From contig NW_003314331.1 in assembly GCF_000143415.4 (NCBI RefSeq), positions 1-64,000 of the forward strand: 64,000 nt of DNA. Reading direction: 5' to 3'. The DNA comes from Selaginella moellendorffii. Taxonomy: Eukaryota; Plantae; Lycopodiophyta. The stretch's first letter is position 1. Each line of letters begins with the position of its first letter. The position numbers and the translations under genes are program-made. Below are positions 1 to 64,000 of this stretch, piece after piece. The notes beneath the pieces are model-generated. The model saw only the letters and a list, made by a program, of their open reading frames with translations, made no database searches and had not been told where the DNA came from.

Positions 1-2
1 GA

Positions 3-3000
3 TTGAGTGGAGATTCATCTCAAGTATCCAATGAAGTTTTGGCTAGTCATGCTGGAGGCAACGATGAGCATAACAATGACGTGGATGTTGAGATGAACAC
101 TCAAATCGATGTTGGTTTTATTGAGGCTGTTGGTACTGGTGCTCTTGAGGCTGCAGGTACTGGTGGTGGGGTACTTGCATTTGATGTTGGCAATGGTGGG
201 GGTGCTGTGCCTTCGGTTGCTGAGGCTGTTCGCGGCCAGGTCGATGAACCAGCTGAGGACGTTATTGGTAGCGTTGTAGGTGGATCTACTACAGAGGCTA
301 CTGGGGGCATGGTAGCTGCTCCTACTGCTCCTCAGGCTGGTGGTGCAGGGGGAGCTAGTGGTGGTGAGGGATTATGCATGCATGATTCTGACACCATCTT
401 GAATGATCGTGTTCGGGACACGATTATCTAAGCTCAAGAACAGACAGTCAGTAAAGTGTTACAAGAAATGGCGTGGAATGGCCCTCATCGATTTCTAGTT
501 CCTTTGTGCCGATTGGTTCAAAGCCATTGGGTGCGCTCAGCTTACGACCTCAACATGGCTATCTACAGCTCCTTTGCCGAGGTCGGGTTTGGGAGCATAG
601 CTGGTACCTTCATCATTTCACCAACTTTCCCTGGAACCGGCCGGACAGAGTCAGTGACTACTAAACTTGAGGAAAAATGGGATCCTATATGGCTGCAAAA
701 GTCTTGTGAATTTGATGGATTCTTAGAACAACATGTGGAGACAGCAGGGTTCATTGGAAAGCTCTTTTGGGTGATCAATGGAAACCATAGGTGGCTGGCA
801 TTTTAGAAGTGCATTCAAGAGAAGTTCCGAGATGACAAAGAATGACACATTAGTGTTCCAGTCACATTTGTCGAACCAATGACTCGGGAGCATAGTATTA
901 CTGTGAAGCTCAACATGGCATGCCATAAGATCAACATGTAAAAATTTATTTTTTGTAAACTTAGCTAATATCATGTTTTTGCAGGCTAAACCAATTTGCA
1001 TTTCAAGCTCATACATTGGTATATGACATTAAGCACCTTTGATTTATTGGCATGCTCTCACTAGAGGAGGTCCAAACGTTGTACAATCATGAGGTATTTG
1101 AAGCAATTCGAGTGAAGCTAGCAACTAGGGAAGGCCAAGAATTGCAGACTTGGTACCAACTGCCACTTGATTTTCTAGTTGCTGTCTGGGCGAAGGTAAA
1201 TTAGTATTGAAGTATGTATCGACTTACATAATGTTTCTTGCAGCCCATAATCAAAGGAGAAAGAGCGTCATTCTTTAAAAATGCCTGAGGAGACAAGCAG
1301 CAGAAGGAGATGGAGTGGCATGCAATTGAGCAGCGAATTTTGAATACGAAGAGAACAAAGGTGAAAAATTTGCTCTCGATTGCAGACATACGACGCGGGC
1401 AAGAATGGCTTGATAGCATTGCCAAGATTTGTTCTTGCGTTCGTAAGTTCTTATAAAATTTGTGAAACACTTCATAACTCCTTGTATGTGTAGGAACTGG
1501 TAAAGCACTGGAGGAACTCATTTACAACATCTCCAAGAGTAAAATGTCCTTTGCTAAACAAAGTGTCTGCTTGGAACTTCTCAACACTTAGTTGCGAAAC
1601 AACGAAAAACGCTGCAAAATAAGGATGGAGAAGGTGATGAAGGAGAAGGCATACATTTCTCAGAGTATTGCCGCTGGTGAGGAGATGCTACAAGTCTGGG
1701 ATGAGAAGTTTCTTTCCAGCACCCACACAGGTATCACTCTCGAAGAATATATTCGTGCTTGTTTTGCGGAGCTAGGGAATGGTTGGCTTCCACGTGGTGG
1801 GACGAGTTCGGTTGAGTTCAAGAACCAACCAGGACAACCATTTCTTGCGAGGCACATGGTTTATAGGTATTTTTTCAATTCTCATTTATTGGTATTTATA
1901 TTCTTGTTTTACTTTGTAGATATTTAAAATATTGCCCTGGCGCACCGGTATACACAACCGGTGTTTTGCAGAAGCTCCTGACTAGAGGCAAGAAGCTTGG
2001 GATGTATGAGCTAGAGTTCTACTGTCCTTGTACACATGAGAGCGAGCTATGCCCATGGTACCTTGAACTCGTGGAGCAGATGCCAACATCGGACTTCGAG
2101 CTAGATCTCTACCTTGAATGTCATCCAGGTTCATTTGAAACTCAGCACTTAGCTAGGAAATATTAACCTTGAGTTATATTCTTATTTTCCAGAGGCTCTT
2201 TCTGACTATGATAACGACGTTGTTGAAGTTCAACAACTAAACCTAGAAGTCAGCACTTAGGAAACCATTCAGGAGATGCCAAATCCAAATACCGTTGAAC
2301 CAGAGGAAATTGTACAGGAAATTCCAGCACAAGAGATTCCAGTACCTGCTCCTCGCAACCCCCGAAGGGGCCGTCATGAAGCCTTTCATGAGAGTAAGGA
2401 CTTTGATTTGGAACATTCTTTTATTCATTCTTGACTTCACTTTCTTTTTTATAGATGTTGTAGAGAGCAACCATCAGTCTTTTCGGCGGACTAAGACATT
2501 CTTCCCATCCCTCCCTACAGCTACAAATGACGACCTAGAAGAGCTCTCCTCTACAGCAATGCATAAACAGGTTAGTAAGCATGAATTTTATCTTCAAGTT
2601 CTAATAGTTGATTTTCAGGTTCGCCCTCTATCCCCAATGGCCAGTGTTGGGGAAGTTGTTGTTCTCATTGGGGATTACACACAACTTTTAGATGCTACTA
2701 GTCGGGAGCTCTACATGCTTGATCGGTGGATCCATGGTTTGGGTCAGCTCACACCTTATGGGAAGATCGATTTCATCTTTTTTGATCTTCCCGATGGGAT
2801 GCCACCACCGCAGGGGGATACTCCATCATGGAATGTGTTGCAGGCCCAACACATTTCCCAAGCCTTAAAGGTTGTGAGTAGCTTCATGACATATGAGGGT
2901 GTGGTTGTCATGATCCTTCCTCGCTCTCTAATGTGGGAAGGCCTTCTCGCACACTTGGCTGACAACGATGATGGATTTGTTGAGTTTTCATCTGGCTGCC

Positions 3001-3716
3001 TTCTTTCGAGTATGGCGGTGGACACAAAAAGCACTAGCAGGCAGACGCGAAAGGTGTGTGACTTCTTTATTTATAAATTAACTCTGTTCTATTTTTTTTT
3101 CCAGATTTATTCCTGGAACTACCATGCTCTATGCCACATTGGGAACCAGCGTAATGCCACACGAGCTGACGAGTGTGCTGCTCTTGCTTTACCAGGATAT
3201 GACAGCTCTACAGACATCATCCCAAATGTGATTGACTCGGATGTTCTTCACCCAGCGTTCCCTGGTTATCGACATCGTTCGGTCACGGCCATGCAAATCT
3301 TGTTGGAGTTATTCTGTCCGCCAAAGGGGATTGTGCTTGATGCTACAGCAGGATTTGGATCAATGGTGCAAGCAGCAAAAGAGACAGGCCGAGCGGTTTT
3401 TGCACTTGAGAAGGAGGGTGCCTTTGAGGACATTCTTAGGAGATTTTGCGACAGGTGATGTTAGTGCTTGAAATAATCTATAATATTTATTCTCAAATGT
3501 TTCTATTTTATTAGGTCTACATTTATCACACACAGTGTTTCAGTCCACACACTTGATCTTGATGATATGGATGATCATATGGACCGAAGTCAATTCCACT
3601 TACCTATTTATGCTGAACGTATGGCACAACATTACATACAACACGAGCCTATAGTGAAGGAGCATTCCACTATACCCATTTCTACTTTTCTGGATATGGA
3701 AGCAGAAGAAGATTGA
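3..3716 (+). pseudogene. Multi-exon gene (5' end may lie outside the window): ParB/Srx-like domain plus C-terminal beta-class N4C/N6A DNA methyltransferase domain; this copy has premature stops
   Basis: ParB-like segment LVPLCRLVQSHWVR..IYSSFAEVGF..LFWVINGNHRWLAF (about 489-803). MTase motifs in beta order: VVLIGDYTQLL, motif IV IDFIFFDLPDG (DLPD at 2784-2795), SFMTYEGVVVMIL, then QILLELFCPPKGIVLDATAGFGSMVQAAKETGRAVFALEKE (motif I at 3333-3359). GT-AG introns include 3054-3104 and 3455-3514. The last exon ends FLDMEAEED* (stop 3714-3716). In-frame stops TAA 429-431, TAG 804-806 and TGA 843-845 are each one transition from a sense codon. Confidence 0.7.
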
Positions 3717-3784
3717 ATATATTCTGATTTTAATATAAATTATATTGTTTAATATATTATTTTCTTTTTTTGTAGACTAAGAGA

Positions 3785-3885
3785 TTAGTTCATGTCGAAC
3801 CAATAATCTATATGAGCTTATGGAATACCTTAAACACCTAGATTTTATGTTAAAAATTCTTGGTTCGGGACGAACTAAGGTAGTG
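3785..3885. mobile_element. Putative 3' terminus of a CACTA (En/Spm)-type DNA transposon
   Basis: Sequence ends ...CGAACTAAGGTAGTG at 3885 (reverse complement CACTACC...). A 22-bp subterminal inverted pair at 3785-3806 and 3857-3878 matches at 18/22. It lies 170 bp after the MTase gene stop. The other end is not in the window. Confidence 0.4.
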
Positions 3886-4889
3886 CCATTAAACTTTCGC
3901 TAGTTAGGGGATTGTATTGACTTCCTTTTACTTTCGTTGACTTTCATTGACTTGAGCTCAGCTCAAAAACTACCCAGCCCCATCCCAAGAAAACAAAAGT
4001 CGTGATGTAACACACTAAGGACACAATAAGCAAGGCATTATACCTATGAAGTGTGCATCTTGTTTGGATCAGTAAATGGTCATTTCCTTCTCTTGCCTCC
4101 CTGTTCTAGCAATGCAAAATTTGTTTTTGCCCCACAGCTCTAGTGATGGTCTCACCTTTGATAGAAAATAGAGTTCTTGGGTGATTCGTAAAGAAACGAG
4201 GAGGAACATTACCAGAACTGACTCTCTTTAGCAATCCATGCAGCATTCCAGTTGTATGTCGAGAGTCTTCTTGCCAGAAGAACAAAAAAACTATGGTTAT
4301 AAATCCAAGAAAAAAGCACTAGATTTACAATCAACATCCACAATGTCATTAGGAAGAAGGATGAGGTAAAGCACAGTGAGACTAAACCAAATGATAAGAG
4401 CTTGATCATTCAGTTGCCACAATGCCAAAAGTCCTTGTGATTGCTTTTGTACTTCCCAAAGCTCATGCATAAAACAACTTGTGTGCCAAACAAATCCTTG
4501 CTAGGCGAGTAAGGGAAGTGATTGATCCCTGCCATAAGTGAAAAAAAGTAGGTGTTGTCACAAGAACTTATATGGGATTTTCTGACATGAGGTCATGTAG
4601 CATCCATGTGAGCAGCAATATGGAGAGCACAAAGAGGCTGCAATACCTAATTCTTGTTGATCGGCGAGAGATGCTACTCACTAATACATCACAAGCCTGA
4701 CAAGTGTAAGCCATGCAGCCAGACACTAGACAAGATTTCACCCACATCACCACGTGCTCACTGGATCAAGAAGCAAAACCTTAGAATTTAATTACATTGT
4801 CCCTCTTAGATTTTATGCAAAGGATTTATCTCTACTGTTTGAAATTGGATTTCCTATTAGGAAAGTTTATAAATTATAAACATGTTCAA

Positions 4890-5255
4890 ACTATGGTGCT
4901 CAAGGAATATGGCAGCACATGGATCTTCAGCGAGGAAGGATCACCCATGGCAATGCGATCCAATCCAATGTGGCAGCATGACCAGATCTTTGATGCCATG
5001 CCCAGCCGGAATCTCATCTCTTGGAGCACTCTCATGCTAGGATACCTGCAGAATGGGGAACCCAACCTCATGCTGGGACTGTTCAGCACTGCACCAATTT
5101 GCTGGATTGATTGACTATCCTCATAGCATTTATAGTCTGCTGGAATATGGCTGCCAATCGCTAATTTGAGAAAGAGCTGCTTGGAAAAAGGGGCAGAAAT
5201 CCATTACCTGGCTGGGAAGAATGGATTGGAAGAAGATATCTTCGTGGTGAACAAT
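4890..5255 (+). pseudogene. PLS-type PPR gene remnant
   Basis: QIFDAMPSRNLISWSTLMLGYLQNGEP and GAEIHYLAGKNGLEEDIFVVN, with stops and frameshifts. Confidence 0.6.
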
Positions 5256-7149
5256 CATTCAACTTCTATTTACATAATCTTTCACGTCAAAATATATAAT
5301 TACTTTTACAACAATTAGCAAGTACTTTTGAGTGGTCTTTCCAAATATGCTGAACATTTTACTTCTTAAAAATGTCTATATATTTCATAATATCAAACTA
5401 TAAATAAATAATTCTATGTACCACAGAATTATTCATTAATATGATATCATCAACATTAACTAATATAACAACTACCTCAATATCTTGTTGTACATATGTT
5501 TGTGAAATTTTTTATTCTAATTTTGTTTTAAAAAAATTTATCTTATCTTTATATGAATTGTGCACATTGTTATTATAAATTTTTTAAACAAGTTTATAGT
5601 ATTTAGAAAGCATACAAAAGTAATTTAATACCAGTATATTCAATAAATTGACTAAAATAAAACATCAAAATTATATTTTTGATAGTTTGAGAATATTGAT
5701 AATATGAAAAAAACAATTCTTGAAGACCTCTAAAAATATATTCGATTTTAGTACCTCTATAATAAGAATATTTTCTAAATCATTACGAGTTATAGATTAT
5801 TATGAGATTAGCAGTTTCTACAACATCCATCTTTAAAAATAATATAAATCGCTGCAGTAATTATGTTGCTTTTTTAAGGTTATTATGAAAATATATTTTA
5901 TATTTTACATAATACAATATCTTAATAATTGTATTGCATTGTATTTAATAAAACAAAATATTTCTTACACTTAGAAGGAAGCACTGGTTCTTGCAATAAA
6001 AAATAATTCATGTAGATAGATATTTATAAGAACTAGTTTGATAATTTTCATTTTTATCTTCTTTAAAATCTAGGTTTCAACAATCTCATCTATAATACCA
6101 GAGAATGATAAAGTACTGAAAAATAAAACTTAACTCACAAATGATAATCCTGATAAAACAAAATATATTTTTAAAATGGAAATACAAAATAAATAAACAT
6201 ATTTCTATTATATATTAAAAATGTATTGTATTAATATCAATATATTATCATATACAAAATATGTTATTATTATATGTACATAGTAATGTGCAAGATTTAT
6301 ATTTGAAACTAAAAGTTTAACATTTTTATATCTAAGTAAATTTATAATAATGAGCATTAAGTTAAAATTAAAACTATTTGAGAAAAATAATATTAATACC
6401 TATAATATTAAACATTGTTATTCTATTAATGATTTATTTTCTTAAATTATTAAATAATTATTACATTAATATCAAAATATTTATATATTAGTTCAAACAT
6501 AATAATTAGTTAATGTAAACTATAAATTTTTCCTTTCCAATTTGCTAGTTTACCTCGTTTATCCGACCACCATGGCCTTGACCTTAGTTAAGTTCCCTCG
6601 CCAAGGTTCCCACTTATTGTACTACATCTTACTTGGTCGTATTTAGTTTTAGCAACTAACTACATAAGCAACAGAGTGTTATCCATCCATCCACGAATTC
6701 CCAAATCTCTTCCAATCCCCCTCCCTAGGTTAGATTAGACTTAAAGTTCGGCTACACTCCCCACAGGCATAAGCAACTAAGCACACCAAACTTCCAAATT
6801 TTTAACATCCCTTAATACAACAAAATTTGATCATAAGACCCTCTAAATCCCAAGCCTTAAATGTAACATTTGCTTCAAGACACTAGGTGGAAACACCATA
6901 GCCTAACGGCCTAGTATAGATATTTTTACTCCCCCACTCCCATCCCAAAGGGAAGGCCCAAGCCTCTAGAAAAGGCAAAGATTAATGAGCCATAAGGTAC
7001 TTAAGTGGGGCACCACTCCACATGAACCGAGAGCACCACAGTTGGTTTCCTTTTCGAAAGTGGGAATTGCTCTTGAGCACTTCTTGAGATGGCTCCTCTG
7101 GCACCACCCAAGTCCATGCTCACTCTCACCCAAGGCCCTTCTACCCTAG

Positions 7150-7435
7150 TCTCAACCTCAAGTCAGTTTAGAAACACCACTGACTCGACTTGTATTAATA
7201 CTTGGACTCAGTCTCAGACTTGATCTCGAATTCAGTCTTGGACCCGACCTTGGACTCAGTCTCAGACTAGACCTTGGACTCGACCACGGGCTTGTTCTCA
7301 GACCCAATCTCATATCTCAGATCTCAGACTCTGTCTCGAACTCGGTCTCGGAGTCAGCCTCAGACTCAATCTCGAACTCTATCTTGAACTTGGTTTTAAA
7401 GTCGGTCTTGGACTCGATCTTAGACTTGGTCCCAT
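7150..7435 (-). repeat. Degenerate 6-bp-periodic repeat tract (GAGTCC/GAGACC-like on the minus strand) in TE-like DNA
   Basis: Repeated tcagtc/ttggac/tcgatc/tcagac units. Same type of tract as 31540-31775 and 33582-33745, in opposite orientation. Confidence 0.6.
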
Positions 7436-8165
7436 CTGATGAACTTTTTATCATTTCGGTTATGCTTTCAGGAATCCTTTGACCTATGACACATCGGGGA
7501 GTTGCTTCCTTACATTTAGTTAAAACATAGTAGTTATATTAGGATTGAGTAATTATATTAAGTTAGTAAGACTCATTAGGTCTCCTTTATTGAAATTTTT
7601 CCATGCTTACAACTAGTTATATGAAGAATATTTATGACTTATTTTATGTTCTACAATTATTTATAAACATTAATATTTAGAAGAATTTTACTTCATTTAT
7701 CTATATATTTATATTATGGGAAAAAATGAAAGTATGACATGTTGGTACTATAAGTGCAATGTGCTGGATGATGTGACTACAAAGAATTTACAAACCCTAA
7801 TTGTCTTCTAAGAAAGTGCTTAATCCTATCAAGGATTTATGGAATTGTATTATAAATTTCTTTCCTTTCATATGTATTCTTTTTAAAAGTTAAAAAACAT
7901 ACCTATTGCATTTAGTCTCTTGAAGTGTTATATATAATAATAATATTTTCTCCAAAACTTTTATCATTTTAAGGATCAAGAAATAAAGGAAAAATAAACT
8001 AAAAAAATACATTATTAAGGTAAAAAAAATTAATTACATCAAATCAACATGAGTATACAATTGTGTATAAAAATAATTGATAGGAATTTCATTATAATAT
8101 TTAGTGTCAGTAATGTATTACTCAGATTCTCTAACTAATTGTAAAAACATACTATGAAAATGTTT

Positions 8166-8265
8166 NNNNNNNNNNNNNNNNNNNNNNNNNNNNNNNNNNN
8201 NNNNNNNNNNNNNNNNNNNNNNNNNNNNNNNNNNNNNNNNNNNNNNNNNNNNNNNNNNNNNNNNN
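8166..8265. other. Assembly gap (100 N)
   Basis: Run of 100 n characters. Confidence 1.
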
Positions 8266-9919
8266 AACCAGATAATTGAGAATCTGAAGCAAGAAAGAAA
8301 CTATAATAGAGATTGCTACAGTTTTGAATGTAAAAATATCATTTTCTGAAAAAGAAATTTTTTTATGTTTAAAGAAATATTTGGTGATATATAAATCTAA
8401 AACATATAATACTTAAAGATATCTAAAATATAATATTATAATTAAGGATATACATAACTAAAAATAATTCCTTAGATTAATTTATATCTTTAAAATTAAA
8501 GTTTTCTACAATGTCAATCCTAGATTTTATGGTAGTCTCACATTTATATATTAATTTTATAATAGTATTTTAGAAATCAGTTGCTATAAATGTCTTATAA
8601 ATCTATAATCAATTTTATTATAATTAAAAAAGTATTTAAGTATAATTATATTTTTCTTGTATATGAAAATATGAGATATAATGTTTTAATTTTAATTGTT
8701 ATGTTCATTTAAAGCTGCATAAAATACAATTCATTATACAAGAAATTGAAAAAGTATGGATGATTAAAATTAATAATAACACTTTTATTACAAATGATAA
8801 GCTTAATACAGAAATGATTGTTTTTTAAAAAGGAAACACAAAATAAAATTATAATATTTTTTAAATATTATTATAGTATTAAAAGTATCATATAAAAACT
8901 ATTATAATCTTATAATACAAATAGTAAGTTTAAGTATGTAAGTTACTATTACCTATATACTCGGTAACTTTAATGTCGAAGATATTAACTATTTTAAAAT
9001 TAAAATTAAAATTAAAATATTTATTTTATTATATATTTATTTTAATATGAAACAATATTAAATATATTACTATATAAAAATATAATAATAATACTATTTA
9101 AGTAGTAATGTGCTTTAATATTTCTTATAGTTATAAAGTTTTGTATTTTATATAGTTATTAAAATTATATACTTTTTGTTTTATATACTTGCAAATGTTG
9201 TCTTTGCAATAGTGCCAATAATATTCATGTATCTCATTGTAAAAGAATCTTAATTCAAACTTGATAATTTTTAAAAAGCACATGGTACAGATTTATATCC
9301 TATCGTATTTAAAATTCTGACAAACCTATTTATTCTAGCACGTTATATTTGTTTATAATCATGTTCTTCTTTAGATAATTTATGTTTTTTATAATTTAAT
9401 TATTTTTTATTTTTTATTTTTTATTTTTTAGATTTTTAGCTATATATGATTTAGAATCCATTTTATAAAGACAATCTTATAAAAAATTGTTACAAGTTTC
9501 AAACTTTAATAAAGCTTTTGAGATCATAACTTCCATAAGATTTTATAATCATAACTACTAGCATGATATGACTAATTATAATAATGAACTGGAAGCATGT
9601 TGGTGATGGAGTGCTCCCTAAAAAGTCTCACAAGTCATGGAGCATAATAAGTGGCTTCAAATTTTGCAGTGGAATCATCTAGGAAGCAAATGACACAAGA
9701 GTGATGTCAGGCATTTGTGCTCTTAATTTCGTTAGTTACTTTAAGAGTGTGTTCTTGGTGATTGTTTTAGTCCCTTTGGGACATGGGGTAATGTATATAT
9801 ACATTTATCAAGCATAATCTTTGATTTCTATGGCCAATGGCTATAGGTGTTCAGAAAAAACTATAAGTTCGGAACAGGCAACGTAAAAAAGAGACAGACC
9901 ATTCTAGTATTGTTAGTCG

Positions 9920-11420
9920 CAGGTGTATTTTATGGATAACCAGATTTGGTAATTCTATCTCTGTCACAGACACGAACTTTAAGTATGCTGCGATCAAGAT
10001 TAGTTCTCAGTTTAAGAAAGTTCTTCCCAGCTGTTGAGACTTTACGCGAAAAATCTTATAGAGCACTAAGAAAGTCACGAGGAAAGAACTCGTTAAAATC
10101 TAAATAGATTTTGAAGGATCCAGAAAGGGCTTGATCTAATAACTTGCAGTGAAATATGACCATGGTAGGCTGTACCAGAGGTTAGAAAGAAAAATCAAAC
10201 AAACGAAGCTATAAGGAAGAAACTTACCTACCTGATTCTTTGCGCCACGCAAACGAGGAAAAAAATTAGCTCATTTGTTACGAGATACAAGATAACAGCT
10301 ACCAAAGCCAGTTCTCGTCAGTCCTGTTGCATGTTCGCTGGACGAAGCTGCCCGGAAGGATCAGGATCCCAAAAGCGAATACAGAGCCTGTGGCGTGTTG
10401 GTATCTGGTTATAAAACACATCAAAAGTCGGGGCACAGAAGACAAATCTTAAACACTGAACATAAACAACGTTTTATGAAGGCCAACCAGACAAGTTTTC
10501 ACCTGAAGCTAGAGGATAAAATAGCTATGCCGAAGCAATCGAGCTTCTATTAACAGCTTGGTTTTCGAGGTAAAAATCTTGCTAGCTGCAAGAAACACAA
10601 ACAGTAGGCCTTTGAAGATAATGAAGTATGAAACCACGCACCTTTGAATGTACTTCTTTGGCTGGTCCAAAAAAAAACAAATTCATCATCTTTTCGCATA
10701 GGACAGCCCAAGTTTTAGACCTGCACGTCGAGCTGTTAGAACTTCCAAGTGTCCATGTACAAACCAAAACTATTCGTTCAAATCATCATAATTTCGCCAA
10801 GAAGATGTCTTACTCTCTTTCTCCTGCAAATACGTCAAAGAGCAGTAGAAAAAACCAAAGCTCACATACTCGAGAATCACGTTGTAAATATGAGTCACGA
10901 CATTTCCGGAAAGCCTCGTCCTTGCTCCCATAGCGGCATCAAGCGGAAGGATGTTGTAGTGCTTAATGTCCTTCTTGGTCACATCAGAGTTCATAGCTTG
11001 CATCTGCACAAAAAGAAAACTATTTGCGAAAACTTAAACAACAAAAAGAAACAATACTTTACATCCGCTCCGTCTTGCCTTGTTACAGAGATGAGTACGT
11101 CAAACAAAATATAAACTGTCTGATAAGCTTTCGCACCTGTTAATCCAAATCACATCAAAACTTAATTGTATTTAAATTCATCCGATGATCGGCCTCCAAA
11201 GCCGTGCTCCTAATAGTTTTGGTAGAAGTGTTGCATCTCCCGCGTGGACACTTCTATACGATGGGATGTTGCAGGCTCTCTGTGCCGCAATAGAGAGCTC
11301 CTTTGACAGCCAGTTCCATGGTATGACTGCGCTCCAGATAGATCAAGGCATCGATCTTGGGCAACGTTCGGGTTGCTAACCGGATCAAAGACGCACAGGT
11401 TGACAGGCAACGATAACAAC
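9920..11420 (-). pseudogene. Callose synthase (GSL/CalS) pseudogene, heavily deleted
   Basis: Conserved CalS segments in correct order on the minus strand: STREMQHFYQNY*E, KKDIKHYNILPLDAA, SSWRNYDDLNE*FW, then a frameshifted GCPMRKDDEF (cf. GWPM..D.DF). Stops and frameshifts throughout; about 1.5 kb versus a normal CDS of roughly 6 kb. Confidence 0.75.
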
Positions 11421-11562
11421 ACCTTACACGGTTTGTCTTCAAATCTCGCAAAAGTAAAAGAAAACTGTGAGCTAACGAGAGCGAAGCAATCACAGGAGGA
11501 TTTATCGGCTATAACAACATACTCTGACGGTCTCGTGTAGTCTCAAAGGATCCTTCTTCGCC

Positions 11563-11800
11563 GTTTGTCCAGTTTATCCTGTACAGCTACAACACCGAGC
11601 AAGGTAAAAACCTGCAGAGCACGAGTGAGAAGCAAAGTAAAACAAGAAAACTTCCTTGTGGGATTTCCTGGCGACATAGACGTGTCTGTAACTTATACCT
11701 TGTCCGGCGAAAAAGAGCTGAGGGTGGAGCTAGTCGCGTCCACCAGGAACAAGATGACACCAGTGAGCTTGGTTCATCACAGCTACTGGTCGGCCACTCC
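11563..11800 (+). pseudogene. Aldose 1-epimerase (galactose mutarotase) gene fragment
   Basis: GFPGDIDVSVTYTLSGEKELRVELVASTRNKMTPVSLVHHSYW matches the GFPG..TYTL..NK.TPVNL..H.YWNL block. Isolated fragment with a degraded splice acceptor. Confidence 0.75.
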
Positions 11801-12351
11801 CTGATGTATTTTGCTCTTGTGCAAATTTCTCTCTAGCTATTCTTTTTTTATTTTTTTGCTTCCTGCTGCTTCTGTGTTCTTTGCATTGGCAAACGGCTCC
11901 TGAACAGGAAGGGAAACACAAAAATCCAGACCTTCCCCCGTGGCGGATTCCTCGACCAGTCGAAGAAGGATCTATAGAACCGGCCTACCAAGCCACGACA
12001 ATGTCGATAAGCAAAGATCGCTACACAAAACTTACAAAGACAAGCCATTGCTCACGGCGATAGACTGTCGGATCTCTAGTCCGATAGATGGATCCAAAAC
12101 TTGCAGCATTCGTGAACTCCTCTCGCCGAGGTGCCATTCTAGCGCCAAAACCCCAGGGTTCATAAACTCCTCGTCAGCATCCACACTGGCATTACACGTA
12201 ACAAGTGGTAAGTGACGCGTTTGTCCGCGTAAGCTTGTTAAGAGTAACTGCTAATGGTTAAAGGTTGCTAAAAGCTACAGACTTGCAACAAAAAGACAAA
12301 GCTTCCGCATCTTCGCGGGACATGAAAGTCCCTGAACAACGCGCTGCTTTG

Positions 12352-14245
12352 CTACATCCAGCTCCGAATCTTATCACGACATAGCTCGGCTAGTGAGAAG
12401 TCCTCGGCAGCCGGCGGGAAAAGGCCATCCTTGCTGCGCTTCGTCTTTGTCTCCAGGCCAAGCCTGCGTGTGATTTCTTTGTGGATGTCCCACAGCACCG
12501 GTGGCTCGTACCCCTCCATCGTGGGAAGGACTACCCTGCTATGCCCGACATATTGTGTATAAGCTCGCCACATCGTTGTGTCTGGTGGCTAGCTACATCG
12601 TAATCTTCTGGCCGCATGTGCATAACCATCTCACCCTTGATTTCTTCCCTGCGTTTCAACACCAACACTTTATAAATGGAGTCTTTGAATCAGATATACT
12701 CTTTACCACATAATGTCCTGGGTTTGGGTCCTGAGCGTGTGCTCGATCACGGAAGGGGTGCGCTCCTTGCAGAAGGCATCCAGCAAAACCTTGCAAGAAA
12801 AGCATGGCAATCAGCTCACCAACAAGTTCGTAACACAATCCGATATACCTCCTCCTCCTCCTCCTCTGCAGCATCTAGCGTACCGAGCCGGCCATCTAAA
12901 CAAGCTCCAATATGTCAAGAAAGAGAAAAGAAAGCTCGATCGAGGCACAGGAACTTACACGTCAAGTTGTGGTCGTAATAGATCCGGAGGTCGTGACGCG
13001 CGAGCCAGATGCGAGCGTGCTGCTTGCAGTTCCAGATGGCGTGGTGGTGTGGCAGCACGGACAGCGGTGGCCTCTCGGTGACGAGCGATCGCAGCAGCTT
13101 GTTGTTCTCGATCCCCTGGAGCAGCAGGACGAGCTCCTTGACCCGCAGAGGTGCGGAGTCCATCTCGTATGGAAACACACGCATGGGAGGTGGGTCAAGC
13201 GGATGTCGTGTAAGCTGCGAGTAAGCCCGTCTTACTCCATCTCGGTTGCTGCTATGTTTGCACGACAGCATGTTCCACCCCTTTCGAGAGCAAACTGTCG
13301 AATGAATGGTAAGCTGATCACGTATGCAAGTACCAGCCTCTCCACTGGGAGCGTTAGAAAAAAGTCGGCTTTAAGAATCTTGGATACCAAGCCAAAGAGC
13401 TTCGGGACAGCTGCCACCCCATACAAACGGGAACTCTCTTTGCTCTCCGTGTTTGTCAGCTTGTCTCCTTGGCAAAGCCATCTGAATTCCCCATTAGAAG
13501 GCTTGCGGTAGGGTGGTGAAGCCCAATAGTCCATAGCGATAGTGTTGCGTGCTGGCATCTCGGAGGTCACTGGGACAAGAGAAACGAAGAAAAAGAGTTG
13601 CTGTGACACGAACAGCACTTGAAATAAACCTCGGATGTTCCTCTCGTTGCAAAACTTGGCCCACAGAATCTCCAGGTGCTCGCTCACTTCCTCGTCTTGC
13701 TTCGATGAGTCCGACGAGCCAAGGCTTCGAAGTCCAGCGGATCCAGTTGAGAGCAGCTCCTGGCGAGAAAAGTCTACCATGCAATCCAGCTGCTCACGAG
13801 CGCCATCCCAGCCCAGCGTCGCAGCACACGCGCTCCTCTCCGCACCGGAGAGGCGAGCAATGTAGCAGACGGCCAGCACCAGGAACAACGTCTCGTCCGT
13901 CTCGGGGGAATCCCAGTATTGGAGCAAGTATTCCATGGACGCAGCTTCGTGCATGTCTAGTGCCGCTGCCTCCTCCTCGTGCGGGTGGGCAGCCATTGAG
14001 ACAAACTTGGACACTGTACGGAGCTTTGCAGCGCTCTTACACTGAGTGAGAGCCCGATGCAAGAGCCCTTCTTCTTGTTCCTGGCGCTTGGGAAGATGGA
14101 TGGGAGCAGCGATTGTAGCCCAAGGGATAGGGCCATTTGGCATCATAAGAGGGCATACTGGGCGGACACCTAGCTGGCTGGCCAGCCGGACGTTCCGTCT
14201 TAGAGCGCCACTCATCCTTGTTAACAAAACCGTAATTTGAAGCAT
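12352..14245 (-). CDS. Multi-exon gene of unknown function (possibly lineage-specific family, possibly disabled); paralog of 20190-21570
   Basis: ORFs 13232-14245, 12915-13271 and 12352-12573 each align by eye with the + strand copy near 20.2-21.5 kb (shared VKELVLLLQGIENNKLLRSLV, DETLFL.LAVCYIA, QLDCMVDF). Exon structure is not fully resolved. Confidence 0.5.
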
Positions 14246-15194
14246 ATTCTTTTTGTCGCAACTTAAATTAATAATTTACTGTCTTTTTCAATATTCAAGT
14301 ATGATCATCATAAGTTATTTTTTAATATTAACATAATCTAAAAGTATTTGGAGGCATCAAAATAAAAATTATAAGTGGTGAGGTCCAAATGTACATATAT
14401 TAATATTAATGTAGTGGGAATTTAATAGCCATTGGATTGATTCCAATTTAGACCATTTGCTCCTATATATAAGCTAGAGTTTTTAGGGTAATTGATATAC
14501 ATATTTTTATATTCCTTTTCCATATTCTATACACTTACAAAGTGATTTAATGAGAGACCAATTAAAATCACTACTTAATCTCCAACTTGTTGACAATCAA
14601 AATGACAAAAGAGTAAATTATAATACTAAAGTTATTTCTTATCATGTGAAGCCTTGAGTTTTAGCTTAACCAATCTTTGTCTTATGATGTGTGGCTCCTT
14701 GATTGATATTGCCTTTTTAAATATTATAGGTAATTAGAATTTAAGAATGTTTTAAATTATATATAAAAATATAAATTAATATGTTTTAAAAAATTATTTT
14801 TAAACTCAAATATTTTAAATTACTTTAATATTATAACAATATAAACTATTTTCTATCACTAGATTAGTGTTGTGTATGTAAAATAATATTTTGAATATAA
14901 ATATGGTAAATAATTCAGGAGCTTACACTTGGTCATTATAGGTTGAAAAATGTGTAATACATAAGAGAAAAAAACCTTTCATGAACACAAATATAGTTTT
15001 GTCATCATATGACTAAAATGGTTAACGAATATGAATATGAACATGATTTTGTCATCATTTGAGTAAAGTGGTTAACAAGTTTAGGCAATTGGTTGAGGGT
15101 AGTTAAGCGTACTCAAGCTTAACATGCTAAAGTAGATGGAATTTTTTACTATAATAGCCATATATATTTATCATAGGTGGATGTATTGCTTTAT

Positions 15195-15695
15195 CAAAAT
15201 TTATTTCACTATTATGATCATCCTAAGCTTAATCATTTAAGCTGGAAGAAAACATATAAACTGATTAAGTACAATTTTTATTAAAGGAATATAAAGGATA
15301 GTATCCTCAAGTATTGTAAATCATATGAGCTCTGTCAATAGGTAAAGGTCCCATGGGAAAAGCTAAGGGGACTTTTGTAACTAATGTAATATCTTTATAA
15401 ACTTCATCATTTATTTGCTATGAACGTTGAGGCAAAAGGAATAAGTATTAGTTATAGTAAATCAATTGACAAAGTATATGTGTTGTTGGCTCTTTGGAAA
15501 ACTGTCACTACCTTAAACTTAGATGCAGTATATAAAAAGTCTTTCCCTATTTTGGTTTGCCAAAAGACATTGTCAATGATCAAAACTTAAAGTTCATTAA
15601 TGGATTTTAGAAAAACTTTGTGAAAGTTATATAAATAACTTTGAAACTCTCAAATGGAGATCATCCTCAAATGAATGGGCAGACCAAAAGAAAAC
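15195..15695 (+). mobile_element. Degenerate Ty3/gypsy integrase remnant
   Basis: YDHPKLNHLSWKKTYKLIKYNF..KYCKSYELCQ*VK resembles the HHCC zinc-binding domain. GDHPQMNGQTKR resembles the core YHPQTDGQTER. AT-rich and decayed. Confidence 0.55.
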
Positions 15696-15865
15696 TCTCA
15701 CTTAATAAGAGAAAAAAAAACTCTCACTTAGATATCACATATCCTAATCACAAGAGAAAGAAAACTCTCACTTAAAAATGTGCACAAGAGAAAGAAAACT
15801 CTTACTTACATCATGTGTCCTAGTGTGAGAAAAAAAAACTCACTTAGATATCATATATTTTAGTG
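15690..15865. repeat. Degenerate ~35-45-bp tandem repeat, about 5 copies
   Basis: Recurrent aagagaaa(g)aaaactctcactta core. Confidence 0.7.
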
Positions 15866-17189
15866 TATGACGTTAAGGCTTGAGTGTTGTGCTAAGTCAT
15901 TATATATTGAATCCTAAATACAACCTTCTAGATTGAGATTTGCTAGGAGGGTGTTGGATGTAGAGAGAGAAAGATTGCTTTTAATTTTTATTCCATATTT
16001 TTTCCATGCTTACTAAAACCTTTTTATGTAGGTGAATATAGATAATATAGAACATTGTTATGCAATTCAGAAGCTAAATAGGCCTTTCTATTGACTAAAG
16101 ATTTAATATAATATTATTCAGTATGCATTTGATGCTAAAACCTGTACTCACCCTTAGGTTAGAGTTAATTATAATTTCCCGTTTGTTTGAGTTTATAGTG
16201 TGATTTAATGGGGTTTTTTCCACAATTAACTAATGGAAATGAATATTATATTCAACTATTTAACTTGTTGGTTAGAAATTGGTGCTTTTGTTAGGGCATC
16301 TACAATTATTTTTACATATTTACTCCTTAATTGAGTGGTATTTCAATATTCTTGTCTGAAATAAATTCTCTTAAATGATTATTATAGTTGAGGTATTATT
16401 TTGATGTAGCCATTGGATTGGTTTCAATACAAACTATTTGCTGTTGTATATATTCCTATTATATATATTAAATAATAAATAAATATATTTTTATTTAAAA
16501 TTTCTAGAAAAACATAGTTTATGGATCTTCTTAAATATGTAATATTGTTCATAATTTTATCCAATTTTCTTACAAAAACACCTTATTTACTTTGAATATA
16601 AGAAAATTTTTCACATGAATATTGGCAATACTATGACAAATTTACTTAGCATGTTTATAATTTAAATGAATATATCGGTAAAATATATTAAAATATCCAA
16701 AAAATTACCATAGACCAAACTATAATAAGATCCCTATATTCTGTTTAATCAGAAAACCAAATAAAAGAACATCTTTGAACCACTCTAAATCTTATTCCTC
16801 AATTCATCCCAGGATTTAATACAGTGCATAAAAGAAAAGGAAAACTCTAGCTTTATACATATGCTACTCAGCCACGTGTCCCAGTGTATGTCTGTGGAGC
16901 TGCAAAGCTGCTATGTGCCAGATTTTCAGTTCAGAGGGCAGATTAAAAGCCGAGAAACCGAGGAGAGAAATCTACGCCCAGGTTCATGTCTGGCGCCTTC
17001 AGTGAGTGAGCCTCCACAATTTACTAACTATTCATTCCATGCAGCTGAAGCAAATGTTGATGACCAAGGTGCGGGGTCCATGTTCGCATGCAGCAGAGGA
17101 ATGGACGCAAGAGCTTGACCAGGGCCTGAAGAAAGAATTTTCTTTTCCTCTTTCCTTTTTGAGTCCTCACTTTGTTTTACTCTTTCAAC

Positions 17190-17725
17190 TTGTGGACGAT
17201 AGCCTGTTTTTTGCTTGTGTGTGCACTGAGAAGAAGTCGTACGATTGATCTCCTGACCAGCGAAAAATGTCTCCCGCTTCCTGGTACAGGTCTGTCTAGC
17301 ATAGCTGCCTTTTGCTGAAAGTAATAAACTTTGTGCTGCAGAGAGTTGCCTAAATCAAGATACATGGTGGACGTACGATTATTTTTGCCTGAAGAAAGAG
17401 TTCAACAATAAGAGACTCAAAGACGTCAAGCGAGTGAGCCCTTCTTTGCCTCTTTCGTTTTCGAGTCATCTACTTAAGAGCCTTCAAGTGAACTGGTTCT
17501 ACTGTTTCAGGAATCTTGCTGTAACGGGACAGTTGTGGACGACCCAGAGCTAGGACAAGTTTGTTTTTTTGCTTGTGTGTGGTTGCTGTTGCACGGATCT
17601 GGCGCTGAGAAGAAGTCGTTCGTACAATTGTTTTTTCTTTCTGCTTGTTTTGCAGGTGATTCAGCTCCACGGCGACCAGCGAAAAAATGTCTCCAGTTCC
17701 TGGTACAGGTCTGTCTAGTTTCCTG
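17190..17725. repeat. Local direct duplication (about 17190-17310 and 17535-17725)
   Basis: Shared tttttgcttgtgtgtg..ctgagaagaagtcgt..gaccagcgaaaaa.tgtctcc..ttcctggtacaggtctgtctag. The first copy has internal deletions. Confidence 0.7.
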
Positions 17726-19113
17726 TTGTGAAAGTGCCCCGTCGCCCACGACTTGTTGGAGCCGGGTGATCAGCGTGCTAGTAACTACATCATCCCAAGA
17801 AGAAGAAAGGCGCCACGCCTCGCTTCATCGGCAACCTGGTGAAGCGGTCCAAGAGGCATACATGGACGAGCAAGAGGAGGCTGGCGATGGAAGTGGATGC
17901 CGTTCCTGAGACAAGTTTTAAAGTTACATTTCTTTCAAAAACCCGAACGTTTACTTGCCTGCATGAGATCATTTGCCATCCAAGCGATTTCAAAGGCCCA
18001 ATCACACTTTCGTCTTGGAGGACCCGACAAAGGTTTCTTAGCAGCAGACTCCGCGACGGCCTAGGAAGGAGTAAATGGAGTTAATCCGAATTATCTTCTA
18101 CTCGTACATTACTCGGTAGAGTCCCTCTCTGTAACACCTGCTTGATCGGCTCGTTAAATTCGCTGTTTCGTTCGAGTCTTGACACCAGCAACTCTGTCAA
18201 GATCCCGTGCTTTTGAGATGAATATTATGAAAAGTTTTCTCTCCTTGGGAGTCACGTGGTAAACCCTTGGAGAGGTGGTAATAAAACTACCGATAAAGTA
18301 GATGGCAAAGAACTTAAGTCACCGTATTCAAAGTCAAGCCAAGTGGATTACCTCCCTGTTACACTCTAATGTATAAAGAGAGAACCAAAAAAAACCGAGA
18401 AACTGCAGCTCTTTATCAACCTGACAGTCAAACATGTGAAAAGGAAAACAACATAGTAACGAAAAAACGAAGAAAAACAAAGAAAACGAAAGGAGCAAAA
18501 TTCCTGAGTTCTCCTACAAGCCTTTCAAGTTTCCGCAGCAGCACACGTATGCTCTCGTTCAATCCTTCCGCTGCATTGGCTCCAGTACCCATGGAAAAAT
18601 CGCTAACTCGACTTCTCGCCCTCGCCCAATCAATCCAGCCCCGCGCCTCTTCTCGCAATCCTGAAAATGTGACGAAGCGACAGAGAAGCTAATCCGCCCC
18701 GCCGAGCAATAGTGCCAGTGATAGAAGTAAGTTCCTTGCTGGCAAGCGATCAGGAAAACTCAATCACTTTGCCTGCATGTAGATGACACTTATTTCTCGC
18801 TTCCTATCCATCTAGACGTGGACAAGAGCTATGGAGGAAGATCGGCTGTGCCCCTTTTCTAGAAGGAAGCTGATTATTGACAACGATGAGCTTTTGGTTG
18901 AGTGGGCGAAAGGTGGCGAGGAGACATCTTCAAGGAACAAGACAACGGAGTCGAATATCTATTGCGAATGGTGTTCTTCACATGAAAAGGAGATCAAATT
19001 TAACGAAAACTACAATGTTTGAACCAAGAGCACTGAGGTTGGAAGACTCATATAGTTTTCTGAAGCTCAACATCACAAAAAAGACGGCTTTAGAGAAATA
19101 CAGGAGCAGTAGC

Positions 19114-19941
19114 CTAGACTCTGAATCCTCGGCTGTTACGTCGCCCGCGAGCCTTCTCAAACTTGCGCCCCTTGGAGCGCACGTACGGCTTGGTGTGGCT
19201 GTGTGGCACACCAGGAGCCGGCCCAAAGTGCTTCACGGCCTCCCGAGCGGACTTGCGACCCCTCAAAAGTACCTTGGCAAAGCAACAAGAAAACTAAGAA
19301 ACAGGGAGGGACTTTACGACTGATCGCTGCTTACCGTGTTGCATCCAGTGGGTGCCAGGAGCGCGAGCTCGTCAAAGGTGAGGCATTTCCCTCCGGCGTT
19401 GGTGATCCTGGCGCGGGCAGTCCGGGTGAAGCGCAGAGCCACCACTGTCATTGCGGGAACCGCCGCGAGTCTAGGATCGTCGGTGACCGTTCCAACGAGG
19501 ACAGCGATCTTTCCCGACTGTGTCAGAAGGAAAAAAGAAAAACCAATCAAGAAGTGATGCGAGCAATCGGAAACCTCACCTTCTTTTCCATGCTAGCGGA
19601 GAGGCGGGAGAGGGACACTGGCGGCTGGTTGGTTTTGCTCATGAAGAGCCGCTTGAGGATCACAGCGTTGAATTTGCTGTTGGTCCTTCTGACCAAGAAC
19701 CGGTAGAGCTGCGAGAGAGGAAATGGAAAAGAAAATGCGTGAGAAATCGCGCAACCGCTCTAGATCCAATGCCAAATCCCACGCACTCACCTTGACGAGC
19801 AGCTTGAGGTAGACATTGTCACTCTTGGGGGCTGTCCGCTTGGTCTTCTTGTTGCGCCCGCCGGCTTCGATGTCGATACCCTGCAGCAAAGCGAGCGCCG
19901 TGAGACGAGGCCATCCATCGCAGCAGGGATCCACCTACCAT
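19114..19941 (-). CDS. RPL18: 60S ribosomal protein L18 (eL18), 187 aa, 5 exons
   Basis: Exons 19939-19941, 19791-19880, 19580-19708, 19335-19517 and 19114-19272 with GT-AG introns. [36 protein letters not shown]...[16 protein letters not shown]. Confidence 0.97.
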
Positions 19942-19990
19942 GGCGCTGCTCCTCCTCCTCCCTGGCGGCTGAAAAGCCCTAGTCCCCACA

Positions 19991-19999
19991 AAACCCTAA
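19991..19999. promoter_or_regulatory. Telo-box (AAACCCTAA) upstream of RPL18
   Basis: AAACCCTAA 50 bp upstream of the ATG, as is typical of plant translation-machinery genes. Similar boxes occur near 44754, 56986, 57346 and 62496. Confidence 0.6.
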
Positions 20000-20189
20000 A
20001 TCTAGCCCCAGTCCGGTGTTCGATTCCATTGGACAACGTTAAAAGGAATATTCTTTTTCTGCCAAGGTTTCAAATCCAGCCAGGAACCTTGTGGTCATGG
20101 GTTCGAACCCTTTCCATCGACATTTTATTATTTAGGGTAGTAAGTCTTGGAATATGCTTTCAAACTAAAAGAAAAGCTATCGTTGCTTG

Positions 20190-21570
20190 CCAAGAAGGAG
20201 ACTTGCATCAAGCACAATGCAGAGAGAGCGCTGCAAAGCTCCTCACGGTGTCCGAGTTTGTTGCAAAGTCTAGGCCCCGGCACTGGAGCTCGGTGCATGG
20301 AATACATGGGACTCCGCCGAGGTGGACGAGACGCTGTTCCTGGAGCTCGCAGTTTGCTACATTGCTTGCCTCTGCGCCTCAAGTGCCGAGAGGAGTGCAA
20401 CGCAGCTGGATTGTATGGTTGATTTCGCCTGCCAGAAGCTGCTCTCGTCGGTTGGAATCCATAGACTTTCGTCGCTGGACGCAGCTAAGCAAGATGAGAG
20501 CGAGCACTTGGAGCTACTTTGGGCAAAGTTTTGCGAAAACAAGGTTTGTGTTTGTCTCATGTTCTTTCCTTTCTTTTTCACGTTTCCTTGGTTCGAATGG
20601 CCGAAAAACCAGCACGCAACGAAACCGATATGGATCTCCCGTACCAAAGATCCGCTCCACTCCCGTACCGGATGCCTTCGAACCGGAAATTCAGATGAAA
20701 TAAACCATCTGTTGCTTCAGTTCTCTCATCAAATAATGTTTGCAGGGTGCTGCCAAGGCAAAAAGATGACGAGTAAACCAGGCACAAGGAATACACAAAT
20801 ACCATCTGGTTATGGTGCACTCGAGCCACCGTGAAATGCCCTCTATGTCTCTGCTGGTCAAGGAACTCGTCCTGCTGCTCCAAGGGATCGAGAACAACAA
20901 GTTGCTGCGATCACTCGTCATGGAGACGCCACCCCTGTCCGTGCTGCCGCACCACCAACGCCTTGCATCTGGCTTGGACGCTACGACCTCCGAATCTATC
21001 ACAACCACAACTTAACGTGTAAGTTGTTGCCTCTCAAGAGTTTATCTTTTTAAAAGCTTGTGTTCGGTACACAGGATGCTCCAAAGCAGGAGGAGAAAAA
21101 GGATAGTTTTTTTCTTTTATATGATCAGAAGTGTGAGCTTATATCTTCGTGTTTGCACCACACAGGTGTTGCGGGATGGCTTTCACAAGGAGCGCACCCC
21201 CATCTCTGATCGAACAGACCTGCGACGTGACACTCATGACAGCTTCTGGTACATGATCCGATTCTAAAGCTACTTGACTTACTTCGTGCGTCGTTTTCAT
21301 CTCCTTTTCGTAAGCGTCCACGATTGCGATCCCAAAGGCCGCCTTGGCGTGCCTCTAGGAAGTATGTTGGGCATTGCAGGGAAGTTCCAACACCCCGTGA
21401 GTCTGTGCTCAACGATGTCCATAGAACATTCACAAAGACTCTCGGGTTGGAGAAGAAGTCGAGACCCACCAGGGATGGCAGTTCTGTAGGTAGAAGCTCG
21501 AGAGTTGGATGTAGAAAAGAAAGATTGGTCCAAAATTGAGCTTAATTTACGGGACATTTATGGACTGTTA
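20190..21570 (+). pseudogene. Frameshifted paralog of the unknown gene at 12352-14245
   Basis: Homologous blocks are split across frames (ORFs 19816, 20322, 20812, 21058, 21324), with internal deletions and stops. Confidence 0.65.
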
Positions 21571-21762
21571 TTGACTATGTTCATTTGGCATTGACTCTGC
21601 CAGACTAGCTTTCGACGACGTTCTTTTGAGGCGAGCTCGTCTGCTCGTACGGCCGTGGTACAGGATAATCAGATCTTGGAGAAAGACTAGGGCATTCGCG
21701 AAGCCTCGGACTTCTTGGAGAGAGGAAGGAGATTCTTGTAAGCTCTTAGATAGAACTCATTC

Positions 21763-22680
21763 TTATTTCCATCTCTTGGATTCCCACGTCTCGGCCAATG
21801 CCACTGCTTGCTCGAGCGTCTGGGGATTGTGATCATCCACGCCCATCCGGACGCTACACTTGAGGCCGTGCACGTAGTACGCCACCTTGTCCTCATCGCT
21901 CAATCCGGGCAGCCGCGACACGAGCTTGCAAAACCGTGAGCTATACTCCCTCACCGACTTGAGCTGCCGGAGATCCATGAGCGCGAACTTGGCCTCGCGC
22001 TGGTAATTCGCGGGCATGAAGAACTTGAGGAACGCGTCCCGGAAATCCTCCCAGCTGCCCACCATGGCGGAGCTGGAGCTGGAGTTCTTCCACCAGAAGT
22101 AGGCCGCGTCCTTGAGATGGTAAGTCGCGATCAGCACTTTCTCGTCCGGGGTAGCCTGGCCGATTCGAAAGTAGCTCTCCACCTTGTGGAGCCACTCCCA
22201 GATCGTCTCGGCGTCGCGCTCGCCGCGGTAGATCGGGATCCTTGGCGGCTGGTGGTGCTCCTGATGGATGCGCGAATCGAAGGAGCCATTGGAGCTTTGA
22301 TCCGAGGGGCTGCTGCCGCCCTTCTCCTGGTCGTGGAAGCTGTAGCTCTCGATGGTCTCCTCTTGCAAATCTGGGTATGGAGGAGGAGGAGGTGGAGAAG
22401 GAGCCACATTGGATTCTCTGTGCTTGGCCATGGTGTCGAGATTGGAGACGAACACCTTGGTGGTGTGCTCAAAGAGATTGGAGCTAGAAGTACCTCGCGG
22501 GATTGGAGAGAGCGACGAGGATGGCTGCTTGCTCCTCGCGGTGGCACCGGCGGCGACCTTGAGGCTCAGCACCTCCGCCGAGAGCCGCGCCAGGAACACA
22601 TTGAGCTCCGCCATGACGCCCTCGAGCGATTCCAGCCGCCGCTCCAGCTCCTCCTGCCGATCCTCGCTGGTGGGTTTCAT
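21763..22680 (-). CDS. Stand-alone Ty3/gypsy gag-derived protein (305 aa): N-terminal coiled coil, Pro/Ser linker, capsid domain
   Basis: First ATG at 22680. Capsid-type motifs PRIPIYRGERDAETIWEWLHKVESYF, KVLIATYHLKDAAYFWW, SWEDFRDAFLKFF, LRQLKSVREYSSRF (major homology region), YYVHGLK and PQTLEQAVALAE, then a stop. No CCHC knuckle, protease, RT or LTR seen nearby. Confidence 0.85.
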   Translation of the reverse strand: MKPTSEDRQEELERRLESLEGVMAELNVFLARLSAEVLSLKVAAGATARSKQPSSSLSPIPRGTSSSNLFEHTTKVFVSNLDTMAKHRESNVAPSPPPPPPYPDLQEETIESYSFHDQEKGGSSPSDQSSNGSFDSRIHQEHHQPPRIPIYRGERDAETIWEWLHKVESYFRIGQATPDEKVLIATYHLKDAAYFWWKNSSSSSAMVGSWEDFRDAFLKFFMPANYQREAKFALMDLRQLKSVREYSSRFCKLVSRLPGLSDEDKVAYYVHGLKCSVRMGVDDHNPQTLEQAVALAETWESKRWK

Positions 22681-22869
22681 CACGGGATCCACCCAAGCTG
22701 CGCGGATCGAGACGATTCGGAGATGAGCGATGATGATCCACGCACAAAAGCCCCAAATGTGCTATTTGAAAATGGATAGTACTGTCGGTGCGGTGATGGC
22801 GATGAATCGCCAGCCCGCCAGCGCGATCTGATTCAAATACTTTCCCCATAATCACCGCGCTATGTATTC

Positions 22870-22935
22870 CAACGCGCGGTACAGCGCGGTAACTGCAGCC
22901 GTACCGCACGGTACCGCGCGGTACAGTGCGGTAGC
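22870..22935. repeat. GC-rich palindromic/direct-repeat cluster with four GTAC cores
   Basis: 19-bp direct repeat cgcgcggtacag(c/t)gcggta at 22873-22891 and 22915-22933. Perfect palindrome gtaccgcgcggtac at 22911-22924. Confidence 0.7.
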
Positions 22936-23868
22936 ACGCGCTAACTTAACTTCCAGGTTTGGTCGGCCAATCCACATCAGTCGCCAGATCTCTGCACGTT
23001 GCTGGTTTGATTTTTGTTTCCTCGATCAGTACACACGTGATTGCTGCTGCTAGATCACTCGATCACCACTGCATCACTGGAAAAAAAAAACAAAGAAAGA
23101 AACGATAAAACAGAGTAAAGCCACATTTGTTTTGCTTGTGTTCTTGTCTGGATCACAGAGCACAAACAAAAAGCTCTCAGACGCAAGCAAAGCGCGAGAC
23201 TTCTCTCTCTTTCGCGATCGATCTCGCTTTCCAAAACTCTCCTTTCCCAAACTCTAGCCAAAAATTCCGCGGGAGAGACAGGCATTGAAGACACGACATG
23301 AACAGTCATGGGATCCATCAACCGTAGCGTCATACGTATGCTCTACCCAGGAGAGTCTTGATCCATCCAATTCTATAATAGAAGTTCCAAGCTAAGAGTC
23401 CGAGAATGAGAGGGAAAAGATAAAAGCGCTGGTGTAGATAGATGTGATTGAAGCGTTTTGGAAAGGAATCCTCATTGTTTGTGAGTGCGCTCGCATGAGA
23501 GTTACTCGTCTTGTTGCTTTGTGTGGAATAGTATGTATGGTCGCAATACAAAGCTTCTTCCACGGGCTCTCAAAGTCAAGCCTCCAGACTCGATCAAGAT
23601 CGCTCTAAACGCGGAGTTGATCGAATCGTTTTACAGTTCCTCTTCTTCTTTTTAAGGTCCTTGATTCCCATCCCAATCGTTGTCACTCCTTCCTCCTGCA
23701 CGATCCGATCGATCCTTAGCTGGAGAGCATTCTCCAGAGGAAGTCTCTTTTCTCCTTCCAAACTCCCCAATATCTGCAGGAAAAACCGTCCTTTTGATCG
23801 ACGAGATCCTCCCTCTTCGTCTCTAGCTCGCGGTGATTCGAACGAGCGAGAGAAAGGAGCAAGAGGAA

Positions 23869-26056
23869 ATGGAGAAGATCGCGGCCCTGGTGCTAGCGAC
23901 TGCGGTGGTGATAGCCTGGATCGCCCCGGCCGCGCGAGGCGAGGTGAGGAGCTTCCAGTGGAAGGTGGAGTACATCTACTGGGCTCCGGATTGCGTGGAG
24001 ACGGTGGTGATCGGGATCAATGGGCAGTACCCGGGGCCGACGATCCGCGCCACCGCGGGCGACACCATCCGCGTGGAGCTGGAGAATGGAATGAGCACCG
24101 AGGGCCTCGCCATCCACTGGCATGGAATTCGCCAGGTTAGAGCAAAGAGTTTCCTCTCGATTGGATCATCGATTTCCAGAGAGAAGAGAGCGGTCCTCTA
24201 AAGATGATGATGATGATGATCTCGCAGATTGGAACTCCCTTCTACGATGGCGTCCCATTCGCATCCCAATGCCCGATCAATCCCGGCGAGACATTCACAT
24301 ACGAGTTCGTGGTGGACAGAGTGAGTGAGTGATTGATTGAGCTCGAAGATCAAGCACTGATTTTTCTATCCATTTTTTCCTCTGATCGCTGGCAGCCAGG
24401 AACTTACTTCTATCACGGGCACTATGGCTTGCAGCGCTCGGCCGGGCTGTACGGATCGCTCATCGTCGACCCCGTGCCGAGCGACGCCGTACCATTCACT
24501 TACGATGGCGAGCTCAGCATCGTCCTCAACGACTGGTGGCACCGATCGATCTACAGCCAGGAGACGGGCCTGTCGCAGCTGGGCAGCGCGTTTCGATTCG
24601 TGGGCGAGCCCCAGGTAAGAAGAAAACGCAAACGTCGCGATCGCGACAGGGGGATGGATCGTTTATCAGTCGATTGATCTCTCGATCGATGCGAAAAGTT
24701 TCGAGCTAAAACGAATCACACTGTTTTGCTGGCGCAGTCGCTGCTGATCGAGGGTCGCGGTCGCTACAACTGCTCATTGATTCCCGCGGCGCCGTCGTCT
24801 CCACCCCTGTCGGGCGATGTAATGTCGTGTAACAGCTCCCGGCCGCAGTGCGCGATGCATGCCCTCGCCGTACGGCCGGGTCTGACGTACCGACTGCGCA
24901 TCGCCAGCGTCGCCTCATTGTCATCGCTCAACTTTCTCCTCGAGGTACGGTACCCCATCTTCCATAGCCCCGTACTCTCATCCGTACACACCTTTCGCCA
25001 TTTCGTCTCAACTCCCTTTTCGTACACTTTGCCGTACTCTCTCTCTCTGTGGATTGAGCTTGACATGGATGAATTTTTGTGCTGCGCGATCAGGGTCACA
25101 ACATGACGCTGGTGGAAGCCGACGGCCACTACGTTACACCCGTGGAGATCTCCAACCTCGACATCTACTCGGGCGAGACATACTCGGTGCTCGTCACCGC
25201 CAACCAAGATCCATCGCGCAGCTACTGGGCGGCGGTGAATGTGCGCGGGAGGAGGCCGGCCACTCCTACAGGCCTCGCAATCCTGAGCTATGGCGATGGA
25301 AGCTCGAGCTCGGCGCCACCGAGCACTCCCGCGCCGCAGAGCCCCGCCTGGGACGACTTCGCCTACAGCGTTGCCCAGGCCAGGCGGGTGGTCTCGCGGC
25401 CGGGCTTCCAGATCCCTCTCCCGGAGCGAGCAAACGTTAGACTGATGCTCCTCTCGACCCAGAACCGGATCGATGGCAAGATCAAGTGGGCGATCAACAA
25501 CGTCTCCTACGTCCCGCGCGCCACGCCCGTGATCGCGGCCTTCCAGTTCAACCTCACCACCGCCTACGATCTCGCCGCCTCCCCGCCCCGCGATTTCTCC
25601 AGGGGCTACAAGATCCGGAACGCGCCCCCGAATCCCAGCGCCATCCAGGGCAGCGGCGTCTACACCTTCCGCCACAACGACGTGGTGGACGTGGTGCTCC
25701 AAAACTCCAACACGCTCGTCCCAAACAACAGCGAGATCCATCCCTGGCACTTGCACGGCCACGATTTCTGGGTTCTTGGGTATGGCAGCGGGATCTACCG
25801 TTCGCACCGCCACGGCAGCACGCTCAACTTCGTCAACCCGCCAATGCGCAACACGGTCGCGGTGTTCCCGTACGGGTGGACGTACCTCCGTTTCCGCGCG
25901 GACAACCCCGGGGTGTGGGCGTTCCATTGCCACATTGAATCACATTTCCATATGGGAATGGGGGTCATGTTTGCCGAGGGCGTTGACCGCCTCCCTCGAA
26001 TCCCGGCACAAGCTCTGGGCTGTGGCTACACCAAGGCGCTCTTCACAGCGCCCTAA
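23869..26056 (+). CDS. AO: L-ascorbate oxidase (multicopper oxidase), 5 exons
   Basis: Exons 23869-24135, 24228-24320, 24396-24614, 24738-24944 and 25094-26056. Signal peptide present. Cu ligands [18 protein letters not shown] and [12 protein letters not shown]; AO-type WAPDC and [12 protein letters not shown]. Confidence 0.95.
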
Positions 26057-26890
26057 TTCGAAGTTTAGATTCTGCCAACTTGGTTTCTATGCCAAAATGA
26101 AGTGCTTAGTAAATTGATTGAACTGGTCCAGGGAGGAGGAGTCTGTGGTGCTGCTAGATGAGGACCTTTCATCTCTGCTGTAACTACTTGCTTCAATGTG
26201 GATATACTACCAACCTAATTCACTTCTAATATGATTTCTTTAATGCATCCCAAGATACATGCTTCCTGAAATCTATTTTACTAGTGAGACTTCCAGTTAT
26301 GAGATATTCCAAAATAGACGCTCAACTGGAGGCATGAGCCCACGTTTCAGTTGAACTTTTGCAGTTAGCCTTCAATATGCAATATATTGTAAGTAAATTT
26401 TAGATTTATTGTAATTAATATATAATATAAAGTCTTAGGAATTTATTTTATTTAAAAAAAATTATAATTTTTATAAAACATTTCTAAACTCAAAATTTTT
26501 ATAATATATTTTTTTAAAATAATATTAATTTTTTATTGAAAAACTAATAATTTGCTGCATGAATTATATTGAGATTTATTTAGGATAATATGTCTCATTA
26601 TAAGAACAAAGAGTTGTAAGGATTTAAAATATAATAAACACTAGGATCAATGTGTGTAAGATTATTAATAGCCACTTTTCCACATCTTGATACAACTTTT
26701 AAGCACTGAGCAATTCTAGGTCACTATATATATCTGGCAATAACAGCATATTCCATATCAATTTCTCTGCTTTGAGCAACTATATTTAACAAAACTATCA
26801 ATTATGTTCTCTTAACATGTTTTAAATCACTGTCATAGATCTCCCAAACTTGATGAATCTAGCTGATGTTACTATAGGTGATATAACGAG

Positions 26891-27074
26891 CAAGAACAAT
26901 CGCAAGCTCAATCGCTCCTATCCAAAAACAAAGTTTTTAGCAGCTACAAAGCAAGAAAATAAACAGCAAGAACAATTGTGAGCTCAATCACTCCTATCCA
27001 AGAACAAAGTTTTAGCAACTACAAAGGAAATAAAAGAACGACCAAGAACAATCGCGAGCTCAATCGCTCCTATC
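26891..27074. repeat. About 76-bp tandem repeat, ~2.4 copies
   Basis: caagaacaat(c/t)g(c/t)(a/g)agctcaatc(g/a)ctcctatc starts near 26891, 26967 and 27042. Confidence 0.85.
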
Positions 27075-27239
27075 TGAGACATCATATGTGCTGCTCGCAA
27101 ACATATTTGAGTCGTCTTTAAAACAGATGATCACTAGAGCTCGGCTATTTTTTATAAGCATTGGAGTTAACTACGTTCGACGGATGTATAGCATTTGACC
27201 CGTGGTCTATGTGACGTCTGATTTTACTGATATCATTTC

Positions 27240-27390
27240 TTCCAGGTAAGAACTGGGAGGATTTCACGATGCAACTGATCTACTATATCGGACCTTTGAT
27301 GGTTGCATTTCTAGTACGTGAATTTTCTCTTCGAAAACGTTTTTCTTTATCTTTTTCTTCAGGTTTATGTAATCGATGGCGAGCATGGAA
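27240..27390 (+). pseudogene. Duplicated exon fragment of the downstream ABCD transporter
   Basis: KNWEDFTMQLIYYIGPLMVAFL, an intron and gtttatgtaatc..gatggcgagc mirror 28163-28350. Confidence 0.7.
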
Positions 27391-27700
27391 GAACATGGTT
27401 CCATTTTTCCTGAGAGATTCTACTAAAATATCCACACTTCGAGAATGTCGATCAAAGAGTTGTGACTGACACACTTCTTTTCAGCTCCATTATCACTGAT
27501 CTTTTCCCTTTCAGCTGTATTTGTAGAAGATCAATCCACCAGTCTTGTTGCTTGGACGCACTGGAATTAATTTCGTTCGTAATGAAAGTTTTGGTTAATC
27601 TCGTGAGTTGGAATTTTAATGGAGGGATCCACAGGACCATCCTTTTAAAAAGAGATCAAGCTAGGAGTTGAATGGAGAAAACTTCTATGCCGTGGAAGCC

Positions 27701-30099
27701 ATGGCGTTTGCAGCGTCGGCTTCAGCAGCGTCATCGAGAGGGCAATACAACCAAGGCCTTGATTCTGCTTGCTGCAAAGTTCAATCCAGGATATCATTTC
27801 TCAAGCTTCGCCGGGTGAATGCTATAGCTCTGGAAGCAGCAGTGAAAGAAGATCCGGAGCAGTTGTCCCCATTGATAACACCAGTAAGTCTCTTGGATTC
27901 ACATTGAGCTCTCATTGTCTTTGTCTTTGCAGAAACGAACTACAGACTTTCAAACACTCTTTCGGAGACTTTGCAAAGTTGCTCAACCTTACTGGCTCGA
28001 CTCCAAGGAGGGTAACCAGGCAATTATCCGATTAGTGTTTTTGCTCTTACGCTTGCTTCCACGGGGACGAGCGTGGCATTTAGCTACCTTGGAAGGAGTT
28101 TTGACAACGCCTTGACAAGTAAGTGTTTCCAGATGTGTCAGATTTCCTTAAATTTTTCTCCAGGTAAGAATCGAGAGGAGTTTGTCAAGCAACTGATCTA
28201 TTATTTGGGGCTCCTGGTCGCAGCACTTCCAGTAAGTCGTTTGTATGTTTGTGTCTTTTTCAGCGTGTAATTAACTCGACTATCTTCGAGGTTTATGTTA
28301 TCCGCGGATACGCACAAGATACTGTTGCTCTTCGATGGCGAGCTTGGATGACGAAACGCTACATGGCTCAGTATTTTTCTCAGAGATCCTATTACAACAT
28401 CCAATCTCTAGCACTCATCGACAATCCGGATCAGAGAGTTGTGGATGATATTGACTCGTTCACTGGCACGGCGCTTAGATTTAGCATGACGCTGTTCCAT
28501 TCCATCACCGATCTGGCGTCCTTTAGCGGAATTCTATACCGAATTTATCCACCACTGTTTGGTGTCTTGCTGGTTTACTCCATTGGTGGCTCTTGCATTA
28601 CTTTCCTACTTGGAAAGGTATGGTTTTATCTTGTTGCTTTCAGCGAGTTTGTGATGTTTTTCTTGCAGGATCTCATGAACTTGAATTTCATCCAAGAAAA
28701 GAGCGAAGCAGATTTTCGATATGGATTGGTGCGAATTCGAGAAAATGCAGAGTCCATCGCGTTTTATGGGGGAGAAAAGGATGAACTTCAGTTGCTGCTG
28801 GAACGTTTTAAGCAAGCTTTATCCAACTACAGTGTAAGTTTTGCTGGTTTTTCCATTGTGATTCTTTCGACAATGTAAGTTACTGCATTGTCTTTGCAGA
28901 AACTACTCATAGCTTCGCGAAACTTAAGATTTTTCCAAATTTTCTACAACAACTTGATCCAAATCCTGCCCGCCGCCGTGGTGGCTCCGTTCTACTTTGC
29001 TGGAAAAGTCGACTTTGGGATCGCCAGTCAGTCTTTCCATGCTTTCAGCTCCGTTCTCGACGACCTCTCCTTGGTCGTGGATGAGTTTCAATCGCTTAGT
29101 TCCTTCTCCGCGGTCGTCGATCGCCTTGGTACACTTTCCTTCGTTTCCTTGGTTCTCTTCGAGCTACCTTTACATTCACAGGTGAATTCAGTGACATATT
29201 GGATCAACAAGGCGTAGTGAATGCTTCGGAGCCAAGCACCATCAAATCGATCGAGACCACGGAAAGCGAGGTTCTTATAGAAGTTTCGACCTTGACACTG
29301 TTGTCTCCTCAACAGACACTGACTCTTGTCGAGGGGCTCTCTTTCAGGATGGTCGCTGGACAAAATCTTCTGGTCTGTGAATTTCTCAAAGTTTCTTCGT
29401 TGCTATCAGATGAATAACTCGGGTTTAAGACCAGATAACTGGCCCCAGTGGAAGTGGCAAGACATCGTTCTTGCAGGACTATGGAAATCCGGGCAAGGAA
29501 CCATAGCAAGAAACGCTGCCATGGATGTATTCTTCGTGCCGCAAAAGCCATACATGACTCTTGGAACACTCCGGCAACAATTGCTATATCCAACTTGGAG
29601 CACAGACGGGGAGAAAAAACACGATCATGGTAGCGAGAATTTTGGTCTTTTACTGCACGTGAATCTATCGGAAGTGTGCTCTCATGATCCAGAATCCAAG
29701 CACAGCGATGCCGACTTGATGGAAGTCTTGCGTAGAGTGAAGCTTGAACAGCTCCTGGAACGCTCGATTCACTTGGACGCGAATGCCGACTGGTCCAGTG
29801 TCTTGTCACTGGGAGAGCAACAGCGCCTGGCTTTTGCTCGATTGCTTCTATCAAAACCAAAGCTTGCGCTCCTGGATGAAGCAACCAGTGCCATAGACGA
29901 AGCAACTGAGGTAAAAGCTTGTCTCTTTGGTTCTCTTCTAAGATCTAGTCACTCTACGCAGGCTTACTTGTATCGACTTCTCCTAGAATCCGGAACTTGT
30001 GTGATGAGCGTTGGGCATCGCAGCACGCTTCGCGAATTCCACACGCACTTGCTCTTCTTTTCCCCGCGAATCTCCGGAACGAGCTTCGCCACACTATAG
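27701..30099 (+). pseudogene. ABCD2: ABC transporter D-family half transporter (plastid ABCD2-like) with two apparent frameshifts
   Basis: KVAQPYW, IDNPDQRVVDD, EADFRYGLVRIRENAESIAFYGGE (EAA motif), Walker A GPSGSGKT, PQKPYMTLGTLRQQLLYP, LSLGEQQRLAFARLL, LDEATSA and SVGHR. Frame breaks inside exons near 28035 and just after Walker A near 29472. Confidence 0.85.
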
Positions 30100-30259
30100 C
30101 AAGGCTGCAAAGCGCTTGCTTGCTCGCATTCCCAAAAGCCAGTCTTCCACTTATCCACTGCAATGGACGAAGAACTACTGCTACTCAAAGCTGGTTCTTT
30201 GAGGAAGGTCTTGTAATGACCACTCCGAGATACTCCAGCAGCTCCATGCAACGATCTGT

Positions 30260-30450
30260 CGCAAGTTTGGAGCTGTGGAGGAAGCGGCTGCGGTGTTTGA
30301 TAGCATCCAGCGTCCAAACGTCTTCTCGTGGAACAACACCGTCACGGTGTATGCACAGCGACGCCATGTCCGAGAGGAACTCCGTGTCCTGGAACACAAT
30401 GGTGACGGGCTATGCCCAGACTGGGTATCTCACACAGGCTGCTCGAGAGA
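30260..30450 (+). pseudogene. PPR remnant
   Basis: EEAAAVFDSIQRPNVFSWN and DAMSERNSVSWNTMVTGYAQTG, in different frames. Confidence 0.65.
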
Positions 30451-30479
30451 ATGCCACAGCATGGAGTGGTTTCGGTCAG

Positions 30480-30930
30480 TGCTTTGGTCGTGGGCTTTTC
30501 ACCATACCAAGCTCGGGCATATCATCAAACAAATCTCGGAACTCTCGCATATGCCCATTCACGGCATAGGCAGCCAACATAGCCGTCCAAGACACAGCAT
30601 TGAGCTCTGGAAACCGATCAAAAAGCGTCCTTGCGTTCTCGAGCTGACCCATCTGACCCAGCGAGTCGATCATAGCAGTCCATGAGACAACGTTCCACGC
30701 TGGCATTCTCTCAATCCAAGTTATGAGGTTGGACGATTCTCTCAAAAGTAGCCTCTCAAAAAATAGTCGAGTATTTTCCTCTGCTTGCTCGGTTTGGCCG
30801 GGATTTGGGATGAGTTTGCAAGCATACGTAAATCGTGGAACCTTGTAGTCCATTGTCATGCCACAAATGGAGATTTGGTAGTTCCTCGCAGGGATTCCAT
30901 GGAAGATATCCAATCCTTCCAGGCTTCCAT
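30480..30930 (-). pseudogene. PPR remnant, opposite strand
   Basis: ERMPAWNVVSWTAMIDSLGQMGQLENARTLFDRFPELNAVSWTAMLAAYAVNG. Confidence 0.7.
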
Positions 30931-31539
30931 GGTTCCTAGCAAAGTCCTAGAACATTTTGTAACCATTTTTCAGCTCATTATATTCCTTCCTCCTTATAAG
31001 AAGTCTTTGCCCTCAAAGATAGCATCACAACCAAACTTGCCAAGTTTGATTCACAAACTTGTAGGGATTTGTTGGAGCAAATACTTACATCCTTTTACTT
31101 CTTTTATGAACTATTTTTGTTTCAAACTTCTAAAGAAGAATTCCCTACCTATCAGCCTTAGCACCTTGTAAGGCTTTTTATTTTTCTACTCATACAATCT
31201 TTGAGGAGCCTCCCATATAATAATCTTTTAAGAGAGATTCCAACAAGTAGCATGCCTTTTAGAGCTGAGAAGGCATGCTACTCTATATATTGCAGGTAAA
31301 TTGGAGTCAATTCTTATGGAATGATTGTTTCTTTATGGATCAAGTTACACTAGTTATAGTAGCAAGGTAGTTCAAAGGAAGCTGGGGTTGAGTATCTTGG
31401 CCTTGTACTTGGGTGTCACACCAGTCTCACTAAGAGTTGATAAGAAATTTGTGAGAGATTTCAAAGCACTATTATTTTTCTTCTCTTATGTTCTTGTTTT
31501 TTTCTTTTCCCTTTAAATAGCCATACCTAGCCATGTAAG

Positions 31540-32115
31540 TTGAGTCCAAAATAAAGTTCGAAATGAAGTTTAAGATGGAATGCATAAAGGAGTCTAACAT
31601 GGAATTTGAAATGGAGTCCAAAAAAGAGTCCAATATGGAATTCAAAATGAAGTTTAAAATGGAGCTTAAAGTCGAGTCTAAAATGGAGATTGAGACCAGG
31701 TCCAAAATTGAGAACAAAACCAAGATTGAAACTAAGACTGAAACCAAATTTAAATCCAAGTTTGAGTCTAAGGGTGAAAGCCTAAAGCTATTGTCTCCCA
31801 AACCCTAAGGGGTTTGGGGAGCTCCAAAAGGATAATAAAGAGAGGACTTTAATAAAATTAGTTTTGCGAGGAAAAGTTAGTGTGACCAAGGATATTTATA
31901 TAGTGGATGATGATATAACTATTGAGGAGTCTAAAGTTAAAGTGAACATAGATGAATAAATAGAGCAACTTAATGAAGTGTTCAAGAATTAACTCTAGCT
32001 TCCTTGGGAGATCAATGCTCGATACTCCCAATTTAAATATGGGGTAGCACTACCTACTTGGATAGCTAGTGTGGTTTAATGGAACCTTACTCCAACCACA
32101 TGGCTAGAGCACCAA
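31540..32115 (+). repeat. Diverged interspersed repeat, copy A
   Basis: A 6-bp-periodic tract followed by agggtgaaagcc.aaa..attgtctcccaaac and gaagtgttcaaga.ttaact, also present at 33582-34035. Confidence 0.7.
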
Positions 32116-32999
32116 GAGGTGGAAGGTGGGAAGAGTACTCACAAATTTCATGTTTGGCTATGGTAATTTGAAATGTTGTCCTAAAGTTTTAAATTGTAGA
32201 AATGAAGAAGAGCAATCCTCTTGTGTAGTAACCAAGAATACAGTCACGTGGCAAGGAAGTCCCAAGACTTAGTGGTCAAACCTTTGAGCTTTGACCCAAT
32301 GGCAATGTTAACGAGCACGACTGTATACAAAAAGAGATTTAATGGGGACCAAAAAAAAGATATTGGGGAAGGATGTTCCTTATGTCTTTGATAGAGAAGG
32401 GTGTTCCCCATGTCTTTAAGCATCCTAAGGATGATATATTATGGTATAAGATAACCACTCATGGACGAAGATGAGACTTTGGGAGATGAAATTATGGTAT
32501 GGGTGGTCTTGAACTACTCACGAGACAAAGGTGAATGGATATAGCATTAGTGTAATTGACTAATATATTAGTGGTACCTTTGGGTGTTTGTCATGAGATT
32601 GGACACATGGAGCATTTAGACCAAATGCAAAGGCTAAATAGTATAGATGTCATTCATAAAACTAATATATCCCCTAATAGAATGGAAAATTTAATTGCTT
32701 ACAGAGTGTTATACTAAACAACTAGGGACTAGCTTATTTGCCACTTATAGCAAACTTAAAGGAGGTTTATTTTTACCTATAGTAATATAGAACAACTCAT
32801 AGTAACCATTGATAGACTAACATTAATCTTGTTAACTTGAAGTGTAACTTTGAGTTGTTAATGTGCCTCACTCACGAGCCCAAGCACAAACTCATACAAA
32901 TGATACATCTCAATCCATCTTATATGCCCAAGCGCAAGCTCATATAATATGGTATGGTGATCAAAGTGGGTCATGGTGTTCACACTTTGTGAGAAATTA

Positions 33000-33483
33000 T
33001 TATAAATGTGACTATAAATATTAAAAGTTTCTGATCAGCAAGTCTTTTTGGATATTCTTCTTTTACTGCCATGATGGCAGGAGGTCAGTATTGCTCCCCA
33101 TTTTACATTCCATAGATATGCCTAACTCACCAATCTAGACACTTTCTATAAATAGTCATTGGGACCGAACATATGAAGCATGATAGCAAAGGTGTTTGGC
33201 AAATACGGTAAGCTATCTTATAACAATATTAATGGACTAGACTCAATATACAAGGGTTCTTGTCAAGTTAGTGCAAGATAGAGCAAAAGAAAACTAAGAG
33301 TCGAGCCAAGTATACTCAGCAAGAAACATATAAAAGTTCTTACCTTGGCTAAGTACAGATGTTAAGCTCAATTTACTAAAAGGAACCAACAATACTGACC
33401 TCCTGCCATTATAGCAGTAAGGAAAGAATATCCAAAAGGACTTACTGACAAGTAATTTCTAATACCTGCAGTCACATTTGCAA
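33000..33483. mobile_element. Non-autonomous element with long terminal inverted repeats (MULE/MITE-like foldback)
   Basis: Core arms 33035-33093 and 33390-33448 match at 52/59 and all mismatches are transitions. Weaker pairing extends to about 33000 and 33483. Confidence 0.6.
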
Positions 33484-33581
33484 CATGCTTGATGAACAAG
33501 CATGGAGCAATCTAAAAGGCAATCTAAAAAAAGACACAAAAAGAATTGATATATGGTAAGTGTTATGATACATAGAAGTGT

Positions 33582-34035
33582 TGAGACCGAGTCCGAAATC
33601 AAGTCTGAGATGGAGGCTAAAGCCAAGCCCAAGATGGAGGTTGAGACAAAGATTGAAATGGAGTTCAAATTTGAGTTTGAGATTGAGTTCAAGTTCGAGT
33701 TCGAGATTGAGACTGAGTCTAAGTCCAAGTCCAAGTCTGAGGGTGAAAGCCCAAAACAATTGTCTCCCAAACTTTAGGGGGTTTAATAAATCCCTACAGG
33801 ATAAAAGGGGTGGAAGACTTCAGTGGAACTAGTAAGGCTAGTGTGACTATCAAAACTAAAGTGAATATAAATGGATAAGTAGGGTGATTTAGTGAAGTGT
33901 TCAAGAGTTAACTTGAGCTCCCCCGAGAGATCAAATAGTAAATATTCCCAATCCAAATATAAATGGCACTATTTATTTGGATACCTTGTGTGGTTTATCA
34001 AAACTTCACTCTAACCATATGGGTGGGGCACTCTA
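33582..34035 (+). repeat. Diverged interspersed repeat, copy B
   Basis: Direct-orientation homolog of 31540-32115. Confidence 0.7.
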
Positions 34036-37000
34036 GTGGTAGAACTTTCACACATTATTTAAAAATTCCCTTTGATGGCAATACATATTAGCAATACATG
34101 CCAGCAATACAAGTGGACCACCTAGTCATGGCAAGCCATCAGGGACAGCACTAGGCCCTAGAGGTCCCAATCACAAAGAAGCTCAGTGTCAAGTGAGACC
34201 ATTCATCATTGATGTAAGGTTTCATATTCTCTCTCTTTTTCCCAACAGCACTACATATGATTGATGCCTAGTGAGTAAGAAGCTCCTTGTCTTGATGCTT
34301 GATCGATAAGAGGAAGTGCTGTAATAGCCATTGCAAATAGGAATTCATGACTGATACATATCCTGTAGGCTATGTGCCTCTCCTTCAACACAAGCTCTAG
34401 CTTCCAAATGGCTAAGAGAAGCAAAAAGAGTTAGTTGAATTCAACATTATGCATCCTGCCACCTTTTTGCCACTCTATCAACACAAGCTCTAACTTCCCG
34501 GATTCCAGCCAAGAGAGATCATAATCTTGAAGAAAGAGTTGGGCAAATTTGACATCATGCAAGATGAGTGCTTATATAATCCTTCCTTCTTGTTTGTTCT
34601 TTCTTTGTCTACCTGGACTATGCAACAAATGATGCTGGAATGTACTTGTCTTGGTAATCTAGAGACAAGATCTCAACACTATAATGGGTTCTCACACACT
34701 TTTTTTATACATTTTGATTTGTTCCAGTGGACTAACATATCCAATGGGAGTGTGTACCATCCAAACTCTAGAAACAGTTTAATCTATGTAAGGAGAGGAG
34801 ATCCACTAAGATATTCCTCTCAATTTAGTGGTTTGAAGCTCTATATAAAGATTAAATATATAATATTTTTATAATGAGAAATTAACTCTTGCATACCTCT
34901 GAATTCCAGGATAAAGTCTGTGCTGCCTTCTACATTGTGCTCCTTAGACTCATTATGTTCTGGAATGGAATCTATAATATAAAGAAAGAGAAAAGTGGTA
35001 CACCACCTATCATGGTTAGAGATGTTGTTTTGTTTTACAAGTCATTGAGGCTGTTATGTCCATATATATATATATATCTATATGATTATATATCTATATA
35101 ATCATCTGTAGTCAAATATAAAATTAAAACCTTTAGGAGCAATCATTAAAATTCAAACATATGAATGAACTGCTTGGTAGCTCACACTATCATCCTCAGT
35201 CTCTTCTCTTTTGCATGCTCTTCAAAGTCAACTCAAAATCAGTCAATTTCACTAGGAATGTGGATTTGTCATCAAAAAAGACTCACTGGATAAGTGAGTA
35301 TGGTTGGGTGACTAGCTGGTTATAAAGCTGAGACATGCATGCAAAAGCAAAAGAAGAGTTCCACTTGTTAGGCCTTGTGCCTTGTACTGTTGCAATGAAA
35401 GCATTCATGTTGCTTTGAACCTAGATCGCTCCCATGCCTCTTGACAGGAGTGGTGCAAACAAACACCATTAACCCAAACAGTGTTCACCAAACATATGGT
35501 ATGATAACTATGGCTGTAGCTACTGAAACCAGCTCGTGGCTCCTGAAGACCTCATGTATAAAGGACATGCAACCATGGTGAGCAATGGGAGACTTGCTTG
35601 AAGAAAACGTGGTGGCTTGAGTAACGGTCTTGGCTCTTTCCAGCTATCGATCTCAAGGTTTTTAGCACCTCTATCCTACACTTGAAACTGTCAACAAAAA
35701 GCCTCACCTTATAGCAATGGTTGCTATTTTCGGCCACCACATCCAAAACATCTTTATTGTCTTCCATTAGTGTATCCTCCAGCTGCATTTCCAGATACTG
35801 GACACAGACTGGCAATCCTTTCAAGGGTCTAGTAGCTCTCCATGTCATTCACAATCTGGAGCTCTTCTTTCGCTATTTAGATCTTTCTTTATCTTCACGC
35901 ATCGCACTGGTTCACAGCATTGTTCTTTAGTTGACGAACAAACGCCATGAAGCAACCCATACCTCAACCTTAGTCAAATAGTTTTCTGTGGGTACCATGC
36001 AGTCTTCACATTGAACATGTCCTCCCTTCTCCACCAACGGCCGCTAATTCTCAATCATCTTTGAAACCATTTCTTGGTGCTTCAAAGCACGAACATAGAG
36101 CAACTCTGGCCTGGATGGAGAGCCATTTATCACATACGTTGCAAACGAAACCCAATCTATCTTTGCCTTCCTCTTGCTCTAACACCAAACCTAAAAAGAA
36201 TGGCCAGCTACACTCTCTATATGTGATTGGGAATCTCGTCTCTAGCTTCAACTAAACATGGCCTCTTGAAAGAAATATTTCCCCAGCTAAAACTAACCAA
36301 ACCCCAAAGCTTCTTAAAACTAGGATAGTCTGTTTTTAGTGTGACATTTCAATCCTTCAGAATCCACTGGAAAAATGTGACATCATCACTTGCCAAGTGG
36401 GGTTGATCCATTTTAATTCCTTTCAGCTACACTTCTGTGCTATAACAGAGATCCTCTTATAGATCTGGAAATGCTAAGTGGGAAAAGAATAAAGCATGAG
36501 GGTTTGGGTGTTTGGGAGTGTTTTTTGTTTGCAATGGCATCTAGCAAGAAGAAAACTAGGAATTCGTGGAATGGAATGGGCTGTCACACAAGGATCTTGC
36601 GAGAACCCTAATACATCACAAACAGAACATATGTTTTTCTTATTCAAGCTTTCCGAGCGACATAGCTTCGCGGTTGAAGCAATCAGCAGCTAGGTATGTC
36701 AGCAGGATGGAGCCGAGCCTTCTCCAGAGGTAAACAGACTGTTTCGAAAGTTAGATGAGAAGATGAGGACCCGACTGAGTGAACATCTCCATCTTAAATG
36801 CAGATGAACTTACTGGTGCAAGTTGTCACAAAGTTCTTCAGCTTGGAATCCAACTAGACGAACTTTGTGGCAACTTGCAAGGCGGAAGACGAGAAAGGGC
36901 CTGATAGGCAAGTTTCAATCCAGTGAGAGGTACACCGTCCAAATGCCGCCTGCAACCAAGCCTTAAGGGATCCAAGATCACTGTTGGTTCGCATTCTTTG

Positions 37001-37749
37001 GATGTCAAACATGATCTACAGAGCAGTGCTTGTGAGATCTGGTAGGCTTCTACAGCAGTTTATGATCTCGAGAAGAATTGTTTGTGTTTGCTCTTTGTAG
37101 GACCTGGATGAGATTCAAGGCTATATTCTTCTCGTGAGTCTTATGGAAAATAGCCGTCACTGCGACGATCCATTACTGCCTGGTCACTGCGTAAGTTTTC
37201 TCCCTTTTTATTTCTTCCGGTCCATTCAAGTATTAATGCGGAAGTTTTCCAGGTTGCCATAACTTACTTTGTGGATAGACAACGGCCTCCTTCGACAATG
37301 CAATGCATGTCTCGAAAGGTCCAGGGTCTGGGAAAACAGGTGCTTGCAAACTTGAACCACGTAGTCACTTCTACTCTCTCAGCGTTGGAACATTTATTAT
37401 AGAAATCATATCCAATTATAATTATAAACTATTTTATTGATAGCTGGTAAGCTTTAGAATTGTATGAAATAGCATCTTGGGTGCAATTCCTATGCAAATG
37501 TGGCATGCTTCATAGTAATATTATAATTGACACAATCATGTTATCATGTGCAATTGAAAACAAAAGAATATGTCCAAATAAATAGATTCGGATATTATAT
37601 TTAGAAATTATAAACATGTTCCCACAATTGTGTTTTGAACTAGAATGGAAAATATATAGTGATCATAACAATAGTCGATTGCACTAGAAAAATGTCTGGG
37701 TTTCATCTCTTTACTCCTTAGCAACACCTCCAAGTTTGATAACCTTCTC

Positions 37750-37989
37750 TCAGTTGTGATCCTTGCTTGGACCCGGTGGTGTTGTTAGAGTATTCTTGGG
37801 AAGCTTTTGGAAAACTTGGCCTTCCAGCAACATCTTCCTGTTGCCCGTCGAATTGATCGCCACTTCACTGTTATTCATTCCAATCCTGAATAAAGATCCA
37901 CTCACTCCACCATGGCACTCGCAAAGACACGGAGAGAACATCACCATCATCACGAGGAAGACAGCCAGCGCCTGAGTAAATCTCGCCAT
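37750..37989 (-). CDS. IDA/IDL-like small secreted peptide precursor (79 aa)
   Basis: Single exon, ATG at 37989. Hydrophobic signal MARFTQALAVFLVMMVMFSPCLC. C-terminus FQKLPKNTLTTPPGPSKDHN* resembles the IDA EPIP motif FGYLPKGVPIPPSAPSKRHN. Confidence 0.75.
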   Translation of the reverse strand: MARFTQALAVFLVMMVMFSPCLCECHGGVSGSLFRIGMNNSEVAINSTGNRKMLLEGQVFQKLPKNTLTTPPGPSKDHN

Positions 37990-38399
37990 TCCCAAAGAGC
38001 CTAGAACGGATCCGGTCCCTCTAGACGATGATTCTTAGCACTGTGATCGCGTTGTCAAAATCTCCAAAACCGGTGATATGAATCGTCGAGAACGTACCTT
38101 GAAAACTCTACTATGATCGCCCGAGTGGAAAAATTCGATGCGTATGCTTGGACATGCCCTACCTATTATTTGTTTTTTTCACGCGAGTCCAGGAACTGCC
38201 GCGCTACCGCGTAATGAAATCTCTGAGTGTGAAGATTTGCCGTACTCGTGAGTTGCTTCGAGTGCTCTTGCTTCGTCTGAAACTAAGGCACGAGCTCTTG
38301 GCAGAGGTTTGCGGACTGGGAACTTGTCTCCCGATAATTTGTAAGTTTCCTGGAACACCTTTTCTATCTCAGAAACTCGTTTGTCGCCGTTTCTTTTCC

Positions 38400-39060
38400 T
38401 TGATTGTTTACAACATCACAGGTCCCATTCCTGAAAACATTGGAAACTGCACAAGCTACGAGATCCTGTGAGTATTTCTTTGTCGTGTGTTCACTTATTG
38501 ATTTCTTTCCGTACTTGATTGCAGTAGAGATCTCTCGTATAACCAGCTGGGGGAGATTCCTTTGAACATCGGCTTTCTTCAAACTAGCTTTGTTGATCTC
38601 TTGACTTAGAAACTCATGGAGCAGTATTGCTTTGTCTCTTCCAGGGAACAAACTTGTTGACAACATTCCAGACGTGATCGGCCTTATGCAGGCTCTGGCA
38701 GTTTTGTAAGTAATTTTATCTTTGATGTGTTTTAGTTCTCACTTGGTTTTTACAGGGATTTAATAACAATGACCTTGAAGGACCGATTCCTGCTAGCGGC
38801 TTTGGCACCGCACCCTGGTAAAGTCAACGATTGTCTTCGTTCTGACCTGGTGCTGAGCGTACGTGGACCGGTTGCATTCTACGCAAGAAAGAAACTGGGG
38901 AATAAGCCACAGTTTTGCTGTGAAACGGGTACTCATTTTCAAGTTTGTGTTCTCTAGGTGATGTGGTTGCCTGCGAAACTATCAGAAAACATTCCTGTTC
39001 TCTGCAGAATCGAATGCGAACCTGGCTTCCTCCATCCGGATGAACCTTAGGCAAAATAAA
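38400..39060 (+). pseudogene. ERECTA-family LRR-RLK gene fragment
   Basis: ITGPIPENIGNCTSYEIL|DLSYNQLGEIPLNIGFLQ|..LSLPGNKLVDNIPDVIGLMQALAVL|..NNDLEGPIPA, with one LRR per exon as in ERECTA genes. No N-terminus or kinase domain. Confidence 0.8.
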
Positions 39061-41060
39061 CTATATTGAGATGTAGAGAGTATAAAAAACAATCGTCTAT
39101 GCATGCATACAATCAAGCCTATATCCCCTACAGGCCGCGTTCTTCACGAGTTAAATCTGCAAGGAAATTTACTGCATACGAGCAACCGTCACGGCCGTCA
39201 GAATTCTTCTTTGCAACCGAATGTCAAGTATTCTGGAACCTGCGATCGCTCTCTTCGCTGTTGTTGTAAATTTCTTTGCCCATACGTCAAACTCCTTTCT
39301 CAGAGTCTTACCAGATGAAAAAAAGCGCCAGATTCTTTCTCGTATATATAAATTTTCCCTTGTATATATACATGTGTATGCTTTCAATACATGTTGATGG
39401 TGGCTTTAGTAAGCATGGATCTTCTTCCCAAAAGGCCTATATATCTATCTATCTATATGCTGTTTTGATAGTCTCGTGGTGCCCAACTTGCAGCATGAGG
39501 ATGGATCAAAATGCAAGGATTTGGTATATGATCTAGTTGCCAAGACCGAAGTCGACCACCAATCCTACCTCTAAAATGTAGTCGTGCAGCAAGAATCCGT
39601 CCAGATGTCTTTTCTTTCTTCTTGGTGGCAATGCTGACTCTCCTATTAAATTGTCATGTGTGGGTTTCATGTAGCTTTCCTCTTGACCAGTCTGATCTAT
39701 CCAGTTCTTAAGCGGCGAGAATTGCATGCTCCAATGATCGTTTCAAAGCTCTCATGGTTTGGGGGTTCACGGTTTGGAGGTTCACGGTTTGGTTTCTAAA
39801 ACTTTTCTTAAGATCAGTGAGTTCCGGCCATGGCCCATGCCCTCCAGGCCCTCGCCTGTCCAAATGGCAAACACATTTGCATCTGAGGCGCAGACTGAAA
39901 AGTACGTATCATCAAACATCATCGTCAACAAAAGATATATGTAGGTGGAGGGCATTCAAGGCCCCCAAAAAGGACCCCTCTCCTTTGTGATTCCCAACGT
40001 TCGCTTGGGGAGCAATCGTTGGATCAGCAAAAGTGGCTCCAAAAAGGACTGGATGGATGGATCCATAAAACCAAAAGTTTCGATCAAGGAAAAGGAGCAC
40101 TATGCCACTACATGCGTGAGATTATATCACAAAAGCAATTTTCGCTATTAATCTGGATTATATACTTTGATTCATGCAACTATTATCGCTATTAATCTGG
40201 ATTCCAAGCTCTGTTGTACTTTGATTCGTTCTTTCTGGCAGTATATAGTTTATGAGGACGAGAAAATTTGTTGCGAGGAAAGCAACAGTTTGTAGGGCAG
40301 TGCAGGCTGACCAGCACATCCGCCCAGGACCAGCGCGATCTTAATACACATAAATGGAACAGTTAAGCTCCACACAAAGTGGGGATTTTATGGTAACACA
40401 TCTCGAGCAAAACAAAGCAACCAAGCAAAGAAATGCCAAAAGAGTTTTACCAGAGGAGTGGACCAGTAAATGACAGTGAAAGGGGATGAAAGGGATCGGG
40501 AGAGATGCCAGGGGATATTCGCCGCCTCCGGCATGGATAGCCGTTGGAAAGCCAAGGATGGCGATTTAGCCGTTGGTCTCGTGGCGATAAAAGAAAAGAG
40601 ATTAGCAAGTTAATCGATGCTAATCGCTCGAAATGCTGGGGCAACTCCACAAACGCGAAGTTGATGGAGGGATGGATGGTAGATATGGCATGGTAAAAAC
40701 TTTTGCCCGGGGGGTTTTTACTTCTAGGGCTCTTGTTTTAGGTGGCTCTTTAGCTTAGGACGGAGGTGGAGAAATGGTGGTTTGTGTGGAAGCAAAGCCG
40801 CCAAGGATTCTCGCAAAGCAAAGCAAGCAAAGACTGGTACACAGTTAAGTAGGAGCTTTCTCTCTCGCGTGTGTGAGAGGATTTCGTGAGGAGCGGGCAT
40901 AGATTCCACCAAGCGAGCAAAGGGTTTTAGCCAATCTCCCCAGCTTTGGAGGAGATCGAGAGCTTCCAATCCATCCGGCGAGCCAGCGGGCGAGCGCGGC
41001 GCGAGGAATCGAGCGGGTTTGTATTGGTTTGATTGATCTCCTCCTTCTCGATTGTCTGGA

Positions 41061-44000
41061 ATGATCGTCGATCGTTGTGGTGTAGGAGCGATGACGAGGA
41101 GGAGAGGTTTTAGATTCTTCCTCCTGGCGGCAATGTGGGTCTTCTTCTTCTTCTCGCCGGCGCCCAATATCGCCCAGGACGATGGCGATGGCGGAGGAGG
41201 AGGATTGGGAGCCGAGGATGGGATGATTGTCACGGAGGAGAACCTGGCGGCGCTGCTGGCGATCAAGCACGCCTTCATGGACGCGCAGGGCGCATTGATC
41301 AGCTGGAACGAGACGGGCGTTGGGGCGTGCTCGGGGAGCTGGGCGGGGATCAAATGCGCGAGGGGCCAAGTGATCGCGGTCCAGCTCCCGGGCAAGGGCC
41401 TGGGCGGTAGCCTCTCCCCGCGATTCGGCGAGCTCACGGAGCTCCGCAAGCTCAATCTCCACAGCAACAGGCTCGAGGGCTCCATCCCATCATCGATCAC
41501 GGGCCTGGCAAATCTTCGCAGCGTCTATCTCTTCCAGAACAGGCTCACGGGGACGATCCCGGCTGGCCTGGGCCGGTCCCCGCTAATGCAGGCCGTCGAT
41601 CTCAGCGGTAATAGGCTCCAAGGGGACATTCCGGCATCGCTTGGCTCTTCCGGCAGAATGTTCCTGCTCAACCTGGCGGGGAATAATCTAAGCGGTGGGA
41701 TCCCACCCGAGATCGCGGCGTCGGCGTCGTTGATCACGCTGATTCTGGCGCGGAATGGCCTGGATGGGGAGATTCCCACCACCTGGCCCGATTCCGGAAA
41801 GCTGCGGACTTTGGATCTCTCGCGGAATAATCTCAGCGGCGAGATCCCGCCGTCCATCGCGAGGCTCCGGAATCTCACCATCCTCGACGTGGCCTCCAAT
41901 GAGCTCTCGGGCGGGATCCCTGGCGAGCTGGGCGGGATCGCGGCGCTCCAGCTGCTCGATCTCTCGGGCAACCGCTTGAATGGCAGCATCCCGGCGAGCA
42001 TCGGGCAGCTGGGCAATCTCACCAGCGCGAATTTCTCCGACAACAATCTCTCCGGGCGAGTGCCGCGCTTCGTCCATGGATTCAACAGCTCGGCGTTTGC
42101 GGGGAATGCCGGGCTGTGCGGGCTGGCGGGGCTGGTGGCGTGCCAATCTCCCGTGCCATCGCGATCGCCCCAGCAATCCACCCCCGCCGAGAGGCGGCGA
42201 TCCAGGAGCCGGCTGAGCAAGCTGAGCTTGATCTGCATCATCGTGGGCGGAGTGCTCGCGCTGGGCGCCGCGATTTGCATGCTCATGCTCATCGCGTGGA
42301 GGTTCCGCGAGCAGCGGGCGGCGGGCGCGCACGAGAGGGCGAGCAAGGGCAAGGCGGAGTCGAGCGTGGATCCCAGCGGCGGGAGTAGCGGTGGTGGCGG
42401 CGGCGGTGTTGGCGGAGGGAATGGAAATGGCGGGAATGGGAAGCTCGTCCACTTTGATGGGCCGTTCTCTTTCACCGCGGACGATCTTCTGTGCGCGACC
42501 GCGGAGGTGATGGGCAAGAGCACGTATGGGACGGTGTACAAGGCGACGCTGGAGAATGGGAACACGGTGGTGGTGAAGAGGCTGCGCGAGGGGATCGTGA
42601 GGAGCCAGCGCGAGTTTGAGGCGGAGGTGAGCGCGCTGGGGAGGATCCGGCACACGAATCTGGTGGCGCTGCGGGCTTACTACTGGGGGCCCAAGGATGA
42701 GAAGCTGCTCGTGTTTGATTTCATGCATGGTGGGAGTTTGGCCGCGTTTCTACACGGTGAGTTCTTCTTCCTTGTTCTCTTTCTTTTGTTCTTCCTCTCT
42801 TCTTTTCTTCTTGGTTTCGTGGATGGTGTTTGCGAAGCTTTGCTCGAGCTCGTTTGGTTTGATTCTTTCGTCTAGATTGGTTTTTCGACGTTCTTGCTTG
42901 ATCGATTTGGCGAGTTTTTCATGAACGGTGTCCTCCTCCTTCGTTCTCTTGCTTCGCTCGTTCTCTCTTTCTTTGTTCTTCTGTCTCGTTTTTCTTCTTT
43001 GTTCTTCCTCGTTCTCATTGTTCTCTTCTTTTCTTCTTGGTTTCGTGGATGGTGTTTGCGAAGCTTTCTCTTTTGATCGTGAGCTCGTTTGCTCCCTTTT
43101 CTCCGTGATGCGTCTAGATTGTCTTTGCTTTGTTTTTTCATGTTCTTGCTTGGTCGAGTTTTTCCCTCCCTTTTCTAGATCTTTGATTTGGTTGGCGATC
43201 GACATTTTCGATTGTTCGCGTGGGGTCTTTGATGGTGGACGTTTGGCTGGTTTGATTGTGTGCGTGATCCGATTGTCCTTGAATTCTTCCGACCTACACG
43301 CGTGTTGCGAGATTTTCTTTGTTCTCTTCGTTTCTTCTTGCTTTCGTAGATGGTGCTTGCGAAAATTTCTTCTTTGATTGCGAGAATAAGCTCGTTTCTC
43401 CGTGGTCCTTTCGTCTAGATTGTCTTTGCTTTGGTTTTTCCATTCTGCATTGAATGGTAGCGAGCGTCGACTGTTTGCGTGTGGTCTTTGATAGTGGTCG
43501 TTTGGCTGGTTTGATTGAAGTGTGCTCGATCCGATCATCCTCGAATTCCTCCCACGTACACTCGTGTGTGCTTCACTTGAGAGATTTCTGTTCTTCATTC
43601 GTGCATGGAATCTTAGGATCCATTTGACGCAAAGTTCTTTTTCTCTTGTGGCATTTAAGTTCTTCATTCGATCGTGCATGGAAGTCTTACGTTCCATTGA
43701 CTCAAAGTTGGTCTTTTTTCTGTGTGTTCTTGCAGCTCGGGGACCCGAGACGCCGCTGGGATGGTCGACGCGCATGAAGATCGCGCTGGGCACGGCCAAA
43801 GGCCTCGCCTACCTCCACGACGCGGAGAAGATGGTCCACGGCAACCTCACCTCGAGCAACATCCTCCTCGACTCCCACCTCAACGCGGTCATCTCGGACT
43901 ATGGCCTCTCGCGGCTCATGACCTCCTCGGCGGGCTCCAACGTTCTGGCCACCGCCGGCTCGCAGGGATACCGGGCACCCGAGGTGAGCAAGCTCAAGAA

Positions 44001-44433
44001 GGCCACCACCAAGTCGGACGTCTACAGCTTCGGCATCGTGCTGCTGGAGCTGCTCACCGGCAAGGCCCCCGGTGACGCGGTGAGCACCGCCGACGGTGGC
44101 GCGCTGGATCTGCCCGAGTGGGTGTCGAGCGTTGTCAAGGAGGAGTGGACGTCCGAGGTGTTCGATGTGGAGCTGCTCAAGGGGACCGCTCCATCTGAGG
44201 ATGATATGCTCAACACGCTCCAGCTCGCGATGAACTGCGTCTCGGCGTCGCCCAGCTCCAGGCCGGATATGAACGAGGTGCTGAGACAGGTGGAGAGCGT
44301 GGCTGGTGGCGGCGGTGGTAGCGCTGGCGGCGGTGGTGATCCTACCAGGTATTCTCCGGGGTCTGGAGCGGCTTCTTCGACGCAAGGAGCTGTGACACCA
44401 CCACCTCCGCCAGCGCCATCGTCGTCGTCGTGA
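41061..44433 (+). CDS. LRR receptor-like kinase, subfamily III, IMK2/IMK3-like
   Basis: Exon 1 41061-42756, intron 42757-43735, exon 2 43736-44433. [21 protein letters not shown], LRRs, a TM helix, [55 protein letters not shown] and atypical [12 protein letters not shown] motifs. Start could be 41061 or 41091. Confidence 0.93.
42765..43570. repeat. Three diverged tandem copies (~230-300 bp) inside the RLK intron
   Basis: ttcttg(g/c)tttcgt(g/a)gatggtg(t/c)ttgcgaa near 42807, 43034 and 43335, each followed by agctcgttt and cgtctagattg. Confidence 0.75.
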
Positions 44434-44774
44434 AAGTTTGTGTAAGTTAGATTGGTTTCGATCGATCGATGGTCATTGTTTGACAGGAGAATTGATATGG
44501 AAAAGCATCGAAAGAGTTCCAAGGATCTTGGAGGGAAGCTCCAATGATCTTGGAGGGGAGAAGAAGCCAGAGAGGAAGAAGAAGCTGCATTTTGCGGGGG
44601 GGAGAAGTTCGTTTGTGCTGTTTCTGTTTTGGGGAGGATTTTTTTTCCATCATACAAGCCCAAAGCTTGCAAAGTTTTAACAGGCCTTTTAAAATTTAAT
44701 TTACATTTTAACTTACTTTAACATTAATTAAACTAGATTTAAAACTTCGCGATAAACCCTAAAGGTTTTTGGCG

Positions 44775-47700
44775 ATGGAGTACCGAGAATTCGTGGAGAC
44801 GCACGGCATTCTCCTGGCGGCGGCTGGATTGCCGGGCGATCTGTATGGTAAGCTCCACCACAAGCTCGTCAACGATGTCCTGGATGGCGGGAGTGTGTTT
44901 GAGATCGAGGAGTGCGAGAATGGGAGGCAGCGGCGGCTCCTTCTCGCCGGCGATGGGATCGGCAAGGAATCGGATGTGTTCCTTGTTGATCATGCCTGGT
45001 CATTCCGGCTCCCCGATGCTCGCAAGCAGGTAATCCATCCCATCCAGGATTTTTCTTCACAATATTTTGCTTCTTCTTCCACAGCTTGAAACGATTCCAG
45101 GGCTAGCGGAGAGAATGGCGGAGCTTATGTGCGTCGCTGGCGATCAGGACGATCAAGAGAATGAGATTGATGCAGATGAATCTCACGAAGACAAGGAAGA
45201 AGAGCTTGCAAAGAAATTAGGTGGCGATGAAGAGCCTTTGTGGCTGGAGCTCGATGAACTGGGAATCGACGATGAGAAGCTGGAGTCTCTAGATCTTGCG
45301 ACTGCATGTCCGGTGAGAAACTGTTGTTTCCTCCCTTTTGCTTTCTTTCGACTTTTAACGTTTCTCGTTTTCTAGAATTTAATCGCTCTCAGTCTTTGGG
45401 GGAACGGACTCGAATGCGCGGACGTGCTACTTAATGTGCTCTCTGGTTTACGCTCTTTGCGAGGGCTCTGGTTGAATGAAAATCCCGTAGCTTCAAGCGA
45501 AGTGTAAGTTTCGGTTTCAAAGATTTCTTCGATAGATCTGATTGACAGTGGTGCTGACACAGGATACTGAAAGATTTACCGGACGCTTGTCCAAGCTTGG
45601 AGATTTACAACTCCAAGCTTCTTGGAGATTTTGGCTGGTGGTCGATTGGGTTTTGCTGCGGATTGATTGATTCAGAGAATCCACTTGGAAGCGAAGGTTT
45701 GCTGGAAGATGTGGAGAATATTGACCTTTCTAATCGTGGTATCAGAAAGCTTCCAACGAAGGTAAGATTTTATCGCTTTTTTGTTTGCGTGATTTGTAAA
45801 CTTTCGACTGCTTCAGGGATTTAATCACGTAGTATTGCCAAAGCTTACGAGTCTTAATTTGCGGGGTAATTCTTTTGAGGACGTATCAAGCGGTGACCTC
45901 TTGCAAGCTCTGAAGTCGTTTCCTTTGTTGAAATCTTTAGAGGTAAACTTGTCTTTGGTTGGAATCTCTTCTTTATCTTTTTTGTAGATTGATATTCCCG
46001 GTGCACTTGGTAATAGTGCATTGAAACTCAGTAATGATCTGCCTAAGCTGCTAGAGATAAATGGCGTGGCTGTAGTGAAAATTCTGGAAGAAGAGAAGGA
46101 TTTTGTGGATACTCGCCTCAAACAACATTTTCCTCTCTGGAGTCCAGAGGAGCCACTTTCAGAACGTGTTCTTCGAGCGATGTGGAGATATATAATGACA
46201 TACAGATTAGCTGACGAAGTGAAGCTGGATGAGATGCCAGTGTGGTAAGATGTGAAGTCTTTGTCTTTTTTTTTTCTACTCTTGATTTTTTTCGAACTTG
46301 TATTGATAGGTATGTTATGGATGAACTTGGGTCTGCTGTGAGACATAGTGATGAGCCAAACGTGAAATTTGCTCCATTCATGTTCCTTCCTGATGGGTCA
46401 ATGAACTCAGCTGTGAGGTAGAACTTATTCTCTATTCCTTTTTTCGTTTTTTAATTTCTCTTGTGTTCAAGCAGCTATACTTTAATGTGGCCTACCAAAA
46501 ACATTACAAAAGGTGAAGAATGCACCAGAGACTATCTTTTAGGATTTGATGAGAAAAAACAGCGATCGGCACGTCTAACTGCATGGTTTCATACTCCAGA
46601 AGCATACTTTGAACAGGTAGTTCTCGCTTATATTACTTCTATATTCAAAACCTCATATTTGCGCAGGCATACAAAGACCATCACCAAAAAATTCATCCTT
46701 CAAAGAAGCCGACTGATATTATTTCTACATCACAGCATTCAAATGGAAACAAGAGGCATTTCACTGTTTATAGTGATATACCTCAAGTCATGGACTTTCT
46801 GAATCGTCCTGAATTTACTCTAAGTAAGATCATCTATACTCATTTCTGGATCTGACTGTAATTGATTGGGAATTTTGTTTCTGCAGTTGACGATCCAAGC
46901 AAGGCCGATATCATCTGGGCAAGCTGGCAACTTGACGAAGATGCTTGTAAAGCGTTTGGTCTGAACCAAGACCAGTTTACTAATCAGTTTCCTTTCGAAG
47001 CCTGCATTGTTATGAAGCACAACCTTGCAGAAACCATGCGATTGGTAAATTTTAGTCCTCCCTTTACAGGATTTTTTCTGACTTTGAAGAGCTTGCAGGC
47101 GTATGGAAACCCGGAATGGCTTCCCACTACTTACAACTTGGAATCCCATTTAGCCGCTCTCATTGGGGACTATAATGCCAGAGAGAAGCGTGGCGACGAT
47201 AATCTGTGGATTCTCAAACCATGGAATATGGCTCGTACAATTGACACGACGGTGACAAGGTCCCTGCCAGCGATAATACGACACATGGAAACCGGGCCAA
47301 AGATTTGTCAAAAGTACATCGAAACTCCTGCTCTTTTTCGTGGCAAGAAGTTTGATCTACGCTACGTTGTCTTGTTGCGTTGTTTGCAACCCCTGCAGCT
47401 GTTCTTGTGCAATGTCTTCTGGGTAAGTTTCTTGCAAGCACTTTCTGTGAGTTAATCAAATCTTTTCTTTGCAGATTCGACTGGCTTTGAATGACTACAC
47501 TTTGGACGAGAGCAGTTTGTCCGATTACGAAACTCATTTTACTGTCATGGTAAAGGCCGAACTTTTTTCTTTTCTGCCAACAGCATGGTTCATTGTTCTC
47601 GCTTGCAGAATTATAGAAACAAGCTGAATCACGTCAACACCCACGATTTTGTTCCGGAGTTTGAAAAGGAGCACAACGGTACTCAAACCTTTACTCGTTG

Positions 47701-48091
47701 GTTTCTCTTCAAACTAAGTTCTTGACGTGCAGTGAACTGGCGTGACATACACGAGCGTGTCAGGGAGATGTTGCGAGCTGTTTTCGAAGCAGCATCGACT
47801 ATCCACCCGGAAATGCACAGCCCCAAGTCCAGAGCAATTTATGGTGTGGATGTTATGCTGGATACTAACTTTCATCCCAAACTGCTGGAGGTAAACGAGC
47901 TCAAAGTTAACAATCTCAACAATTTCGGCTTCTAAATGCAGGTTACTTACTGCCCAGATTGCACGAGAGCGTGCAAATACGACGTGAAGAAAGTTGTGGG
48001 CGATAACACCGTGATGAAGGGTGCTGATTTCTTTAACAACGTTTTTGGTTGCCTCTTCCTCAACGAAGCTCAAGACATGACTCCACTTTAA
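44775..48091 (+). CDS. TTLL12: Tubulin-tyrosine ligase-like protein 12, multi-exon, plant type with LRRs
   Basis: VFLVDHAWSFR, WYVMDELGSAVRHSDEPN, GEECTRDYL, NQFPFEAC, WLPTTYNL, WILKPWNMAR, CQKYIE..KFDLRYVVLL, RAIYGVDVML and LLEVTYCPDC. Stop at 48089-48091. Confidence 0.93.
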
Positions 48092-48159
48092 ACGTAAGTC
48101 ATACATACAGAGCCAGGGACCTAACTTTTTCTTTTCTTTGTAGGGCGGCATGAGCAGGA

Positions 48160-50007
48160 ATGAAGTGTCGAGCTATTCTATCGACTTGTTTCCAACGATG
48201 GGTGATCTCGATTTACAGACAAAGCTCAAGGTACAATGAGAAAACGGAGTCCAGCGCGTCTGCGTCTATAGGTGTTCTTCTCGCTGCATCGAAGGCCTGT
48301 CTTGTTACAAGGGACTTGCAAGCTGGGAAGAAAGTCCACTCCGATGCCTCTTACGCCGGGCATGCGTCGGACGTCTTCATCGCGACCACTTTGATCAACA
48401 TGTACGCGAAGTGTGGCAGCACGGTTGATGCTCGGGCAGTTTTCGACAGCATGCCTCAAGACGTGGTCTCGACAACTGCTATGATCCTGGGACACGTAGA
48501 AAACGGGGAGAACGTCCGGGCTTTGGAGCTCTTTTCCGGGATAGTTTTTCGGCCGGACGCTCGAGCTTTTGTTGCTGCTCTTCGGGCTTGTGCTGGATTA
48601 GCAGCCGGCGAGGACGGGCAAACCATTGGAGGGAAGATGGTTAAGCGGGATTCACTAGAGAAAGGAATGGCAGTACACCATCAAGCTACGGAGGCCGGGG
48701 ACGACACCCATATCTTCGTAGCAACGACGCTCATCGACATGTACTCCAAGTGTGGGAGCCTGCTGGATGCACGAAGAGTTTTCGACAAGATGGCTACGTA
48801 CGACGTGGTCGCCTGGAACAGTCTGCTGATGGGATGCGTAGAGAACAGGGAAAGCGAGCTAGCTCTGGTGTTACTCTCGAGCATGGAGGATCTTTCTCTA
48901 GCTCCCGACGCTCGGACCTTCGTCGCATCACTCGGGGCCTGCGCGATCTTGGCCGAGTGCGAAGCAGCGAGTGAAGTTCATGGCCAGCTCCTCAAGGTGG
49001 CGAGCCTGGAAAGGGGCGATGCTCTACACTCCCGAGCAGTGGACTGTGGCCTAGACTTGGACATCTTCGTCGCCAACACGCTCGTTGACATGTACGCCAA
49101 GTGCGGGAGCATGGCGAGAGCTCGCAGCGTCTTTGACAAACTTTGGCACCGAGACGTCGTCTCGTGGACCGCTCTCATCCTGGGCTACGCCGAGAACGGC
49201 GATGCGGAGGTGGCTCTCGAGTTGTATTCGCGGATGAGACGCGATGGCTGCGAGCCCGACTCGAAAACACTGGTGGCGGCTCTGGTGGCGTGTGGGAACT
49301 TGGTGGCGCTGGATGCTGGGAGAAGGATCCACGACGACGCAAGGAGGCTCGAGCTACACAGCAACGTACTCGTTGGCAACGCTCTGGTGGATTTCTACGC
49401 GAAGTGTGGAAGCATGGAAGCGGCCGAGGAAGCTTTCAGCTCGATCACCAGGAAGGATACTATATCCTGGAACTCGCTCGTCACAGGTTACAGCAAGCAG
49501 GGTGACGCCGAGAAGGTCTTGAGTTTGTTCCAGCGGATGCAAGAAGGTGGCGGCGAGAGGATCAAGCCAAACTCCATTACTTTTCTCTCGGTTCTCTCGG
49601 CGTGTGGCCACTGCGGACTCGTCGACAAAGGAAGAGAGATCTTCCAGGCCATGGCGAAGCAGCACGGTGTAGAGCCCGGGATGGAGCACTTCCACTGCGT
49701 GATCGACATGCTGGGACGCGGTGGTCACCTGGAACAAGCGTTGGAGACGATCGAGGCCATGCCTTGGGCAGCCGACGCCACGACTTGGACGATCGTTCTA
49801 TCCTCGTGCCGAAAGTGGAAGAACGCGAGGATTGGAAGGGTGGCGTTTGATCGATTGATGGAGCTGGATGGAGGCAAGGAGTCGTCGACTTACTTGCTCA
49901 TGGCGGGGATTTACGCGAGCGCTGGAATGCGGGCGGAGAAAGAAGAAGTGCTCCAGCTGGCACGCCACGTGTCTAGTGACGTGGACGTTATTACTGACAC
50001 GACATAA
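48160..50007 (+). CDS. PLS-class pentatricopeptide repeat protein, E subgroup (organellar RNA editing factor-like)
   Basis: Single 615-aa ORF with repeated TLIDMY.KCGS..AR.VFD.M...DVV.W, ITFLSVLSACGHCGLV and an E-domain HFHCVIDMLGRGG..W..VLSSC. No DYW domain. Confidence 0.9.
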   Translation: MKCRAILSTCFQRWVISIYRQSSRYNEKTESSASASIGVLLAASKACLVTRDLQAGKKVHSDASYAGHASDVFIATTLINMYAKCGSTVDARAVFDSMPQDVVSTTAMILGHVENGENVRALELFSGIVFRPDARAFVAALRACAGLAAGEDGQTIGGKMVKRDSLEKGMAVHHQATEAGDDTHIFVATTLIDMYSKCGSLLDARRVFDKMATYDVVAWNSLLMGCVENRESELALVLLSSMEDLSLAPDARTFVASLGACAILAECEAASEVHGQLLKVASLERGDALHSRAVDCGLDLDIFVANTLVDMYAKCGSMARARSVFDKLWHRDVVSWTALILGYAENGDAEVALELYSRMRRDGCEPDSKTLVAALVACGNLVALDAGRRIHDDARRLELHSNVLVGNALVDFYAKCGSMEAAEEAFSSITRKDTISWNSLVTGYSKQGDAEKVLSLFQRMQEGGGERIKPNSITFLSVLSACGHCGLVDKGREIFQAMAKQHGVEPGMEHFHCVIDMLGRGGHLEQALETIEAMPWAADATTWTIVLSSCRKWKNARIGRVAFDRLMELDGGKESSTYLLMAGIYASAGMRAEKEEVLQLARHVSSDVDVITDTT

Positions 50008-50306
50008 AATATAATCACGACCAGTTACTACTTGGCTACATGGCGGACACGTTGACAGCAATGGGTGACGCACATTTCCCTGAAATTGGGAGCACACATT
50101 TTGGGTTGTCTCTTTCCCCTAGTGCGCTTGTCTCCGTACGATCATCCACGTGTCACTCATCGAGGCGATCCCGTTTGGGTTGTGTATGTTGATCCATTAG
50201 CTCGCGCGCTAGGGATTCGCATTCTCGCCTGGATCGATCGCTCGATCGGTCCGACGCGCATTGCGATCTCCCTCGCGGCGGCGAATTGGGCTGCGAATTG
50301 CGCGCA

Positions 50307-51203
50307 ATGGATGTGGCCAAGGATCTAACGTCGGGGACGCTGGCGGGCGTGGCGCAGCTCCTCGTCGGCCACCCCTTTGACACGATCAAGGTGAAGCTCC
50401 AGAGCCAGCCCGCCCCCCGCCCAGGTGAGCCGCCAATCTACGCTGGCGCCATAGACGCCGTCAAGAAGACCCTGGCGGCGGAGGGATCCCGGGGCCTCTA
50501 CAAGGGCATGGGCGCGCCGCTGGCCACCGTCGCGGTCTTCAACGCTGTGCTCTTCGCGTCGCGCGGCCAGATGGAGAGCATATTCCGCGAGCGCCCCGGG
50601 CAGATCCTGACCGTCCAGCAACAGATGCTCTGCGGCGCTGGCGCCGGCGTGGCCGTCAGCCTCGTCGCCTGCCCCACGGAGCTCGTCAAGTGCCGGCTCC
50701 AGGCCCAGTCAGCCCTAGCGGCGAGCGGCGCCGCCGGCGTCGCCACCGTGTCGTACGCCGGCCCCATGGACGTCGCCCGGCACGTCGCCCGGAACGAAGG
50801 CGGCGCCGTCGTGGGGCTCTACAAGGGGCTCTTCCCGACGCTCTTGCGCGAAGTCCCCGGCAATGCCGCCATGTTTGGGAGCTACGAGGCGATCAAGCAG
50901 GCCTTGGCGGGCGGGAAGGCGACGAGCACACTCGGGCAGGGGTCGCTGCTAGCGGCAGGCGGAGCGGCGGGAGCGATGTACTGGCTGGCGGTGTATCCCG
51001 CCGACGTCGTCAAGAGTATGATCCAAGTTGACGACCACAGCAACCCAAAGTTCCGGGGGACGCTGGACGCCTTCCAAAAGGTGTACCGCAGCGAGGGGAT
51101 CAAGGGGCTGTACCGGGGATTCGGCCCGGCCATGGCTCGCAGCGTGCCTGCCAATGCCGCCTGCTTCCTCACCTATGAGCTCGTGAGATCCAGCTTGAAG
51201 TGA
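50307..51203 (+). CDS. BOU: Mitochondrial carrier protein, A BOUT DE SOUFFLE-like, intronless
   Basis: KDLTSGTLAGVAQLLVGHPFDTIKVKLQSQP, GLYKGMGAPLATVA, three PX(D/E)XXK signatures and GFGPAMARSVPANAACF. Confidence 0.92.
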   Translation: MDVAKDLTSGTLAGVAQLLVGHPFDTIKVKLQSQPAPRPGEPPIYAGAIDAVKKTLAAEGSRGLYKGMGAPLATVAVFNAVLFASRGQMESIFRERPGQILTVQQQMLCGAGAGVAVSLVACPTELVKCRLQAQSALAASGAAGVATVSYAGPMDVARHVARNEGGAVVGLYKGLFPTLLREVPGNAAMFGSYEAIKQALAGGKATSTLGQGSLLAAGGAAGAMYWLAVYPADVVKSMIQVDDHSNPKFRGTLDAFQKVYRSEGIKGLYRGFGPAMARSVPANAACFLTYELVRSSLK

Positions 51204-51482
51204 GATCTCGCTCAAACATACATAGAGACCGAAAAAACCAAGACGGGAAAAGGACTACCTCATCGCATTCTTTCTTCTTGCAAAGAAAAGGTTGTGTGTT
51301 TCATCATCTTTTTTCTTTGTGCTCGCTTCTTCTTCGTCTTCTCCCTCTTCAAAACAAGACAGGGCTGCCATTAGTTCTCCGGATAAATTGTACCTATTGG
51401 CCTCTTTCGAATCTGTACAAAGTCCCGCAACATGGGAAGTCCTCCTAATTAGGAAACGCCAGCGCTTGTTTGATGGTGCGAG

Positions 51483-54400
51483 CTAGTTGTCTTCTTCCGG
51501 GGCCTCGTGAAGCCAGCAAAGCCACTTGCCAACTTCGCGAATCGCCTATATACAAAGCTATTAGATAACGAAGGAGACGTGCTTTTATAGTCGAGAGTAC
51601 CTGTTCTCTTCCAGGGGTCGGGTCTTTGACGTCGTCCTGCCACTTGAAAAAAGCATTCTCCGAGATAACCTGCACACTCACGATGTAAGTTTCTTTCGCT
51701 TGCCTTGTAAGGTAGGGAGGAAACACTCACCTCGTCCGTGTAAAAACTGTTGAACAAAGCTGTCATTAAGCCGCTAGGATGGCCATGATGATGAGCAAAT
51801 TGTTGCACGGCTACTATGTCTGCAAAAGCATGAAACCAGCCCGTCAGTCGACCGACTATAGAGCACTCGAACTCAAAAGATACAACATTGTCCTTGACTT
51901 GCGCCGGCAGCTTTGGCATTTGCAGCAGTGACTCTTTTCAAAAGGTCCGAGTACTTCCGTGTGCGTTTGAGAGAAGCCTGCACAGGAAAAAAGAAAGAAG
52001 AGATTTTTTCGAAATAAATCCGCCGTAAAATCTCAAGTATACCTCGTAGTCTTCAGAGGGCACAGGATGGACCGTCTGGTTTAAAACCTCAGTCATCAAC
52101 ATGCGTAGAAACCCAGCATTTGTAAACAAAGAGGAAGCGTTTGTCTGTGCATTTGCATTTACCAGTTGAGTAAAGTGAGACCAACTCTGAAAGAATTACG
52201 TACCTCCAGCCATTTCAAAACTTCGGGAACGGACACATTGTTTGCGAATGCATCCTTCAAATAACCCTCGACAGGGAGAACCTGTATGGTCGTAAAATAT
52301 GTCAGCAGAAAACCAATAACATACAAATGGAGCTTGACACTTACAGGGTCCAGACAGAGAAGATTCTTTTTTCTCAAAAACGCCTCGACTTGTCCAGGTC
52401 TAGGATTTAGGACAAAATCTTGAATGTTAACTCCGGCAGCCTTGTACAATCGTAGCATTTCTTCCTCGTTCTTCTCCTTGCGAATAGTGTCCAAGACAGC
52501 ACCAAAAATCTCCAATGCGTCGGTACTCAGCAGTAAACTATCCTTCTCCGCCCCACCCTCTTTTACCAGTTTTTCGACTTGAATTAATGGAAACACATCC
52601 TCCGCAACAAGCTTCCCGACAACGCTTCCTAGGTAGTCAGCGGCTTTCGGAACGTCCACCACTGTGTCTTCAAACACAGAAAGAACAGACGCTATCCTGT
52701 TGATAGATAACAAACTTTAGGAAAAGGAACCTTAAATCTTAAAACATTTGCATACCCTTCTCTCATTTGATCGTAAGTAAGTAGCGCAGGGCTCTGCGAT
52801 CGTAGATGCTTGATGAGCGTCGCCATTAGGTCCCGTTCAACGTCCTTTCTCTCGAAAGATTCCAATATCCACTGCGAAACCATTTTCGCGTGATAGTCAG
52901 GCCTTCCGAGTTCCTCAACGCACTGAACTGCTTCCTTCACATCCCTTATGCTGCACATACATTGGCACTGCATTAGAAACAAAAAATGCACTGGATAGAA
53001 AACCAATACTGAACCTGTAGTACTCTTCAATGGCCAGAGTACTTTTCTTTCTCAGCTGCTCTTCTGTCAGTGCTGGGGGCTGAGAGACTTGTGGTGCAGG
53101 TGTAGGCGGAGTCGATGGCCTTTCTATCGTGGAATAAGCTGCCAGCCGATCACTCGAAGATCGTTCCAAACCACGATACTCCTTCACACCCGGGGCAGCT
53201 GACATAGGCCTCTCCAATATAGGCCTTTCGCCAGCCCCAAAACCAGTACCACCCCTCGAGAACTCATCCCTGCTTATGTAAGGTTCCCTGTTCATACTTG
53301 GTGCAGTACCAGGACGTCGAAAATCCACTTGCATCTTAGGTGGCACGTCGCCTAAAGCACTCCGTGCAGAGGGCCCGGGAGCACCACGCATTGGACCCCT
53401 TCCAAGTCCTCCTTGAGGAACAAACGTAAACTCCTCTGACCTCTGCGGCATCGGCATCGGCATTGGCCTGCTATCCATAAAAAACTGATCTTCTTTTCGA
53501 ACATCCTGCATGTAACGACCTGGCATTCCTCCTCGACCCATCGGTGACATAGCTCCGGGAGATGGTGGTACACGCCTGTTCATACTCATACCGCGAGAAA
53601 ATCTGTCTCGGCTAGTGTGGGCAAGCCGCTCCTGTTGAGCGTCCCTGTGCACCTCCTCAATCTTCTTGGGACCCTCAACCTTTCTTCGCTGCTGCCAGTC
53701 ATTGTTTCTAAGGTCGATAACGTCCTTCAAACCAAATCTCAGTCTAGACGGAAGCTTCGGGTTGTTGGAGAGGTCCAAAATCCTCTCGAAGTAAGCATCT
53801 ATATGAGCCTTTGCCTTGCTGTGATCGATAAGCGAACCGATGGTTGTCATGAGCTTGCAGAGTGCTTCTATATTCTCCTCGTCAGGACTCTGGTATTCTC
53901 CCAAGAGCGACGTGATGCACTGATGCATGATCCGCTCCGTTAGCATGCTCTCCTTGTACAGCTCGCCGATAAAACGGATGTTTCCCAGCATTCGTCTGCG
54001 GGCCTTCACGCGCTTGATCTCACGTTCTTCCGGGGTGATGGCGATACCATCTTCCTCAGTCTTGCCAGCTTCTTCCTCTTCTCTCTTACCACGCTCAAAC
54101 TCTTCCTGGCACTTGTTCAGAAGAACCCGCTTGAAAGTAACTTTCTCCCCATCCTCAGTAAACTCGGGCAAGGCAACCGACAACTGGACACAAAAACGTG
54201 CGTACGTCTCACAAAACGTTGGCTCCATGATGGCTTTGTCGAAAATCTGAGATATCACGCCATTAAGCGTAGCTGCGGTCTCAATCCCCAGGTCCTGAAC
54301 TTGAGCAAACAGCTTCTCGAAGTTTTGAGGCGTGAGCTTATTGAGGATGCCCTTCACCTGCCTTTGCTTGGCGTCTTCTTCGTCAGAAACTTTACCAATC

Positions 54401-56925
54401 TCATAACGCTTCTCTGCCTTGTGCATTGCAGGCAAAGGCGTAGGAGATGGAATGAGACCTTTCTGAGGATGAATCCAGCTGAGAGAATCAACACCACGTC
54501 CCGGAACAATGTGAGGCGGCATGTTGGGAAGCATTGGTGGCGGAAACCTCATCCCTGCTGAAGTGTTACCCGGTCTGAATCCATCAACTCGAATGTCCTG
54601 TGCCCGTCCCGATGGAGTTATAGGCTGCTTGATCCACCTGTCCTCGTCTGCTGGTCGTCGCGGAACTCCCCGGAGTCCCATATCTACTGGCGGGACTAAA
54701 ATAACCTCTATATCCGGCCTAACTTCAAAATCTGGTGGCAAGCTCACATTGTGTTCCCTTTGCGTCAGCAGAAAGTCCCTACTGTATCTCTTCTGTGTCG
54801 AAAGCTGAGTATTGTCGTCCGGCTTGGGTGCCGGAGTCGGCAAGTCGGCAGCATCTTCCCAATCATCCAACTCTTTCGGAGGCTCCACTTCTACTGAAGG
54901 CTTCTTTTCAGCTTTGACTTCCACTTCCTGTTGCTCTGCCGGTACCACGAGCTCATCCTTCTTCTCGTCGGGAGCCTTGTAAGCGTTGTACAGGTCGGCA
55001 TTTGATCCCGCAGCGTCAGCTTTAGCAAGAATCTTTTTCTTGTTTTTCTTCTTACTTCCTTGTTTCACTTCGACGACCACCTCAGTAGAATGTGAAGCGG
55101 ACTCCGATACCAACTTGGGAACAGCTTCCGCAGGTGGTTCCACTTCCAACGCAACCGGGGGAGTTTCAGCATGCTTCTCAACCTCCATCGGCTTTTCGTC
55201 ATTATCGCCATCCTTTTGAGAACCAGCTGCAGCTGCATCGACACTTCCAACCGACTGCTCTATCTCCTGCACTGTGCTATTTTCCGGCGTTGGAGGTGCA
55301 CCAACCTCTACGCTACCTTCAGAAACTGTTGCCCCGGACTCAACGATTTGGTCGGCACTTTCCTGTGGAACATCCACTGCTACGGTTGTGGTGGCAGTAG
55401 TCTCTTCTATGAGCGTCTCTGTAACCGCAGTACTGTCGACAACAGCCTCCGTACCAGCCTCCGCCCGTGCACTATCTAAAAGCTCAGATGGTGTAACTGT
55501 AGTGTCGACATGAGAATCTGTGGGTGGCATTGCCGGAGTCGCAACTTGCGTGCCACGGGGGATAAAAGATGCTCCAGGAGGACCATAACTCCTCTGAGAA
55601 TCCCCCATATTCTGAGGGAAAAACGGCGGGCCTGTCGTTGATAGTGGCGTCGAGTAGTGATTCATACCCACCGACGGCGACGGCCCGGTAAAGTTCATTG
55701 GTCTGATTGGCGGCCCCCTTGGTAAAACTGACGCAGGCAACACCTCTTCTTGCGTTTCCGGATTGACAATCTTCAACGCCCTGCTAGCCCGCTGCACAAA
55801 CGGAAATGACTGACCATGATGTCCCATCATTTGCTGAGGCACGATTGAGGTTCCAACTTGAGAGCCCATCACTGGAGATGGTTGAAACTTAGCTCCGGGT
55901 GTGAAGGCCGGAGGCTGAACTAAATTGTGGTTGTGTTGGAGAACCGGCTGCTGTAAAGGCTGCTGAATCGTGTTCTGAGGTTGAGAGCTGACAACTTGCA
56001 TCGGAATTGGCATGTGTGCAGGCCGAACAGGTTGTGTAGGGGGAAGCGGTGCATGATCCAAAACAACGGGTGGCAAAAGCTTGCCAGCGCGAGAAGCTTC
56101 GTACTGCGCCTAATAGCGCAAAACTTGTAAGCAAAGCACACAAGCAACAGAAAAAAGACTAAGTAAAAACGTACTTGCTCTCGCTTCTGCTCGTCAAGGT
56201 TCGGAGGAGCCGATGTTGTACGAGCTGGAATCTAGACATCCAAGAACAATGAAAACATTGTACAAGAACCAGTCAAAGCTATAGATACCTGCACGCCGCC
56301 ATTAGGCCCCAACCCTCCGGGACTGAAGCTGCCAAATTGAAATGTCATTGCCGGTTGCCGGGCAATATCTTCAGTAAAACAAAAACTCTATGAATCAGAA
56401 CGCCGAGGAACAAGATTAAAGACGACAAACTCACCAGCCTGGGATTTTTCCGGAGTACTCGGAGATAGGGGCTGCTTGCCATTGTTGTGTACTGGCCGCC
56501 TAGGAGCTGGCACAGACACATTACCACCTAGAACATCCCCCATTAAAGAGCAAGTTAACACTAACCAATAAAATACTCACCAGTAGGCCGATGAGTCGGC
56601 TGCAAAATTGCCTCTCCACCATTCGCATTGTTTGTATACTGCTGCCAGTTATTCTTCCTGCGAGCTAGGCATTAAACCCTTCCACTCAAAGAGAAAGAAA
56701 AGAAAAGAGCAAAGAAGGCTTGGCTTACCTCCGACCCGCGCTTCCATGAGCATTGGGACGAGGAGTGGGATGATTAGAATGAGGGGGAGCGCCCGCTGAA
56801 GGGCCAGGCCCCCCACCCTTTGCTGATCCCTGCGTCGCTCGATACACAGCAGCTCCTCCGCGGCCGCTTCCTCCTCTCTTGAGCTGCGATTCAACTGGAT
56901 CCGCCTTCGCCTGATTAGTGGTCAT
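51483..56925 (-). CDS. eIF4G: Eukaryotic translation initiation factor 4G with MIF4G, MA3 and C-terminal W2 domains
   Basis: Start MTTNQAKAD at 56925. TTSAPPNLDEQK, eIF4E-binding KRYSRDFLL, MIF4G KQRQVKGILNKLTPQNF and MA3 LTEEQLRKKS..IEEY. Last exons LFNSFYTDE|VISENAFFKW..GREQ|AIREVGKWLCWLHEAPEEDN* with stop at 51483-51485. Confidence 0.93.
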
Positions 56926-57380
56926 AAATCCAGAGGCCAGGACACGCTTCCCCGCAATTCGTCCGCGAATTCGCGTCGCCTGGAAAACCCTAAGAACAAG
57001 AACCCTGCTCCGGCGCTGGGAATCGCTGCGCCAGACCCTAAAATCACCTCTAGAATCCCGAGATTTCGATCACCGGCGGGGCGCCGGCGTGGAGATCGCG
57101 CCGATCCAGTGGCTGCACGAGATCGCGCTCATGCATCACATCCTCATGGCGACTGCCGCCACAACACGGAGTCTGAGAGAGAGAAATGGAAGAAGAGAAA
57201 GCAAAAACACAGGAAGTAATGCTACCCTATCCGAGCCTCTAGGCTCGGGCACATCCGTACTCCGAGCCTAGCCATCCGCGGTTCGAATCGCCTTCCCGAC
57301 GCGCTTTAACGGCAAAAAGATCGACCACTGGACCGTTGCGCGGCATTTTAGGGTTTAGAAAGAAGAGAGCTTCTTTCGTC

Positions 57381-58611
57381 ATGGCAGTGACATTGTCGTC
57401 GGAGATGGAGAGCTACATGGAGGGATCGATCGCGCATATGGTAGGGCTTTCTTGCGCGGATCAGCAGCTGCGCGAGAAGCTCCAGCTCGCGGAGCGCTCG
57501 CAGCTCGATTTGCAGAGCCAGGTCCACTGCTTGCAAGAGAGATTGCGGGAGATCCAGCAGAAATACAACACGGCCAAGGTAAAATCCGCGAGAAAGATCG
57601 CTGCTGGAGCCGTAATCTCGCGATTTCTTCTCTTTCTTTCTTGCTTTCCAGGTGGAGGCGAGCTTGAGCGCGCAGGCGCTGAAGAGGCAGATCGCCGAGA
57701 CGCAGAAGGTCGCGGAGTATTGCAAGCATCTCAGCGAGGAGTGCTCGCGGCTGGAGAACGAGTGCCTGCTCTACCACAACGATAGGCAGATTTTCATGGA
57801 GGCGGCGGATGATGCCGAGGAGAGGGCCGCGGCGGCGGAGCATCGCGCGGCGGATGAGCTCCGGGAGGAATTCGAGCAGCGGCGGAATCGGATGGAGGAG
57901 GAGCGGCTGGTTCACGACTTGGTGGCTTCGGCAGTGGACGCTGGCGCTCTTAGAGCTGTGGAGCGCGAGAGGGACGCGGCCGTGCACAAGATGAGAGCTT
58001 CCGAGAGGTGCGTCCAGGGATTGTTTGGGGAGATCCAAGACTTGAGGAAAGACGCGAAGCAGTACGAAACCAATCTCAAGAAGGCGGAAGTCGAGGTAAG
58101 AATCGTCCACTTCTTTCTCTTTTCTCTCTTTCGTGGTAGCCTTGTTCTTCGTTTTGTTCTTGTTCTTCCTCCCTTCCTTTTCACTGCTCTCTCGCTTTTC
58201 TCTTCCTTGTTTTTGTTCTTGTTCTTCCTCTCTTCTTTTTCATTGTTCTCTCGTTTTTCCTTCCTTGTTCTTGCTAGTGTTTGCTGACAAGCAATTGTTT
58301 TCTATCCGCAGGTGGAATTTCTCTACCAGGAGAACAACGAGCTCAAGCTTTTGCTGGGAGGGAAGTATCCAGGCTCGACGGGGCAAGCAATCTCACCGCT
58401 ACACATCCAAGGAGTAAGGTTCACGCCTAGATCAAACTCTTTCATTCAAAGCAAGCTCTCGTTTGATTCCTCGAGTTCTACCTCTCTGTGCTTCTTGCAG
58501 ATCAAGTGTCATGCTGCCAAGCCGGGCTGTACGCTGCTAGGCTTGTCTTCCAGACAACCTCTTACACCACTCCGGTCCAATCTCGCCGAGTGGAGACGAC
58601 AATACAGATGA
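57381..58611 (+). CDS. Plant coiled-coil protein of unknown function, 4 exons
   Basis: Exons about 57381-57578, 57652-58095, 58312-58413 and 58501-58611 with GT-AG introns. Heptad-rich, with EASLSAQALK..EC..LE.EC.LY..DR and a C-terminal RQPLTPL. Confidence 0.8.
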
Positions 58612-58877
58612 GAAAAACTTTGCGAGGAGCTCGAGCATCGCCATCGCTGGGAAGCACTGCGAGCAAAGCGAACGACGACTTGTAAATTCATCTGGCCGGA
58701 GGTTTTTGTAGCTCCGGAAGTTTGCAAGGCAAACTTTTTTTGTTGTTACTTTTTTAAAATGACGAATATACTTGAGATGCCTGTGTTGCCCTAATTCGGA
58801 CGGTGTGGATTTGCGCTGGCCGAGCGATGCGTCTCCCGCCAACATCAAGATGAGGGCGAGAGGAATGGCGCCGAGCT

Positions 58878-60115
58878 ATGGCGCCCAAGGGCAAGAAGGG
58901 AAAGAAAGGCGGGGCGCCGAAGCCAGATTCTGGATGGCAGAAGGTATGGCGATCGCGATCTAGGTCTGTGATCGGTGTGATGATTTCTTGAGATGGATTT
59001 GTAGGCGCTTGGGAATTTCAAGTGGGAGCGGCCGCTGGAAGCTTTGCCAGATCCAGCTGCTGCGCCGAATTTTGGGGAAATTCGTGCTACAATCTTGCAC
59101 GTTTGCCAATTGGTAAGCGAATTTTCTTTCACTACCTCCGTTTCTTTTGCTTAACCTTGGTAGACTGTTTGCTAGATTTCCATTCTTTGGAGTAGCAAAG
59201 TGAATGAGGCATTTATCGATGAGCTCTTCAGGGCCTCTCGGCCTTCCTTGGTAAGATCACACAAAGCCAAAACATTCCATTCACATTTTCGATGGTTTTA
59301 AACTCTAGGAGAAGCTAGAGCTCCGTGGAGCGACGTCCTTGGCAAGGTTTGTCATGCCTGACAACATAGCAAACGCTCTCAAGGAGTTGGATCTGTCATG
59401 CTGCACAGCTCTCGAGTATGTTTTCCTTGAGGTACTTCTACGATTTTTCAAGTTTCTTACAGGATTTTTCTTATACTCTCTTTTGGAGCAGTCGAGTTCT
59501 CTGGAGAAGCTATCGCTCGCGAGGTGTGGGAAGCTAAGAACAGGGCACATTGTCGCGCGGGGGCTCAAGGAGCTCAACCTCCACGAGTGTAACGAGCTCG
59601 TAGACCTCATGTTTTGGAGCGACAACGTGTTAATCTTAAATCCTCCTTACAAGGAGAAAGATCGACTGGAACTCTACTGTCTAGAGCTCAAAGGATTCCA
59701 CTGTCCTCCCATGAAGGTAAGTTTCTCTTCCTCCATTCCATCACATCGTTTTAATGTGTGTTCTTCCAAGCTGGGATCATACGTCCTCCAAGTTTTTTGC
59801 TTGCAAATCGTCCTCGAGTGGAACAAGTCCAAGTTCCGCTTGCCAATCGTCCTCGTTTTGCTGCGTTCCATGCCAATGGAAGAACAATCCAGTGACAAGC
59901 CAAACGCTTTTTTTCTTGTTCTTCGTTGCTCTCTTCCGCAGATTGTGAGACCAGTCGTGGAGACTCCACCTCCATTGAAGGAACTCCTCGAGCACGACAA
60001 GGTGGTCGAAAGATATGAGATTGAGCGGAACCGTGTTCTCGAGCCAGGCTTCACGGGATTAGCAGACTTTCCGAAGACACCATACCTGGGATTTAATTCT
60101 TATCGGCTAGCATAG
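58878..60115 (+). CDS. Leucine-rich-repeat (RNI-like) protein of unknown function, 6 exons
   Basis: Spliced reading MAPKGKKGKKGG..WQK|ALGNFKWERP..|ISILWS..|EKLELRG..LKELDLSCC..|SLEKLSLARC..LKELNLHEC..|IVRP..YRLA*, with canonical introns. Confidence 0.7.
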
Positions 60116-60149
60116 GAATCAATCTAGAACTTATCTTTCTCTTGCGAAA

Positions 60150-61361
60150 CTAGAGGAGGATTGACGTAACGGCATTGTTGTGAAGAGGATCTTGTAAATG
60201 ATCGAGCAAGTTCTCCAAAGGGCCCTTCTTTGTCACGAGAGCTTGGACGTAAAATCCCAGCCACGCCACCATCGCTAGACGGCCATTCTTTATCTCCTTG
60301 ACTTTGAGCTCCTCGAAAGTAGCCGGATCTTTGGAGAGTCCCAGCGGATCAAACAGGACTCCTCCCGGATAGTTGATGTCTCCGGGAAGATAGATTCCTA
60401 GCGGTTCTAGTGCTTCGATGCCGCAGTACCTGGCATACTCTGGACCAACCTGTTTGGATCATAGATTAGTTTATATCGATTAGAAGAACTTGACTAGAAA
60501 AAGGACGATTTACCATGAGGAGGAACTGGCAGATCGCAATGACGAGGATGCCTTGAGCCCCAACAATGTGGAGGCCTGGAATCCCGAGATAATCTAGCGT
60601 ATCGCCCTCGAGCTTGGCATACCCGACTCGCCACCACACGCTCTCTGCGAATTTAACTCCAAAGAACTTTTCCAAGACCTCCGGGATCACCACTCCCAGC
60701 GCTGCTAGCATCGCCCATCGAGCATGCAAAATCTCGAAACTGGAAGAAGAATAAGAAAAGAGCTATGTGATAGTAAGTTCCATAGACTTCACGGGAAGGA
60801 ACTTACTTGAAGAACTTATCGAATTTTGCCGGATCTTTTCCAAGTCCCGCTATGTCGAAGCCATAATCTCCAGGAAAGCTTCCTTGGAGATGATCGGGAT
60901 AGTCGTATGGAATCGGCCCCAGCCATTTGGGACGATCTTGGCCAAACCACACACTAGAGCCAAGCGATCAGCAAATTAATCTCCATCTAAAAGGATTTCT
61001 TTACCTCACCTCGCGTCCCTAGCCCTCATTCTCGCGGCATCCACAGCCGATCGGGAGTTCTCCGCCGCGGCCTTGGTCTCTTGCATCCTCTCCTGGAGCT
61101 GCTTGCCGAGCGAGCTATTCGCGATTGCCTTGACTGCCGTGAAGGGAAATGCCGAGAACACAAGAACACCGGCGAGCTGGGAGCTCATCAAAATCACTGG
61201 AAATCATCTCGCAGCCGCATTAATCCATCTCTGCTCACCTCTTGCCAGGACGCCCTGCAGGAACAAGCATTGCGGCAGCGCCTGGGAGCTCTCCTCCTCC
61301 TTGCCCCATGGAATTTGCCCCAAGAACACGCCTCGCTGGTGGCGAGAATGGAAGAAGCCAT
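60150..61361 (-). CDS. LHCB7: Light-harvesting chlorophyll a/b-binding protein Lhcb7
   Basis: RASWQE|[21 protein letters not shown] (Lhcb7-type N-terminal helix), [30 protein letters not shown] and [15 protein letters not shown] at 61361, stop at 60150-60152. Confidence 0.93.
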
Positions 61362-61490
61362 GAGCTAATGGAGAATCATTTATGGAGAATCTTTTCGCAT
61401 ATGCTTCAGACTGACCGTTGATAGTTGACCAACTGACCAGCTTGACGGTGATCTATCCAATTATTTATTTTCTTCTTTTCGAGCGTGGCT

Positions 61491-61748
61491 ATGGCGTCGG
61501 CAATGGAGGCGCGATCTCTCTATCGATCACTGCTTCGCGAAGCACGGAGATTTCCCGATTATAACATTAGGGAGTACATCGCGAGGCGCTGCCGTCAAGG
61601 ATTTGAGGCTAGCAAGGCAGGAGGAGGCCGTGATTTGTTAGCGTTTGGGGAAGAACAGCTCGAGCTTGTGAGGAGGCAGAGCCAAGTCTATGGTATGTAT
61701 GCCCCCAAAATCAAGAATGTGATGGAGATCAAAGTCTCCAAAGCTTGA
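61491..61748 (+). CDS. ISD11: LYR-motif protein (ISD11/LYRM4), mitochondrial Fe-S assembly
   Basis: SLYRSLLREARRFPDYNIREYIARR..F..QLELVRRQSQVYGMYAPKIKNVME. Confidence 0.9.
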   Translation: MASAMEARSLYRSLLREARRFPDYNIREYIARRCRQGFEASKAGGGRDLLAFGEEQLELVRRQSQVYGMYAPKIKNVMEIKVSKA

Positions 61749-61861
61749 TAGAGAAGATCCCAAGATTATCACACGTCGATCTTGCAAGAACTCCGGTGTG
61801 CGCGTGTGTGTGTGTGAGAGAGAGAGAGTTTATTCTTATAAACATGCCTACCAATCGATTC

Positions 61862-62458
61862 TCATAGTTCTTGCTTGCTCCTAGATCTCTCCCATTTCTC
61901 GGGAAGAACAGGACGAATCGACTTACCCAGTGCTGGCCGCCGAGGCTTGTCCCTTCCAGAATCCCAGAGGTTTTGATCTTCCTTGGTCGGTGGTGAGCCA
62001 ATCTCGGTGATACTCACCGGCAGGAATGGCCGATCGTCTCGATCGTCGACCGAGAAGAATCCTTCCTCTTGCTCGCCTAGATCGCCATCCCCAGCAGCAG
62101 CTTTCCTGGATGGGCCATCGCGCCAGTTCCACAAATCCAGCGCGCCTGGCTTGCGGAACCTATCGGCTAGGGCGGAGAGCTGCTCGTCGGCCATGGGCGT
62201 CCTGGCCGGGAAGCTCTGCTGCTCCCACGGCTTCTCCAGCACCGTCACCGCGGCCATCATCTCCTGCCGCTTGCGCTTCTCGTAGATCCGGCGCTCGCGC
62301 AGCAGCCACGCCTTCTCGCGCATCCGCTGCTTGTGCATCTGGAGCCGCTTCCACTGCCACTTGGTGACGCCGCCGGGGAATGTGCGCTTGCCGCCGCCCA
62401 TTCGCACCACCAGCAGCTCCCATCGATTGCCACACCCGGCGCTCAAGCTCATCGCCAT
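61862..62458 (-). CDS. Protein consisting of only the N-terminal domain of RH33/RH48-type DEAD-box helicases
   Basis: MGGGKRTFPGGVTKWQWKR..LLRERRIYE..R.E..AAV..PWE..ALADRF.KPGA.DLWN..DGP. The ORF stops 113 bp from ISD11, leaving no room for a helicase core. Confidence 0.7.
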   Translation of the reverse strand: MAMSLSAGCGNRWELLVVRMGGGKRTFPGGVTKWQWKRLQMHKQRMREKAWLLRERRIYEKRKRQEMMAAVTVLEKPWEQQSFPARTPMADEQLSALADRFRKPGALDLWNWRDGPSRKAAAGDGDLGEQEEGFFSVDDRDDRPFLPVSITEIGSPPTKEDQNLWDSGRDKPRRPALGKSIRPVLPEKWERSRSKQEL

Positions 62459-62530
62459 GGCGGGAAAACCTCAAGAACCCTAAAATATCGCCATAAACCC
62501 TAAAATGTGCTCTTCCAGATTTTTGGGGCG

Positions 62531-63250
62531 ATGGAAGAAAGGCGCATCCACGAGCTGGAGAACGATGTTGCCGCGTTGTCTGCGAGGATCAAGGCAAGCT
62601 TTCATCCTCTCTTCAGTGAGTGAAAATCTTGGCGCAGGCACTGGAAGTAGAGAATGCAAATTTAACTGCTCGATTCGTTCTTCTTGTCTCCCATTCGATT
62701 TACTCTCTGTTCTTTCAGCATGGTGAGAACCAGTCGCTAAAATCGAAGCGGACTCACAAGAATCACAAGAAAGAAAATCAAGGTACTCTACTATCCTTTT
62801 AAAGGAATTCCGCTCTTTCTCTCTTGCTAGGAAACTCTAAGCGATGATTTGTAGCTTCGACAATCATGTACATTGGCAGCTGGTACGTTCCTATCTTTCG
62901 TTTGGAAGAAAGCTGATTTTTTTTTCTTTTTTTTCTTTTTTTTTGCTGCTTGCAGGTTATTGCTGGCCGCCGTTATTGCTTGCTTGCTCTTTTTTTCGCT
63001 GGGAAGGAAGAAGTCTGTGGGTTATGCACAACGCATTCTTATGGCATCAAGTTCGTTGCATGGCCGCCGTGCTTTTCATGATTGCCTGTGGTCGTGAAGT
63101 ACCAATATTTGTCTCCAGAGTAAGCTGGAGACAAATAAGATCACTGATTTTGTGGATCATCGACAACCTTTTAGACGTGGACAAGACCACGAGAAAATCA
63201 CAGTATTTGTGCCTTCCAAGGCCTACACTTCTACTGCCGACCTGGTAAGT
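62531..63250 (+). pseudogene. tRNA pseudouridine synthase (TruA/Pus3 type) fragment
   Basis: NAFLWHQVRCMAAVLFMIACGRE and IIDNLLDVDKTTRKSQY. The central catalytic GRTD region is absent. Confidence 0.7.
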
Positions 63251-63559
63251 GACTGTGACGGCTAGATTCAGGCTTAGATTTTGATTGAAATATCTGTGTA
63301 GAATCCAAAGTACAGATACATAAGCATTTGTTAAAACATCTCGACCAAACATTACTGACGGCTTCACTGATTTCCGAAGGCATGCTGGAGCTTGGTCAGC
63401 ATGCTTCTCTTGTATTTCTGCATGGTTAAATCCATGATGATGCAGACCCAATTGTTTATTTTAGCAAAACAAATTATCTGAACGTAAGCAGATTTTGATT
63501 TAGCTACTTATGAACGCAACCAACGCTTAAAATACTTTGGTATACTTACTTATCTTGCT

Positions 63560-63960
63560 CTAGTGAATTCCATAGATTTTGTGAGAGGGCTCCCTTCCTC
63601 CTCGAGCTGGATCTTGCAAATTATAGTAGATCCCAAGTTTTGGACTATAAAGTCTATAACTTTGGCAGTAAAGAACAAGCAGCGTGGAAAGTTTTGGAAC
63701 TTGCAATGAATTGTGTGGAACATCACTCTGATAGGAGGCCGAACATGAGCACTGTGGTAAATGAGCTGAAAGGCCTTGCCTCTCTCAATTTCCTTGCATG
63801 CCTGGAGCTGCTGTCACAAAAGACTTGAAAGAGTGTTTTTACCCATTTTGAAAGAGCAACTTCTTCCTCTGGAAGCAATAGATTGATGGGTTCACGGCGG
63901 CAAGCAATCTCGAACAGTACCACTCCAAAGCTGTACACATCTGATTTCCCGTGAGCCTGG
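63560..63960 (-). pseudogene. Receptor-like kinase 3' end with an internal inversion; continues beyond the window
   Basis: Minus strand [25 protein letters not shown]. Plus strand ILQIIVDPK..AWKVLELAMNCVEHHSDRRPNMSTVVNELK. Confidence 0.8.
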
Positions 63961-64000
63961 CGTTAGAAAAAAAAGAAGTTAGTCATTTTGAATAATAAGA

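Follow-up and report, generated by a model that had tools for sequence, protein, structure and literature searches.

The 64,000-nucleotide window of the Selaginella moellendorffii genome contains a solo gag, which is a credible, if unproven, candidate for a capsid gene appropriated by a plant. The best explanation, to which we give about an even chance, is that it is an immobilised remnant of an old Ty3/gypsy element, retained as a single-exon gene at a single locus, probably under purifying selection, and a candidate co-opted gag. Animals provide well-studied examples of capsid-gene co-option, such as Arc, PNMA and PEG10/RTL. In plants, only four cases of gag co-option are on record, all from angiosperms and all from phylogenomics (PMC8321522). 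No report of gag co-option in a lycophyte was found in the literature, and the solo gag, if real, would be such a case.

The reading frame and its surroundings

The gag frame lies on the minus strand and begins with an ATG at 22680. It runs uninterrupted for 305 codons, as the original prediction had stated, to a TAA at 21765-21763 (Table 1), and consists of a single exon. An alternative GTG start at 22692, four codons upstream of the ATG, would give a 309-residue form of the protein. Since only one in 20,000 mononucleotide shuffles of the 305-codon frame remains open, a chance origin of the frame can be dismissed.

The gene sits close to host sequences on both sides. Upstream, a multicopper-oxidase gene on the plus strand stands head-to-head with gag and begins about 1.2 kb from its ATG. 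Downstream, the DNA below 21219 (545 bp past the gag stop) runs collinear with a paralogous stretch of host DNA in inverted orientation; the match, 20225-21219 against 14037-12737, covers a segment that bears a pair of uncharacterised genes. With host DNA or genes no more than 0.55-1.2 kb away on either side, the retroelement-derived DNA can be no longer than about 2.6 kb. The paralogous segment at 10.0-14.3 kb was considered as a possible empty site, and was rejected because the collinearity ends at 21219/12737 and never resumes past gag.

Two minor features of this region may be recorded. Other frames of the GC-rich gag DNA also hold long spurious open frames, for example one of 220 residues on the plus strand. 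A fragment of ribosomal protein L18 at 19.6-19.9 kb, the sole Pfam match in the ORF pieces downstream, is unrelated to gag.

Table 1. Positions of the solo gag, its protein segments and its flanks in the 64,000-nucleotide window
Feature	Position	Strand	Basis or remark
Solo gag ORF	21763..22680	-	Allele of S. moellendorffii LOC112348553 / XP_024537088.1
N-terminal long helix, aa 5-47	22540..22668	-	AlphaFold2, pLDDT ~90
Second predicted helix, aa 67-90	22411..22482	-	AlphaFold2, pLDDT ~72-74
Pro/Ser-rich disordered linker, aa 91-150	22231..22410	-	pLDDT 43-63 and sequence
PPPYPDL, overlapping PPxY and YPxL	22366..22386	-	Translation; within the linker
Capsid N-terminal lobe, aa 151-221, four helices	22018..22230	-	Pfam, AlphaFold2, Foldseek
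Capsid C-terminal lobe, aa 226-304, five helices	21769..22005	-	Pfam, AlphaFold2, Foldseek
3′ flank without detectable coding or retrotransposon feature	21220..21762		Repeat, Pfam, motif and collinearity scans
5′ flank, ~1.2 kb, between gag and the multicopper-oxidase gene	22681..23868		No LTR, no PBS-like site
Self-complementary 10-bp tandem repeat (GCGCGGTACA x 5.8)	22874..22933		200-250 bp upstream of the gag ATG

Architecture and predicted fold of the protein

The predicted protein has a mass of 34.8 kDa and is mildly acidic, with a pI of 6.1. Its AlphaFold2 model, built from an alignment of 146 sequences, has a mean pLDDT of 82. The N-terminal coiled coil of the original prediction is modelled as a helix of about 43 residues, which has about 4.5 heptads with Leu, Val or Met at the a and d positions and resembles a leucine zipper. 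The heptad segment itself, RQEELERRLESLEGVMAELNVFLARLSAEVLSLK, occupies residues 8-41. Pfam gives faint matches to SCAN and to the CLZ leucine zipper (E 0.063). The Pro/Ser linker, likewise foreseen, is found between the second helix and the capsid.

The capsid domain (residues 151-304) is modelled as nine helices in two lobes with a pLDDT above 95, which bears out the claim that it is complete. It is matched by two Pfam families, Retrotrans_gag (PF03732, E 2.8e-18, residues 184-274) and Ty3_capsid (PF19259, E 8e-14, residues 150-297), both beyond the curated cut-off. The frame terminates one residue past the last modelled helix of the capsid, in agreement with the predicted stop directly after this domain.

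A comparison of the model with the capsids of Arc and Ty3 had also been proposed. In a Foldseek search of the PDB, the top matches are assembled dArc2 capsid subunits (TM 0.76, rmsd 3.1 Å, 162 columns), followed by dArc1 (TM 0.71) and the Ty3 capsid (TM 0.70), while PNMA2, the C-terminal lobe of PEG10 and HIV CA rank lower. In the viral structure library BFVD, a metavirus ORF1 ranks first. dArc2 is also matched from sequence alone, at E 0.0012. Pfam, the model and the TM of 0.70 with the Ty3 capsid agree in placing the predicted protein in the Ty3/gypsy Gag family.

Relatives and the haplotype partner

The solo gag has one close relative, XP_024537088.1 (LOC112348553, annotated as an "uncharacterized protein" of 303 residues), which is 99% identical. 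A HMMER search of 1.84 billion protein representatives gave 6198 matches at E ≤ 0.001. Only XP_024537088.1 falls under 1e-30; the second-best match stands at 1.4e-21, with about 31-37% identity. The best matches are confined mainly to residues 145-302, that is, to the capsid, and no relatives of the N-terminal 140 residues were found in these representatives. A word-index search of 5.8 billion protein clusters again returned nothing close except XP_024537088.1. Where relatives bear names, they are Gag or CCHC proteins of plant gypsy elements, with Gags from Stephania and Cuscuta among them, and one Lolium polyprotein.

The window is part of a 997,799-bp scaffold, and the gene of XP_024537088.1 is located on another scaffold of 1,905,289 bp. 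Two further genes of the window, the PPR gene at 48.2-50.0 kb and the helicase-like gene at 61.9-62.5 kb, have their alleles on the latter scaffold as well. Because these alleles share its scaffold, XP_024537088.1 is best regarded as the haplotype partner of the solo gag and not as a dispersed repeat. On both haplotype scaffolds gag is found in the same neighbourhood, which gives it a fixed genomic position. As judged from the annotated proteins, the solo gag occupies a single locus, and this syntenic partner is the one close copy of it.

Co-option of a gag gene is recognised by several criteria (Wang & Han 2021), which include purifying selection, expression as a host gene and a low copy number. 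Another is a fixed position together with loss of the hallmarks of transposition, and both are found at the gag locus. The usual one is conservation across species, seen as syntenic orthologues. Among the predicted proteins of the two collections (5.8 billion clusters and 1.84 billion representatives), neither an orthologue in another species nor a paralogue beyond the allele was found. The original prediction of a domesticated capsid gene is borne out in part: the hallmarks of an element are gone, the composition is that of the host and both alleles are intact, but an orthologue among predicted proteins is missing.

The absence of orthologues or of a conserved family in the protein collections would be expected if the solo gag were a neutral relic, namely a fragment left after deletion of the element, still open through recency or luck and unused by the plant. 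This explanation is the main rival, though we consider it less probable than retention as a gene. It is in keeping with the literature, in which nothing was found on LOC112348553 or on gag domestication in Selaginella. It is also in keeping with the annotation, which includes one allele but not the other: RefSeq models gag on the partner scaffold only, the exact protein of the window is absent from the protein collection, and RefSeq may merely have modelled an open frame.

The missing parts of the element

Apart from gag, no part of a retrotransposon was recognised at this locus. The claim that zinc knuckle, protease and pol are absent downstream agrees with three kinds of search. The motifs CX2CX4HX4C and D[ST]G[AS] are absent from all minus-strand frames between 21800 and 19000, and no retroelement Pfam family occurs in the ORF pieces downstream of gag. 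When 149 relatives, some of them polyproteins as long as 1658 residues, were used in tblastn, the whole 64-kb window was matched only at 21778-22230. Protease, reverse transcriptase, RNase H and integrase were not found downstream of gag by Pfam on ORF pieces or by tblastn with polyproteins, and no second gag or pol was found anywhere in the 64-kb window.

The search for LTRs was equally blank, as had been expected. An exact-seed scan for direct repeats over 12-34 kb gave nothing beyond chance, and when the 20-25 kb region was compared with the whole window by blastn, no LTRs and only one copy of gag in 64 kb were seen. No LTR or TIR was seen among short direct and inverted repeats within 3 kb of gag. 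When the two gag flanks were compared with each other by word-7 blastn and Smith-Waterman alignment, the score was 30, against 23.9 ± 2.6 for shuffles, which is taken as background. A PBS string of the tRNA-Met type was not found upstream of gag with the few patterns tried. An intact or autonomous Ty3/gypsy element can be rejected, since no CCHC nucleocapsid, pol enzymes, LTR or PBS were recognised at the gag locus.

Even though the capsid is homologous to that of the plant Ty3/gypsy (Metaviridae) Gags, with the same two Pfam families, about 31-37% identity and the near-invariant residues kept, the solo gag differs from them in what follows the capsid. A CCHC knuckle is present in 102 of 144 relatives and absent from the solo gag, which lacks a basic region as well. 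The tail after the capsid is one residue long, compared to a median of about 94 residues among the 144 relatives, only six of which have a tail of five residues or less. Since most relatives have the CCHC knuckle and a long tail, this truncation is unusual within the family.

Elements that encode only gag can still be mobile. Non-autonomous LTR elements of this kind, known as TR-GAG, are documented in plants and resemble the solo gag in their gag-only coding. A TR-GAG-like element, multi-copy and mobilised in trans, or a gag captured by another transposon, nevertheless has only a small probability here. The terminal repeats and PBS that define TR-GAG elements are missing from the gag locus: terminal direct or inverted repeats were not found around gag at any sensitivity tried, no PBS-like site was seen, and host-derived DNA and genes begin a short distance away on each side. 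The solo gag is also not multi-copy among annotated proteins, where nothing but the syntenic allele is nearly identical to it.

Composition

The gag frame has a GC content of 0.60 (0.57, 0.44 and 0.80 at the three codon positions) and an observed-to-expected CpG ratio of 0.91. As predicted, these values resemble those of host genes, the six host exons in the window having a GC3 of 0.49-0.87 and a CpG ratio of 0.77-1.09. Five of them lie at a GC3 of 0.67-0.87 and a CpG ratio of about 1.0-1.1, with the MIF4G exon as the outlier (0.49 and 0.77). The AT-rich blocks nearby have a GC content of 0.27-0.32 and a CpG ratio of 0.35-0.45. The gag flanks have a GC content of 0.48, which steps up at the borders of the frame, and upstream of the ATG a GC content of 0.51-0.59 persists for about 300 bp. 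High-copy repeats of S. moellendorffii are reported to be methylated (PMC2442089). The CpG decay typical of a long-methylated repeat is not seen in gag. This undepleted CpG, with a GC3 like that of host exons and unlike the AT-rich blocks of the window, argues against a neutral relic.

One of the AT-rich blocks, at about 15.2 kb, had been described as a decayed gypsy relic. It gives no tblastn match at E ≤ 5 and contains no sizeable open frames, so that the contrast with gag holds for its AT-rich, CpG-poor composition only, and its gypsy identity could not be reproduced.

Constraint on the protein

The capsid keeps the residues that are characteristic of its family. All 10 columns with a conservation of 90% or more are retained, as are 20 of the 21 with 80% or more; this is on par with the relatives, which were chosen by their similarity to the solo gag.

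The two gag alleles, both intact, differ at 2 of 303 residues (0.66%), by T159V and T177S, and by an in-frame indel of two prolines (PP) in a CCT repeat. The substitutions correspond to at least three nucleotide changes in 712 nonsynonymous sites, a rate of 0.0042. The PPR alleles differ at 11 of 615 residues, with at least 11 changes in 1411 nonsynonymous sites (a rate of at least 0.0078), and the helicase-like alleles at 3 of 198 residues, with at least three changes in 457 sites (at least 0.0066). At the protein level, the divergence is thus 0.66% for gag and 1.5-1.8% for these two neighbours, although the difference in nonsynonymous rate between gag and the two neighbours is not significant alone (Fisher P = 0.26).

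A comparison can also be made with the divergence of the genome as a whole. The S. moellendorffii assembly is described as two haplotypes that are about 98.5% identical, with a Ks of 0.056-0.12 between collinear genes (PMC7801247, which cites Banks 2011). At this published divergence of 1.5%, 10.7 nonsynonymous changes would be expected in gag under neutrality, and three are seen (Poisson P = 0.006). The implied dN/dS is about 0.28 or less, where the neutral rate is the published haplotype divergence and not that of the synonymous sites of gag itself. On this indirect estimate, purifying selection probably acts on the solo gag.

These features bear on the neutral relic. Where gypsy fragments number in the thousands in a genome, some intact gag-only pieces are to be expected, and a piece that was picked out for being intact is subject to selection bias; the spurious frames in the same GC-rich DNA point the same way. 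A relic left by chance would not be expected, however, to keep an intact N-terminal region and capsid with a stop one residue past the fold while the rest of the element is unrecognisable, nor to retain 20 of 21 family-conserved capsid residues, nor to show three nonsynonymous changes between haplotypes when about 11 or more would be expected under neutrality. If the solo gag is a neutral fragment after all, it adds one to the numerous gag-only proteins that plant annotations list as "uncharacterized".

Likeness to Arc and the motif in the linker

The original prediction had described the architecture as Arc-like, and the likeness holds as far as the order of domains is concerned. As in mammalian Arc, a helical N-terminal region is followed by a flexible linker and a two-lobed capsid, with neither zinc knuckle nor nucleocapsid. 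The predicted fold of the capsid subunit is also shared with dArc1 and dArc2. The likeness does not extend to ancestry. Identity to Arc is 14-22% when aligned by structure, and the solo gag appears to be derived independently from a plant gypsy lineage. Orthology to Arc can be rejected, since the solo gag is most closely related to plant gypsy Gags and dArc2 is reached by sequence only at E 0.0012. The resemblance would at most be one of convergence, in architecture and not in descent.

The N-terminal coiled coil is not an Arc-specific trait either. In a crude heptad scan the solo gag scores 0.70, a value reached by 5 of 144 gypsy relatives, and 25 of the 144 score 0.6 or more.

The linker of the solo gag contains the heptapeptide PPPYPDL, which is also present in the partner allele. 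PPxY and YPxL are the two classical late-domain motifs of retroviruses, which serve to recruit ESCRT. Retroviral late domains follow the N-terminal domain and precede the capsid, and PPPYPDL is found at the equivalent spot. PPxY occurs in 2 of 126 relatives and YPxL in none of the 126, and the two motifs appear together in 0.03% of linker shuffles. Since the heptapeptide was spotted post hoc and lies within a proline run, it may be due to chance.

In the strong form of the Arc or PEG10 analogy, the protein would build capsids that enclose RNA and exit the cell. The Arc-like order of domains, the assembled dArc and Ty3 capsids as best structural matches, the sequence match to dArc2 and the late-domain position of the overlapping motifs in both alleles are all consistent with such a particle. 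We nevertheless regard it as very unlikely. The protein has no basic or zinc-knuckle region for RNA binding and a pI of 6.1, no conservation is seen outside S. moellendorffii among predicted proteins, and the linker motifs carry the reservation given above. Plants are not known to have NEDD4-type ligases with WW domains, the usual partners of PPxY. A version peculiar to the lycophyte can be imagined, in which the zipper would replace the nucleocapsid, particles would assemble and PPPYPDL would recruit ALIX and ESCRT for their release; this has a very slight chance of being correct. Were Arc-like release true, it would provide a plant parallel to the intercellular transfer of animal Arc and PEG10.

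Possible role and known counterparts

For the retained gene that we favour, the following course of events is proposed. An old gypsy element would have inserted at this position, and only the N-terminal region and the capsid of its Gag would have survived. The surviving gag would have been kept in a gene-dense setting that looks unmethylated, under constraint at the protein level. The protein, if made, would be expected to self-associate by way of its N-terminal zipper and of contacts between capsids. Lacking both zinc knuckle and basic tail, it has no nucleocapsid with which to package RNA in the canonical manner. For this reason a Gag decoy, which would join the capsids of related gypsy elements and poison them, is held to be the most likely mechanism, and an Arc-style particle released from cells is ranked as less likely.

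Gag-derived restriction factors that disturb the particles of related elements are known elsewhere, namely Ty1 p22 in yeast, Fv1 in mouse and enJS56A1 in sheep. Like the solo gag, these are truncated or stand-alone Gag or capsid proteins without enzymes, although they belong to other retroelement lineages. They supply the analogy from which the decoy is proposed; the restriction of Ty1 is the subject of a review (PMC13709905).

Among plant genes, the counterparts are the four co-opted gag genes of angiosperms, Crtg8-11, two of which are gypsy-derived (Wang & Han 2021, PMC8321522). That study names no gag co-option in Selaginella or any lycophyte. The original prediction of a plant counterpart to the co-opted gags of animals can stand as a candidate, but it would not be the first, as Crtg8-11 precede it. 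Crtg8 and Crtg11, both derived from Ty3/gypsy elements, are stand-alone genes derived from plant gag, as the solo gag would be. They are defined by syntenic orthologues above the family level, purifying selection and expression, whereas the close relatives of the solo gag are limited to one species among the predicted proteins searched. Their kinship to the solo gag is no closer than that of a generic gag.

If the solo gag is indeed a co-opted gene, a lycophyte case would mean that capsid genes have been co-opted repeatedly across the vascular plants. Its small, single-exon and experimentally tractable protein could then be used to ask whether capsid-derived proteins of plants assemble, restrain retrotransposons or carry cargo.

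Linker motifs and allele annotation

The disordered Pro/Ser-rich linker of gag, the solo Ty3/gypsy capsid ORF, carries the heptapeptide PPPYPDL, in which a PPxY and a YPxL motif, both of the late-domain type, overlap. The motif is present in both alleles and is seldom found among relatives. PPxY and YPxL co-occur by chance in 0.03% of shuffled gag linkers. The gag gene, at 21763-22680 in the window, has a RefSeq model only on the 1.9-Mb haplotype-partner scaffold (XP_024537088.1); the equally intact allele of the window, on the 997,799-bp scaffold, is missing from the protein collection. The nearby PPR and helicase-like genes have RefSeq models on both haplotype scaffolds.

Sequence features in and around gag
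Feature	Position	Strand	Remarks
Very-low-GC blocks	5000-10000, 14000-17000, 26000-27000		CpG o/e 0.35-0.45
Inverted paralogous segment pair	12737-14245 and 20225-21219		GC-rich; 66-79% identity
337-aa ATG ORF	13232-14245	minus	In paralogous segment
L18-like ORF	19596-19934	minus	PF17135, E 1.8e-5, below curated cut-off
PPPYPDL	22366-22386	minus	aa 99-105 of gag, preceding capsid
10-bp tandem repeat	22874-22933		Self-complementary; unit GCGCGGTACA, 5.8 copies
Multicopper-oxidase gene	23833-26056		Ascorbate-oxidase-like; neighbour of gag
12-bp periodic array	31542-31721		Units like GAGTCCAAAATG; AT-rich DNA

Flanking genes and segments

The multicopper-oxidase gene is divergent from gag and shares its upstream region with it; the 10-bp repeat lies in this region, 200-250 bp 5' of the gag start codon (ATG). 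A second, partial and inverted copy of the multicopper-oxidase gene is located about 5.6 kb away (18705-18758 versus 24375-24429), and the order of the duplicated pieces is inconsistent with a single simple inverted duplication. On the other side, the homology between the paralogous segments stops 545 bp below the gag stop codon. The 337-aa ORF, which matched no Pfam family, has its counterpart on the plus strand of the second segment, at about 20.3-20.8 kb. Residues 19-50 of the L18-like ORF align to positions 1-32 of ribosomal protein L18; the ORF is either a fragment or a lone first exon.

AT-rich DNA

The low-GC blocks of the window are interspersed with GC-rich genes, and GC content reaches its minimum of 0.16 at 8-9 kb. 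The block at about 15.2 kb, originally described as a decayed gypsy relic, has no detectable gag or pol similarity. The 12-bp array has a diverged second copy at 33589-33672, about 2 kb away.
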